Of a stretch of DNA of 62,476 nt, positions 1 through 62,476 are shown piece by piece. Location: NCBI GenBank assembly GCA_023515725.1, contig JALDTO010000235.1, positions 715,381-777,856 on the forward strand. Direction: 5' to 3'. The position numbers and the translations under genes were made by a program. This DNA is from Amoeboaphelidium protococcarum X5. Lineage: Eukaryota > Fungi > Aphelidiomycota. The first letter of the stretch is position 1. Every line of letters starts with the position of its first letter. The notes beneath the pieces were generated by a model. The model made no database searches. It had not been told where the DNA came from and saw nothing but the letters and a program-made list of their open reading frames with translations.

Positions 1-106
1 GGGGAAAGTTATTCGGCCCGATCGGGCTCGCTTATTCGGCCCAATCCTATTCGGCCCAACAGTGAAACAAGAGACAATGGTTATTCGGCCCATATATTCA
101 GCACCA
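1..106 (+). repeat. Left TIR of MULE, with four TATTCGGCCC subrepeats
   Basis: TATTCGGCCC at ~10, 33, 48 and 82; inverted copy at 3841-3946. Confidence 0.92.
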
Positions 107-137
107 AAAAACAAAATTTATTCATACACTCTCGATA

Positions 138-3100
138 TCACTTAGATTAAGACTTTTGCTTCTTATTTCTTAATTTTTCACCTGCGGCTGCATATCTCGT
201 CTTTTTCCGTACGTTATTGCGTGGCCTACCTTTGCAAGGCTGACTGCCATCTGGTAGGCGGATCTCTTCATTCTCTTACTCCGTGATTTAGTCAGCTTCT
301 GCCTCAGATTCTACAACGTGAGAGGAATTTTTCTCCTGTGGGCGCATAGACTACTCTTGCGATGCTGCAACCTGGTTCAACGCCTTTAAAGTCAGCTTTT
401 TCCCCTTTATTGTACGAGCTTTATCATGAATGTTGACGAACACGCCGTGCATGTCCCGATCCAGCATCTTTTTCTCTTTTCTTGCAATATCCTCGTCCCC
501 GAGAATTGGACGCGTCTCTTCGTGCCCAGCTGCAACAACTTTACAATACAAGTTCTCCATCGTCACTTCTGGCATGCTGTCTGAACTCTATTTACTAAAT
601 ACACGATACTCGGTTGGCTACTATTTATACCATCTTGGTTTGTACAAAGCTAGAGGTACAATCTACGCATGGACATCATTTATGTACCAAGCAAAATAAT
701 GCCTGCATGGGATGCCATATGTGACTGGCATGCAGCACGAGCATTATATCGAGAAGTCTGTGGAAATTACTAATTTTGCTCTGCTATTAGGAGGGATAAT
801 ACTCTACACCCACACAATTCTACTCCCAGTCTCGTTCTAGATGGTTTATGGTGTTGGTGACGCATTAGTATCAAGAAATAGGTCATAGTGTACAGAGTCT
901 AAGCTAGAGCCTTGAACACCAACTAATTCCTGAGCATCGCCTACAGCTATGCTCTCGTCAGCCAGTCTGTACTCTGCCACTCCTCGATACATTTATGCTA
1001 AGGTCTAAGCGAACGCAAATGTGCTTAGATTATCCTACAGATAAACCATCAGGTCTTCACCGTAATAACGACTGAGTCTCTCCAATTCACTGCTGTTATT
1101 TGCCACGCGTGACTAAGTCCAAGTACTGGATTACTCGAGGCCCTGAGCAAAAGATAACTTGCTTATCTATTCAATGGAATTAACTAAGGTGGTTTTGCCG
1201 TTTGCCACTTTCCTAACTTGGCTATTGAAAGATTCAGCGATGGATGACGCGCTCATGTCCATGTTAAAATAATGCATTTGATAACACTTGACCCACAGTG
1301 CCCATGTGTCTCGACCAAGTTGTTCGTTCATATACTGCTCCATGATTGGGAATTCCTGGAGTAGGCGATGCCAGCGACGATTAAAGTCATCTGCACTAAG
1401 TGAGTAACGCATCGACGTGAAGTTTGCCAGAAATCTAGCTCTCTGCACCTTGTCTTTTATTCTGATGGAGCTACTCTTTACATTCTGCAATATGTGCCAA
1501 AAGCACAATGCGTGGTTTACTCCGTCATATTCCTTTAATGAACGCTGCAGAGCTAAATCCTTGTCAGAGTAAACAGTCTAAGGATACCAACTACTGTTGG
1601 TTACCATCCAATTTAAGAACCAGCTAAAATCCTCCGACGTCTCTCTTTCCACTAATGCAGCTGCACCAAGACGGATCTTACCTTCTCTATCCACGACTAC
1701 CACTGCAACCAATGGCATGTTAAGACTGTTCTTTTTGTCGGTGGAATCAATGGTAATCATGTCGCCGTACAGTTGGAGATTTTGCCTCATTGCTGGCGTC
1801 ATCCAACAGATCCTTCGTATCACATTCTACTCCTTGTACAGACCATGTACCCATTGCCCCTCTGCAGTCTTCTCCTGCAAGTATTACAACAAACTCTTAG
1901 AGGTGTCACCCTCTGTTTAACACTATGGAAGTCTCCTTATATAATTTTGGACTTACTGATAATCCCAGTTCTAATCTCTATACTTGACGCGTAAAACTTA
2001 AAGTACTACTGCAGGAGACTAGCCTGCCTATATCAACGCTATGATATCTTATTCTATCTGAGGTTATAATTGCGCGGATTCCTTCATCTTGGCTCGTTTC
2101 ACGTATGGATTTAACTCAATAGCCGCTAAAGACTACGACTGGTGATTGTGGTTTAAATGGAAGCTCTGTGGGCAGACTCTGCCATTTCTAAAGACGAAAG
2201 TGCCTCTCCAAAGGCAGTTGGTCTTTTTGGAGAGCTTATTGCGTTGAGAAAATCCATCATCCTTGAGTACTCTAGTCGGTTTTCCGGCCTTTTAGCATTT
2301 AAGCCTCAAGTGACTAGCAGTCTTCTCATGTTTAACAATCACCCCAATGAGTTTTACCATCTCTAAGTATACTCCATAGCCTACTCCATCGAATCAAAGG
2401 ATTTATTCATAAAATCTTCATCATCTTCCTACTCACCAGTCCTGACTGAATCCGCCTTAGTAGACTCAATCATTGATTCTTCCGGACGGCAATTCGCGGT
2501 CGTACTCTTCTTCGACTCAGCAACTTCGAGCTGTTTGACAAATGGATTACTGTTGGATACAACATTAGCAAAGCTTACTTCATTTTTGGAAGCATCAAAT
2601 CTGACTACAATCTCAAAGCTTTGAGAGACGTGACTATGAAAGAATGGCGTTGGGTTGAGTTTACTTTCACCAAAGCTTTACTTCTATACTGTACTAGGCC
2701 TGCCATTCATGCCGGTCTCCTCACTTTACGCGTCATCATCCTGGCTTAAAACAGAGAACCGATTACTTTTGATGACCGAAGACTGAAATATACTCTCTTA
2801 ATACGTATACACTACTTTGGCAGGAGTTTTGGGAGCCACCACATGGTTAGTCTTATGCTATGAAGATGATCTGCACGCGTCCTTTTACTCTACTGCATTA
2901 CTTTCAGCTTTATCGTTTTGAGAATTATTTTGGTCCACTTAAGAAGTCATGGAAGACATAACAGATTTCTGATCAGATGCAGCACTCATTTCTTCATCGG
3001 CGGAGACAGGTCTCTTGACGGCTGAAGATTGCGAAGGATTAGTCTACTCTGGCATAGCCAATAACGGGCTCTCTTTCTACTTGAGTTTCTCTTCTCGTTT

Positions 3101-3820
3101 TTGGTAGTAATTCTAAAAGGCCTGGAGTGACACTTTCAATTCCGCGTCGGAGAGTCCTGCATCCTTCATCGCTGCATACGAATCTGCATTGGGTAATTCG
3201 TCCTTGAAGTCGGTATACTTCGATTACGCGTCCCAGAAGTCTTTCCAACCTGGAAGCAATGCCCTTCTTGAGCTCTTATGGCCCTATAGAATTGCATTTG
3301 AAGGAAGTACGCTGATATTACTCAAAGATATGAAGTGATTGGCATTGCTTGGAGTGGACCAGGCAATGTGAAGGGTCTTTAAGTCCTGCAGCTTTAATCC
3401 CTTAGAGTCTTGAACATATCTCTTTGGAATAAAGGTGCATCCTCCGCTATTACTGATTATTTTATCTTCTACCTTCACAATTTAATCGTGTAGGGCTATA
3501 ATGACACCTAACGCATTGGCAATTGCAGCTATATGGAACTGTGCCAAGTATACACCATCAGTTTCAAGACTACGCACTAATTCTAGATATTCCCCCTATG
3601 AGTGCTCATACCTCATGTCACAATAGACACTCTTATTGTCTTTTACTTCTTTCAATGATAAGTTCTTTACCTTCTTCCACTTCTTCTCCGTACCATACAT
3701 GCTGTATGATATCGCTCTGGATAAGCAATTACCATCTCCTAAAGGATCATAAGTGATAATACTGTCTAGAATATCTGAACTTAAATAAATATTGACAAAT
3801 GATGCAGATTTATTATTCAT
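138..3820 (-). CDS. MULE transposase with N-terminal OTU-like cysteine protease, FAR1-type Zn finger, DDE core and SWIM finger; one frameshift at ~2342-2345
   Basis: Code-6 translation: GDGNCLSRAIS...NHFISL (OTU); C...SKKTNC...HNH (FAR1/WRKY-like); ITIDST, YSDKD, CFWH, AESFN (MULE D, D, CxxH, E); CSCCMPVTYGIPCRH (SWIM); KGRPR near the C-terminus; TGA at 138-140. The frame changes in a G4 run (TTG GGG TGA vs GGG GTG ATT). Confidence 0.88.
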
Positions 3821-3840
3821 ATTGGTCACTATAGAATAGT

Positions 3841-3946
3841 TGGTGCTGAATAAAAGGGCCGAATAGCTATTGTTTCACGTTTCACTTCGGGGCTGAATAG
3901 GATTGGGCCGAATAAGCGAGCCCGATCGGGCCAAATACTTTTTCCC
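3841..3946 (-). repeat. Right TIR of MULE
   Basis: Reverse complement of 1-106 with scattered mismatches. Confidence 0.92.
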
Positions 3947-4039
3947 TTAAATTAAAAGATTGAAACAAGAATTAAAACATAATCAGCATCATTAATAATA
4001 TTTCGTAGTCACCACTAAATTTAAATTAATTCAATTAAT

Positions 4040-4528
4040 TCACATAACAGCCATGATGATCATGGAGACTGCAGACAAGGAGGCAGACACGATCGCAGAT
4101 TGGGCGGCATCAGAGGACTTCAAGGAGCAGCGTCCCATCTCTGGGTCCTTGCCCTTGGAGTCAATGACACAGGTAAGGCCAGTATCACAGCTGGTGGAAT
4201 TCTCAGCAGTACACTTGGATCCAATGCTACCAGCAGACTTGTTGTCATCAGAATCCTTGGTGGAATTTGATGACTTGGTAGAGTTTTTGGAATCAGACAT
4301 GGTACCGTTGGTGGTCATGTTGTTGCCGCTGCCAAAATCCAGAGAGGAGTCACCAGTGGAGTTGGATCCTCCAGTAGCGGCGCCACCACCACCAGTAACA
4401 CCACCCACAGATGGAGTAGATACGGCTGGAGTAGTGGCGTTTCCACCAGTGGCTCCAGTGACGGCTCCCAGATTTTAAGCAAACGCGACAGATGCAATGC
4501 AGCTACAGATTAAAGCAGTAAATTTCAT
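4040..4528 (-). CDS. Small secreted Gly/Ser/Thr-rich, probably GPI-anchored surface protein with a 4-Cys module
   Basis: MKFTALICSCIASVAFA signal peptide, in-frame TAA (Gln), low-complexity stalk, CTAENSTSCDTGLTC...GRC, hydrophobic C-terminal tail after SSDAA. Confidence 0.75.
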
Positions 4529-4996
4529 TTTATTAAACAATGAATACAGGTAAATAAATCAATAATTATTAGAATTGGATAATTAATTAATTGTAGTAAA
4601 GAGGAGTAAAAGAGATGGTTGGATGTCCATCGATTAAATCCCTTATGGATTACGTCTGAGCACCACTGCTATTGGTTGATCATTGAACACAAAGATCACC
4701 AGCGTGACACAGAGTAACTAGTGAGCCGTCAAGATGCGACGCGTGATATATCGTTACTTTAGACCGTTGAGCTGACTACGTAATGATTAAGAGTAGAGAT
4801 GAAGGACTGACAGTAGTCAAAATAGTAAAAGCTGTAAGTAACTGAAAGTGTAGTTTAAGTGATTGCACCTATTCCAAACTTAGAGCACCACAGAAAATTA
4901 AGCAATGTAAACACTCAAATTACAGATAAAATCTTGATCATTTTCACAAATGTTATGGTAAATAAGACCATTCGAGACTATTAGTCCTTACAAAGA

Positions 4997-5799
<803 letters not shown>

Positions 5800-6143
5800 T
5801 TATTTTAATACTAGTTAATGCTGTTGTTACTTGGCAATACAAAAGTCCGCGAAACTTGAATGAATAACAGTGGGAAGTGTAACAAGGAAATAATGAGCCT
5901 CTCTCTCTCTCGCTTCAAATTCTTTCTCAAAATCGTGTACGTTCAGCTCTTCTCTCTCTCTGTCGTCGCTCTTTCGCTCTTTAATTCGTTCTTTTAGTCT
6001 TTTGCTCTTGTATTTGCTCGTTCTACCTCCCTCTCTTTGCCTTCCCGTCTGGATTATTCAGTTTGCTTTTGAGTGTCGATCGGTAATTATTGAATTTGTA
6101 AACAGTGTCCCTTGATAGGATTGCAGATTTAGAGTGAATTACA

Positions 6144-7469
6144 ATGAATACTTCACATGCTACGTCGAGTGGAGTGAGAACGTAAAAGAAAAAGAAGCCA
6201 AGCACTCGATCGCTCCCATTCAAGCATGAGGGATATGAGAATCTAGTGAAGATGGAGCACCGTCTAGACCATATTCTTACCAGGAAGCGATTAGATTTTC
6301 AGGAAGCTTTGGGTAAGTTGGTGAAATAGAAGAGAACTCTGAGATTCTTCATAAGCAATACTGCGCAGTATTAGAATCCCGGCAATGTGTATGGTGAGAT
6401 GACTGCTGGCGAAGAGCCATCTTGGACGCTAAAAGTGGAAGGACGTTTGTTGAGTGATGGTAAAGGTTACTCTTAGAGTGCTCCTGTGAAGAAGATGACA
6501 CACTTTGTCAAGCAGGTTGTTATTGAATTATAGCCTGGGACTTAATAATAGTAGCAGTAATCTGCTTCTGATAAACAGAATAATGTCAACAATAATAATA
6601 ATAACACTGTGGTTTGGAGAAAATAGCCTGGTGAGCCTGACTCTGATGGATTCGAGTTGAAGCGACTTGGAAGTGAAGAGCTATAATGCAGATTACACAT
6701 TTATCTGGACTATGGAACTGATAAATTCAGATTATCACCAGAGCTGGCGCGTCTCCTCAATCTTCATACTGAGAGTCGCACTGCAGTCATTTTAGCATTG
6801 TGGTAGTACATAAAGAGCTAGCATCTGTTGGACCCATCTGATCCTCGTGTCATTAACTGTGATGCTTAGTTGAGAAAGCTATTCGGTGGAAGGTAGTAAT
6901 TTACTTTCCCTCAGATCAATGAACTGCTTATGCCACATCTCAGTCCTCCAGATCCAATCTCTATTGATTATCAGATTAAGCTTGATCGTCCGCTGAATAG
7001 AATGGATCATGTGGTGGATGTTGAAGTTGAGTTGGATGACAGTTCCAAGGCGAACATGATGAAGTTTGTGCTTGGTAGTGGGAACTAGAAGGATATTGCT
7101 GCACTTGATGCCCAGATTATAAAGTATATTGGTAAAGTAAATCAGCATTTGGTGAAGAGAGATTTTATGAATGATTTCGCAGAAGATCCAGCCGCGTTTA
7201 TCAATAAGTGGATTGACTCTCAGGCCTATGATTTGGATATTGTTCTGAATGAAGGCAATAGCGGTGAACTTCCTGTCTATAATCGTGAAGTCCTGAGACG
7301 TTCAGCCTTCTACAGAGAGGAGTGGGTCGGTGATGCTGTGTGGAGATGGCTTAATACGGCCCAGGTGTTTGAACATAACAGTTCCATGCATTAGTAACAA
7401 AGCGTTGATGGTGGTGCTGCGGCATTTGGGATTCAATAGCAAAATGTTAATGGAAATGTGAGGAAATGA
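6144..7469 (+). CDS. SWI/SNF BAF60/SMARCD-family SWIB-domain protein
   Basis: RKRLDFQEAL, WTLKVEGRLL, DGFELKR, LSPELARLL...LWQYIK, FAEDPAAFINKWIDSQ; open in code 6 to TGA at 7467-7469. Confidence 0.9.
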
Positions 7470-7545
7470 TTATTAATATTCTTACTTTATACTTGATGAA
7501 TCTTGTTCATTTTATGATAAATTGTTTGGTGGATTTATAGTGTTT

Positions 7546-8679
7546 TCACCGCTTATCCTGCGAAAGCTCCTATAATTTGGGCTCTTGTGGAGAGTCTTGA
7601 GCTGACGTCGATGGTGATTCTTATGAAGATTCCTTATCCAGAAAGGTGATCCACTAATCTATAAGAGATTATTACTGCTGTGAAGTTGGAGAAAGTAATG
7701 TGTCAGCAGTCAATTTTTACGCCTTCATACTTCCTCTCCGTGCCCATGTGCCATTCTGTGCTTGTGTCAAACCAATCTTTAATCTATCACCGTCAGTCAT
7801 ATCCAGGACTCTGGTGATAAGAAGCAGTATCTCGATATCTTTAGAGCTGCTATTACGATCATGCACATCTTGTACTTCAGCTTCCATTAAGCATGAAAAG
7901 TATTTAATCAAAAGATTAGCCAATAGCCGCTTATTAATTGCTTCACCCTCAGACATGAGCCGCAGAGTTTAAATTGCCTTTGGAGCAACAGACTAAGATT
8001 AAGCTTGTGTCAGTTGAGAGCGCAGTTGTACAATCTCCTTCTATTACTAATTGATTTGATTATCAGATTAAATTCGCTGTTCAGTCATGGACTCCCTGCA
8101 TAGACTCAGTTCTGATTCCAATATCTACAGATTCTATTACTACACTTTGACTTGTTACAACAGCGAATGGTTCTGCATTTCAATCTCCTTCTTCTTGGTC
8201 ATTTCCAGAGCTCGCAGAATATCCTAAAGATTCTGTATGAGTGAAGATTTCTCATTACTTTACTCAAGTAATTTTTTATTCTCTTGATCCAACTCATCGT
8301 AAGCCTAATGTGCATCATCCACCTCTTGTCGCAACTGCAAAACTTTAATTGTGGAATCTTGAGATTATAACTGCTGCAGCTGAGATGACAATTTGGCAAC
8401 CTGAGAATTCAACTAGTCTATCATAGCCTCCTGCTGAACCAGTTCATGGGTATGCTACTCTTCGCTATCAATCAAATGCTATTGTAATCGCTCAATGTCT
8501 TTACTCTTTCTATCCAACTACTGCTACAACTAATCAAGTGCTGCGCTTTAAGTCTTGGTATTCACTTGGTCACTATTGAAACCATCTTGAACATTCACAG
8601 AAATATTTTCTTCAACTTAACTTGTAGGCGAATTCTTATCAAAATATTAATATTACAATTTGCCGTCCATCGTTAACAT
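7546..8679 (-). CDS. Coiled-coil golgin with C-terminal GRAB domain (Rud3/GMAP-210-like)
   Basis: Gln/Glu-rich coiled coil, then INKRLLANLLIKYF...ILLLITRVLDMT and SLIDQWITFL. Confidence 0.7.
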
Positions 8680-8838
8680 TAGTTGTTGCTGTTAGAGAGA
8701 AGTTTGTCAAGCTGAATGAACAGAACGCTCTAATAACGAACGAGACGCGTCTTCTAAAGCCTCAATATATTGAAGATATAAAAATGACAACAACTCGACA
8801 GGATATACTCTAGTATTAAATCTCTATTTAAATCAATG

Positions 8839-10065
8839 TCATTATATCCTAGTGTAGAAGAGCATGTATGCCTACTACGACAGAACGGTGGAAAGCTTGA
8901 CTTTACTCACATCAGTGTCATCCATTTAGTACCACATTCCGGATGGGCTTTTAACGTACGAGTAATAGTGGCCAGAGTTTACTGATCCGCCACTGTGTAC
9001 CAACACTGCGAACAGTTGATACTTTGTCCCATTTTATTGAGCAATCCTCTTGGCAAGAGCTGGCGATAGATCCAAAGTCTCTGGGAATGCGACATGTTTC
9101 TTCAACTTCATCATCCCACCAAACGAGCCAAAACCGAACCGCTTCAACTATATCGTCAATACATTAGGCACTTATGAGATGCTCATACTCTTTTACGCGT
9201 TCGTAGTCTTGTTGCACTTCTCACACTTGTAGCTGTTACACCCAGACAAGTCGTCGGCCCTTTTGAATTTTTATAAGGCTCTATCTACTGAAGGGCAATT
9301 AGCAATATCTAGAGTGAGATCAAGCATCGGATCTTTGGTTATACTCTCAGCTCCACAAGAGCCACATTTGACACAGCTCTACATCTGGCCGCCGAATATC
9401 TAAAATATTGGGTTAGTCTGCTTTACAATCTCAGGCAATAATTATGCTGCATACGAATTGATACACGCATTCTGCATAGAATCAAGCAGGAATCTGAGAA
9501 ACTCATGAGCATCTTCCTATCTACCCACGCGCATACTCTTGGCAATGATACGCAGAGCTTTGATGAATGATGGATATATGGGAGACTTGTCATTTGTAAT
9601 CAGTTATCGCTAAATCAGATTATGCATCTAACACATTGAACAGAAGCCATTCGCTCTGCATATCCTTTTATGATCTCCACTGAGCGCAAAGTTGGCCAGT
9701 GGTGGACAGTAAACCAAGCATTAGAGCACCGCGTTCAGGAAGCAGGTATTCCTCGCGTTGTTGAATCCAGAGCCAACAGAGTGAACTTTTGACCAAGTGT
9801 TGACCACTTTGCTGATAGGATATAGCTCTTTCACCGATGGTAATGACGACGCTCTCGCTGATATCTGCGGCTACTCATTGACGTTATTATTCTACTTTAC
9901 CGAAGCCTGACCGCTTTTTAAAGATTTTCCATTCAGCGGTGGGTACTTTTGCTTAATCCTCTTAAATTACTAATCTTAATCTCCATCAACAGCCTCGATA
10001 AATGCGATTCTTCTTTTCAATACACTCTCCAGCTTCCCAGGCTTTTAGAGTAGAGCGTCGAGCAT
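8839..10065 (-). CDS. Ubiquitin-specific protease (USP36/USP42-like, peptidase C19)
   Basis: Cys box [28 protein letters not shown], His box GHYYSYVK...WYQMDD, AYMLFY. Confidence 0.92.
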
Positions 10066-10335
10066 TTTCAGTCTAGCTATTTTGTATTATCAGTTGATGA
10101 TGGATGTAAATGTAGATACCAATAATCTTTTAAAGGAATCACGATTATAGAAAGCGCGCGCGTGACTCTCATTACACGCGACTTTGGTTGTCAAAATGTT
10201 CGCTTAATTTAAAGCGCCCTTTGAAACCTTTTGGCTTGACTCTTTTCTCATTTGTATAAAGCTTTAAACACTCTTTAAATTTTTACTGGATAATTGTGAA
10301 AGAATATACTCGCTTAATTAATTAGTAACGAGAAT

Positions 10336-10773
10336 ATGGAGCGACTGCCTGTTAGAGAGTAATCAATGGAGGAAGCTTATGGCTTGCCAGAGAATTTCCT
10401 CGAGATTGAAGTGCTAAACCCACAGACGCATGGCGATGAGAAGAATTAGAATGCTTTCACAGACTATGAAGTCGTACTCAACACTAATATTCCATCGTTC
10501 AAGTTGAAATCCTCCAAAGTTAGACGTCGTTATAGCGATTTCGAGTGGCTGAGAGATATTTTGGAGAAGGAGGTGCCTCGCGTTAATTTACCTGCACTGC
10601 CTGGCAAAGTGTTTAGAAATCGATTCGATGAAGACATTATTGAGAAGAGACGACACGGTCTGGAGCGGTTCATTTAGATCGTTGCTGGACATCCACTGAT
10701 CTAGACTGGTAGTAAAATGCTTGGTCCATTTCTACAAGATCCAAACTGGAACAAGGATAACTACAGAATATGA
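10336..10773 (+). CDS. SNX3: Sorting nexin-3 (PX domain)
   Basis: [32 protein letters not shown]. Confidence 0.93.
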
Positions 10774-10818
10774 TTTCCATGTCGACAATAATAATGTATT
10801 TATTGTATTTGTGTGCAT

Positions 10819-11540
10819 TCATATCGAGTTATACTTGATAGTTTTAATTGTAATATCGATTCGTATGTCCATATTTCGCGTTCTTTTAGAACTTTAGTAT
10901 GCCTGAGTAAGCAATTTCTTCACAGCATCGTCTTCGACAATTAAAGGACAGGTAAAAGTCATCAAGTTTGCGTCATTACCTGAATGCACTGTGTATTGTC
11001 GCACGTCTTCATAGTAAAGCGAAGTGGCGTCAGTGGTTGTACAGTATATTACCGGGTACTCTAGCAAGTATCCTGATACTATAGTCTCAATCTTGAATTG
11101 TCCAAAACCTATACCTTGTTCACTCAATATTTAGCGTAAATTTATAACATCGTCTGTAGCCGAGGCGAGTAACGCATCATAGAGACATTACTGCAAACGC
11201 GTCAAACTGACTTGGAGTAACGTTTGAGTTGACGCGTCTATGATCAATGGTTATTGTAGCGTTTAAGATATGTCAATGAATATCCTCTATTCATACTCCA
11301 AAGGAGCCAAAGTCTTATTAAGAACGAAATAAACGTCGTCCAGATACATCAATCGCAGATCAGCGTTTAAAAATACATACTCATTAGTCAACAGCTTCTC
11401 ATTTGAGATCTAATCATTTAGATAACATCGCCTTCGTCCTCCACAAACTTGCTATAATTCTACCTATGCGTTTAATGAATACAGTTTGTAGATACCCGTA
11501 CTGACAATTAGGTACCTTAAAGAAATTGGTTCGCTCTCAT
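10819..11540 (-). CDS. Conserved hypothetical protein, UPF0739/DUF4504-like
   Basis: Open code-6 frame containing GGRRRCYLND and SGYLLEYPVIY; the 5' end needs a short putative intron near 11464-11501, so the start is uncertain. Confidence 0.55.
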
Positions 11541-11647
11541 TACAATAATTTAAAGAGCAGATTTAACTCAGGAAATGCTGGTCAAGAGAGAGAGAGAGAG
11601 AAGATTTAAACCTTTATTTTCACATAACCACTATCATCCATTTCGAA

Positions 11648-12442
11648 TCAATAGCCATAAATCAAAACTATCATTCTTAGAATTATAGTAAAGAGTGATA
11701 TTGAGAGTGCCAGAATAGAAAACATAAGAGATTAAGAGTTAATCAACTACGTTAATATCCAAATCACCAAACCAGGTATCAGACAACATACATTCGCGAG
11801 CATTTGACGGTAGTTAACTTAAGTCCTCATCATTATGAAAAACAGTGGGATCATCTGAGGCGCAAAATTCTAGTCACGACCATACAGGCGGACTTCACTT
11901 CGTAATGAAGCGTCCACCTTTGAATTTCCACAACAGCAAGTTGGCGTAACTAGACTCACAGTTCCTATAGCTTTCTCGGAAGCAACAGGAGCCTAAGTTA
12001 CGTGCAATACTTCATACTCCACGTTTAATCCGCGTCCATTCAATCTACGCAGCTTACAGTATGTTCCGTCAGCAAATTCCATTTGTACCACTGGGACAAA
12101 GCGGCTAAATCTGACACGCATGACTATATTTGATGCCCATGGACCAGATATATTGCTCACATGACAGTGGAGTACAGGAACGCTAGACTATCCTTGATGC
12201 TCGCTGATGGTATAATTGTACATTGATCCGGAGAGAGTTAACCAAATTTTGCTTTAATGTCCTTCTGGTGAATTTTTGTCAAACCATTCAAAGTTGTAAC
12301 TTAATATTCGACGTTTGCTACTGATGTACTTCTTCCCAGAGTATACTACACGGACTAGCCTATCCTCTCCCTAATTTGAAGCAATGTAGAGAGAATTTCG
12401 GCCAGCAGTCTGAAGCACATTATCGGTTTATCTTCTCTCCAT
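11648..12442 (-). CDS. Uncharacterised 264-aa protein with C-terminal hydrophobic helices; paralog of 12809-13609
   Basis: Open in code 6; shares EFADGTYCKLRRLNGRGLNVEYEVLH...IGT...SEVRLY...IPLF with its neighbour. Confidence 0.8.
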
Positions 12443-12808
12443 CTCAGTCTTATCGATCTTCAGGGTACTGTGTAACAGGATGGCCTTTTGAATGAGGTAA
12501 ACACAGCTAGACAAGTTGAGACAATGCTTACTGAGAGTATACGAAGTAAAGCCGGTCACTCGTTAGACTGAGTGCATTATTACTCATTAGCAACGCGTAC
12601 TGTACATAATTATAGTAATCAAGTCAATTATAGATTTGTTGTCATTGAATGGTATCCAGGACGAATGTAAAATGTAAAGGATCGGCAAATCTGAAACAAA
12701 CGCGACTCCCTGAAACAACAATCGTCATCGATGGGCGTTTCATGTTCACCCATTGAATGTCAAATTACAAATCAGTTACAATATAGATCAGATCTAGTTT
12801 CTTTCTAT

Positions 12809-13609
12809 TCAATAACTAACAAAATACACGATCATCCTCACTAAAAGCATAAAAAGTGGCGCTACAGCATCCAAAATCTTGACTTCTAACAATCCTGAAT
12901 TGATTGCCTTCGTTATAGTCAACAACCAAATTATACCTGCTGGAAGTCCGCATACACCGTTGGCTATCATTAGCCGAATCTACTGCTAAGCTTGTGCCAT
13001 AGTATAGAACAAAGGTATCAACTAGAATGAAAAATTTGAAGCACTACTATACAGGCGTATTTCGCTTACCAAAGCCTCTTCTTTTACCCCTCCACAATAA
13101 CATCCAGTCTGTGTTATCATACTGATCGTGCCAATTACTTGCTCAGTAGCAACAGGAGACTTTACAATGTGCAATATTTCATATTCAACATTTAATCCTC
13201 TGCCTTTAAATCTTCGCAGCTAGCAGACAGATCCGTCACTAAATTCCAATTGAGTATAAGGCACACATCGCGCGTAACGTGTACGGAGATTGATGTCCTA
13301 AGCCCAAGTACCAGAGATCTTATTGGATTAAAAGTTGAGCACATTGATATCAGTGTCTTCCTGCACCTCCTGAACTGAAAAATTTCTGGGTTATCCAGTC
13401 AGTTGCAACCAAGTCTTATACTTCATTCCATCAGGCACATTATGATCAAACAACTTGAAATAGTATGTATTAGAAAAATTGCCAAACTTTCGTTTCTACT
13501 TTGTATCTATGACGCGTACGATTGTATCATTAAGATTTGGATTCGCGTTTACGTTGGACACATTACCATTGGAGACTTCAATTACTTTGTGATCAAAATC
13601 TTCTTCCAT
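12809..13609 (-). CDS. Uncharacterised 266-aa protein with C-terminal hydrophobic helices; paralog of 11648-12442
   Basis: Open in code 6; EFSDGSVCQLRRFKGRGLNVEYEILH...IGT...SEIRLY...IPLF. Confidence 0.8.
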
Positions 13610-14010
13610 TTTCCTGCAGGTTTGATTTTTCTTGCTCTTATAAATAGAGCTATATTGAATATATCAGAAATTAGGACAAAGGAATCGTGAGGAATATAAG
13701 GCTTAATTTATGAAAATCGTGCTTAGGGGCTAGCTGCTAGTGGTTTCAGATCATTCGCCTTGTCCCCGTGCCACTTTGACTCCTGGACAACAGAGGTAAC
13801 AAGTGCGTAAATTTCGAACTTGAATAATTAGAGCTTATTATTTTTATTAGCCACTGTAATTAATTACTGGTAGAATGTTCGTCAGCAAACGAATTTGAAT
13901 AACGTTTATAGACGTGACATCTAAACTAAGGAGATGGCTACGTTTTAATAAACAGTACATCGTGTTTATTGATCATTCTTACGCACAAGACAACTATTAA
14001 TACCTGGATT

Positions 14011-14551
14011 TCAGTCCAACATGCTTTAAAACATGAGCTCATCATAATTCTCAATGAGCTTCGAATCGTCACGGTAAGCCGCTTGCCACCCGATGAAACC
14101 ATCTTTCAACACGTAGACTTTCCCGTTCCACTTTGCCGCGTCTTCAGTGCCCAAGAACTCTTTGATGTATCTGGAGAAATTCATCGCACATTTCGGGCCT
14201 CTTTGTTGTGATTGCCTACTTTATACTCAGTAAATGAGATTGCATCTGTCTTCTTTTACGTACAGAACACTTACATGCAGTGAAAGACAATGTCTGGGCA
14301 ATGATTATACTTTTCCAATAGATTTTTGATTTAGTCTGCAAAGGTATGCGCAGGAACATTTACAGAACCGACAATGTTGCCGCCAGCATGATCATCTTAT
14401 CTCACATCCACAATCACAAAATCTTTTCTACACGTTCAGTGGCTAATAAAAACACGAGAATAGTAGAGGCTTGATTAATTGTCCGAGCCCACCCTGCCTA
14501 TCTAGTCTCAATCCACTGTTTTAAAGTTGAGTGTTCGATATACCGATACAT
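14011..14551 (-). CDS. Rhodanese-fold Cdc25-like phosphatase/arsenate reductase (Ych1/Ibp1/Acr2 family), 2 introns
   Basis: FVIVDVR.DD..GGNIVGSVNVP, active site VFHCM-QSQQRGP split by an intron, VYVLKDGFIGW. Confidence 0.85.
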
Positions 14552-14675
14552 TTTCGTGTGAGCGTTTTAAAAGACAGAAAGTAATCGCCAACAGGAAAGA
14601 AGAACTGCATGGTGTTAATAAACCCGTTTATTCATATCATCACTTCACGTCTGATCATTAAATTAATTAACTCGA

Positions 14676-15710
14676 TCAAGCCCAAACCTTTAACAAACTG
14701 TCCCATGATCCAGTACACAAAGCCATACCATCACTGCTGACACCCAGACAGCTGACACGATTGTCATGAGCTGCCAGAACACCAACACGCTCGCACTTCA
14801 AAGTGTCCCAAACATTGCAGTTGAAGTCATCATATCCGGCAAAGAGCAGACGGCCAGAGATGGAGAATGCCACCGAGGTGATACCACACAGAATGTTGTC
14901 ATGAGTATACTGGTTCAATTCTCTGTCAGCACGCAAATCAAACAGACGGCAAGATGCATCATCAGATCCAGTACCGAAAGCATCACCGTTAGGGAAGAAC
15001 TGCACTGCGTTAATATCAGATTCATGACCAGTAAAAGTCTACACACACTTGCTGGTACGGATATCCCAAACCTTGGTGGTGGCATCGCACGCTCCAGACA
15101 CAAAGATGTTCTTATCAGGAGAAAGGGACAGACTCATAACATCACCCGTGTGATCATCAAACTCTTGAACCTTTACACCTGCATCGATGTCCCACAACAT
15201 ACAAGACATATCACCGGAAGAAGTCAAAATTTGACGGTCACTGATGAAACGGCAGCAAGATAGATAGCCAGTGTGAGCACTCAACTCTCGGGCCACCTTG
15301 GCACTGCCCTCCTTGGACTTCAAATTGTAGACTGAGCAAATGTTATCCAGACCACCGCACGCAACCAGATTTCCACTAGGAGCAAAAGCGCAAGTCATAA
15401 CCCAAGAAGACTTTAATGGAATAGCATGAACCTTGTTTGAAGTATAAGCATCCCAAACGATGAGTTTACCATCCTGTGAAGCACTGACCAAGTGACGCTT
15501 ATCCTAAGCCCAGTGCATAGCATAAACTTTAGCCAAGTGACCTTTCAACGTACGCTTGACTTTCATAACAATTCTAGGTAGAGGTTCCAGCTCACTGGCC
15601 ACAGCTTTCAGTGTGGTATCAGCCAGAGATTCTTTCTTGGCCTTAATTTTCTCTTTCAAAGCTTCAGCTTCTTTACGAGCAGCTGCAATTCTCTCTGCAA
15701 TATCAGCCAT
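14676..15710 (-). CDS. GNB1: Heterotrimeric G-protein beta subunit (WD40)
   Basis: [40 protein letters not shown]; three track ORFs join across TAG codons. Confidence 0.97.
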
Positions 15711-16189
15711 TCTATTTCAATAATTTGGTAGTGTAGCAGTTTAAAGGATGAAGTAAATCAATCAATCAACAGAATAATCCCTTTTATCACAATTATAAGA
15801 GTACAACAAGAAAAAGTTACTCAGCAACAGCAGCAGCAGCAGTGGTAGGAGAGAGAATATTGTTGATGTTTGTGTTGTTTCAACTAAGCGACGGAAAAGG
15901 AAAAGTTCAAGCGGCGAGAGCGTTGAGCGTAAATTTATGACTGAGAGGGCGAGCGAGCGATACACAAATAGCTTTTATTGGCAAACAAATTGTTGAAACT
16001 TAACATCTCGTTGCCAAGGTTATATTTTATTACTCATGTCTTATTATATTGATGTCTCTCAAAGCTAATGTTATATTATTTATAGCCAAACGGGGTAATA
16101 ACTTAGCTCAAGGACAAATTATAAAAAGTTCTTTGATTCTCAGATAAATCTTAAACGTCACGCGATGTCATTTGTGTTCAAATGCAAAA

Positions 16190-17402
<1,213 letters not shown>

Positions 17403-17554
17403 TTATTTTGCTTAAATTTGTTTTTTTTGTTTTGCAGAACAAAAATTATCCACAAAGTACCACTCAGTCGCTCTCTATTGGCAATTTGATATTTTTCAAT
17501 TGCTTCTTTATCGCCTTGTTTCAGTATTTTGACCTCAACTACTGTATAGATAAG

Positions 17555-18434
17555 ATGAACGAGAACAGTCCCGAAGTTATGAATGCTCCAATTCAAATAG
17601 GATCTAAAAGATCCCACGGCGAGGATACAGATGGAAATGCTAATTCCGTAGCGATGAAGCAAGCTAAAGTACTCTCGCTGGAGTAAGAGACTATGGGAAA
17701 GTCATGGTAGGAGGCATTGACAAATGAATTTCAGAAACCGTATTTTCAAGATTTGAAAAAGTTCCTGGATCAACAGAAACAGAACAACAAGAAGATATTC
17801 CCATAGCGTGAGGACATTTATAGTTGGTCGCGACATTGTGCCGTTGATCAGATTAAAGCAGTGATAATCGGTCAAGGTATGTTGTATACTGTATCTGCGT
17901 TATAACAACTTTAAGTACTAGCACTCAATATCTGTAGATCCCTATCATAATGACGGCTAAGCACATGGGTTCTGCTTTAGCGTCCGTGAAGGAGTAAAAT
18001 TACCGCCAAGTCTTGTAAACATATTCAAAGAAGTGGAGCGTGATATCGGACCACTAGATTGTAAGAAGTATGGTTGTCTGCAGGCGTGGGCTGATCAAGG
18101 AGTTCTCTTACTCAACGCCGTACTGACTGTGGAAGCGCACAAGGCCAACTCGCACGCTAATAAAGGATGGGAGTAGTTTACAGATGCTGTTATCCAAGTT
18201 GTTACCCAGAAGAATGAGAACGTTGTGTTTATGCTATGGGGAAATCATGCGCAGAAGAAAGTGCGCGGTATTGACGAGTCGCGACATCTGGTACTAAACA
18301 CTGTTCATCCAAGTCCGCTGAGTGCCCGGCGCGGTTACTTTGGCTGCAGTCATTTCTCTTTGGCGAACAAATACCTCTCTGAGCATGGAAAGTTGCCAAT
18401 TTCCTGGAATCTTTTGAAAAAGCTTGCCAAGTGA
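17555..18434 (+). CDS. UNG: Uracil-DNA glycosylase
   Basis: IGQDPYH..GQAHG (Q=TAA), [25 protein letters not shown]; intron 17877-17937. Confidence 0.96.
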
Positions 18435-18511
18435 CGCGTTATTTTGTTTGTTCTTAACAGATTTATTCTTCATCTTTTCTTACTTGTATTAAATATAAAT
18501 TCCCAATAATT

Positions 18512-19072
18512 ATGTAAAATCAGTGTCTTTGGGAGCATTGTGGCGCTGTGTTGAACAGTCAAGAAGATTTTATCTAGCATGTTAATTCTCAGCATGTTGA
18601 ACGAGACCCGCCGTATGAGTGCAAATGGGTTGGCTGTGACAAGTTCAATTAAAATTTGGCTAAGAGTATTTTTCTCATTCACATGACAAAGCACTCTGGG
18701 GAAAAGAAGTTTTAATGCGATATTGATGGCTGCAACAAGTCATTTGCTAGACAGGATGCTCTACGGAAGCATTAGAAGAAAATTCATGACTGGGTTTAAT
18801 CCCCATCAACTGCAAATAGGAAACGATCAATTGGTTAGTTGGCTGATCATCACAAGCAAGGGGAAGGTCATGAACTATCTGACTTGCCTATTGCAACATT
18901 TTACACAGAGCAGTAGAAGGAATAATTCTTACTGTAGGATTATACTTAGTATCTCCAGCAGAGTAAATAAGATCTAAATGAAGAGCTAGTGGCACTGGAA
19001 GCTGAAATCGGTAGACGAACGTATTTAAATATGATCTTGGCTAATTACATCTGCGAACATTCTACCGAATGA
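18512..19072 (+). CDS. Three-finger C2H2 zinc-finger protein with C-terminal coiled coil
   Basis: CLWEHC...HVNSQH, CKWVGC...HMTKH, SGEKKFQCDIDGCNKSFARQDALRKHQKKIH. Confidence 0.85.
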
Positions 19073-19129
19073 TGAAAGTTGTGTATCTATTGTTATAATG
19101 TGAATGTATTTATTATGAATTGCTGGTAC

Positions 19130-20410
19130 TCAAAATATAGTTCCTATTAGATCTAGCCAACTCACAAACCTTTCATCTGATTTAGAGAACTCTAGAAAAT
19201 CATTTAATGTTATGGACGCGTCATTGATTGTTGCATTATCCAATTTTATAGATTAGACAAGACTGCCGGCAAGGCTATCAATGGACTATTCAGATGCTAG
19301 CTGTAACAATCGTAGGCGATCTCTCTCACTATTATTCCACATAGATTAGCTACCTGGACTAAGGGGTGGCAGTTTAACCACTGGTATAGGAGCTGTGAAC
19401 GAAGCTGAAACTGGAGCAGTATTTTTAATCAGATTGCCTGAACCAACACCACGCATATTAAAGTTATCCAAAGTCTCTTCACCTACACTCCGAACGACAT
19501 CCCTGACAAACTCTTTAGATAGATCGAGATACGCGATTAGAAAACGCTTCAGATCCTCCTAAACGATCGCTCCTTTAAATCCGCTATCGATCACTTTGAA
19601 AGCAAATTCAATCTTTAGCTCTTTTGTACCATTAATAAGTATATTCATACACCGAATAAATCCCCCAAACGTTATCCCCGCCGAGATGATCTCTTTGTCA
19701 TTCAAGCTCGAAAATACTTGAAACAAGCGATCAATCAAATATTTATTGCCATTTCCAATGGGGCCAAAACAGCGCGTAAAATTATCTTTCGTAATCACAG
19801 CTATGACAGTACCATCGTTATTTTACTAAACTGATACAGCCTGGGATAAAAATTGCTGATATAGCGCCCCAAACTAGAGCGGATCAAATGCAGTTTCGGC
19901 GCGCACAGAATCCATATCGTCCGAATCAACTGGATCAGTGTAGCTCTAGTTCATATTACCATTGTAAAACGGCCTAAGCAATGCTATACGTGGATTAGCC
20001 AGAGGCGGAATAGGTATCTTGATTTACACAAAGCAATGCAGAGGATTGTGTGTAGTCGTGAATTGACACTGCTGACAAATGTCAAAATCCATGCAGTTCA
20101 AGCATTTAAATCGGATTCCTCGTATTGCTGACTGGTGACATTCATTGCAGGTGACTCCTCTATGGATATGCGCATCTATCTAAGCTTGGGTCTCTGAGAC
20201 TGAATTCAATAACTATATTAGAGCCTCAGAATTTGGCGATTTCATGGCCGGAGACATCAAGTGCACCATTTGGAGCGGAGTAAGGGGAGGTTGCTGTTAA
20301 TCCAGTTCCTTCCTCTTTTAACCATAATCTATTGAAAGCAAAACATACAAGCTAAGACTTATACTCAGACTCCCAATACCTATCAACGCAAATTAGGTGG
20401 TTGTAATCAT
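19130..20410 (-). CDS. ZZ-type zinc finger plus EF-hand-like protein with N-terminal membrane anchor
   Basis: IHRGVTCNECH...IRGIRFKCLNCMDFDICQQC...H...H; KIEFAFKVID; hydrophobic N-terminus. Confidence 0.8.
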
Positions 20411-20596
20411 TAAGCAATCGACTATCTTATGATGAGGTTGAGCTATCTCTTTCTCCAGTACAAAAGCGCGTCAGCTGAAACAATTCTATCGTTGTCGCAT
20501 TTTAAATCTGCTTCGTCTAAAAAGTCAATTTTATTCGAGTCATACTAAGAATAACACCGCTATTACACCTATTTGAGAACGGCCAATATTATTAAT

Positions 20597-21138
20597 ATGC
20601 AAGCTGCACCGCCTGGATGGGAGTTAAGAGAGAGTAAATCTAATCCTGGGAAAATGTACTACTTCAATAATTAGACAGGTGAGTCTACCTGGGAGTATCC
20701 TAATACCGCCGCCGCTGCTCCCCAACAGAACAAGTCATAGGAGGTTCGCGCTTCACACTTGTTAGTGAAACACAGCAAATCCAGGCGTCCATCTTCATGG
20801 CGATAGGTAAACTATATACCATTTCAACACTCTTTTATTAATACTATTATCGGACTCTATTCCAAATGTAGGAAACCATCACGATCAGCTAGGAGGATGC
20901 GATGAAATTAATACTGGAGTATCGCGCTTAGATTGAGAGTGGGTAGACAACGCTGGCCGAACTGGCTCAGCAATACTCTGACTGTAGTTCCGCTAAGAAG
21001 GGCGGCGATTTGGGATGGTTCGGTAAAGGATAAATGTAGAAAGCTTTTGAAGACGCGACTTATAGTCTGAAAGTTGGTGAGTTGAGTTAGCCTGTTGTCT
21101 CAGACTCTGGTGTTCACCTAATCCTTCGCACAGGCTGA
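20597..21138 (+). CDS. PIN1: Peptidyl-prolyl isomerase Pin1/Ess1 (WW + parvulin)
   Basis: PPGWE...YYFN...STWEYP, ASHLLVKH, SDCSSAKKGGDLG, GQMQKAFE; intron 20807-20871. Confidence 0.96.
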
Positions 21139-21227
21139 AAATTGACTATATCAACATTCAAGAGAAATGAATAAATAAAAGTTACGGCTTCAACTACATT
21201 TACTGCATTATATTCAAAGAAGGTGTA

Positions 21228-22341
21228 TCACTTCATTCGCTTGTAAATACGCTTGGTAAAGTCCAAAAATACAGCTCTTGGAACTTGATCTTCATCGACA
21301 CGATTGATCATGGCGACAATCTCACCGTGCGATTTCTCTTCATACTAGCGGTATACAGACTCTAGATCCAATTGGCTGTACAACTCCTTAACAGACTACT
21401 CACATTCAGCATTCTTCTTACCATATTTGTCCTTTAGTAGATTCAACTGCTCAGGATTACACAACTTGACAGCTTGTACCACCAGCCACGAGCACTTGTT
21501 ATCTTGAATATCAGTTCCAATTTTACCAATGACTTGAGGATCCCCATAACAATCCAAGTAATCATCCTACACTTGAAAGAATATTCCTAGAGGTACTAGA
21601 ATATCCATAGCTTGCGAGTAGACGGCTTCATCCACAATGCCTGCCATGCTCATAGCCAAAGCCACGGGCAAGTAGAAAGAGTAGTAAGCAGTCTTGTACT
21701 GGACAATCTTCACGTACCTTTCATCAGTGAAACGACTCAGATCAGACTGCACAGGATCTTCAGGCGCAGTCAACAAGTCCAGCAGTTGACCGAGCTCAGT
21801 GCGGTAGGTGGTGTCGTGGAAAAGTTCCAACAACATTCCATAGCATGCATCCTGGCGAAAGTACTTGCGCAGAAGACGGTAAATCACGGACTCAAGAATG
21901 AAAGAGTCGTTTATAGCCATATTACCAACTTCTTTGTTCAAGTACCAGCACGGCTGACCACGACGCGTCTTTGAATGATCCATAATATCGTCAGCCACTA
22001 GAAAGAAGGCTTGCAGAATCTCCACACACCATCCCAGAACATTGGCTTTGAACGTGGCCTAAGTGGTGATTTCCTATCCCTTCGCCGTCATAATCAGTTG
22101 GTAGGTGTGGTATACACTCAATCCGCGGTTCATTTTACCACCAGGAACTGTATAAAACAGCATCTACACATGGCAACGGAATGATGATGTTCTGGTATGT
22201 CGAATATAAAAATGTAAAGCTTACACGTCGCAAATAGTCAACAGCATCTTTAGGAAAGTTAAGCGCCTCAACTTCGCTTATAATGTCTTGCGCAATATGT
22301 TCAAAGGTATCCTCGAAGCTAACAGTTTATGGTATTGTCAT
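21228..22341 (-). CDS. ERG20: Farnesyl diphosphate synthase
   Basis: [17 protein letters not shown]...[35 protein letters not shown]; intron 22164-22224. Confidence 0.96.
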
Positions 22342-22789
22342 CTCTATCTTACCAGTTGACTAACTACTGAGAACTTTATTAATCAATGGATTAGCCGAGG
22401 GGACGCGCTTTTGGAGAGATTGAGAGGCGCAGTCGATCGAACAAATAGTGGCTGCTTCTCTTGTGAATTCTCTCTCACACGATAGGCTGGTTTTTAAATA
22501 AACGAGGTGCATATGAGAAAGAAGAATTGAGATTCGCTTCGAAAATTCAACGTAGTAAAAGAACTGGGGTGAATAGTGTTCCCGTAAAAGGCAACCATCA
22601 AAGTTGACTTTGTTTGAAGTACTGAAGGTTTCGCCTTTTACTCAACTCGTTGACGACAAAAGCAACTCGACAAATACCGTGCAGATTTTACGCGAGCGCG
22701 AAGGTATTGAGCCTGATAGACGAAAAGTAAAAGATTCACATAGTAAGTATTTATTTGCCAAGTACTGCCAAGATTCATATAATAATTAT

Positions 22790-25040
22790 TCATTTGCCAA
22801 GGACTGCCAAGATTGCTATGCGAAGTCCCAATTATGTGACACCGACTTCCTTTAATTCACCATCAGTCAGATCCAATAACTCATCAACACCAATTTCTTA
22901 CGCCTCAAACACAGTACGTATGATTCCAATTTGGCGAGCATCCTTCCCTCTGGCACTCAACGCCTCATAGAATTCGTTCATATCCCCAAACTTATTGCGT
23001 TTTCGTTTCAAGGAGGAACCAGACAGGAATATGCCTATGTTTTGAGCAGACTCCACATCATCCTGATCCTTTGCAATATCCATCAACATCTTCAGAGACT
23101 CTGCTGTTTGTGAAGGGTTATATAAATCCAAAGGCAAATGCATCATCGTCGCAAATAGATCTCGATCAATGAAGTAGCAATTGTTGTCGTTAAAATTTGC
23201 CTTGTAGGTTGGTGTGACTCGGATAGACGATTCGGGTGCCAGGAAGATTCGACAATCATTCGTTCCACTGAGAGGTGGTATCTTCAACATTTCCTGAAGA
23301 GCTTCATTTGCCTTGGTCGTGGAGCCACTCTTTTAAACAGTGAGCTGACATAATACTCTTACTGGAATCGAGTTTTACTGTGCGTAAAATACGACATCAG
23401 TCTTCAACTTGCGATAATCCGGATCCTTCATCACATATACAACATTTTCATCAACACAGTCATCAACTTTGTCCACGATGGAGATGGAAGGATTCCAATC
23501 TAGTCTCGGTTCCAAGTCCATGTCGGAAGTCAATCTCGTCCACAATAGCGAAGAATTCGACTATAATTAAAGCTCCAATGCGAACATAAACTCAAACATC
23601 TTCCCATTAAGCGTTGCCACATATCCTCCCGATGCCTTGATAGCTGCGACCAAGTGTTGAATGTTGTCCCAATTGAACCAATTTACATGTCGACTGAATA
23701 TCTTGACCAAGAATCGATTAGGAGGATACAACTTCCACGTCCCATTCTGAACTGTCCGAACCAACCCAGCTTCAATGAAAGGCATCCAGTTCGACGGTAG
23801 GGTATCGAATTCAAGGTAACCAGACTCGTTATTGATGAATGCATGTGTGTGCAGGAGGCAAAGATTTCGTGAGTAGATTACCAACTTTTCCGGAGAAAGT
23901 CCAAAAGCCTTAATAGTGGATTCGATTTGTTGACGATACAATCCAACGGCACCATCTTCAATTTTGTCCCAAAGTGAAAGGAGATCGGCTTCGGACACCA
24001 TTGTGTGTTGTTGAGCAGTAAAGATAAACCAAAACAGCATTTTCGGATGACCGCAAAGATTCTTGAACTTGTCTTTCAATACGCCGCCTGCTTGATCCAA
24101 TCTATAGTAGCTCGATAGAACGGTAGCTACATCGTTTTCCGTCAGGTCGCGCAAAGTTTTCGCAACATCGTATATTTCACCAAAGCTGCTAGCAACTTTC
24201 ATTTCAAGATACAAGTTCGGCCGCGTACCGGAAAACACCCACAATTTCTCCCTACACGTCTGCAACGAAGAAACACGACGAGAAAACAGTCTTACTGCGA
24301 AGCACATCAAATCCCCAACTCGAATCTTGTTATCAACAGTCTTTTCAGGATTTTTAGTTGATCCGCAAAAGAACTATTGGCAATCATCCAAATGTATCAC
24401 TAGCAAACGGTCCAGCTTCCTCATATATTCAATCACTTTCTTGTAACAAGCTTGCAAAGAGAGAGTCGCCGTGTGAGTATCTTCAGAGCTTAATATTGGT
24501 GAGACGCGTTCCGGAATCGAAACTTCAATTGCACCACCCTATTCGAGATTGGATGCGTCCAATTCATCCAGCTGTTCGACAATACTTTGGCATAAAAGCA
24601 AGAGCATATTGTCAAATTGCTCTGCCATATACTCCTCCACCTTCTCGTACAGCACGTAATCTTCTAAATTCCATTGGAGGATCTTGACGGCGACCAAATA
24701 AGCGACACGACTGGAATAATGAAGTGAACAAGCGGTTGTTGAGGAGGCTGATAGGAGCATGGATACTCTTTGACAATCGGGCAGCTTCCATAATAGTAGT
24801 TGTCTTACCAGATCCAGACATGTCGAAGCAGGTCACACACGTTGCTTTATCATTTGGATCACTTCCCTTTCCAGCAAAGTGAGTCGTCATTTGGTGAGCC
24901 AGCGATGTGATGGCAGCCGTTTCTACCGCAGGTGATAGATAAAGAGCGCGATTCAGTGATTTAATGACAAATGGCGCGCTCTGTACGGAGCTTGATGGGC
25001 CAGCAGGATTTAGTTGAGGGTAGTCGATTTTGTCAGACAT
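22790..25040 (-). CDS. Crinkler/RHS-type P-loop NTPase + restriction-endonuclease-fold protein with C-terminal SAM domain; frameshift near 24667 (pseudogene or sequence error)
   Basis: Walker A DMSGSGKT, Walker B LVIHLDDCQ, FSGT, GHP, then GKMFE...KTDVVF...ICQLT, and FEAQEIGVDELLDLTDGELKEVGVTQLGLRIAILAVL (SAM). Confidence 0.72.
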
Positions 25041-25301
25041 GATTCTTTATTTGAGAAGAAAAAGAACAATCACTCAAATCGACCAATCAGAGTTAAGTTG
25101 TGCTAAAACTTGGCCTATTGACCACTATATATTAGTCATTTAGATGGAGACGTACTGTATCAGACCGATCTGGGCGATTAACGATCAAGGCCGATCACCG
25201 GTCGTCGTCGTCGTTTCTTCCTTTAGAAATGTTGTCGTTCATCTTTTTCCTCAATGCGGAGAGAGGCGCGCCGGGTAAAAGTTTAAAATCTCTCTTTCTC
25301 T

Positions 25302-25326
25302 TTCAGTCAGTCAGTCAGTCAGTCAG
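25302..25326 (+). repeat. (TCAG)6 microsatellite upstream of ERG13
   Basis: tcagtcagtcagtcagtcagtcag. Confidence 0.8.
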
Positions 25327-25537
25327 GTGAGCGAACAACAGGTGTGTGAACATTGAGTGAGAAAAGAGAACGCCACACGACCGCACGCCTTACCGAATTC
25401 GGATGACTCTCAATAGATCTGCTGTTGCTCTCCTCAATTCTCCGGAAACGTTTAGTTCAATACATAATACGACCGATTGCAATCTCATTATAGATAGCTA
25501 ATAGAAGCAGCTAAATTAATAGTAATCGCACAACAGA

Positions 25538-26998
25538 ATGGTCACCGCTCTAATGAATCCTGCCTCTACCGAACAACCGTTACAGCAAGAACAGCAGTAA
25601 TCTGGACGCAATGCTGCTGCTGTGTAAAGACCTTAGAATGTTGGAATACTGGCCGTGGACATTTATTTTCCATCTGTGTACGTTGATCAGACTGAGTTGG
25701 AGTAGTTCGATGGCGTCTCTGCTGGCAAGTATACAATTGGTCTTGGTCAGGAGAAGATGGCATTCTGTGAGGATAATGAAGACATCTGCTCCATTTCACT
25801 CACCGTGGTCAAGAATCTGATGACCGAGTATAACATCTCTTACAAAGACATTGGCCGTCTTGAGGTTGGCACTGAGACGATCATTGACAAGAGCAAGTCT
25901 GTGAAATCGGTGCTGATGTCATTGTTCCAGGAGCACGACAACGCGGACGTTGAGGGTGTGGACACAACTAATGCATGTTATGGTGGTACTAACGCGTTAT
26001 TTAATTCCATTAATTGGATTGAGAGTTCTGCATGGGATGGTAGATATGCGTTAGTTGTCGCTGGTGATATTGCTGTGTACGCGTCTGGTAGTGCTCGTCC
26101 TACTGGTGGTGCTGGTGTCGTGGCCTTGCTTATTGGACCCAATGCCCCACTGGTATTCGATAATGTCCGCGCTTCTCACATGGAGCACGTTTATGACTTT
26201 TACAAGCCTGACTTGTCCTCTGAGTTCCCCACTGTCGATGGTCCACTAACTATTGAGTGTTATTACCGCGCTTTGGACAACTGCTATCTCAAGTACGTTT
26301 AAAAGTCTGGTGCCAAATTTGACCTTTGCGAGACTTTTGATTATTTATGTTTTCACTCGCCGTACACTAAACTGGTGTAAAAGTCATTCGCTAGACTTGC
26401 CTTTATTGATTTACTGAACAATAAAGAGTATCAGCTGCGTAAAGATTCCGAGTATGAAAAGTTTGCTTCACTGTAGCTTGAGCAGACTTATTTCAACAAG
26501 GATGTGGAGAAGGCATTCGTGACTTGTACCAAGAAGTCATTTAATGATCGTGTCTTGCCGTCTCTGCTCGCTGCCAAGAATATTGGTAACATGTATTGTG
26601 GCTCTCTGTACGGTGGCCTGGTGTCTTTACTGTGCAATGTCGCGCCTCAAGATTTGTTGGGTAAGAAGATTGGATTGTTCTCGTATGGTAGTGGACTGGC
26701 GAGTTCCATGTTTAGCATTCGCGTTCGGGATGACTTGCCAGAGTAGGTAGCCGCTCAGCTTGCGATTTTAAGTGAGACTGTGGATTTGAATAATCGTTTG
26801 AACAGTCGCTTAAAGAAGGAACCATCGGATTTTGTGAAGAGCATGAAACTGAGGGAAGATGTCCATAATCTGAAGGACTATACCCCTAAATCTGATCCTC
26901 GCCAGTTGTTTGATGGGACTTTCTATTTGTCTGCGGTTGATGCCAAGTACAGACGTTCTTATGCTCTGTACTCTGCGAATGCGGCTGGAGAGCTGTGA
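25538..26998 (+). CDS. ERG13: HMG-CoA synthase
   Basis: [55 protein letters not shown]. Confidence 0.96.
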
Positions 26999-27148
26999 GA
27001 TTTTGTATTTTCGGCAACTCGGTAAGGTCTGTAATTTATCTGAAATTTTGTGACAATATATGATACGGTACATTTCGATTTATTTTTCAATTTCCCACTT
27101 TCTTCTTCACCGTTTGATTAAATCAGATCCAAAATTTTGTGGAAGCAG

Positions 27149-27589
27149 ATGAGATTCAACATTGCCTAGTTCGTGACGCTGCTTAGCGCGTTCATGCTCA
27201 CCGTGTTATGTAAGACTGCACCAACGGAGCTATAAATTGGCGTCAAATATATGCCAAAGAAGTGCGATAAAGTTGCAAAGAATAACCAAATGGTGTCCGT
27301 GCACTATACTGGCACACTCTTTGAAAGTGGCGAAAAGTTTGACTCCTCTTTGGATCGTGGTCAGCCATTCAAGTTTATGCTCGGACAAGGTCAAGTTATT
27401 AAAGGGTGGGATAAGGGAGTGCTGAATATGTGTGTTGGTGAAAAGCGAAAGTTGATAATACCAAGCGATTTGGGATACGGTGAACGCGGCGCTGGTGCTT
27501 CAATTCCACCTAACGCTGCTCTCGTGTTTGAAGTTGAGCTTCTCGATGTGATTGACAACGAAGAAGACGCGTACCGTGCCGAGTTATGA
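27149..27589 (+). CDS. FKBP2: ER-type FK506-binding protein (FKBP2/FKBP13)
   Basis: Signal peptide, VHYTG...FDSS...QVIKGWD...LGYG, C-terminal RAEL retention-like signal. Confidence 0.92.
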
Positions 27590-27720
27590 TCAACTTCTCA
27601 TGTGAAGATGTTCATTCAGCAATTTGAAATAGTAAGTATGATAAACAAGTAAAAGGACGTGGTATTAAATTCAAGTACGAACGTTGCTTTACTAGACTTC
27701 ATTAATAATCACTTTAATCT

Positions 27721-30700
27721 TCATTATTCCATCGTGTCGGAGATTGCATTGGATGCTATGCTACAACACTCTTCATACACCACTCCGAGCTGCTTCTTGA
27801 TCAACTGATTTTCGATTAACTGCATTTCGTGAAGTTCATTTTTCAACTTGTCTAGATCTATCACGCTATTCAATTACTTGTCATCTGTGCATAACGCTAA
27901 ACACTAAGCATCAGAAACTTCAGTTAATTCTTAGACACTTGGCAAAGTAAAATTCTCCCTTACAGAAGCCAAACACTGGACAAACCAAAAGTCAGATGTC
28001 AATAGTTCACTGCCTTTCACATTCAATAGCGCACGTCTGAGTACAGTAGTCAGCATTGTCAAATTCCTATCGCCACTATTCAATCTGGACTGACGACGTA
28101 GCACATCAGCAGCTAATTGAAATCTCTCAAAGGGGACATTTTAGAACTAATTCAGACTTAGACATTCTTCCAACTCAGCGGGGGACACAACTTTATCACT
28201 AAACAACTTTTGCAAAAGTGAAGAGTAATACTTTCCAAATTCAGATTGTTTGATCACCCCGGCTGCCACGATATGTCTCACAGTATCTTCCTGACCAAAA
28301 ACGTCTTTCAATAAGTTGACATAAAATTCACGAACTTCACAGATTTCTAATTGGTCATCAAACAATTACTTGGTAGACTCATTACCCTGGCCACTAGTGA
28401 GTAAAGAAGAGAGTTTACCAATGCTGCATAGCACTTTCTAGTCAAATGCAAGATTTGATCGTACTTGGGCAACTTCAGCACTAACCGCATTCCATTACTC
28501 CTATTTAGCTGATAGTATCCAATGTAGATCGGACCTTTCAGCTTTTTTGACGAAGGACTTGATAAAGCTATAATACTTTGGACTCAGGTCGAAAATAACT
28601 GAATACTTCTTCTTACGCAAACTCCAACCAATCAAGTACTAAGCAAAAACCTCACCATAAAGATGCAGCAACGCCTCATACTGAACAACTCGATTCGGAT
28701 GATACTCATAGATTAACGACACCAGTTTATCAAATAACTCATGCTTCTCACACAGCCTAGATGCCTGTTCAATCATTTCAGCATCCACAAGCTTGGTGAC
28801 GCACTCTTCATTGATAGACTTTGCCATCTTTGATTCTTGAAGTTGAAACTTGACTACAGATTCAGATATAATAAGAATAAAGTCTGCATATTAGATCATC
28901 TGCGACTTTAAAACTCCAGCCAAAAGAGATTGATTGTTAAAGTCAACATCTTGATAATCCAGTGATACAGGGTCAATAGGAGCAATAGAGCTGGTATTCA
29001 ACTAGGACGCCAGCTTCTGTAGAGATTACGCAGACAATCTAAACTGGTCCAACAAGATGCTTTACAATTCCACATCAACAAACCAGGCAGGAGTTTAAGA
29101 AGATTAGTACACGGAGTAAGCTTCAGAATACTCAGACACATTATTCAACGACGCAACGCTATATAGCATAATCTTGTTGAATTCAATCAACTTACCCACC
29201 TAATTCCCAATCTAATCTTCTTCACATCTGCTGTGAACTTATTTCACAAAATCCTTTACATCAGACGAGTGCTTTTTAAAGAATTACTTGATTGCAGCAA
29301 ACCCAGCGACATTTTCTTACTTACTTCTGCATACAGCTTCTATAGCAGAGGTGAATGCTGTGGACACCATCTTGATCACACTATCATTCTGCGTAGTAGC
29401 CAGTTGTCCAATAATGGTGGTATGATAATGATAAAGCTAAATCGCATTGACTACATAACAGTATTCATTAAATAACTAGACTTTCTGCTAATCTGAAAAC
29501 CGAGTAAAAGGCTCAATGATATTGCATAGAGACTCCAACGCCAGTTTTCTATCAATCAAGGACGAGTGAAGATCTTTAGACTATAACTGGATACAATCAC
29601 ACTGGAGAATGTCACTGCTGAGTTCAACGGCAGCTTAAGCACATATATCATAATCCCTAATAGCAAACTCGGCAATAATTGGAGAATCAACACCAGAATA
29701 GAAAACAGCCTTCTAAAGCTAACGTTTAGCTGAGTTGAAAGCTACTTATGATGTCTCAGAGTGTGAAGCAGACAACTATAACAGATACTTGTTAATAGCC
29801 GGCACATCAATATTCAGTTATAACAGGCCAAGCTATACACTTAGCGCCAAAAAGTTAAAGTGTCCATTCTCCACATACAAATGACCATTTTAAAGTAGTT
29901 CATAGCCCTCCTTGAAGTGTATCTACTCTTGTAATTTCAATAACTCTGGGCTTTTAGTATTAATACAAAGAGTGATGATGGAGGTGTCCAGCAATATAAT
30001 CACAATCTACCCTGAAATGTGGACGGTCATATCTGACACTTGTTCAATAGGCACAGAGTATTCTACGACCACATTCTCCTACAAAACATTACCAGTCGAT
30101 CTATCAAGCACAGATATACCGATACGAGCACGTTCTTGATGAGATGCACCCTCGACAAAAGCATGTACCAAGATTAATCTGTCGTGCATTACGTGAATCT
30201 TCACCAATTTTCTACTACTGAATCCACTAGGCAACATGAAATCAGACTTCTTCTCAAAATTGGATTTAATGCCGACATAATGCACGATGCGGTCACAATA
30301 CATCAAATAGAGATCAGTCTAACTTCTATGCACATTATACGCCAAATCAATCACAACGTTTCTATCAGCATCTCTACCACCAGAACTAACCCAGCTGGCC
30401 ATTTTACGGAATAAAGATTTGGATTGAAGAATGTGCACCGTGACGTATAACTTTCCATCAGCACTGTACTTGACAGTCAGGTGGAATATCTGAGATTCCG
30501 ATACTGCCAGATATCCATCAACACCAATAGAGAATAAGTCAGATACGAGATCGCCACTAACAAGACCGAGACGGATATAAGCAACCTCTTTAAATCCTCC
30601 ATCAGCAGTGTCACCATCATTCAAATGAGTCATCTCATACACCGTGAGCTCACCCTCTGCGGTACAGATCATAATCACATTCTTCATCTTTGATGAGAGC

Positions 30701-31083
30701 ATACTCAACTGCGGTAAACTAGTATTGGAAGTGGCATTACTACTCAATACTGATGAAATTTACAGCTATTATTATTGTTACTACTACTATTTCTAAATCT
30801 TGTCATCGGCAGTGAGAGAACGTCCAGCCTGTTTCTGGAGAAATACAACGTGTGGAACATGACTGGTGTTACTCAGCACAATAGAATCCGTTACACCACC
30901 CATCAAGCAATAGATGACATCATTAAACGCAATTGCCATTTGATTCTCAGACGCTATATAGCATTTAACTTACGGATTTTCAGCATTCAGCTCCTATTCA
31001 ATGTACTCTGCCAACTCTGCATTCAACACATCTCTCTGCGATCTCAGTTTATAAAGGTTGTCCACCACCAATGTCTGCTGCAT
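27721..31083 (-). CDS. Nucleoporin Nup133-like protein (~1120 aa)
   Basis: All track fragments share one code-6 frame; beta-rich N-half, helical C-half with LCEKHELFDKLVSL, LHWIL, KVLCSIGKL resembling the Nup133 C-terminal domain. Confidence 0.65.
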
Positions 31084-31342
31084 CTCTCTGAATCACTACT
31101 TATGATAGATAGAATTTTCAAGTGGATTCCCAAACAAATAAGTCTTAAAAGTCACGTACAGTACGGCAAAGTTTTGTACCAAGTATATATGTTCTTTAAA
31201 GGCGAACAGATCTTCAGAATTAGAGTAAAGTAACGAGAGAACGAGAATTTACTTCCTCTTAAAAATCGCCTTGGGATCGAAACTCGCGTAAAATATCTTT
31301 TCGCTTATTAGTACTAAATCCACTATCGCTCTTCTACTCATA

Positions 31343-31723
31343 ATGGTAGGATTCCTATTAATTAGAGGCTAAAATGAATAATAACAATCATAGTGTTTGT
31401 AGGAATCTCAGTCATTTATAGTATCTCAGGTTGAGCAACTTTAGTCTAGATTCATCGGAACGGGACACGAAGACACGAGCAGAGAGTAAGCATATCGTTA
31501 TTATAAATGACAAGAGTGGATATTTCAACATTGTACGCATGTGTGTAGTGAATGGTAAAGGACTATTCATAATGACACGACTCATGCAATTCTGGCCAAT
31601 GAATCTCTTGCGCTATACGTTGCCACTGCAGAGAGTGTATCTACCGCGCGATTAAAACATAGACTCAAATCGCGAATTGCCCACCTCCCATCCATGCTTG
31701 ATGTAAAGTAGTAATAACAGTGA
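31343..31723 (+). CDS. SF3B5: Splicing factor SF3b subunit 5 (SF3b10), 2 introns
   Basis: SQVEQLQSRFIGTGHEDTS.DEW...H.D...YVATAES.S.AR; first intron directly follows the ATG; absent from the ORF track. Confidence 0.85.
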
Positions 31724-31951
31724 TGTTTTGACATTTAATACACTCGATTTGTATTGTATATAAACATGACTTTTACTGAATGTAAATCAAGATTATAGAA
31801 ATTGGCAATAGAGCAAGTAATAACCAAATCGCACGTATCAATTAAGTATATTCATCCGTAAACGTATCAGTGTTTAAAGTCGCTAAAGACAAAGAGGGGA
31901 CAGTAGGTATATAAGCAGGGTAACAGACAGACAGCAGATACACCCACCCAC

Positions 31952-32843
<892 letters not shown>

Positions 32844-33620
32844 ATTCTTCCTCTGTAATCTTCTTGTTCTTATTAGTATTAACAATGAGTTGAATCACAG
32901 AACTTCAACACAATACGCTGTTATTATTATTACTACAAAAAAGTAACAGAAAGACAGACGCAACACAGACAGACGGAGAAGATCGACTTGAAGAGTGTGT
33001 TTTAAGGAGAGAGGCTCTAAGACGAAAAGACTAGAGAGAGCGATTGTTGGTGCTGGCGCTCTTTCGTTCGTTTGGTCGTCAAGTTTCGGGTGATTGGCAG
33101 GAAAGATTGAAAATTATTACAGGCGTCAACACTGCTGCCGGCTCTTTTCCCTTATTGGAAACGTGCTTCTTATCACCCATTTTCGCACCTGTTGATGGAT
33201 TTAGTATGTATCTGATTGCTGTTGTAATTCAGATTATGGCGGCTTTTAGATATGTGAAGATGACTAATGATTGTCTGGCGTCAATTAGCTAAGCTCTTAT
33301 CGATCGTTGCCCATTTTCACAAACTTTTTGGTTATATTCGTCTTAGAACAGCATGCACTCGAATTATTAAGATCAACCTTCTTAGATATATGTGAATATG
33401 AATCTTCAAAGTAGCCATAACATGCTTGTTCGTCATGCACACCGTACATATGAAGGCGATTTTACAGTGCCTTTAATACACATCGTTTCAGCCTGGTATG
33501 ATCAGAAAAGCCCCTGAACAAGGCGCGTCGCTCTCTTATCATCACTCTTTTCTTTTCTTTGATCCCCAAAGCTCATCACTCATTGTGAAATATACCATTT
33601 TATATACAGAATATTTGAAA

Positions 33621-34376
33621 ATGAGCGATTGTGAGCATGAAGATAATTAAGCACCAGCTGCATCTATTAAATAAGCGAAGAAAAAGCGCCATGTTTATGA
33701 AAATATTGAAAATTTACCGGTTGCAGAGTTATGCAAGAGCACTTTTGCTGCAGTTGGTGAATAGCCCATGATGAAAAAATATAGAAAAAGCTCTAAGAAA
33801 CGTCAGGAATAGGTGAATGACGCTAATAATAATGAAGCATAAGCTGAAGAATAACAAGAGGCATAATCTCAAGAGTCCGCTGGTCCTAAAGTCCGTATCG
33901 TGGATGGTAAGATGGTGATTGATGAATAATCTCTGATACAGAATAAGCCGGAATTGTCACAGAATGGACTCGTGAAAATAGTTGAAGAGGATCGAAATTA
34001 GTAGCACACCACCAGTGCATCATACCTGCCTGAGCACAAGAGAAATAACAGATCGAAATGGACAGTTGCCGATACTGAACTATTTTATGATGGCCTCTCT
34101 GTATTTGGTACTGATTTTGGAATGATATCACGCGTGATTTTTCAAAATACGAAGAACAGGCGATAAATTAAACTGAAATTCAACCAGGAAGAGCGACGGA
34201 ATGGGCCGCGTATTGATATGGCTCTGAAAACAAAGAAAGCGTTGGCGGATATTGTACTCCCGCATGATCAGGAAAATGCGATTGATGCTGAAGAGAATCG
34301 CGGTGATGCTAATTCTGACGACGTGGTTGTTAATCTTGAAGCTACGCAACAAGCCGACGAGACTGAGTAGCAGTGA
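33621..34376 (+). CDS. BDP1: TFIIIB B'' subunit (Myb/SANT domain)
   Basis: PKVRIVDGKMVIDEQSL, KWTVADTELFYDGLSVFGTDFGMIS...RRQIKLKFNQEERRN. Confidence 0.88.
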
Positions 34377-34507
34377 CCTTGTGTAAATATACTGAAAGTT
34401 TGTTAAACGCGTGTAAGAATTGTTTTCACTTTAGCCTTTTGACTTATCTCGTTTCACCATTCGTGTTCTAGTCACCTCCTCCAAACAATTCAGAAGACAG
34501 TCTTACC

Positions 34508-35850
34508 ATGAAATCTTTGTTTAAAGATCTTGAAGTTGGCTTTCCAACTGAACCGCTAGAGGCGGAAGTCCAAAGGGTGAAAATGAACCATCAGAGGAAT
34601 GTGGTACTGCAACTTGTGGATGAATCGGGCGATGAGATTATGTGTACATGCTGGGATAACTATGCTGAGTCTGCAGGTAATTTACAGGTTGGTTGCACTA
34701 TAAGAATAGTAAATTTTAAGGTGAAACTGGATAATCATGGTCAAATTGAAATAGTCTTAAATGGTGACCGTAAACCTTCGACTATGGGCAAGAAATTGAC
34801 TTTGATTTCTGAAGGCGCTGAAACGCGATAAACACGGCCGCCGCCTACTACTCCACCTGTATTAGATTAAACTGCAAACTTTACATTGATTAAAAATTTA
34901 CAGACTGGGACATACATTTAAAATGTGTTTGAAGTACTTAATGTGAAATTGGGGAATGTGGCGAATCTTACGCTGACAGACTATTCAACAGATGCGAGGT
35001 AAGCTTGACTTCTAGTATTAATGTTGCACAATGAATCCTTTGTAGAAGTAGTACTGATGAACTTGAACCTTTTGCAACTATCATATGTGGATGTTTTGAC
35101 AATTATGCATAAATGGCAGAGACCAGCATATAAAATGGAAGTATTCTTCTAATTAAGGACGCGTTTGTCAAAAATGATCATAGAGGAGAACTTGAGTTGG
35201 TCTTACGGAGTGATTCTCATGGACGAAAGGTTACTATTCTCCCTCCGGATTCGCCATTAGCCTCAGCATTATTGGCTCGTCGAAAAAAGCTGCGCAAGTT
35301 GGATTTACCATTATCGGCTTGTAATGATTAGTCTCAATCTACCGCGTAGAGTGAGCTTGCAGCTGATTCTGAAGAATAGAGACCCATTGATTATTTGACT
35401 GATTTAGCGCTGTTGAAACACTGCCGTTAGCTGCCTGTTAGATGTAGAATAAAATTAAGAGTTACTGGATGGGAGCCATAAGATATCCAGTAGATGAGTT
35501 AAAGGATTTGTACTAAATGTTATGTCGTTTTTAATAACACGAACTAAGCTATGAGAGCTTGTCAGTGCACCAAGAAAAGTTTTAGCATACAGTTCATGTT
35601 TCATCTGTTTGGTATGGATGACTAGAATAGCTAGATGCCGATTCTAATATGTAATGAAGATGTGAATAGTCTACTTAACGCGTAAATAAATGCCGAAGCC
35701 GTGTATATGAACTCATCGTTCAAAGACGCGAATGATTTGAGTAGGAAGCTGAACAGACTATTGAATCAGCAATGTGTATTCACCGTACTGATAATACCAC
35801 ATCAGAACTTTTTAATTGCCAAGTATCTATCTCACGAGAAGGTGGCATGA
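34508..35850 (+). CDS. POT1-like telomeric ssDNA-binding protein (tandem OB folds plus C-terminal OB with Zn ribbon)
   Basis: CWDNYA...G.IEIVLNGD and LTLTDYS...CFDNYA...GELELVLRSD resemble POT1 OB2; IKLRVTGWEP...ICTKC resembles the POT1 C-terminal OB; intron 34999-35045. Confidence 0.65.
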
Positions 35851-35926
35851 ATTAATTACGAAATAAACATTTGATTCTATATTTTAACTGGTTCAATCGT
35901 GTGATACTTTCCATGATTAATTATAC

Positions 35927-36903
35927 TCAAACAGCTTCAGACAACAATTCAGGATAAGACTTGATGGGAGCAATAGGACGGCACAAAACCCATACCGCGT
36001 TAACAAATACGTTACCTCTTCCATAAGACAGGTGCTAATTATCTGACGACCATTACCGCTTTATATGCTCATTAGTGGTCATATCTTGAGATATAAGCCA
36101 CGTATGGTAACCGAATAGCACTGAGAGACTAAAGAAAAAGCCTGCGCACAATACTGACAGCACAAGAGTGATTGGAGATTCAGCAATAACCATAAAGACA
36201 CCACCATCAGTCCGCATGCCTTAAACAACTAAGTGTATGATAGGGAAGACAAAACCGAATCCATCCAAGATATACGTACTCACAATGAACAAATAAAAGT
36301 ATTTATAGTTCCGCCTGCCAACACAATTCGCCATCCAAAGACAATGATGATCCATACGGTCTATACATCTGTCACAGATACTACAATGGGTACAGCGCGG
36401 TGGTCGCCATATGTGACAAGTTTCACAAAACTTTTGATTTATAGTCTCCCCATTCACAATAATCTCCCGTGGCTCAGTATGAGGTGTAAATCTGACCAGT
36501 TGATGTGAAGCCTGCGACGATGACGATTGACCAGTCTCAGATAAATCCTACTACAAAGGATGTGCATCATGTTAAGGATTCAGCATATCAGTGCTGCCGT
36601 AAGATGTATGCGAATGAATAGCATTCCGAGGAAGCTCTCCAGGATCTGAGAGGCCAGTTTTTAGAATATAAACGTTCGTAGACAGGTGTAGTATCACAAA
36701 TATTACAATGACAGCTACAGACAAATTTTACACAATCCAGACAGATCTACAATACAGTACACGTAAACATTACATTATGCCTTAATCTGTTGATGTTGAA
36801 GATACAATTACTCTGAAATATAGAATAGAATGCATAAAGCATTAATCATGAATATGGCTCCGATAAATACAAATCTATCTCTCCTCTTCCAAAAATCCAC
36901 CAT
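35927..36903 (-). CDS. DHHC palmitoyltransferase (Erf2/ZDHHC9-like)
   Basis: SDPGELPR, KFCETCHIWRPPRCTHCSICDRCIDRMDHHCLWMANCVGRRNYKYF, TTNE; one intron near 36750-36812. Confidence 0.92.
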
Positions 36904-37448
36904 TCTTATTTTCTTGCGTAGAGTTCAACTTTGGTGAAACGAAAGAAGCGACAATAACGTCTCAGCATTATTGAGTGAATCTCACAATGGTGAACAACAA
37001 ACCGTACGCGTTCACATCTGAGTCAGTTTGATTATTGGCGTATCATCCCTTCATTTCTAAAACGTGCTCATTTTGCGACTTTTAAAAATGTTTGAACGGT
37101 GTCTCGTTAAATACATAGAAGGTCAATAGCTGGCTTCAGATTTTGTCATCAGCAACCCAATTAAAGTGATGAAAATTGGAACATGACACGCAGTTAACTC
37201 GTGGTCATTACCGTAATATTAAACTTTTAATCAACAGTGACAGACAATATTCGTTCAATATAGAACGCGTATCCCTGCACTGAATGCCTCAATCACATGA
37301 ACAGTACAGTTGTTGCGTTTAGCAAAATTTATCAGCGAGCTTTCATGGCGCAAAGTTTTCTCGCACGAACGAAAATTTTAGAGAACGCTTCCCTTTCTGT
37401 CTTTCTGCAAAGTGTGCTTAATAAAGCTAGAGAATACCGTCATTCATC

Positions 37449-38127
37449 ATGTTGCGCTCAGTGAATGTAAGATTTATTTTGTCGTCATATTAATTATCAC
37501 ATATAATTTTAATCCTTTTTGTAGATTGTGAGAACGATGGCTAGCCAGGCTTCGGTAAAATTACCGTTGCAGTTGTATGGAATTGAGGGTCGATATGCAT
37601 CCGCGTTATTTCAGGCCGCAGCCAAGTAGAACTAGTTGGATTCTGTGGAGAGTGAACTTAAGCGCGTTGTGTCTGCAATTCAGAAGGACCAGAGCATGAA
37701 GCAGTTCTTGGAGAATCCGCTGCTTTCCAGAGATCAAAAGGTGAAGGGAGTCAATCAGATGCTGTCTTCTGGAGGCAAGTACTCGGAGATCACCAAGAAC
37801 TTCTTTGCAGTTCTGGCGGAGAATGTCCGTCTTGGAGTTACCCTGAAGATTGCAGACTCATTCTTTTAGCTGATGGGTGCACATAGAGGTGAGGTGGTTG
37901 TCCATGTCACTTCTGCCAAGCCGCTGGATTCTAAACTGTAGAATCAGTTGAAGAGTGTTTTGCAGAGAACCTCGCTGGGAAAGAAGGCTGATAGTGTCAA
38001 GATTGAGAGCAAAGTTAATCCTGCCATCCTGGGTGGTTTGATTGTGGAGTTTGGTGAGAAGACTATCGATCTGTCCATCTCCTCTAGATTAACCAAATTG
38101 AACAAGATGTTGACCGATTCAATCTGA
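37449..38127 (+). CDS. ATP5: Mitochondrial ATP synthase OSCP subunit
   Basis: LYGIEGRYASALF, HRGEV...TSA, VNPAILGGLIVEFGEKTIDLSI; intron ~37467-37525. Confidence 0.95.
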
Positions 38128-38833
38128 AATATCTCTAGGATGAGTGACTGAATTAAAGAATAAATCTCCAATTGATAAGAAATTATACGAATTCAAGATT
38201 TTCCCAGTCTTTGTCCCCAGCACAGACTGGTGAAAGTTAGTAATCGTCTTTGATGTGAAATGCCAGGCAAGTCGTGTCAGTGTTTAAATGCGGGTCTAGT
38301 GGAAGGCATTGATGTCTATGTTAAGCATGATATAAAGTATTGCCATATAAAAATAGATATAGAGATTTGACGCGGTGCTCAATCTGCGAGACGCTCCCTA
38401 ATGCAGATTAGTTACGTACCGCGTCCAACTTTTAATCGAAACCGCACTTTGAAAGCCAATGATGGTGTTGTAGCGGGTTCTTCTATGGCGACCAAATACG
38501 GTTCAAAGATTGACTGTTGAGTTTTATATTCACATGCATTGTATTATAAGTTTGGAATTTGAACTGAATCAGAAAAAGTAAATGCTCCACTGTTAATGAG
38601 TTGCATTTGCCAATCTAAGAGCGCTCGTTTATCAAACGCACTGTAGAAATGTAATCGCCAGTAAAATTACGGTATTATAAACAAGGTTAGTAAGACCGAT
38701 TGTCTAAGTATATCTAAAACAATAGTTTCGGAGTTTATAGCAATAACATTTACAGCGATCAATACGTTATAAGGGGTTCTCTTTACGCGCTCTGAATGAC
38801 TTTAGATTGAAACTATTTATCTGTAATATCAAA

Positions 38834-40066
38834 ATGGGACATGCCTAAACGCGGTAGAAATAATAAGAATGTGTAATGTCAGATGTTAAATTCTTGGGCG
38901 ATATCCAGTTGCCTCTATCTACAAGCGGTAGACATGTTCAAGATAAAGATTCTAACAGAGTGCGTTTTCGCGGTTGCAATTGGTCAGCTGTCCAAGCGTT
39001 AATGATTCCAGAGGGTCTGGCAGACTACTCCATTAAAGAGAATGCACGTATAATTAAGCATGAACTTGGTATGAACATAGTAAGGCTAGCTATCTCATCT
39101 CAGCTGTTCGAGAGTATTCACGTCAAGCTTAATGACATAGTTCGCGTTGGGGAGAACATCTCGCCTGCAATGTGGGAGAGAGTTTTGTATAATCATCCAT
39201 GGATCGATCCTTCAGTTACAACTGTCCTTGACGTACTGGATGCTACTATAAAAGCTTTGAATGATGAAGGTATTATGGTAAACTTGGATAATCACATCAC
39301 CACGGCCAAATGGTGTTGCTGCATTTCCGATAACAATAGATGGTGGGGAGAGTCAGAGTTTGGCGTTGATGAATGGCTTGAAACACTCAAACTGATGGCC
39401 ACAATGGCAAAAGAGAGATGGTCTTCTAATGTTATTGGCATTGGATTGAGGAATGAACCTGCTTATCCTCGCGCCATTGACAAGTGTCATAATAAAGAAT
39501 GGTTCAAGTATATGCGAATGGGTGCGGAGTTAGTTCATAAGGTGGCGCCTGAGCTGTTGATCTTTGTGGGAGCACAAAACTTTGCTATAGACTTGACAGC
39601 TTTGCGATGGTAGTCATTTGTAACACGCGAAATGACCTAAAACTTCCCAATCCTGGAGAGTAAGATCATGTTTGAAGTTCATACTTATCCATTCCATTTC
39701 GGAAATGTACGAATCTCTTCCTTTGTATGGCGTCAAACATGGGATCTGCTGTGGGGCTACCTGCTGAAGCGAGACGTTCCAATTTGGCTTAATGAGTTTG
39801 GACTTGATCTGGATGACTGGCAAGACGGAGCGCCGGCTTCGAAATAAGAGCGAACGTTTCTCCTTGCACTTAGTAAGTATATTAAACTGAAAGATCTCGA
39901 CTACTGCTGGTGGGTATTGCATTCGCGTTACTACCATCGTGAAGGCTAGTTGGAAAGTAATGAATCTTATGGATTGCTCAGGATAAAGTAGGATAGTAAT
40001 ACCGACACGTCTTAATCAGTTTGTGGCAATGTTAAGAATACTGATCTTTTATCATTTCTACCTTGA
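38834..40066 (+). CDS. Glycoside hydrolase family 5 (cellulase superfamily)
   Basis: GCNW, MNIVRL, LDNH...WCC, acid/base GLRNEP, EVHTY, nucleophile IWLNEFG, WW. Confidence 0.9.
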
Positions 40067-40260
40067 AAAGGTTAGATTTCGCCAGTAAGAGCCTGCTTAA
40101 ACTCATCAGACCATTAGATTGAGACCTATGATTGTTATGTATTATAAAGTGTAAGTGGTGCGTGCTTTTAGTCAGCTTACAGCATTGTATGATAATCTAA
40201 ATGAGGCGCCTCAACTTTAATTTTCGATCTCTTCTTGTTTCACCTCCCAAAAATAATCTC

Positions 40261-41485
40261 ATGGAGACAGAATCAGAAAAAAGTGGTATGCAAAATCTTA
40301 ATGATGGAATCAGCTCTGTCGCTATAAGTCCTACTACCGCTAGCTTCATTGCTGGGACTCTGGGAGGACTTGCTGGAGTCATCGCTGGCCATCCATGTAA
40401 GTTTTGTCTCTTTAAAAGGTTCTACTCACCACTAAATCTGTACCAGGAGTGTAGTTGATACGATTAAAGTTCGTTTACAGAGCTAGAACTCTTTGAAGCC
40501 CAAATATTCTGGGACTTTAAATTGTCTTCTCACAATCATCAAGGAGGAGAAAATTTTGGGCCTATATAAAGGTAATCTCTGTCTGGCAAGTTTATGATGT
40601 TTAATCATTTATTATCACTGATTGATGATACTGATCGTTTAGGCATCTCAAGTCCATTGATTGGCGTTGCTATCGTGAATGCTTTACTTTTTGGTGTGTA
40701 TGGTGCAATACTGCACGCGTAGATGGGCAGCAAATACAATGCAGTGGATGAAAATGGCTTAGTTCATCAACCTACCTTATCTTAAATTTTTGTGGCTGGT
40801 TCTGGTAGCGGTTTTGTCAATAGCATCATTAGCAGTCCCATGGAGTTGATCAAAATCAAGTTGCAAAATCAAGGTGCGCCAGGTCTCTTTCAAACAACAA
40901 CTTAAATCGATATTAATTCTGCCTCTAAAAAGCTGAACATGTATTCTTGTGCTAGGTAGATTTATAGTGCTAATGGATTCCGAGGATTATCTCGTGGTTT
41001 TACTGCCACGGTGATTCGTGATACTCCTTCATACGGAGCTTATTTTGTATCGTATGAAATATTGTGCAGATATCTCGCCCCACCTGGCACTGACCCAAAA
41101 GAATTATCCGGAGCTCGTCTTATGCTAGCAGGTAAGTCGAGTAATATCCTATTTTAATCTCAATTATGTTCATTCAAATAGTGTAGGTGGACTTGGTGGA
41201 ATCATTGGATGGGCTTCGACTTATCCGGCTGATGTGGTCAAAACAATAATTCAAACTGATCCCAATTTGACGTAGAAGAACTCCAAGCCAATTTAAATTT
41301 CAGATTGTCTCAAGGGCCATTTGGATGGTAGATACGGTAATGGTATGCAGTCTTTATTCAAAGGTTTATGGGCCACCATCTTACGCGCGTTTCCCACCAA
41401 TGTCGCGATACTCTCCACGTATCATGTCACGATGGAATACTTTAGGAAATCTGGCTTGATGCAAAACACCTCAGAAGATGGTTGA
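40261..41485 (+). CDS. Mitochondrial carrier (SLC25A29/45, basic amino acid/carnitine type), 3 introns
   Basis: GHP.DTIKVRLQ, SPMELIKIKLQ, RDTPSYGAYF, YPADVVKT, RAFPTN. Confidence 0.9.
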
Positions 41486-41601
41486 AGTGAAAATCAAGCG
41501 GTAAATATCAATGATAAAAGTGTTGAACTACTCAACTTAAATGCAAATAGAAAATAGTCATAAAGTCAACTATAAGTGTATATTTCCAACTCAAGTCATG
41601 A

Positions 41602-42084
41602 TCAAACCAGAGTCTCATAAGGAATTGGCTACAAGGTGGAAGGAATGTTGTCCTTAGTCGATACAAAGTGTCCAGTCTTTGGAAGCTTTGGCAGCCTCTT
41701 AGTATTGACGAATTCACCAGTCTCCTTTGCCTTCTTCTTCAGCTCGGCATTCTTCTTGACACGGTTGAGGAAATCATCGCGACACTTGGAGTGCTTCACA
41801 TGCTCAATACGCACATTGATACGCTTCTCCATGTAGCGGTTACCGACAATCTTGTTGACAATAACACCGACAGCGCTCTTGGTAACATTGTATACAATTC
41901 CCGTTCTTCCATGATAGAATTTGTGTGGCATACCCTTGTGCACGGCACCATTTACCTTAATGTCCACAATGTCTCCAACCTTGAAGGTGCGCATGTATGT
42001 AGATAATCTGATCATACCATGCTCGCGAAAGTTACGAGCAAACTTATAACGGGTACGCGCTCTTAGACCAAATGAGTGAGGCAT
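41602..42084 (-). CDS. RPL21: 60S ribosomal protein L21 (eL21)
   Basis: [12 protein letters not shown]...[13 protein letters not shown]; extends through TAG to [12 protein letters not shown]. Confidence 0.97.
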
Positions 42085-42423
42085 TTTATTATTGTGATTT
42101 TTATAATCTAGGTGTGATCTCTTTGGTTCTACTAAAAGTAATAATCACAAGAAGGGAAAGTGGCAGAGAATTTTCTTCGCGTCGAGATCAAAAATCGCTC
42201 CTTTCTAAGGCTCGACGTAACCCAAGAAGAATTTTTCATCCTGTCGCTTCAATGTTCATCACTGTCGCCTCGAGAAGATGAAGAATTTGAAGAATTAAAC
42301 GCGAGAGACAACCGACCGAAATCTGATCGCGCCGGAGCGTAAAGAAATTTCTTCGGTGCTCACAGTGATTATCGCTCACCCCGAACTCAATCTATTCTTT
42401 TGCTGCCTAATAATAAACACAAA

Positions 42424-42993
42424 ATGACCTTTAGAGCAAAGAGTAAGACGGCAAAGGTGCCGCGTAGACCATACGAAGCTGAACGTCTGGATCATGAATT
42501 GAAATTAGCCGGAGAGTATGGACTGCGTAATAAGCGTGAGATCTGGCGTATCGGATTGACCCTGTCCAAGATTCGTCGTGCGGCTCGTGAACTTTTGACT
42601 TTGGAAGAGAAAGACACCCGTCGTCTATTTGAGGGTAATGCGCTGATCCGTCGTCTTATTCGTATGGGTGTCTTGGACGAGACCAAGGCTAAGCTCGATT
42701 ACGTGCTGGGTCTGCGCGTTGAGGATTTCTTGGAGAGAAGATTGCAGACTCTGGTGTTCAAGGCCGGTTTGGCAAAGAGTATCCACCACGCTCGTGTGCT
42801 GATTAAATAGAGACACATTCGCGTTGGCAAGCAGATTGTTGATATTCCATCATTTGTGGTGCGTTTAGATTCGTAGAAGCATATTGATTTCGCCCTGACC
42901 TCTCCACTCGGCGGTGGTCGTCCAGGTCGCGTCAAGAGAAGACGTATGAGAGCTGCCGAAGCTGGTGGTGATGGCGAGGAAGAGGAAGAATGA
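42424..42993 (+). CDS. RPS9: 40S ribosomal protein S9 (uS4)
   Basis: [29 protein letters not shown] and DSQKHIDF (Q=TAG). Confidence 0.97.
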
Positions 42994-43138
42994 TCACCTA
43001 TTTTCTACGTTATTAATACACTGACATATCTCATCTTTTCTTTTTGTATCTTGTTTTATTATTATTTTGTGATACGTTCTAGTGTTGATCTGCCTGATTG
43101 CTCTTTAGGGGATGTTCTCTTGAATCTGAATTAGAAAA

Positions 43139-44317
43139 ATGTCCAAAAATCCTCCATTGAAATTTGAAGTGTTGGCGCGATGTAGCACATCTAAAGCGCG
43201 TGTGTCCAAGATGACACTGCGACATGCTGTGGTGGATACGCCCGTGTTTATGCCTGTCGGTACACAGGGTGCAATGAAGGGTGTTAGTGTTGATTAGCTC
43301 AGAGATGTCAAATGTAACATGATTCTGGGAAATACGTATCATTTGGGCATGCGGCCGGGCGAATAGATAATGCAAAAGATGGGCGGTCTACATAAGTTTA
43401 TGAACTGGGATCATGGCTTGTTGACTGATAGTGGTGGATTTTAGATGGTATCTCTGCTGAAATTGTCTTCCGTATCTGAGGAAGGCGTGCATTTTATACA
43501 TCCGCATACTCAAGAGCCTCTTCTACTAACTCCGGAGCGATCAATGTAGATCCAGAATGGTATCGGAGCGGATATCATGATGCAGTTGGATGATGTTGTA
43601 TCTTCTCTTACTGTTGGTGATCGCGTAGTTGAGGCTATGCATAGAAGTATTCGATGGCTTGACCGGTGTATTGAATCGCATCAGCGACCCGATGATTAAA
43701 GTCTATTTGCGATTATACAAGGTGGGTTAGACAAAGAACTGAGGAGTATTTGTTTGGAGGAGATGATTAAACGCGATACGCCGGGATATGCCATTGGCGG
43801 TCTTAGTGGCGGTGAAGAGAAGGATAAATTTTGGCGTATTGTCTCACACTGCACTGATTCTCTGCCAGAGTATAAGCCGCGTTATTGTATGGGTGTCGGG
43901 TATGCGTTGGATCTTGTTGTGTGTGTTGCTCTAGGCGTTGATATGTTTGATTGTGTGTTTCCGACGAGAACTGCTAGATTCGGCAATGCTTTGACGCGTT
44001 ATGGCTCCATTAAATTGACCAACAGCCAGTACAAACATGATTACCGACCCATTGAAGATGACTGCGATTGTCTTGCATGCACGCAGTATACCCGCGCTTC
44101 TCTGAATCCTATTGTCTGCACAGAGACTGTGGGATGTAACTTGGTTTCAATCCACAATATCGCATATTAGATGAGACTTATGCGCGAGATGAGGGAAGCG
44201 ATTATGAAGGACCAATTTCCTCAATTCGTCAAGAAGTTTGTCAAAGATTATCACACCAACTCTGAATGTCCTCAATGGGCTATCAATGCTCTCAAATCAG
44301 TCAACATTGATGTTTGA
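43139..44317 (+). CDS. QTRT1: Queuine tRNA-ribosyltransferase catalytic subunit
   Basis: [26 protein letters not shown] (Q=TAG), [27 protein letters not shown]. Confidence 0.96.
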
Positions 44318-44545
44318 ATATAACAGCTTTTTTCATTGTTCTTTTAATTTGTGCCAAACCTTCATAGCCAAGTGTCTTTCTCAATCGCTCTCTTTTAACG
44401 AATCTCTCTGGGCGCAGATTGATCAAAGAGCGTTAACCGAAACGCGAAATTTTCACCTTTATTTCTCTTCAGATTAGAAATCAGTTGTTCAAGGACGATT
44501 TAAGGACCTCAGAAATAGGAAGGAAAATATTTAGATATATAAAAT

Positions 44546-44977
44546 ATGAGTGAGAATCCAGAACAAATTACTTTATCCGGAAATCAGCCTGCTGGCGCTA
44601 TGACTGTTGAGGAGGCTCTGCAGCAGGTGATCAAGCGCGCTCTGATCCACGATGGATTGGCGCGTGGTCTGCGTGAGTCTGTCCAGGCTCTGGATCGTCG
44701 CCAGGCTCATCTGGCTATCCTGGCTGAGTCTTGTGATGAGGCTTCCTACACTGGTCTGGTTGAGGCTCTGTGCTCTGAGCACAACATCAACTTGATCAAG
44801 GTTGGCGATGCAAAGAAGCTGGGCGAGTGGGCCGGTCTGTGCAAGTACGACCGTGAAGGAACTCCGCGCAAGGTTGTCGGATGTGGCTGTGTTGTGGTCA
44901 AGGATTTCGGTGAGGAGTCTGAGGCTATGAACATGTTGCTGGAATTGATCATGAACTCCCAGAACGGAGAGGAATGA
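44546..44977 (+). CDS. RPS12: 40S ribosomal protein S12 (eS12)
   Basis: [34 protein letters not shown]. Confidence 0.97.
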
Positions 44978-45162
44978 GTATTATGATTCTGTTCTAGAAC
45001 CTCCTCCAGTCATAATAGTGACAGTAGTAGTAGATTAAAGGATAATTTTATCATTAAATGTTGAGCCATTTTCTTATAATTTTCTTTTATTTGATCAATT
45101 TCACCTTTCCACCAGCTGATAGATAGTTCTGATTAATCTTTAACTGTATGATAGAAAACAGC

Positions 45163-46066
45163 TCATCCAATGACCAACTTGGTGTCATCAGCAATAAACT
45201 CATACGGTGGAACTTCAAGATTCAATGGAGCAGGTCCCTTTCTAATTCTACCACTAATATCGTAATGACTACCATGGCACGGGCAGTACCAGCCATCATA
45301 ATCACCAGCCTCACCAATAGGCACGCAACCAAGATGAGTACAGATTGCCAGAACAACCAACCACTCAGGCTTCTTCACTCTATCGGCATCCGATTGAGGA
45401 TCACGGAGCTCATTCATAGCCACAGTATTAGCCTCACTAATCTCATCCTGGGTACGATGTCTAATCACCACAGGCTTACCACGCCACTTCACCGTCAAAT
45501 TCTTACCCTGTGGAATGGAGGTTAGATCTATTTCAGTCTTGGCCAGAGCCATCACATCAGCAGAAGGAGCCAACTGGGACAGGAAGGTGGCCACAAAGTT
45601 CTTTGCACCCACGGCACCCAACACTCCGGCACTGCCAATCATCATATAAGTGAATGCCCTGTCATCTGACGACGCAACATCCTTCTTGCCATCACCTCCA
45701 CTGCTCTTCTTATAGCTGCTAAAGTCTGGAACTCTCGTCGTCTCCACGCGCCCAGTGGTATAAAATCTCTATTATCCAAATCTAAATGGATCTTGCAAAC
45801 GAGCTACACACATTTAAATTCATTACAAGTCCAGTATTAAGAGAGAAAGGTATAATCATACTGTTAAATGATTTAACTGAAGTATTTCCAACTTTGGATC
45901 CAACTGTGAAAGGCTTAAATTCCTCTTCTTGACTACTACTACTACTGTGCGTGTACAAGTTGGCCCGATAAGAGGAGAGTGACTGAGCCAGAGGCACGGC
46001 ATTAAACCTCACACTGCTCACACCACTAGTATTCTTCGCAGCTGTAGACACCAATCTTGAAGCCAT
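45163..46066 (-). CDS. RIP1: Cytochrome bc1 Rieske iron-sulfur protein
   Basis: CTHLGCVP, CPCHGSHYD, GPAPLNL; mitochondrial presequence; probable intron ~45800-45860. Confidence 0.96.
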
Positions 46067-46388
46067 ATCACTAAAAGAAGTAGAAATTACTAATGCAGAT
46101 CCACTAATAAATTGAAGGTATCAATCTAAATAAGGTGACGTTTGTTAACGATCGACTTGCTGAAAGAAGAAAAATCGGCGCAGCGAATCGCTCAAAGAAG
46201 AAATTTTCGAATTTGAGCGGACGGAACGTTATGAAGAGGCATAAGGTAACTTAAAGCACTTGAACATTGAATGTGAAGCTATATCGCTATGAATAGATTT
46301 GACTTGATAAATCTTAGTATTAAAGTACAAAATACGATTTAAAATTATATTTGACATTTTATACAATCAACCATGTGGAAATGATCGA

Positions 46389-46729
46389 TCATGAAGAGCC
46401 ATATTTGACACGCCTAATCTGATCTAATCGTCGCATGTAATTGACAGGGATGTAGCTCTCCAACATTGGAAAGTAGTCGGTCATGACAAAGACGCAGTAG
46501 TGTGCATACTCAGGCAAGTACATGTACACGGTATACAGAGTGAGGAGTAGGCCAGCGAGGATCACAGAGTTAAATATGGCCTTCTCCCACGGTTCCAGCA
46601 TGTATCTACAATACATCACATAGGTAGTGACTTGCGCGACATTACAATCACCTAATTATTGAAAAAATGATCTTACAATGCTGTCCATAATTCGTATTGA
46701 TAATATTTAGTCTTGAGCCACTTCCACAT
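46389..46729 (-). CDS. Serine palmitoyltransferase small subunit (SPTssA/DUF3317 type), 1 intron
   Basis: KYYQYELWTA + YMLEPWEKAIFN followed by a TM helix. Confidence 0.85.
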
Positions 46730-46883
46730 TGTCCACTCAAAGTAACACTAATATTTCTAAAGTGGGATGTAAGCGAAGAGTTAAAGAGACGAAATCTAAT
46801 TGGACTAAGCGGAGAGACTTGAAGAAATTGCTTTTAATAAACCACAAGTCAAATAAATGTATTTTATTATTACATCGCCAGTA

Positions 46884-47999
46884 TCATGCAAAGAACATTA
46901 TAAATGTAATAAAGAACACTATGAGAACTGCGAATATCTTGGCCATGAGCCAGCGATTACTTGAGAGACTTTGCATGTACCGCGTCAATTGATTCTGCGC
47001 GTTGAATACGTTACTCTCAATATCCTCCACATTGTCGTCGATACGTCGCACAAGATCATCATGTTGACTGATCATAGTCGTCAGTTAAGAGAACAAACCA
47101 GCCAGATCTGTAATGGTCTTCTCAATACCTTCTATAGCCTGTGCGCGACTCTCCAGGTAAGAATCTGATTGATTCAGTTGTAACAGTTCCTACTATTGAT
47201 AAGGGATAGATATTGATATATACTCACTGTCAGGAGATGTCTACCGCTGCTACTATTACAATTGATTAGACTAAGCATCATATTACGCTGCATTATTTCT
47301 CTACTAAAGCCCTTAATACAGCGGAGATTGTGAGTTCATGACAAAGGAGCTCGACGCATTATTATTATTATTATTCATGCTCATTGACGATGAAGGCCGT
47401 GCGCCGGATAGCTGATCTTTCTATTACTATTGGGCTTTCAAAGTCTAGGATCTAACTTCTAGCACATCTTTAAACACATTGGATGCATTCGCCAGGTTAG
47501 ACTTTAAGGACATTATGATGTTCGATGTATGTTCTTGCGCCAACTTCCATCTGGATGATGACCGCTATTACTACCTTTGCATTAATTCATCTTACTAGAG
47601 CTGCTCCAAATTACTTATATTACTGGCGAGACGTCCAATATCTTGCTTAATCACAGCGGTAAGATCATTAATCTCATAGGAACTATCATCGAACAGCGAC
47701 TTCTTCTTGGCCAACTTGGTCAACTTCTCCAATTTGGCAGCGCATTGAGAAATGTCTCTGCTTATTACAGCCGCTTACCGACTAAATTAACCGCCACCTT
47801 ATACTGCAACGGCTCCATTATTTGACGATTTACTAGAGTCATGATCATTATTCGATAGTAGTGGCTCATTCAGCGAAGATGCTATTCTAGAACTAATCGC
47901 TGATGCCTGAGGCATAGCTTGAACAGGCAGCGAACCGCTCCTCTACCGAATTGACTCTATTGCTGCAAAAAATTCTCTAGTTCTATTTTATACTGTCAT
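46884..47999 (-). CDS. SED5: Syntaxin-5 / Sed5 Qa-SNARE
   Basis: N-peptide QNRTREF, LEKLTKLAKKKSLFDD, FKDVLEVR, SNARE motif, SSNRWLMAKIF + TM. Confidence 0.94.
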
Positions 48000-48191
48000 T
48001 CAAGTATTTTATTTGCCAAAAGCTAATGTGAGTGAGCAAGTTCTATATTAGGGCAATTGGACAAGTGGCGAATTTTTATTGAAATCAGAACAAGGAAACA
48101 AAGTTGCAAAAATCGCCTTGTGGAGAAATGCTGCCATGTATCATGATGTAAGATGTATATATTATTTTTCAAAGCATAAAATATCCCAGAT

Positions 48192-49784
48192 TCACTCCAT
48201 GACTATGGCTTTGAATAGGTCGAATCCGTTGGATGCCGTGGACATTACCATTCCAGGGATTTGACTGTGCCAGTGCAACTCTTTAATCTCCTTCTGGCCC
48301 TGGTGGATGAACATCAGTTGGAATGGGATGTCCAGGTCAGCAGATTCTTGCATAACCTCGTGATCCGCCTCGACAGAGAAATCCCACAGAGTCAATTGAT
48401 CATCGGCAGAGGATACGGCAAGGATAGACTCATCATGCGCGGACCACTCGATGGATGTTATAGGAGATTTGTGCCAAGTGTAAGTGGCAGATGCGACTCC
48501 AGACTTGGCTTGCCGCAAATCCCAGATTCTAAACTGGCCATCATCTGCACCAGATGCCAAAAGATTAGGCATTTTTCTATTCCACGAGATGACATTAACG
48601 TCTGCATCGTGAGCCTTGATCGAAATCTAACTCTTATTGCCTGCAGCACGCGTATCCCATAACTAGATGGTCTAATCGACAGACGCAGACGCGAACACGG
48701 TATCTTGAACTGGGGACCACTGTAGATCTTCAACAGATTATTTGTGGCTAGAGTACGCTTTATTGCTACTATACCATCCTTTCTACTGATCAAGCTGAGT
48801 TAGATAAATATTACCATTACAATCACCAGTCAGAAGCTTCGCCACGTAATCACCGGTTGGCGCCTTGCACCAGTCCATAGCATAACCTTCCATGCGGTGG
48901 CTCTTTAAAGTATACAGTGGTGCAGCTGATTGATTAACTGGCTTCGAACCAACGTTATCCAGAGACTGCTTCAGGGGAGACATATCCCAAACATGCACCT
49001 TGCCGGTATCTGCCCATGTGGCGGCATACACAATGTCCGTTTACCCACTTGGTTGGAAGCATCTGATACGATTCACACCACCATGATGCTTGATAGAACG
49101 ATATTCCAACAGTGGATCTTCTTCCACCTCGTCTTCATCCATATCGCTATCATCATTGTCACTGTCGTTCATATTATTGCCAGTGACCACTTTACCGCTA
49201 TAAGTCTTGTGCAGACGCGTCACCTTCATCAAATAGACGCGATTATTAGAAGCGGCATCAGCTTGAGAACCGGCGACCATGTACATTGACATTGGATACT
49301 GAAGTCTATTATCGCCAAACTGATCCTTTACAGTATCAAATGACAGACACGGCCATTCAGCGGACAGAGTATGATATAATCTATAAGCACGATTGTCATA
49401 ATCCAACACTTCACCCTCTGCCAAAGCTTATCCAGGCAGATAAACCTGCTTTTCATTCTTCTATTACTGCTCTTATTGATCGGATGAAGATTACTTGGAC
49501 CCGCTACCTTCTATCACGTTACCATTAGCATCCAATTGTACATTTTCAATATCATCATCGTCGTCGTCGTCGTTACAAATGACAATATCTTCATCCTCCT
49601 CCATCTCGTCCTCCCACGCGTCTTCAAACTCCAAATCGTTCAAGTCCACGTTATCTACACCTTGACTTTAGGATGTAATAACACCATTCTCATCCATCTT
49701 AACAGATTTATTATTATTCTCTTAATGAGAGCCCATCTATACCGGGTCCACCTCATCTATGGTAGCTGATCGTTTTTTGGTCAT
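48192..49784 (-). CDS. RRB1: Ribosome assembly WD40 protein Rrb1/GRWD1
   Basis: Acidic N-terminus, EWPCLSFD, HHGGVNRIR, EGYAMDW, SVEDLQWSP, QLMFIHQGQKEIKELHWH. Confidence 0.93.
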
Positions 49785-49914
49785 TTTTCCAACTTTTGCG
49801 CTCAGTGGTTTCTCTTCACATGAAAAAGAGAATTGAAGCGATCAATTAATAAAGGAGCTGAAAGTCGTTACTCCTTTCGATTTTAATTAATTAAATTTTA
49901 TATAGGTATATATC

Positions 49915-50937
49915 ATGTCTGAAGGTAATGTGAGTAGGTATTCTAGGAGTGCATCACCTGAGCACAGTGAATTTAGCGGTGGTGAAACTGAATCGCTGCA
50001 TAGGAAATATGCCAAGTATCAAGCATAGAATAACAAACTGCACGAGCGTCTCTCAGAACTATCATCCAAAATGGAATCATTACAGCGATAATTAAATGAT
50101 AAAGATAATGTTGTATCATCGCTATAACGTTCCCTTTCCTAATGTCAGATTGAGAACCGATCGTATTAGAGTAAATGTAAATCGCTGTAAAAGTAGTTGC
50201 AGGAAGATGTATAGAATGGATGGAGTTTGTTCGGTACTCAGAGAAAGACTAATAATAATAATAATACCACATCGGAAGGTAAGTAAAGTGTTGAAATGTA
50301 AGCCTTGTAGGATGAATTAATGCACAAGATACGACTGAATGAATAGTTACATGAGCGATGTGAAGATTTGTCTGCTTAGATTTAGCGATTATAATCATCT
50401 GAAATGGCATTGAAATCACAATTTGACTCTATTGCCCAGTAGATGCAGAGAGAACGCGTCAGACACGAAGCTGAATTGATAAAGGCCAAGTAAATTGTCA
50501 AAAAGTCTCAAGATGAACCGAAAGCATAGCAAGAAGTGATCAAGTTGAAATCAGAAATTGCTGAACTTTAATAGGAAATCAAGCGACTCTAAAATCAAAA
50601 CCTTTAGTAGTAAGAAGAGCAACGATAGAATGCCGAACGACTTGAATAGGAATTAAAGACGCGGCCGACCTGTGTCGAAAGTGAAACGCAGACTGACGCG
50701 ATTTGTGTAAATTTTGGTGAAACGCAGACTGATTAGGACTTGATGACGCCTGCCCGCTGTGATGCCGTGATTGAAACGCTCATTCTCCCTCAGAATGAAC
50801 TTAAACGCGAAGAGTAATTGAAGAAGTTTTACGAGGATTAGATTAAGTAGTAGAATCTTAAAATTAATAGTTTAGAAGGTGCATTACGGCTGACATTGAA
50901 TGCTAAATCCATGTAGTAAATAGAATTTCATAATTGA
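49915..50937 (+). CDS. Uncharacterised Gln/Glu/Lys-rich coiled-coil protein (340 aa)
   Basis: Uninterrupted code-6 ORF with heptad character and repeated ETQTD motifs; no family recognised. Confidence 0.65.
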
Positions 50938-51089
50938 CTGTGTATTAATGCTTTGCTTTAACGGTTGTGCTTTTCGTTAACGTGGAATTTCAAATCTGTT
51001 TTTGTCACTTTTTCTCACTTTAGCACATAATCACTCAGAATCATTTGACCAGATAGTAAATACAAGATATATTTAAAGTGGAGTCCACA

Positions 51090-53885
51090 ATGGTATAAGA
51101 AGAATAAATTTAGACTGTGAAGAAGTTTAGATAAGGAGTATCAACATCGATTGGAAAGAGTAGAATCTTTTAGCCATTTAGAGCTCTGGGGCACATTTGT
51201 GATTCTGATGTTCCAATTTAGATGCAGATCAGAGGAAGCAAGGTGTTTATTACTGCATCTCTCGGCAGAAAGTATTAGGTGTATAATGACTAGTTGCGTC
51301 TGATGTTTGTCAGCCAGTCTGTGGATCAGCGCCAGTCTGTGATTTCTCCAAGTGATGACGCGTCTCTACCTGTAGATTAGAAAATCTAGTGCATGGCGTT
51401 GAATGGAGACTATACGTACGTTGGCAGTGGCTGTGATATTATTGTATATGAGCGCGCCAAAATTGTTCAAGTCATGAGATATGATCAAGATAATGGCGCA
51501 GATGGTGCCGTCATAGATATGTCTGTGTTTGGTGATGTCCTGGTAGCTGCTTATGATGATGGGGTTATGCGCGTATGGAGCACTTCTGACCATCAGTTGA
51601 TGACAGAAATCAGTTTTGATTCCGGTTTCGTTCCGACTTCAATTCTTCATCCAAGCACGTACGTTAATAAAGTGTTGGTAGGAAGTTCCGATGGAAGATT
51701 GTAGCTGTGGAATATAAAGTCTGTGAAAATGCTATATGAGTTTACGCTTGAGAAGAAGGACAATAGTTCGTAATCTTGCAATGCTATCTAGTGCTTAGCG
51801 TAATCTCCGGTACTTGATGTTGTTGCTGCTGGTCTCAGTAATGGTCAGATTGTGCTACTCAATCTAAGGAGTGATCAGAAATTAATGTCATTCTCTATGG
51901 ATCAATCAATCAAGGCCATCGCTTTCCGGACTGACAACGATATGCCCGTGATGGTCTCCGGAGATAGTTCTGGTATGGTGGCGGTATGGAATCTGGAGGA
52001 TAGAAGAATTGTATAGACTTTTTAGGCTCATGAAGCATCAGTTAATTCATTGTAATTTATACCGAAGTAGCCCGTGCTTATATCTTCTGGTAATGACAAC
52101 GCGATCAAAATGTGGGTGTTTGATACGGTGGATGGAAGTGCGCGGCTGCTTAGATCTCGTTCTGGTCATTATCGACCACCCACTCAAGTCATGTATTACG
52201 GGGAAGATGGGCGCAGTGTTCTTACTGCTGCAGAGGATAATGCGGTACGTACCTTCTGCACTATGAGGGATGAGTAGAGTGTTGAGCTCTCTCAAGGACC
52301 GGGGCTAGTTAAGAAATCAAAGTCTCGTAATATGAGCATCGATTAATTGAAACTGCCTTTGGTAACCGGCATTGATAGTTCCAGTAATCGCGCTAAGGAT
52401 TGGAATAACATTTTGGCGTGTCATTCAAAGTATAATGTAGCAACCGTGTGGTCTTTTGATAACAAAAGAGTCGACAAGGATCTGTCTATTAAGGCCGCGG
52501 ATGGTAAACCTGTAACTGCCGTGTGCGTTAGTAATTGTGGCAACTTTGGTGTTATAGGAACTTAAGGTGGCCAGCTGACATCTGTCAATATGCAATCGGC
52601 TCTGGTAAGACGTAATTATAGTGGTGTAGACAGCCAAGTAGTCGGTGTTCATATGGATGCATTGAATAAGCACATTTACAGTATTCATGAGGATGGTGTT
52701 GTTGCCATGTGGTCGTTTGCTAAGGGCATCTGTATCAAATCTGCGCGTTTACCATCAGAGGCTTTGGCATCCGAGTTTCACAAATCTAGTAATTTTATTG
52801 CTGTATCCTGTAAAGATCAAACAGTTTACCTTTTGGAGGCTGAAAATTTGTCTATTGTTAGAAAATTTCAGCTTTAATCCAAGATTACGTCCATGACCAT
52901 GAGCAAAGATGGTAGATGGTTGATTGCTAGCGGTAAAAGTGGCATGGTTCTTACATTTGATATTCCGTCTGGTCACCTTGTAGATGTTTTTAAATGTCGC
53001 GATATGGTCACAAGCTTGTCGCTGTCACCTACTGGAGATTTCCTTGCCACTACGCACTAAGGTCAGTTGGGTGTTTATCTATGGGCCAATAAGATGCAGT
53101 TTAGCAACGTTGTGTTGTCCAAAGTTGACCTGCCAGAAGCTGTTTTATCTTAAAAAATATCAGTTTCCCTGCTGCCAGGTGAAGACTCTTCTTACCTAGA
53201 CGACAATGGTAATCTCGATGAGCACTTCAGTGATTCTGTTGGATTCGTATATCATGCTGCCGATCAGATATCGCAAGATATGATGACATTGTCCATTCAA
53301 CCAAAAGCTAAATGGAGTTCTCTTCTCTCCCTCGACTTGATCAAGAAGAGAAATAAGCCCAAAGAAGTACCGAAAGCCCCAGAGTAAGCGCCATTCTTCC
53401 TGCCTGTGATTTCTGGATTGAAAAGTTAATTTGATGTGCAACCAAGTCAGATATAGGAGAATGATCAGTCCTAAAGCTCTATCAATTTTGATGCTCTTCA
53501 ACAGGACTACACCCCTTTCATAAAGGCTGTCATTGAAGCCAACGAATCTGGCGACTACTCGGAAGTTATAGAAATGCTGAAGAAGATGAACGCGTCAGAG
53601 ATAGATTATGAGATCAGGGCAGTGGATGTTTTGAAAGGAGTTGAAAGTTTAATCTCTCTCCTTCAATGTCTAAGTCAGTTGATACGGACTTGCCGTGAGT
53701 TTGAGTTGTATTAAGCATGTCTGCAGACTGTACTTAAAGTTCATTCTGATGTCATTTTGGAACATGGAGCAAAGTTTGCGCAAGTGCTCGAAGACTTGTC
53801 ATTGGCTGTTAAAGCTAGTAGCACTGATGTTGACCAGTTGTTTAGAAAATCACTGTCAACAATTCAATTCGTGGCGCGTTATTGA
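51090..53885 (+). CDS. UTP21: U3 snoRNP WD40 protein Utp21/WDR36
   Basis: IFQPFRALG, LHPSTYVNKVLVG, QSPVLDVVA, DNAIKMWVFD...RLLRSRSGH, LDLIKKRNKPKEVPKAPEQAPFFLP. Confidence 0.94.
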
Positions 53886-54170
53886 AGATGAATTGAAGAT
53901 ATATACATATTTCATTTAACTTGAGCATATCTTTGATTATACTATTTTACGCTTAATTAGTGTAAGCATCTTTATACTAAAAGACTTTATAATAATCATT
54001 GTAAAACGTGTAATGATCCTATTGGTTGACGCGTGCATCATGCAAGAACCCATTCTCGTGACTGTACGGCTAATCCTGAGCTCATGGGACATCATTTTCA
54101 CTGTTTAAATAATACTAATTTCTCAATTAAATAATCCTGGACTATTAATAAAAAACAGGATCGATATAGA

Positions 54171-55013
54171 ATGATAGAATATGGTAAAAATAAGGAGAGG
54201 GATGCTCATGGAGATCAAAAGTGCAGGCTGATGGTTCAAACAAATCAAAAGAATGGAGTGCAATTTTTTACGCGTGTGTCACCAACGTCACCCAAAGCTA
54301 AGAATCCTTTGAGAAGAATTGCTACTGTTGATGATAAAGCTAGTGATGCTCTGAATACCAACAGTAATCGTAATCATCATCAAGTGCGTCGGGAATAGAC
54401 AGGTGAAACTGCTCGCCAAGAACAACAATATTTGTAATAAGATTCCGCATTTAGATCAATGATGATATTTAAACACCCGTCTAATGAGTTGATGCTCTAT
54501 CACAAATATCTATCGCGTAAGGAGCACTCGGAGGAGAATTTGGAATTCTGTCTGGCTCTGCGAAATCATAATCTACTTTATAAACGATATAAGAAATAGA
54601 AAGCGACTCTGCACAGGGAAGAGTCTGGATCAATAGTCTCTGCTTCATCAGACAATACGTGCTCTTCTGCTGATCTTTCTAAAACCTATAAGTCGTTGGA
54701 GTCTATCATATTACCTTCTCAGTCCGAGACAATTAGCCAAATGGTCAACAATGATATCATAACGAGTATGCAGATTGATCGGCGAATCTTGAGGCATTCG
54801 GTAAAGCTCATCTACGCGACTTATTTGGCTACGGGGGCTGGCAAGTAAGTTAATATTCCTAATAGACTAAAACAGAAGATTATCAAGTGCATTGATGAAG
54901 ACAAACGATACGACTCTATGATATTTGTAGAGTGCAGAGAGTATGTCTTTGAATTGATGCGCAAAGATTCGTATTCAAGGTTCTTGAAGCTGTACCTGAA
55001 CAGTAACAATTGA
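54171..55013 (+). CDS. RGS-domain protein (regulator of G-protein signalling)
   Basis: YLSRKEHSEENLEFCLAL, IYATYL...QVNIP, IFVECREYVFELMRKDSYSRFL. Confidence 0.88.
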
Positions 55014-55058
55014 TTGATTAGAAGATTTAATTTATTATACGATTTAAATTTCTTATTA

Positions 55059-56558
55059 TCAATGATCTATAGATTGTTCTTGACTTTGCTGGGAGTCGGC
55101 TTCAATCTCCAACTTTCTCTTGACAGCCTTCTTACTTCTTGGTCCCCAGTTCATACCTTTATGATCTTCGAAGCGATTCAGTTTGAACTTTCGAGATTGT
55201 GGGTTGGCATCTGGGTGTAAAGTGAAGTCTGCACGCAATTTAGGCTCTTTACGAAGCAGATTCTACTGTACACTCTTATCAGGGAACTTGTCCAACTTTA
55301 TCGGGCCACACTCTAGCTTCAAGCATCTCAGGATATCCATCAACACATCGATCGGTGCATCAGTTTTCAAAGAGTGCTGATGGCAATGAGACATGGAGAC
55401 ACGATATCCAGCATTCAGAATGGCCGAATTCATCTTCACCATTGGAGGACATGATACTCGCACAGCTTAGCACAATTTGTCCACAGTATAGAACAGTGGC
55501 ACATCCGGTAACTCCTCCGATATCACTGAGATCATGCCTAACATTCTCTCATAAGTGCCATACAGTGCACTGCTAGACTCCAAATTCAAATGATCTACCA
55601 GTGCTCTCACAAACTCTTGATTGTGGATAGGACCCGAATATATTGGACCACCAATGTGATAAACAGCGTCACACTGCGAGCATTTATCCGACATACCTGC
55701 AGGTAATCGACCATATGAAAATTTTGCCCCACCGCGACTCGACGGGTCAGCAAAAGTACCAAAAGGAGCTAGCTCGTAAGATTTACAGCCACAGCACTGA
55801 TACAGAGAAGAGGTACTAGCACAAAGCTTCAAAGCCTCCGCTGCATTGTCATGGACGCGAACAAATACGCGCACATAATAATCCACGCTCACACTCAGCA
55901 ATGGTTCGATATGACGCTTGTACTTGGCGGCGCACGTCTTGATAAAGTTTAGCAAGATTCTCAGAGCAAGTTCATGACAAGCAGGAGTTTTTACAGGTAT
56001 AGAGCCATATTTGGCAAAGCAAGATGTTGGATTATTGCCAGCCAGAACAGCCATATCAGTGCAAGTGATACACAGAAGACCGCCATCCTTAACCGCTTGA
56101 ACAGTGCCATCAACAAACGGAGCAGCAGAGCCAAAAGGGTCAATATCAATAACGTCAAACTCTCGCAAAGTTCTTTAAGAGTATAGCAAATCGATGGCAT
56201 CACTCATGTGCGGCGTCATCTTACCTTATGGCAATTTGTTGTGCTCAACATTTCTCTGCATACAATCTACCGCGTATTGCGACATATCATTCGCCAATAT
56301 ACGGTCCAGTATATCAGGAATCTCTTTGGCATATCTGATCGACCGGAGACCACTGGCAGATAAAGCCTCCAGCACAGATAAGCCTTTGCTATCAGTATCA
56401 TTAGTCTTCTATGGACCAAACTGCTCAGCGAAAACACGAAGAACCGCAATGCTCAAGTCTCTATTGAATTACTAGACCGGGCTGTAGAACACGTTATCCT
56501 TGGCAAACAATATCTCAGCCTTTCCTTCCCGGACTATATGATACTCTTGTTCAGCCAT
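55059..56558 (-). CDS. TRM1: tRNA (guanine26-N2,N2)-dimethyltransferase
   Basis: [60 protein letters not shown]. Confidence 0.95.
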
Positions 56559-56729
56559 TATTTTTGCTACTATCTCAGCTATAGAAATGTTATAATAAAA
56601 TAATTTTTCTAGTTTTCTCTATGCGCGCTTTAGTAAAGCTGTTAAGGAGTCAGAGACAAAGTTGAAAACTCAAGAGAAAATACAATTAACATCTATATTC
56701 ATCACAAAAATGTACATTTACATGTCAAA

Positions 56730-57259
56730 TCATTAAAAGTTTTAAATAAACTTGATAGAGGATGGATGGTGAGGTATTGACTGAGAGCGACCACGCTGCT
56801 GATAATTTGGCGATTTAGTAGCCACAGGAGATTTCAAATTACAGAGTGGATTGTTTGAACGCTGGATCGGAGACGGCATCACGTAGTTGGAAGGCTAATC
56901 GCTGTGCTAATAAGATCCGACGCTGTGCACAGATAGAGTAGGTCTTTTGAGCTGAGACATTGATTGATTGCTAGAGCATTGTGGCAGCGGTGCTTGGATT
57001 GTATCAGCAGATTCATTGTTGGAGCGCGGCTCTGGGGTTTTACTCAATCCTGTCATTATTGACGCGCGTTCATCATTATCCATCACATCTTATTGTTGCA
57101 CTTTCAGAAATACAGGCTGTGCAGAATGCGGTCTAATTGGCGTTACAGTTATTATATGTTGCCTTTGAGGCAGCGGGTGCACAGGCGAAGTTTTACAAGA
57201 CTACACATAGAGTTATCAGATTGAAACGCACATTTAAATAGTTAACAGCTTACCATCAT
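56730..57259 (-). CDS. Possible Ser/Pro/Gln-rich low-complexity protein with one 5' intron
   Basis: ATGATG/GTAAGC...GTAG then an open code-6 frame of ~155 codons ending TAA-TGA; no family motif. Confidence 0.4.
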
Positions 57260-57607
57260 CTAATTCGTGATATTTCAATATTCAGTTTTAAAAAAAGGAC
57301 TTTTGGCTCAAAGTCTTCAGCTTACTTACTTTTAGAGAAGAGAAATGGTACAAGTGTGAACTGCAATCGGACACTTCCATGCCAAGTATCACACTGATTG
57401 GTTGATTGCAACTTCGCCGTTGCACAGACTCAATCTCGTGACAATGCGCCTTCTTAAAGGGAGCGCTCTGATTGGATCGGAAGTACCGTATGTATGGTAA
57501 ACTGCTATAGTGTCTAAAAAATCAATCCATAAAGATTCAGCAATAATGTACCATCTATTATTCAATCACTCTAATAGTTTCATCTTTAATTCTATCTAGA
57601 AGTCTCT

Positions 57608-60600
57608 TCATGGGGTACTATATACGCTCAGTGATCCCATATCAATAAAAAGTCGTCCAACATGAATAGCAGCTCCGGCCAGGATGATTTAATGAATAGT
57701 CACATATGACACCACCTTCATTCCGATCGAGGGAACAACAATGAGAAAATTAGGTAAAACCATCATCAGTCGTGCCAGACCCTTCAGCAAAATATCAACC
57801 GTGCTAATACCTTCAACCTTGGAATCTGTATCTCTAGCGAGGATAAAATCTTTAACCATCACGTTGATGATCATGTACACATTCGGCACAGCAGACAAGA
57901 GCAAACCAATAAAAGCACCCCAAGGAAATCCAGTAATCTATGGCCAAGTGGCCATCCATCCAGTTAGGAAACCGAGAAATTGCGTAAGCCAACCGATAAA
58001 TCTTACGTTGACACCAACCGTAGTCAGAGTGTCTGTGTACCAAGACCAGGGAAAGTTGCACATGAGAGAGAGGAATTGGAACGGCATCCGTATTAGAAAT
58101 AGCACAGAGTTCAAGTCAGTTACGAAACCAACCAATGCAGAGAGAAACTGCCCGACAGAATATGCGGATCCTAGTATGTAGGAAACAGATTTGCGGTACA
58201 TATTTCGAAGTCGAGTAGAATTCTGGTTCGGCACCTGCATGGCAAAGTCAACCAGATTGTCTACGTACTTCTCAGGTTAAGAGGTGGCCACTAGCACATT
58301 AACTTCCTGCTCTGTAAATATATTCTTGCCAGCATTAAACATTTTGAATCCAACAGTGACAGGTAAAGCGGCACACAGAGAAAATAGACCATACAGTGTC
58401 AACTAAGCTTTGCCACGGGTCACCACTTTCTCATAAAAGTCTGTGATGAATGGAATCCTAAGACGAACGCTCATGATCTTGTCAAATATGTTCAGCAGCA
58501 GATTGAAATACAACAAGATGACCTGCAACGCCTCTGCAACCAGAATCTATATTGAATATTAGAATAATCGACTAATTGTTCCAAATATAGCAGTAAAATT
58601 CCAACTTCGTTAGCCCAGCTCATTTCCAAGCGATTTGAACTCCTGCAAAATAGCAGACGCATTATTTTTCATTATATCAGACATGCTCTTGATAGTATCG
58701 GATGCGAGCTATTTAAATGATGCATGATCAGCAGGATTAATATCAGCTTACAATTGACCAATATTGTTAGACACGATATCACCAACATAGGTACCCTGAA
58801 TGTCAGCCGGACCACCACTACCTTGGAACTAAGTATTGAGAGCAGGATTGGACGTCAAGTTCTAATAAAGTTATCTATTAGACGTTGTGACCAGCGATCC
58901 GAAAGAATCAAACTGACCAGTAGTGAACAACGTGCTAGCTTGAGATGATAGATTACCCAGCGTCTCCACCATGCTCGATAGATCATTACTGAATCTTCCA
59001 TTGGCACCAGTGACATTAGTTCTGATGAATGTCGGCATCTTGGCGTAGTGAGAGAGCAAGATCTTGTGGTTCATCAAAACGTCATCCCAATTGAACAGTG
59101 CAACGATGAACTTGAATATGTCGCGTATGACGAGGCCAATTTTCTTTAATATTCCAACAAGCACAGGTACTAGAGTCTAAACTTACTTGACTAGAAGTTC
59201 AATTGTTCCCTTGGGCCCTTTGATAATCAGATTCAGTCCAAACTCTATAGGCGTAACAAAAATAACCTCACAGTCCTTGACAGCTTGAACCAAATCATCA
59301 ATACCCAGTCCTTTATTGATCATCTCGCCAAATGGTACCACCGCAATAACATCTCTCATCGCTTCTACAGAATTCACAGCAGCACTTTTCACACCAGCAT
59401 TGAAGCTATTTATGAATCCATTCTTGCCCTCCTTCCATGCAGTGGCATTAAAGAATGACTTTGGCAAAGTGACAAATACGTCTTTAAACACGTCGCCAAC
59501 GGATTGGGCAGCAGTTTTTATCTTGCCCCACAAGTTACTAAAGAAACTACGCTTATGAAGCCGAACTTTTCTACCTGCTTGAACTCTATCATATTCTGCA
59601 ATCTCCAATTGTCGCTTCCGTATAGATTTAAAGGTGTGCTTAATGAAGCGAACTCTTCCATCAGATCCATCTTTGTCACGATTGAATCGAATCTCAAAAG
59701 GCTCTTAAACATCATTGGATATCCGTCTTTAACTTTAAGCGCCACTATACACAGTTTGAGCATAAACAAAATTGCTATGAGGATGATAAGCAGCTTTACA
59801 ACTTTTCTGGCGCTTCAAATCTTCAAATAAAGATCGTCTAAGGAGCCGCGGATGACTTTCATCAGTCGACACTATATTACTTTACAGAATCGGGAGAATA
59901 AGGCTCTTCATAGTACTAGCCACGGCGTCAATATCTCCATTGGACGGCACTTCAGTGTTGTTGAACTTATCCTACATATACATTTAGAGCCGCACAGGAT
60001 CTATACTGGCAAGACTGTGTAAAGCCGCCGTATTGACAGGGAAGGCAACAGCTTCATAGTCAGGCATAAAATCAGCATGTACTTTAATCAAGGGCATGTG
60101 AAGCGCGTCTTCGTCAGATATCTCATCAGGGTGAACCACGGAAAATACCACTTTGCCCAACATATTGGATTGCATATAAAAATACTGATCCTGTTTTACT
60201 GTACGCAGCTAATTAACACCAAGAGTATCATTCCATTGAGAAGAGAAAATCTATAAATCGCCAGGACCATCGTGCCATAGAGTCAATACAATGTTAGGGA
60301 CAGACAAATCTCCAAGTAAATCATTCTAACCCGTCCTTGGCTCTACTACAAATCTATGCGCCGACACATTTCTAAAGCATGGATCATCTTTACAATCACC
60401 AACACTCCCTTCTTAATTGTAGTCTTGCATAAATTTACTCTGCACCTAAATCCAATAAGGAGATTTCGAAATCCAGCATCGTCCATTCACAGCAACATAA
60501 TCAGGCGGGCATCCATCAACGACATATTAGTGATAATCAGCTGCAAATCCACCAGCCTCAGAATTATTATGCATAAGAGATTACGATTAGTTATTCTACT

Positions 60601-60958
60601 ACTAAAAATTAACACTGAAGTCTTTCAGTATATCTGGAATCATTTCCTCTTCATCTATCTGTGCGGTGATATTAGCAGAGATCACATCCTTATCTGGCAT
60701 CGTAAACGTGGTATTATCATTGAATAACTCATATTTTAAAGAGTCTAAAACTTTACTGCTATTAGTGTTCATTGACACTGTTTCATTGACTCCAGTAGTT
60801 AAATTATTTCGCGTAACTGTATAAGTCATATTGGTCTATATCAAATCCTCAGCATCGGTGACATTCATCACACTCTAACAATTTACAACCATAATCGTCC
60901 ATGCAATGAACGTAAACAGCATCTATTGTACTATATATTACCGCTGCATTAACATCAT
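57608..60958 (-). CDS. Large (~1115 aa) putatively secreted protein with hydrophobic helical C-terminal third; function unknown
   Basis: Six track fragments share one code-6 frame; N-terminal hydrophobic signal (MLFTFIAWTIMVVNC), Cys-rich segment, KR-SFFSNLWGKIK, LFNWDDVL, IPFITDFY, several TM-like helices. Confidence 0.8.
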
Positions 60959-61206
60959 CAATTCTAATTTCCGTATTATACTATTGTATTATTATTATAA
61001 TCTACTAGAAGGTAAGAAAGGCGGCGCACAGACGATTACAAGATCTGTGATTACATCGGTGTAAGGCAGCATATATTATCGACTTGCCCCTGATCACGGT
61101 ATTTAATCTGATAAGACTCGCGTCCGTCACCTGTTTTTTTTTCTCCTTATCATCATATGACATTGTTTCAACTAACGCATCACGTAATACCGAGTTGTCG
61201 TATAAC

Positions 61207-62327
61207 ATGGAACAAAACACGTTTACATCGGTGATTTAATCCATTGAGAATTGTTTGCAATGTTGCATATGTTTGTCTTTACTCTCTGGGCCAGTTCGAA
61301 CTGGCTGTCTTCACGTGTTTTGCAAGTAGTGTTTAGACACTCATCTATAGGAAAGTTTGAATAGTCAACAAGGTACATCAGCTGCTTGTCCTCTCTGTTA
61401 CAAAAGATTGAATCTGGGGAGTATCTTGATTGATAAGAAGATTGAAAAGGTTGTGGTCAATTTTCTATAATGCAAGCAACTGCTATAGGACAAAATGTAA
61501 TTAGGACAGCTTATGAACGCGTCGTAATAGTCTCCCACCACGGAAGATCCTATTCCCAAGTTGAATGACAAAAGTGAACGGAGCGCGTCTCTGAAACAGA
61601 AAACAAGGGTGCCGCAAACTCTGAAACGAAGCAACACCACAGATTTAAGTTTGTTCTCTGTGAAACGCCCTCATAAGGTTACTTCTGTGTAAAGGCCTAG
61701 TACTTCATATACAAGGCAACAGAATGATACGTTGATATCGAAGAAGGCTCGGACTTGTTCAATGATGCCACTTGCGAATGACAGTGACTTATCATAGCTG
61801 AAGAAAACTAAAGAATAGCCTCGTGAAGTTGTCGTGTGTTTTAGTGGATTTGATCCGGATGTGGGGCTGCCCAAGTTTATCAACTCTGAAAAGTTTGCTT
61901 AGTATGGGATGGATTTGAAATTCACATACAACATTGAGTAGCCAACTACCCATTTGGTGGTGGAAGGAAACGTAGCAAGAGTTCCACCAGAGACCTTCAA
62001 AACTCTTCTAGCATCCATCAGACGCGTTGCCATCATTGAATTGAGATGGCTGATTGACAGTTACTATGCCTAGCGTTGGCTGCACGAAGATTAGTATTTG
62101 ATCAAAAGTCCTGTTAAGTACTAAAAGTTTTAATTAGACCGTGTGGAAACGTTCTTTAGTCGCTGCTGCTTAGTCCCATACGGTGCTCTGAACTCTTTGA
62201 CTTACGAGAATATCAAGCAGATATCCTAGTAGTTATCAACATAAACTGTCAATATCAAGAGTCTACAGTCCGTGAATGTTGTAGACAAAGTGGCGAATAT
62301 TTTAATAATTGTGGGACTAGAGACAGG
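61207..62327 (+). CDS. BRCA1/BARD1-like RING + BRCT protein, 3'-truncated by the telomere (no stop codon)
   Basis: C3HC4 RING CCICLSLLSGPVRTGCLHVFCKQC...CPLC; BRCT VVCFSGF...TTHLVV...TFKTLLA...WLIDS...WLHEDQY; the frame continues into the repeats. Confidence 0.8.
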
Positions 62328-62476
62328 CAGGGTTAGGGCAGGGTTAGGGTTAGGGCAGGGTTAGGGCAGGGTTAGGGCAGAGTTAGGCAGGGTTAGCAGG
62401 GTTAGGGCAGGGTTAGGGGCAGGGTTAGGGGCAGGGTTAGGGTTAGGGCAGGGTTAGGGCAGGGTTAGGGTTAGGG
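62326..62476 (+). repeat. Telomeric array of mixed TTAGGG and CAGGG units (dominant 11-mer TTAGGGCAGGG)
   Basis: G-rich strand runs 5'->3' to the end of the sequence: cagggttagggcagggttagggttagggcaggg... Confidence 0.95.

Follow-up and report, generated by a model that had tools for sequence, protein, structure and literature searches.

The closest parallel to the locus described here is telomere healing in Plasmodium falciparum. Five chromosome ends of the P. falciparum reference strain carry telomere repeats in or next to coding regions and are devoid of subtelomeric elements (PMC5550746), and deletions of pfhrp2 arise by telomere healing (PMC11458181). The same process operates at de novo telomere addition sites in yeast and at human neotelomeres (PMC10055226, PMC4427916, PMC11293586). 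Among ciliates, programmed or age-related formation of de novo telomeres at internal sites is described in Tetrahymena (PMC13368176) and Paramecium (PMC13076228).

To this background we add a chromosome end from Amoeboaphelidium protococcarum. We analyzed a 62,476-nt stretch of contig C233 (C233:715381-777856; hereafter the window) in the assembly with the locus-tag strain MIR68, which comprises 23.6 Mb in 346 contigs. The organism is an aphelid, a parasitoid of algae, and belongs to a lineage sister to Fungi. The window ends in telomere repeats that follow a coding sequence directly. We conclude that C233 very probably underwent a break within a BRCA1-like gene that was healed by telomerase with loss of the distal segment, and that the event was recent and tolerated. 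The features at this end are as follows, with the junction placed by base-by-base comparison with two intact copies of the gene, C200 (from the same strain) and L075 (from a sister strain).

57608..61072, reverse strand: last complete gene before the chromosome end, a 1154-codon open frame
61207..62324, forward strand: truncated RING plus BRCT-like open reading frame, 373 of 418 codons
62324..62325, no strand: break and telomere-addition junction
62325..62476, forward strand: telomere array of 152 nt, starting AGG-CAGGG-TTAGGG and made up mostly of TTAGGGCAGGG units

Translation with table 6 (TAA and TAG read as Gln) gave a frame that is open from the ATG at position 61,207 (frame 1) through the window's final base, as the first-pass annotation had claimed for a RING-BRCT frame lacking a stop; the template ends physically before any in-frame stop is reached. 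TAA or TAG serves as an in-frame Gln codon at 22 of the 373 gene codons, and TGA at none. Beyond these codons the frame continues as a telomere-encoded tail of repeated R/V/A/G/L/Q. The terminal array, with which the contig ends, is built irregularly from CAGGG and TTAGGG units. Six occurrences of the 17-mer TTAGGGCAGGGTTAGGG were counted in the window, all of them at its end (expectation from shuffles, 0). Because TGA is absent from both strands of the 152-nt array (62325-62476), the array is open in all six frames, and the earlier remark that this telomere is TGA-free and open was therefore correct. The last complete gene before the chromosome end is annotated in the sister strain as a protein of 1116 aa without a Pfam domain, and is collinear with C200 and both sister-strain copies. 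At the opposite end of the window, TTATTCGGCCC occurs four times with irregular spacing within the first 93 bases.

A second copy of the truncated gene is present in MIR68 at C200:465301-466419. It is 94% identical to the open reading frame of the window and extends 45 codons further, to a TGA; the extra codons include those for a conserved ..VVSAQWLIDS.. helix. The protein of this intact copy, P0001 (KAI3635259.1, MIR68_006825), is the sole MIR68 entry in its 90% cluster, whose two other proteins, 418 and 417 aa long, come from the sister strain MP228 (GCA_023515745.1). The NCBI annotation of the full-length protein gives the same picture, with one entry in MIR68 and two in the sister strain. 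Both sister copies are chromosome-internal, deep inside contigs of 2.83 and 3.25 Mb, and the genes that come after them encode Misato/Tubulin_3, a DnaJ-CSL protein, RPN5, a Myb protein and a Kelch protein. The first-pass annotation had suggested looking for a copy that continues through the second BRCT-like repeat to a TGA, and C200 and the two sister copies are three such copies. In each of them an intact progenitor or homologous sequence runs through the junction point, which supports the proposal made at the outset that the end arose by de novo telomere healing of a break.

C233 and C200 are collinear at 93-94% identity for at least 20 kb, with similarity ending at window base 62,325; C200 (733,122 bp) runs for another 267 kb past the gene and terminates in a telomere of its own. 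The window is 97-97.6% identical to both sister copies over 11 kb, up to base 62,324 or 62,325. In the last 2.3 kb before the junction (60,000 to 62,324), it differs from L075 at a single base, and over 1119 nt of the truncated frame there are 2 differences from that strain's intact gene, one of the two being the junction base. Since the broken allele is essentially identical to an intact sister-strain allele, the event appears to be recent. The persistence of the unbroken haplotype in the sister strain likewise makes the break younger than the split of the two strains' haplotype copies.

Most regions that we examined are present in two copies, about 90-94% identical. This two-copy state agrees with a report in which A. 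protococcarum is said to have had a genome-wide duplication, and which gives a GC content of about 40.5% for the published assembly of one strain (PMC10608142). Across window positions 57,000-62,324 the C233 haplotype combines stretches of both sister-strain copies, L075 and L076, with no differences from L076 in the 250-bp bins from 58,750 to 60,000. A mosaic of this kind is expected from recombination or gene conversion between haplotypes common to the strains.

With the broken allele, its diverged partner and a near-identical sister allele all available, the position of the break and the start of the added sequence are resolved to within a single base.

L075, intact haplotype: ..GGGACTAGAGACT TCCGATCACC..
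Window (C233): ..GGGACTAGAGAC AGG CAGGG TTAGGG..
C200 and the other sister copy: A replaces T at the base following GAGAC

The final base that the window has in common with the identical intact haplotype is C at 62,324: L075 reads GAGACT|TCCGATC and the window reads GAGAC|AGGCAGGGTTAGGG. The A at 62,325 may belong to the gene, as it does in C200, or may be where the added sequence starts, and homology of the window to C200 and to both sister copies stops at 62,324/62,325. Judged from these alignments, no more than C or CA at the junction is native, and the whole sequence from (A)GG on is an addition. Terminal repeats, with the G strand 3′ outward, are thus fused directly to unique sequence. 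The 40 nt ahead of the junction are neither G-rich nor telomere-like. Complementarity to the template, deduced from the repeat unit in place of the telomerase RNA template itself, amounts to zero to a few nucleotides, with no long telomere-like seed. The junction fits addition primed by a very short match to the repeat unit. The first-pass annotation had proposed a more specific seed, the gene's own CAGG. This idea fails because the gene has no CAGG of its own: none is found at the junction in the intact copies.

We next turn to the DNA that should lie beyond the junction. For the 8.4 kb that lies beyond the gene in L075, the sole matches in the MIR68 genome are at 89-91% identity, on C200 and on a partial duplicate in C264. 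A copy of this segment from the C233 lineage would show about 97-100% identity, and none is present in the assembly. We therefore consider the distal DNA of the C233 lineage to be absent from the assembly. When distal C200 was used as a query, no homeologous partner contig was found in the assembly. At this level, the distal segment of the same haplotype is lost, and C233 appears as a terminal deletion and not as a translocation or a two-piece fission. The absence of the haplotype's distal DNA points to a terminal deletion that is recent, confined to this strain and healed by a telomere added de novo. Distal hemizygosity is read from absence from the assembly over about 25 kb sampled of the 267 kb, and in an assembly of 346 contigs missing DNA could in principle be an assembly gap.

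A translocation of the distal segment onto C264 was considered and rejected, because the two patches found there are 94-98% like C200 and just 90% like the C233-type sister haplotype. The C264 sequence (C264:1659456-1667926) is an incomplete second copy, in inverted orientation, of the sequence immediately beyond the RING-BRCT gene; it contains part of a 291-aa open reading frame followed by Misato and the next gene, and is of C200 lineage (94-98% identical to C200). C200 itself carries, relative to both sister copies, a 15.6-kb insertion (C200:467565-483194) between the 291-aa open reading frame and the Misato gene. Pieces of this insertion are repeated on C164, C284, C264, C135, C146, C192 and C205, and it is probably rich in mobile elements.

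The protein domains affected by the break were assigned on the intact allele and transferred to the window.

61258..61398, forward strand: C3HC4 RING finger, residues 18-64 (Pfam on the intact allele, P0001)
61798..62070, forward strand: first BRCT-like repeat, residues ~198-288 (hhalign, language-model neighbors)
62119..62324, forward strand: N-terminal ~60% of the second BRCT-like repeat, residues ~305-373 (hhalign)

Four Pfam RING models scored above their cut-offs on P0001, among them zf-RING_UBOX (34.2 bits, cut-off 25.2) and zf-C3HC4 (33.1 bits, cut-off 21); the window's own 29-aa RING piece matched zf-C3HC4_2 with an E value of 1e-4. The top four matches of the P0001 RING to solved structures (PDB) were human BRCA1 RING chains (E ~1e-8), in an alignment that spans residues 7-81 and includes the helix ahead of the finger. 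A BARD1 structure matched with E 3e-4.

For the C-terminal part, the hhalign comparison used a profile built from 16 BRCT domains of this genome that Pfam had confirmed. Both repeats aligned end to end, the first with P = 0.009 and the second (intact residues 305-410) with P = 0.0009, and the top neighbors in a protein-language-model comparison were all BRCT clusters (score 0.89). The Pfam models RTT107_BRCT_5, BRCT_3, BRCT and BRCT_2 gave sub-threshold matches on P0001, all within residues 373-418, i.e., in the part that is deleted in the window. The first BRCT-like repeat is a tentative assignment, since it had no Pfam match. A small HMM built from the genome's own BRCT domains scored the C200 translation at 11.3 bits, a weak score that is nonetheless above 500 of 500 shuffles. 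A genome scan with PF00533 at up to E <= 10 did not pick up the RING-BRCT locus, and the stop-free pieces of the BRCT region had no match in either Pfam or PDB.

Two protein searches, one with a 43-aa piece and one with residues 195-418, recovered no homologues outside A. protococcarum. The exhaustive representative search with the stop-free 43-aa piece returned only the protein's own cluster (P0001), the word-based search with residues 195-418 returned only the protein itself, and an Atlas search with the 43-aa piece gave no usable match. For lack of homologues, no alignment could be built and structure prediction failed: AlphaFold run without an alignment on the whole protein and on residues 195-418 gave unusable models (pLDDT 34-38). 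Taken together, the gene product is probably a BRCA1-like RING protein with two probable BRCT repeats. In the first-pass description of a BRCA1-like RING-BRCT gene, the RING half is thus upheld by Pfam and by the BRCA1 structures, and the BRCT half, with its sub-threshold Pfam matches, stays provisional.

The likeness to human BRCA1, a RING E3 ligase with tandem BRCT repeats, consists of an N-terminal C3HC4 RING with a flanking helix and of two C-terminal BRCT-like repeats; the A. protococcarum protein differs in its length of 418 aa and in having BRCT repeats that fall below Pfam thresholds. The cut takes off 45 residues, with which the second BRCT-like repeat loses its final strand and its Trp-bearing helix, and the stop codon and 3′ UTR are also gone from the C233 allele. 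In human BRCA1, even short C-terminal truncations destabilize the BRCT fold. A dN/dS of 0.26 between the alleles on C233 and C200 indicates that selection acted on the gene until recently. Both alleles also retain the RING cysteines, and the C233 allele was therefore in all likelihood a working gene until the break. Having lost the final strand and helix of the second repeat, the stop and the 3′ UTR, and yielding a non-stop transcript if any, it is now predicted to be null, with the C200 copy presumably supplying the function. A transcript of this allele that reached the chromosome end would meet no stop codon.

The composite repeat caps 13 contig ends, and its G-rich strand runs 3′ outward at every one of them; C214, of 756 kb, is a telomere-to-telomere contig. 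At all 13 telomeres unique DNA directly abuts the array without a subtelomeric repeat, and the 1.4-kb flanks show no mutual similarity. The lack of a subtelomere, noticed in the first-pass annotation at the end of C233, is therefore a property of the other ends as well. We compared three further ends, those of C275, C137 and C244, with partner contigs. The C275 telomere cuts a formin-like gene that is intact on C146 (junction ..TTGCAA|GGGCAGGG), and the C137 telomere takes the place of the 5′ half of a RhoGEF-like gene whose intact form is on C181 (junction ..GACGGCA|GGGTAGCAGGG); both junctions read ..CA|GGG. For the C244 end, a second copy was looked for in the assembly and none was found. 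Genes at telomeres were counted only if the frame exceeded 350 codons or the partner was intact; since TGA is the sole stop, open frames of 100-200 codons beside other telomeres are not evidence of genes. The 40-nt flanks of the three mapped junctions (C233, C275 and C137) have only a terminal C/CA in common.

Evidence from sequencing runs was taken from Logan contigs of runs X1, X4, X5 and X10. Run X4 contains both haplotypes of the MIR68 genome, as contig pairs with 0% and ~6-8% differences, and also the C214 telomere junction. Among the X4 contigs listed, the C200 type alone passes base 62,325, and the C233-type allele is absent from ~62,088-62,325. No contig bridging unique sequence and telomere was found among the Logan contigs listed for the four runs, and the case for the junction is accordingly made by the deposited assembly, the missing distal DNA and the annotation count. 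Contigs that pass 62,325 into TCCGATCACC were present in 4 of 4 runs. Among the runs with intact-type contigs are a biofilm metagenome of 2013 and a data set of 2021 that comes from a third strain. In the latter, depth was zero in the 61066-61211 bin, which is nearly all intergenic spacer, so this data set may be RNA. Run X10 (another strain; possibly RNA, although RNA is not the recorded source of any run) had the intact form only. Both alleles of the sister strain were found in run X1 over the gene's 3′ end, together with the 3-nt deletion that belongs to the 417-residue protein. A metagenome scan with a pattern fitting both alleles just before the junction gave no match.

In X1, window positions 60242-62030 are represented by a single 1789-nt contig with double depth and one difference from the window; the two copies in the sister-strain assembly have six differences across the same interval. 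This may reflect a loss-of-heterozygosity tract or an assembly difference.

Other explanations for the C233 end have to be weighed against healing followed by loss. The break could be real and healed but subclonal, confined to part of the nuclei or cells, with an intact C233 persisting and the assembler having kept the truncated form. Aphelids form multinucleate plasmodia, and the 1.67-kb telomere-bearing fragment C275 resembles a minor structural variant. We nevertheless regard a subclonal break as unlikely, given that the distal 8.4 kb of the C233 lineage is found nowhere in the assembly, that the full-length protein is annotated once in MIR68 as opposed to twice in the sister strain, and that X4 has one contig type past the junction among those listed. 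An assembly artefact, in which a chimeric read or mis-join added repeats to a contig end of other origin (e.g., a loss-of-heterozygosity boundary), is very improbable: homology to three independent intact copies stops exactly where correctly oriented, organism-typical repeats start, the first added unit is in register with the CAGGG unit, and 13 ends have the same architecture. A loss-of-heterozygosity boundary would also be expected to yield a contig with C233 sequence on the left and TCCGATC on the right, and none is listed in X4. What speaks for an artefact is that no bridging read is among those listed, along with the interstitial telomere array at C98:1311.8 kb and the chimeric look of C275.

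The first-pass annotation had also offered frequent or programmed fragmentation into minichromosomes. Site-specific fragmentation of the ciliate or nematode type, programmed or recurrent and with both sides of the break kept, would account for several telomeres lying inside genes, but it is extremely unlikely. C233 is at least 778 kb long and C214 is a 756-kb contig with two telomeres; neither the partner copy in the same nucleus nor either of the sister-strain copies is broken; no distal piece bearing its own telomere is kept; and the junction flanks share no motif beyond C/CA.

Under the reading that we favor, healing of a single break with loss of the distal DNA, a double-strand break would have occurred at codon 373/374 of the 418-codon RING plus tandem-BRCT gene in one homeologous copy, that on C233. 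Telomerase would have extended the centromere-proximal 3′ end, ...GAGAC or ...GAGACA, by base-pairing over 1-2 nt with the CAGGG portion of its template, producing the new telomere AGG-CAGGG-TTAGGG.... The acentric distal segment, which measures ~267 kb on the partner C200, would then have been lost, and with it (as judged from C200) Misato, the DnaJ/CSL protein, RPN5, the Myb protein and Kelch genes. Loss of the segment would leave the strain hemizygous both for it and for the intact gene copy, a state made tolerable by the second copy that the duplicated genome provides. We infer that telomerase acted here and that the deletion extended to the old chromosome end.

The resemblance to P. falciparum covers repeats fused into coding sequence and healed ends without subtelomeric elements (PMC5550746, PMC11458181), as well as a distal loss that is strain- or clone-specific and very short template complementarity at the junction. 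Losses in P. falciparum, however, occur in haploid blood stages and affect mostly dispensable subtelomeric families ~10-100 kb from the end, whereas in A. protococcarum a two-copy genome (duplicated or hybrid) buffers a deletion of ~267 kb with housekeeping genes, and none of the 13 ends examined has a canonical subtelomere. At SiRTAs of Saccharomyces cerevisiae addition likewise begins at 1-2 nt matching the telomerase template (PMC10055226), but these hotspots are Cdc13-binding TG-rich tracts and the A. protococcarum junction flank is not G-rich. Human neotelomeres (18q, PMC4427916; cancer, PMC11293586) are similar in combining a heterozygous terminal deletion, repeats placed on unique sequence and a retained intact homologue; they consist of pure TTAGGG, in contrast to the irregular CAGGG/TTAGGG mix of A. 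protococcarum. Ciliates share the formation of de novo telomeres at internal sites (PMC13368176, PMC13076228) and the reading of TAA and TAG as Gln, which makes telomeres stop-free. Unlike ciliates, A. protococcarum has neither germline/soma nuclear dualism nor a breakage signal, one of two copies is affected, and chromosomes stay at 0.75 Mb or above.

Compared with these systems, what is new here is the organism, the gene struck, the size and content of a deletion tolerated in a two-copy genome, and the availability of an identical intact haplotype. Chromosome ends in this lineage sister to Fungi would be, at least in part, recent healed breaks without subtelomeres, and a duplicated genome would survive loss of hundreds of kilobases, housekeeping genes included. 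With TGA as the only stop, any gene cut in this way acquires a stop-less frame through the telomere. For annotation, genes at contig ends in these assemblies are best treated as truncated alleles, and strain-to-strain differences in gene content may partly be terminal deletions. A broader and rather doubtful idea is that A. protococcarum has no protected subtelomeres at all and undergoes continual end loss and healing, with its duplicated (hybrid-type) genome acting as a buffer. If so, terminal attrition would be a major ongoing route of heterozygosity loss and genome reduction in the lineage, and loss of one copy of a BRCA1-like gene could itself tilt repair from homologous recombination toward healing.

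Several minor observations concern the arrays themselves. Most of the 13 telomeres have a proximal zone of CAGGG-only or CAGGGTAG units and switch distally to TTAGGGCAGGG units. The C233 and C57 telomeres have no CAGGG-only zone (0 CAGGG-CAGGG steps; 13 TTAGGG in C233), which could mean that they are young or that the template is used in a different mode. C275, 1667 bp long, comprises the telomere and the 5′ part of the formin-like gene (90% identical to C146:690978-692196), and further holds 232 bp that are 98.7% identical to C214:205298-205529, a stretch in which C214 lacks formin sequence; the contig may be chimeric or represent a minor structural variant. The interstitial telomere-repeat array of C98 (~200 nt, about 1311780-1311990, within L022, C98:1310295-1313311) sits between AT-rich unique sequence and coding-looking sequence, and could stem from fusion of an end to an internal site, from insertion of a linear element or from a mis-join.

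Follow-up and report, generated by a model that had tools for sequence, protein, structure and literature searches.

A composite CAGGG/TTAGGG telomere at a healed chromosome end of Amoeboaphelidium protococcarum, with a candidate telomerase RNA template

The G-rich array at the end of the analysed DNA of Amoeboaphelidium protococcarum is a native telomere of this organism and lies at a real chromosome end. It is composed of two kinds of units, CAGGG and TTAGGG. Our overall reading, which we consider fairly probable, is that this native telomere is copied by telomerase from a 12-nt template encoded at two homeologous loci (contigs C146 and C312), and that this particular end was healed de novo. 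The source organism is a parasite of algae and belongs to the aphelids, the sister group of fungi; its genome is organised into two subgenomes, and telomerase reverse transcriptase (TERT) is present as two homeologs.

Structure of the terminal array

The analysed DNA (referred to below as the window) is a stretch of 62,476 nucleotides corresponding to positions 715381-777856 of contig C233 (assembly G000), and it ends at the contig terminus. The array takes up the last 151 bases of the window and reaches the final base of the contig (Table 1). The initial annotation of this end described a composition of CAGGG, TTAGGG and a few slipped variants, and the unit parse confirmed it: two G residues are followed by 11 CAGGG, 11 TTAGGG and 2 TTAGGGG units, together with single copies of TTAGG, TTAG and CAGAG. 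The array opens with GG-CAGGG-TTAGGG, and each CAGGG is then followed by one, occasionally two, units of the TTAG type with a run of 1-4 G. Doubled TTAGGG, also mentioned in that annotation, was found three times (at 62344, 62437 and 62465). Tandem Repeats Finder reported a period of 11 for the array, with 14.2 copies, 80% matches and a score of 174. The opposite, left edge of the window carries a TTATTCGGCCCA-like motif four times within 110 bases (1-110).

Table 1. Coordinates of the features discussed in the text (positions without a contig or locus label refer to the window)
Feature	Position	Strand	Remark
Telomere array	62326-62476	+	G-rich strand 5' to 3' toward the contig/chromosome end
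Shared terminal six bases GAGACA	62320-62325	+	Last identity with the homeologous chromosome C200
Unique gene-bearing sequence directly abutting the telomere	59800-62325	.	Similarity search, two genome places
TERT, PF12009 region	C98:1357223-1357612		Profile match
TERT, PF12009 region	C9:69624-70013		Profile match
Candidate template site	C146:812005-812015	+	CTAACCCTGCCC, then AAT
Candidate template site	C312:8333-8343	-	CTAACCCTGCCC, then AAT
Conserved block	~L053:2840-3358
Core of the conserved block	L053:2960-3345		95.3% identical between subgenomes
Predicted long-range helix	L053:2971-2989 / 3272-3293		17-19 bp
Predicted long arm	L053:3040-3270
Predicted P5	L053:3154-3161 / 3210-3217
Predicted P6 hairpin	L053:3162-3194
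Predicted 4-bp hairpin	L053:3198-3209		UUCG loop
U-tracts/A-tracts	L053:3148-3152, 3176-3181, 3198-3202, 3239-3243
(TG)n microsatellite	L053:3094-3117
NOP7	L053:3535-5400

Occurrence of the repeat in the genome

Pattern scans covered the whole assembly (23.6 Mb, 346 contigs). A 22-mer of two composite units occurred 14 times in the genome, compared with no occurrence of its reversed control, and all of its sites, bar two internal ones (on C98 and C205), were at contig ends with the G-strand pointing outward. Scans for the composite and for (CAGGG)3 revealed arrays capping at least 18 contig ends (the total of 18 includes the ends added by the (CAGGG)3 scan), and the G-rich strand was directed outward in 18/18. 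Contigs C233, C146 and C214 look complete from telomere to telomere, because they carry the repeat at both ends; for C233 this corresponds to 777,856 bp. Three consecutive TTAGGG units were found nowhere in the assembly by the whole-genome pattern scan, and none of the other ends was of the pure TTAGGG kind.

Using a cut-off of 25 bits, the TERT RNA-binding domain (PF12009) was identified in two copies, on C98 (91.4 bits) and on C9 (90.8 bits). The 18 outward-oriented ends, the presence of TERT and the homeolog that reads through the addition point (see below) all bear out the earlier claim that the array is a genuine telomere.

One of the internal sites is a 155-bp telomere tract (C98:1311770-1311930, L025:1370-1525) in outward orientation, which stops at TTAG/AATTC, i.e. 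at a GAATTC site. Homeology to C9, from position 25331 onward, is seen in the right flank and not in the left; TERT is located about 45 kb to the right on both C98 and C9. The tract represents either a misjoin or a broken end to which a telomere was joined.

In-frame TAG codons (and one TAA) are present in both TERT copies and in the NOP7 gene discussed below. They are consistent with the published report (10.1101/2024.07.18.603678) that Amoeboaphelidium protococcarum reads UAR as glutamine. With TAG and TAA as sense codons, lists of mechanically called ORFs seriously underestimate the genes of this genome, and such ORFs are short near the end of the window.

Unit composition at all ends

The unit order was tabulated for 2071 nt from the 18 ends, split before every C, and the composite CAGGG/TTAG pattern recurred at all of them. 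The units were CAGGG (106 copies), CAGGGTTAGGG (38), CAGGGTAG (15), CAGGGTTAGG (13), CAGGGTAGG (10), CAGGGTAGGG (9), CAGGGTTAG (5), CAGGGTTAGGGTTAGGG (5) and CAGGGTTGGG (3). Plain CAGGG is thus the commonest unit genome-wide, and it prevails in the inner part of most arrays. The statement of the initial annotation that CAGGG is never doubled is correct within this window and fails genome-wide, where CAGGG-CAGGG is the commonest junction; this end and that of C57 simply happen to lack doubled CAGGG.

The arrays show an outward gradient, from plain CAGGG inside to CAGGGTTAGGG outside. Plain CAGGG, CAGGG+TAGn and CAGGG+TTAGn were counted 48, 21 and 7 times, respectively, in the inner third of the arrays, and 16, 5 and 36 times in the outer third. 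The 18 arrays start with GCAGGG, GGCAGGG or AGCAGGG, two of them with GTAGCAGG, and none opens with TTAGGG.

The two G-runs behave differently. The run after CA has a length of three in 234 of 250 cases, whereas the run after TA consists of one, two, three or four G in 24, 28, 66 and 7 cases, respectively. TTGGG units were observed at the ends of C57, C137 and C214 and in the internal C98 tract. It had been feared that some of the variants at the contig end were read errors. This worry is weakened by the fixed run after CA and the variable run after TA: a generic homopolymer error would affect both runs alike, and only the one after TA varies. The asymmetry also places the translocation point of telomerase within the G-run after TTA.

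Healing point of the analysed end

No subtelomeric repeat was found in the sequence directly preceding the array (from 59800 onward). These 2.5 kb have only two places in the genome, i.e. the end itself and an internal homeolog on C200 (C200:463895-466419), which is 93% identical to C233 up to window base 62325. From 62326 onward the two diverge, C200 continuing into unrelated unique sequence and C233 into GGCAGGGTTAGGG. The break and healing point is located between 62325 and 62326. Because C200 continues past the exact start of the array, the telomere at this end was added de novo onto a chromosome truncated relative to its homeolog.

The opposite end of the same contig (C233:1-118, L055) is almost pure (CAGGG)n finishing in GGGGTAGGGGTAGG-type units, and the right end, unlike this left telomere, opens directly with 11-mers.

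Genome search for the template

Patterns of 11 to 14 nt, taken from the C-strand repeat at five offsets, were searched for in the whole genome; in combination, these scans detect any exact template that is about 13 nt long or longer. Reversed control patterns gave 1-4 matches each, and for this reason a match of 11-12 nt is not significant by itself. The initial annotation had postulated a single extended template, 5'-CUAACCCUGCCCUAACCC-3', used in alternative registers. The idea of one template with several registers is still the best explanation of both units. On the other hand, the 18-nt sequence itself had to be abandoned: its constituent 12-mer CCCTGCCCTAAC is without any non-telomeric occurrence genome-wide, and CCCTAACCCTGCCC is internal only at a telomere-to-telomere junction on C205. 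The search of non-telomeric loci that it had recommended was productive in another form, since it yielded a shorter candidate at C146 and C312 and no 18-nt version.

This candidate, 5'-CUAACCCUGCCC-3' followed by AA(U), is the sole non-telomeric match of at least 12 nt kept by both subgenomes. The C146 and C312 loci are homeologs with 92% identity over 6 kb, and the two sites agree in sequence (Table 1). For realignment the candidate offers an overlap of one to three C residues, versus a second CUAACCC in the 18-nt template proposed earlier. A 20-mer spanning the candidate template had no match in metagenomes.

Three other loci were considered and rejected. A 23-nt template-like stretch at C205:67236-67258 consists of two very short telomere tracts in head-to-head arrangement. 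To its left lies a multi-copy element, truncated here but reading on in its other copies, followed by CAGGGCAGGG; on the right, behind a short composite C-strand, the flank corresponds to homeologous sequence on C155, which has a different continuation. The whole palindrome (C205:67200-67270, L043:1470-1540) arose either through the fusion of two healed ends or as a chimera of the assembly. A (CAGGG)3 run at C264:306357-306371 (L063:3008-3022), examined as a second template, is without a homeolog and directly borders a multi-copy element; the element family is partly tandem and has more than 40 genome matches, and the sequence on the other side is unique. Finally, the match at C135:58180 (L060, C135:58100-58300) is 11 nt only, occurs in a single copy and adjoins the end of a Tc1/mariner-type transposase, recognised by its SPDLNPIENLW motif.

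Candidate telomerase RNA locus

The candidate 12-mer is located in a spacer of about 790 nt between a divergently oriented upstream gene and NOP7 (pescadillo), relatives of whose analysed piece carry PF06732. Part of this spacer forms a conserved block, and the identity of its core between the subgenomes (Table 1) may be set beside that of NOP7, which is 95.7%, 97.1% and 85.9% at codon positions 1, 2 and 3, respectively. Identity falls to about 80%, with frequent indels, in the spacer segments beside both start codons. The template itself lies inside a 67-nt stretch without differences between the subgenomes.

Folding of the template-sense strand gave z = -2.23, with 1 of 100 shuffles being as good, compared with z = +0.20 for the opposite strand. 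In the predicted long arm, 5/5 substitutions at paired positions keep pairing (as G-U or A-U), and this wobble-type retention holds on the template-sense strand only; indels in the arm are confined to the (TG)n stretch and the apical loop. A predicted long-range helix, which would enclose this part of the fold on the 5' side, ends about 12-13 nt 5' of the template; two of its pairs are broken by substitutions between the homeologs. The minimum-energy fold also contains a three-way junction, in which the order of P5, P6 and the 4-bp hairpin corresponds to the CR4/5 topology. One homeolog substitution keeps a P5 pair, although two near-identical sequences offer no real covariation.

No supported pseudoknot could be defined in the predicted fold of the block, and no 3' motif of the Sm or H/ACA type was found. 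An Rfam scan of both candidate loci (L053 and L054) returned no telomerase RNA family (vertebrate, ascomycete, Saccharomyces or ciliate) at E <= 10. The NOP7 piece led to relatives in the form of 41-42% identical fragments only, with no close relatives for covariation. The block also contains several U-tracts and A-tracts (Table 1), such as a pseudoknot with a U-A-U triple helix would need. A CTTT(T)GTG-palindrome motif is present in it three times, and these copies could be bound by transcription factors, as in a divergent promoter. The (TG)n microsatellite, the only indel-prone spot of the core, differs from its C312 homeolog by a 4-nt deletion and three changes.

Judging from the sequence comparison and the predicted fold, the block probably represents a transcribed candidate telomerase RNA of about 400-500 nt. 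The case for such a locus is built on elimination of other sites, conservation in both subgenomes, constraint, strand-specific structure and fit to the arrays.

Proposed copying mechanism

According to the proposed mechanism, the two TERT homeologs would copy the 12-nt template within the predicted noncoding RNA encoded upstream of NOP7 on C146 and C312. The template positions are numbered 5'-C1 U2 A3 A4 C5 C6 C7 U8 G9 C10 C11 C12-3', followed by A13 A14. Synthesis would begin on the 3' CCC, giving the order GGG-CAG-GG-TTAG, and full copying from C12 to C1 would produce GGGCAGGGTTAG. At C1 the terminal G could re-pair with C12, C11 or C10, which would leave TTAGGG, TTAGG or TTAG before the next CAGGG. 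The G-run after CA would be constant at GGG, as it is copied through C7-C5, between U8 and A4.

Departures from the full cycle may be derived from the same template. If translocation took place early, after CAGGG, its GGG would re-pair with C10-12 and a doubled CAGGG would result; re-pairing of a terminal AG with U8-C7 would give doubled TTAGGG, and re-pairing of TT with A14-A13, 3' of the template, would give the TTGGG unit. With the first copying on the 3' CCC, every array would be expected to start with one or two G followed by CAGGG. The candidate template thus fits the fixed and variable G-runs, TTGGG, the doubled units and the GCAGGG starts. When the 18 arrays were tiled with each possible permutation, the candidate product needed 359 copying segments, the second fewest of 11 rotations (range 354-436).

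Two observations count against this mechanism. Realignment by a single base is weak, and by pairing alone AG on U8-C7 should win, yet doubled TTAGGG is rare. Moreover, the inside-to-outside gradient from CAGGG to the 11-mer is not accounted for by the template alone. We infer, and only suggest, that new, short seeds are extended mainly by short cycles and established telomeres mainly by full ones. An extension of this idea would be two modes dependent on the state of the end: healed breaks would receive CAGGG/CAGGGTAG and established telomeres 11-nt copies, the gradient would be a record of healing, and many ends would be truncations that had been healed, perhaps after breakage of a regular kind (programmed or linked to a life stage). 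We offer this extension as a speculation, possible but on balance rather doubtful.

Alternative explanations

The telomere may be real and the match at C146 and C312 nevertheless a chance 12-mer in a conserved divergent promoter upstream of NOP7, with the true telomerase RNA being unassembled or its template being interrupted or longer, e.g. the 1.6-repeat template of the initial annotation. This is the rival to be taken seriously, although we regard it as unlikely. The 11-mers of the control patterns do match 1-4 times each, the block carries repeated palindromic motifs and has no Rfam match, and the assembly is split into 346 contigs. However, a second exact template of about 13 nt or longer is absent from the assembly, the segments adjacent to the start codons are poorly conserved, and the middle block is constrained like codon positions 1-2. 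Folding and wobble-preserving changes are strand-specific, and the permutation of the template together with its AA flank predicts the unit variants that were observed. Alternation of two telomerase RNAs or templates, one for CAGGG and one for TTAGGG (e.g. one per parental subgenome), seems very improbable. The template is identical at both homeologous candidate loci, the sole internal (CAGGG)3 lies at the edge of a multi-copy element without a homeolog, and internal runs of three TTAGGG are absent. The existence of two subgenomes, two TERT copies and pure CAGGG tracts would suit such a system, but the strict interleaving of the units, in which about two consecutive TTAGGG are the maximum, is unlike random use of two enzymes.

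Still less credence can be given to a sequencing or assembly artefact, in which basecalling errors or consensus collapse would have turned TTAGGG into the composite. Odd units such as CAGAG and CATGG do look like errors, but 18 independent ends and the 155-bp internal tract share one structure, the replacement of TTA by C is not a homopolymer-type error, variation is restricted to one of the two G-runs, and a genomic template matches the composite. Telomerase-independent upkeep, by recombination or rolling-circle copying, appears equally far-fetched: the arrays begin at unique break points without donor homology, the RNA-binding domain is intact in both TERT copies and the heterogeneity of the units bears the signature of template slippage, even though short telomere-like tracts are found at junctions with repeated elements.

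Comparison with known telomere systems

If a single 12-nt template is indeed copied over either 5 or 11 nt, the telomere would constitute a natural experiment on how template boundaries are defined, how realignment works with minimal pairing and how faithfully repeats are added. The candidate RNA locus makes telomerase copying testable in the sister lineage of fungi, and its NOP7 neighbour might serve as an anchor for finding telomerase RNAs in other early-branching fungal relatives. In addition, the arrays mark points of de novo healing and so provide a readable history of chromosome truncation between the subgenomes.

The initial annotation had not recognised the repeat from other taxa, and no published description of the composite 11-mer as a telomere was found in open-access full text, where the uses found were unrelated. 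In the open-access literature, we found no report linking Amoeboaphelidium to its telomere repeat, no account of the telomere repeat or telomerase RNA of any aphelid, only unrelated matches for CAGGG with "telomeric repeat", and no telomerase RNA for a fungal line outside Dikarya or for early-diverging groups. In metagenomes, a 27-nt composite gave no terminal array; its eight matches were short internal runs in degenerate TnAGGG/TCAGGG arrays on unrelated contigs (29-65% GC). Four contigs from JGI marine metagenomes (L069, L073, L074 and L075; Ga0209302_* and Ga0115007_*) are GC-rich (57-65%), belong to unrelated organisms and contain an internal degenerate mix of TCAGGG, TTAGGG, TAAGGG and TGAGGG with short CAGGG/TTAGGG alternations; L069 and L075 have an identical flank.

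De novo telomere addition (chromosome healing) is known in ciliates and in nematode DNA elimination. The end described here resembles these cases in that its repeats directly follow unique sequence where the chromosome is truncated in comparison with its homeolog; it differs from them in that nothing here shows the breaks to be programmed. The RNA invites another comparison. Opisthokont telomerase RNAs of the vertebrate and fungal type share a template, a boundary helix, a pseudoknot and a CR4/5 three-way junction (PMC4993307, PMC9564094). By its predicted fold, the candidate would resemble them in having its template near a long-range helix, an arm ending in a junction of P5, P6 and a 4-bp hairpin, and a length of about 400-500 nt. 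It departs from them in lacking an Rfam match, a definable pseudoknot and a visible H/ACA or Sm motif, and in its realignment region of only 1-3 nt.

As regards the repeat itself, animals and most filamentous fungi have TTAGGG telomeres, with the G-strand running outward, made by TERT with an RNA template. The TTAGGG component and the outward G-strand are common to these telomeres and to the one studied here. In contrast to them, runs of three TTAGGG are missing here and CAGGG, itself the commonest unit, is obligatory between TTAGGG units. Variable G-runs, as in this aphelid, or two unit types per template, as proposed for it, occur in the Cryptococcus-type TTAG(3-5) repeat and in the mixed repeats of Paramecium and Plasmodium, but none of these is known to join a T-less pentamer and a hexamer in one 11-nt copy. 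Telomere units of 11-12 nt, their length set by a longer template, are found in some Hymenoptera, in Allium and in Aspergillus oryzae; there, however, the arrays are reported as regular.

Parallels in behaviour are offered by the irregular telomeres of yeasts, i.e. TG1-3 in Saccharomyces cerevisiae and GGTTACA with variable C/G in Schizosaccharomyces pombe. For Saccharomycetaceae, a published account describes long and diverse telomere repeats and templates (PMC8211666). Heterogeneity produced from a single template, through abortive copying and several registers, and a repeat longer than 6 nt would be the shared features. The sequence and the lineage are different, and so is the pattern, as here a short (5 nt) or full (11 nt) cycle would be combined with a variable G-run at the translocation point. 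Irregular and long repeats made from single templates are thus already known in yeasts, and what is new is the aphelid composite.
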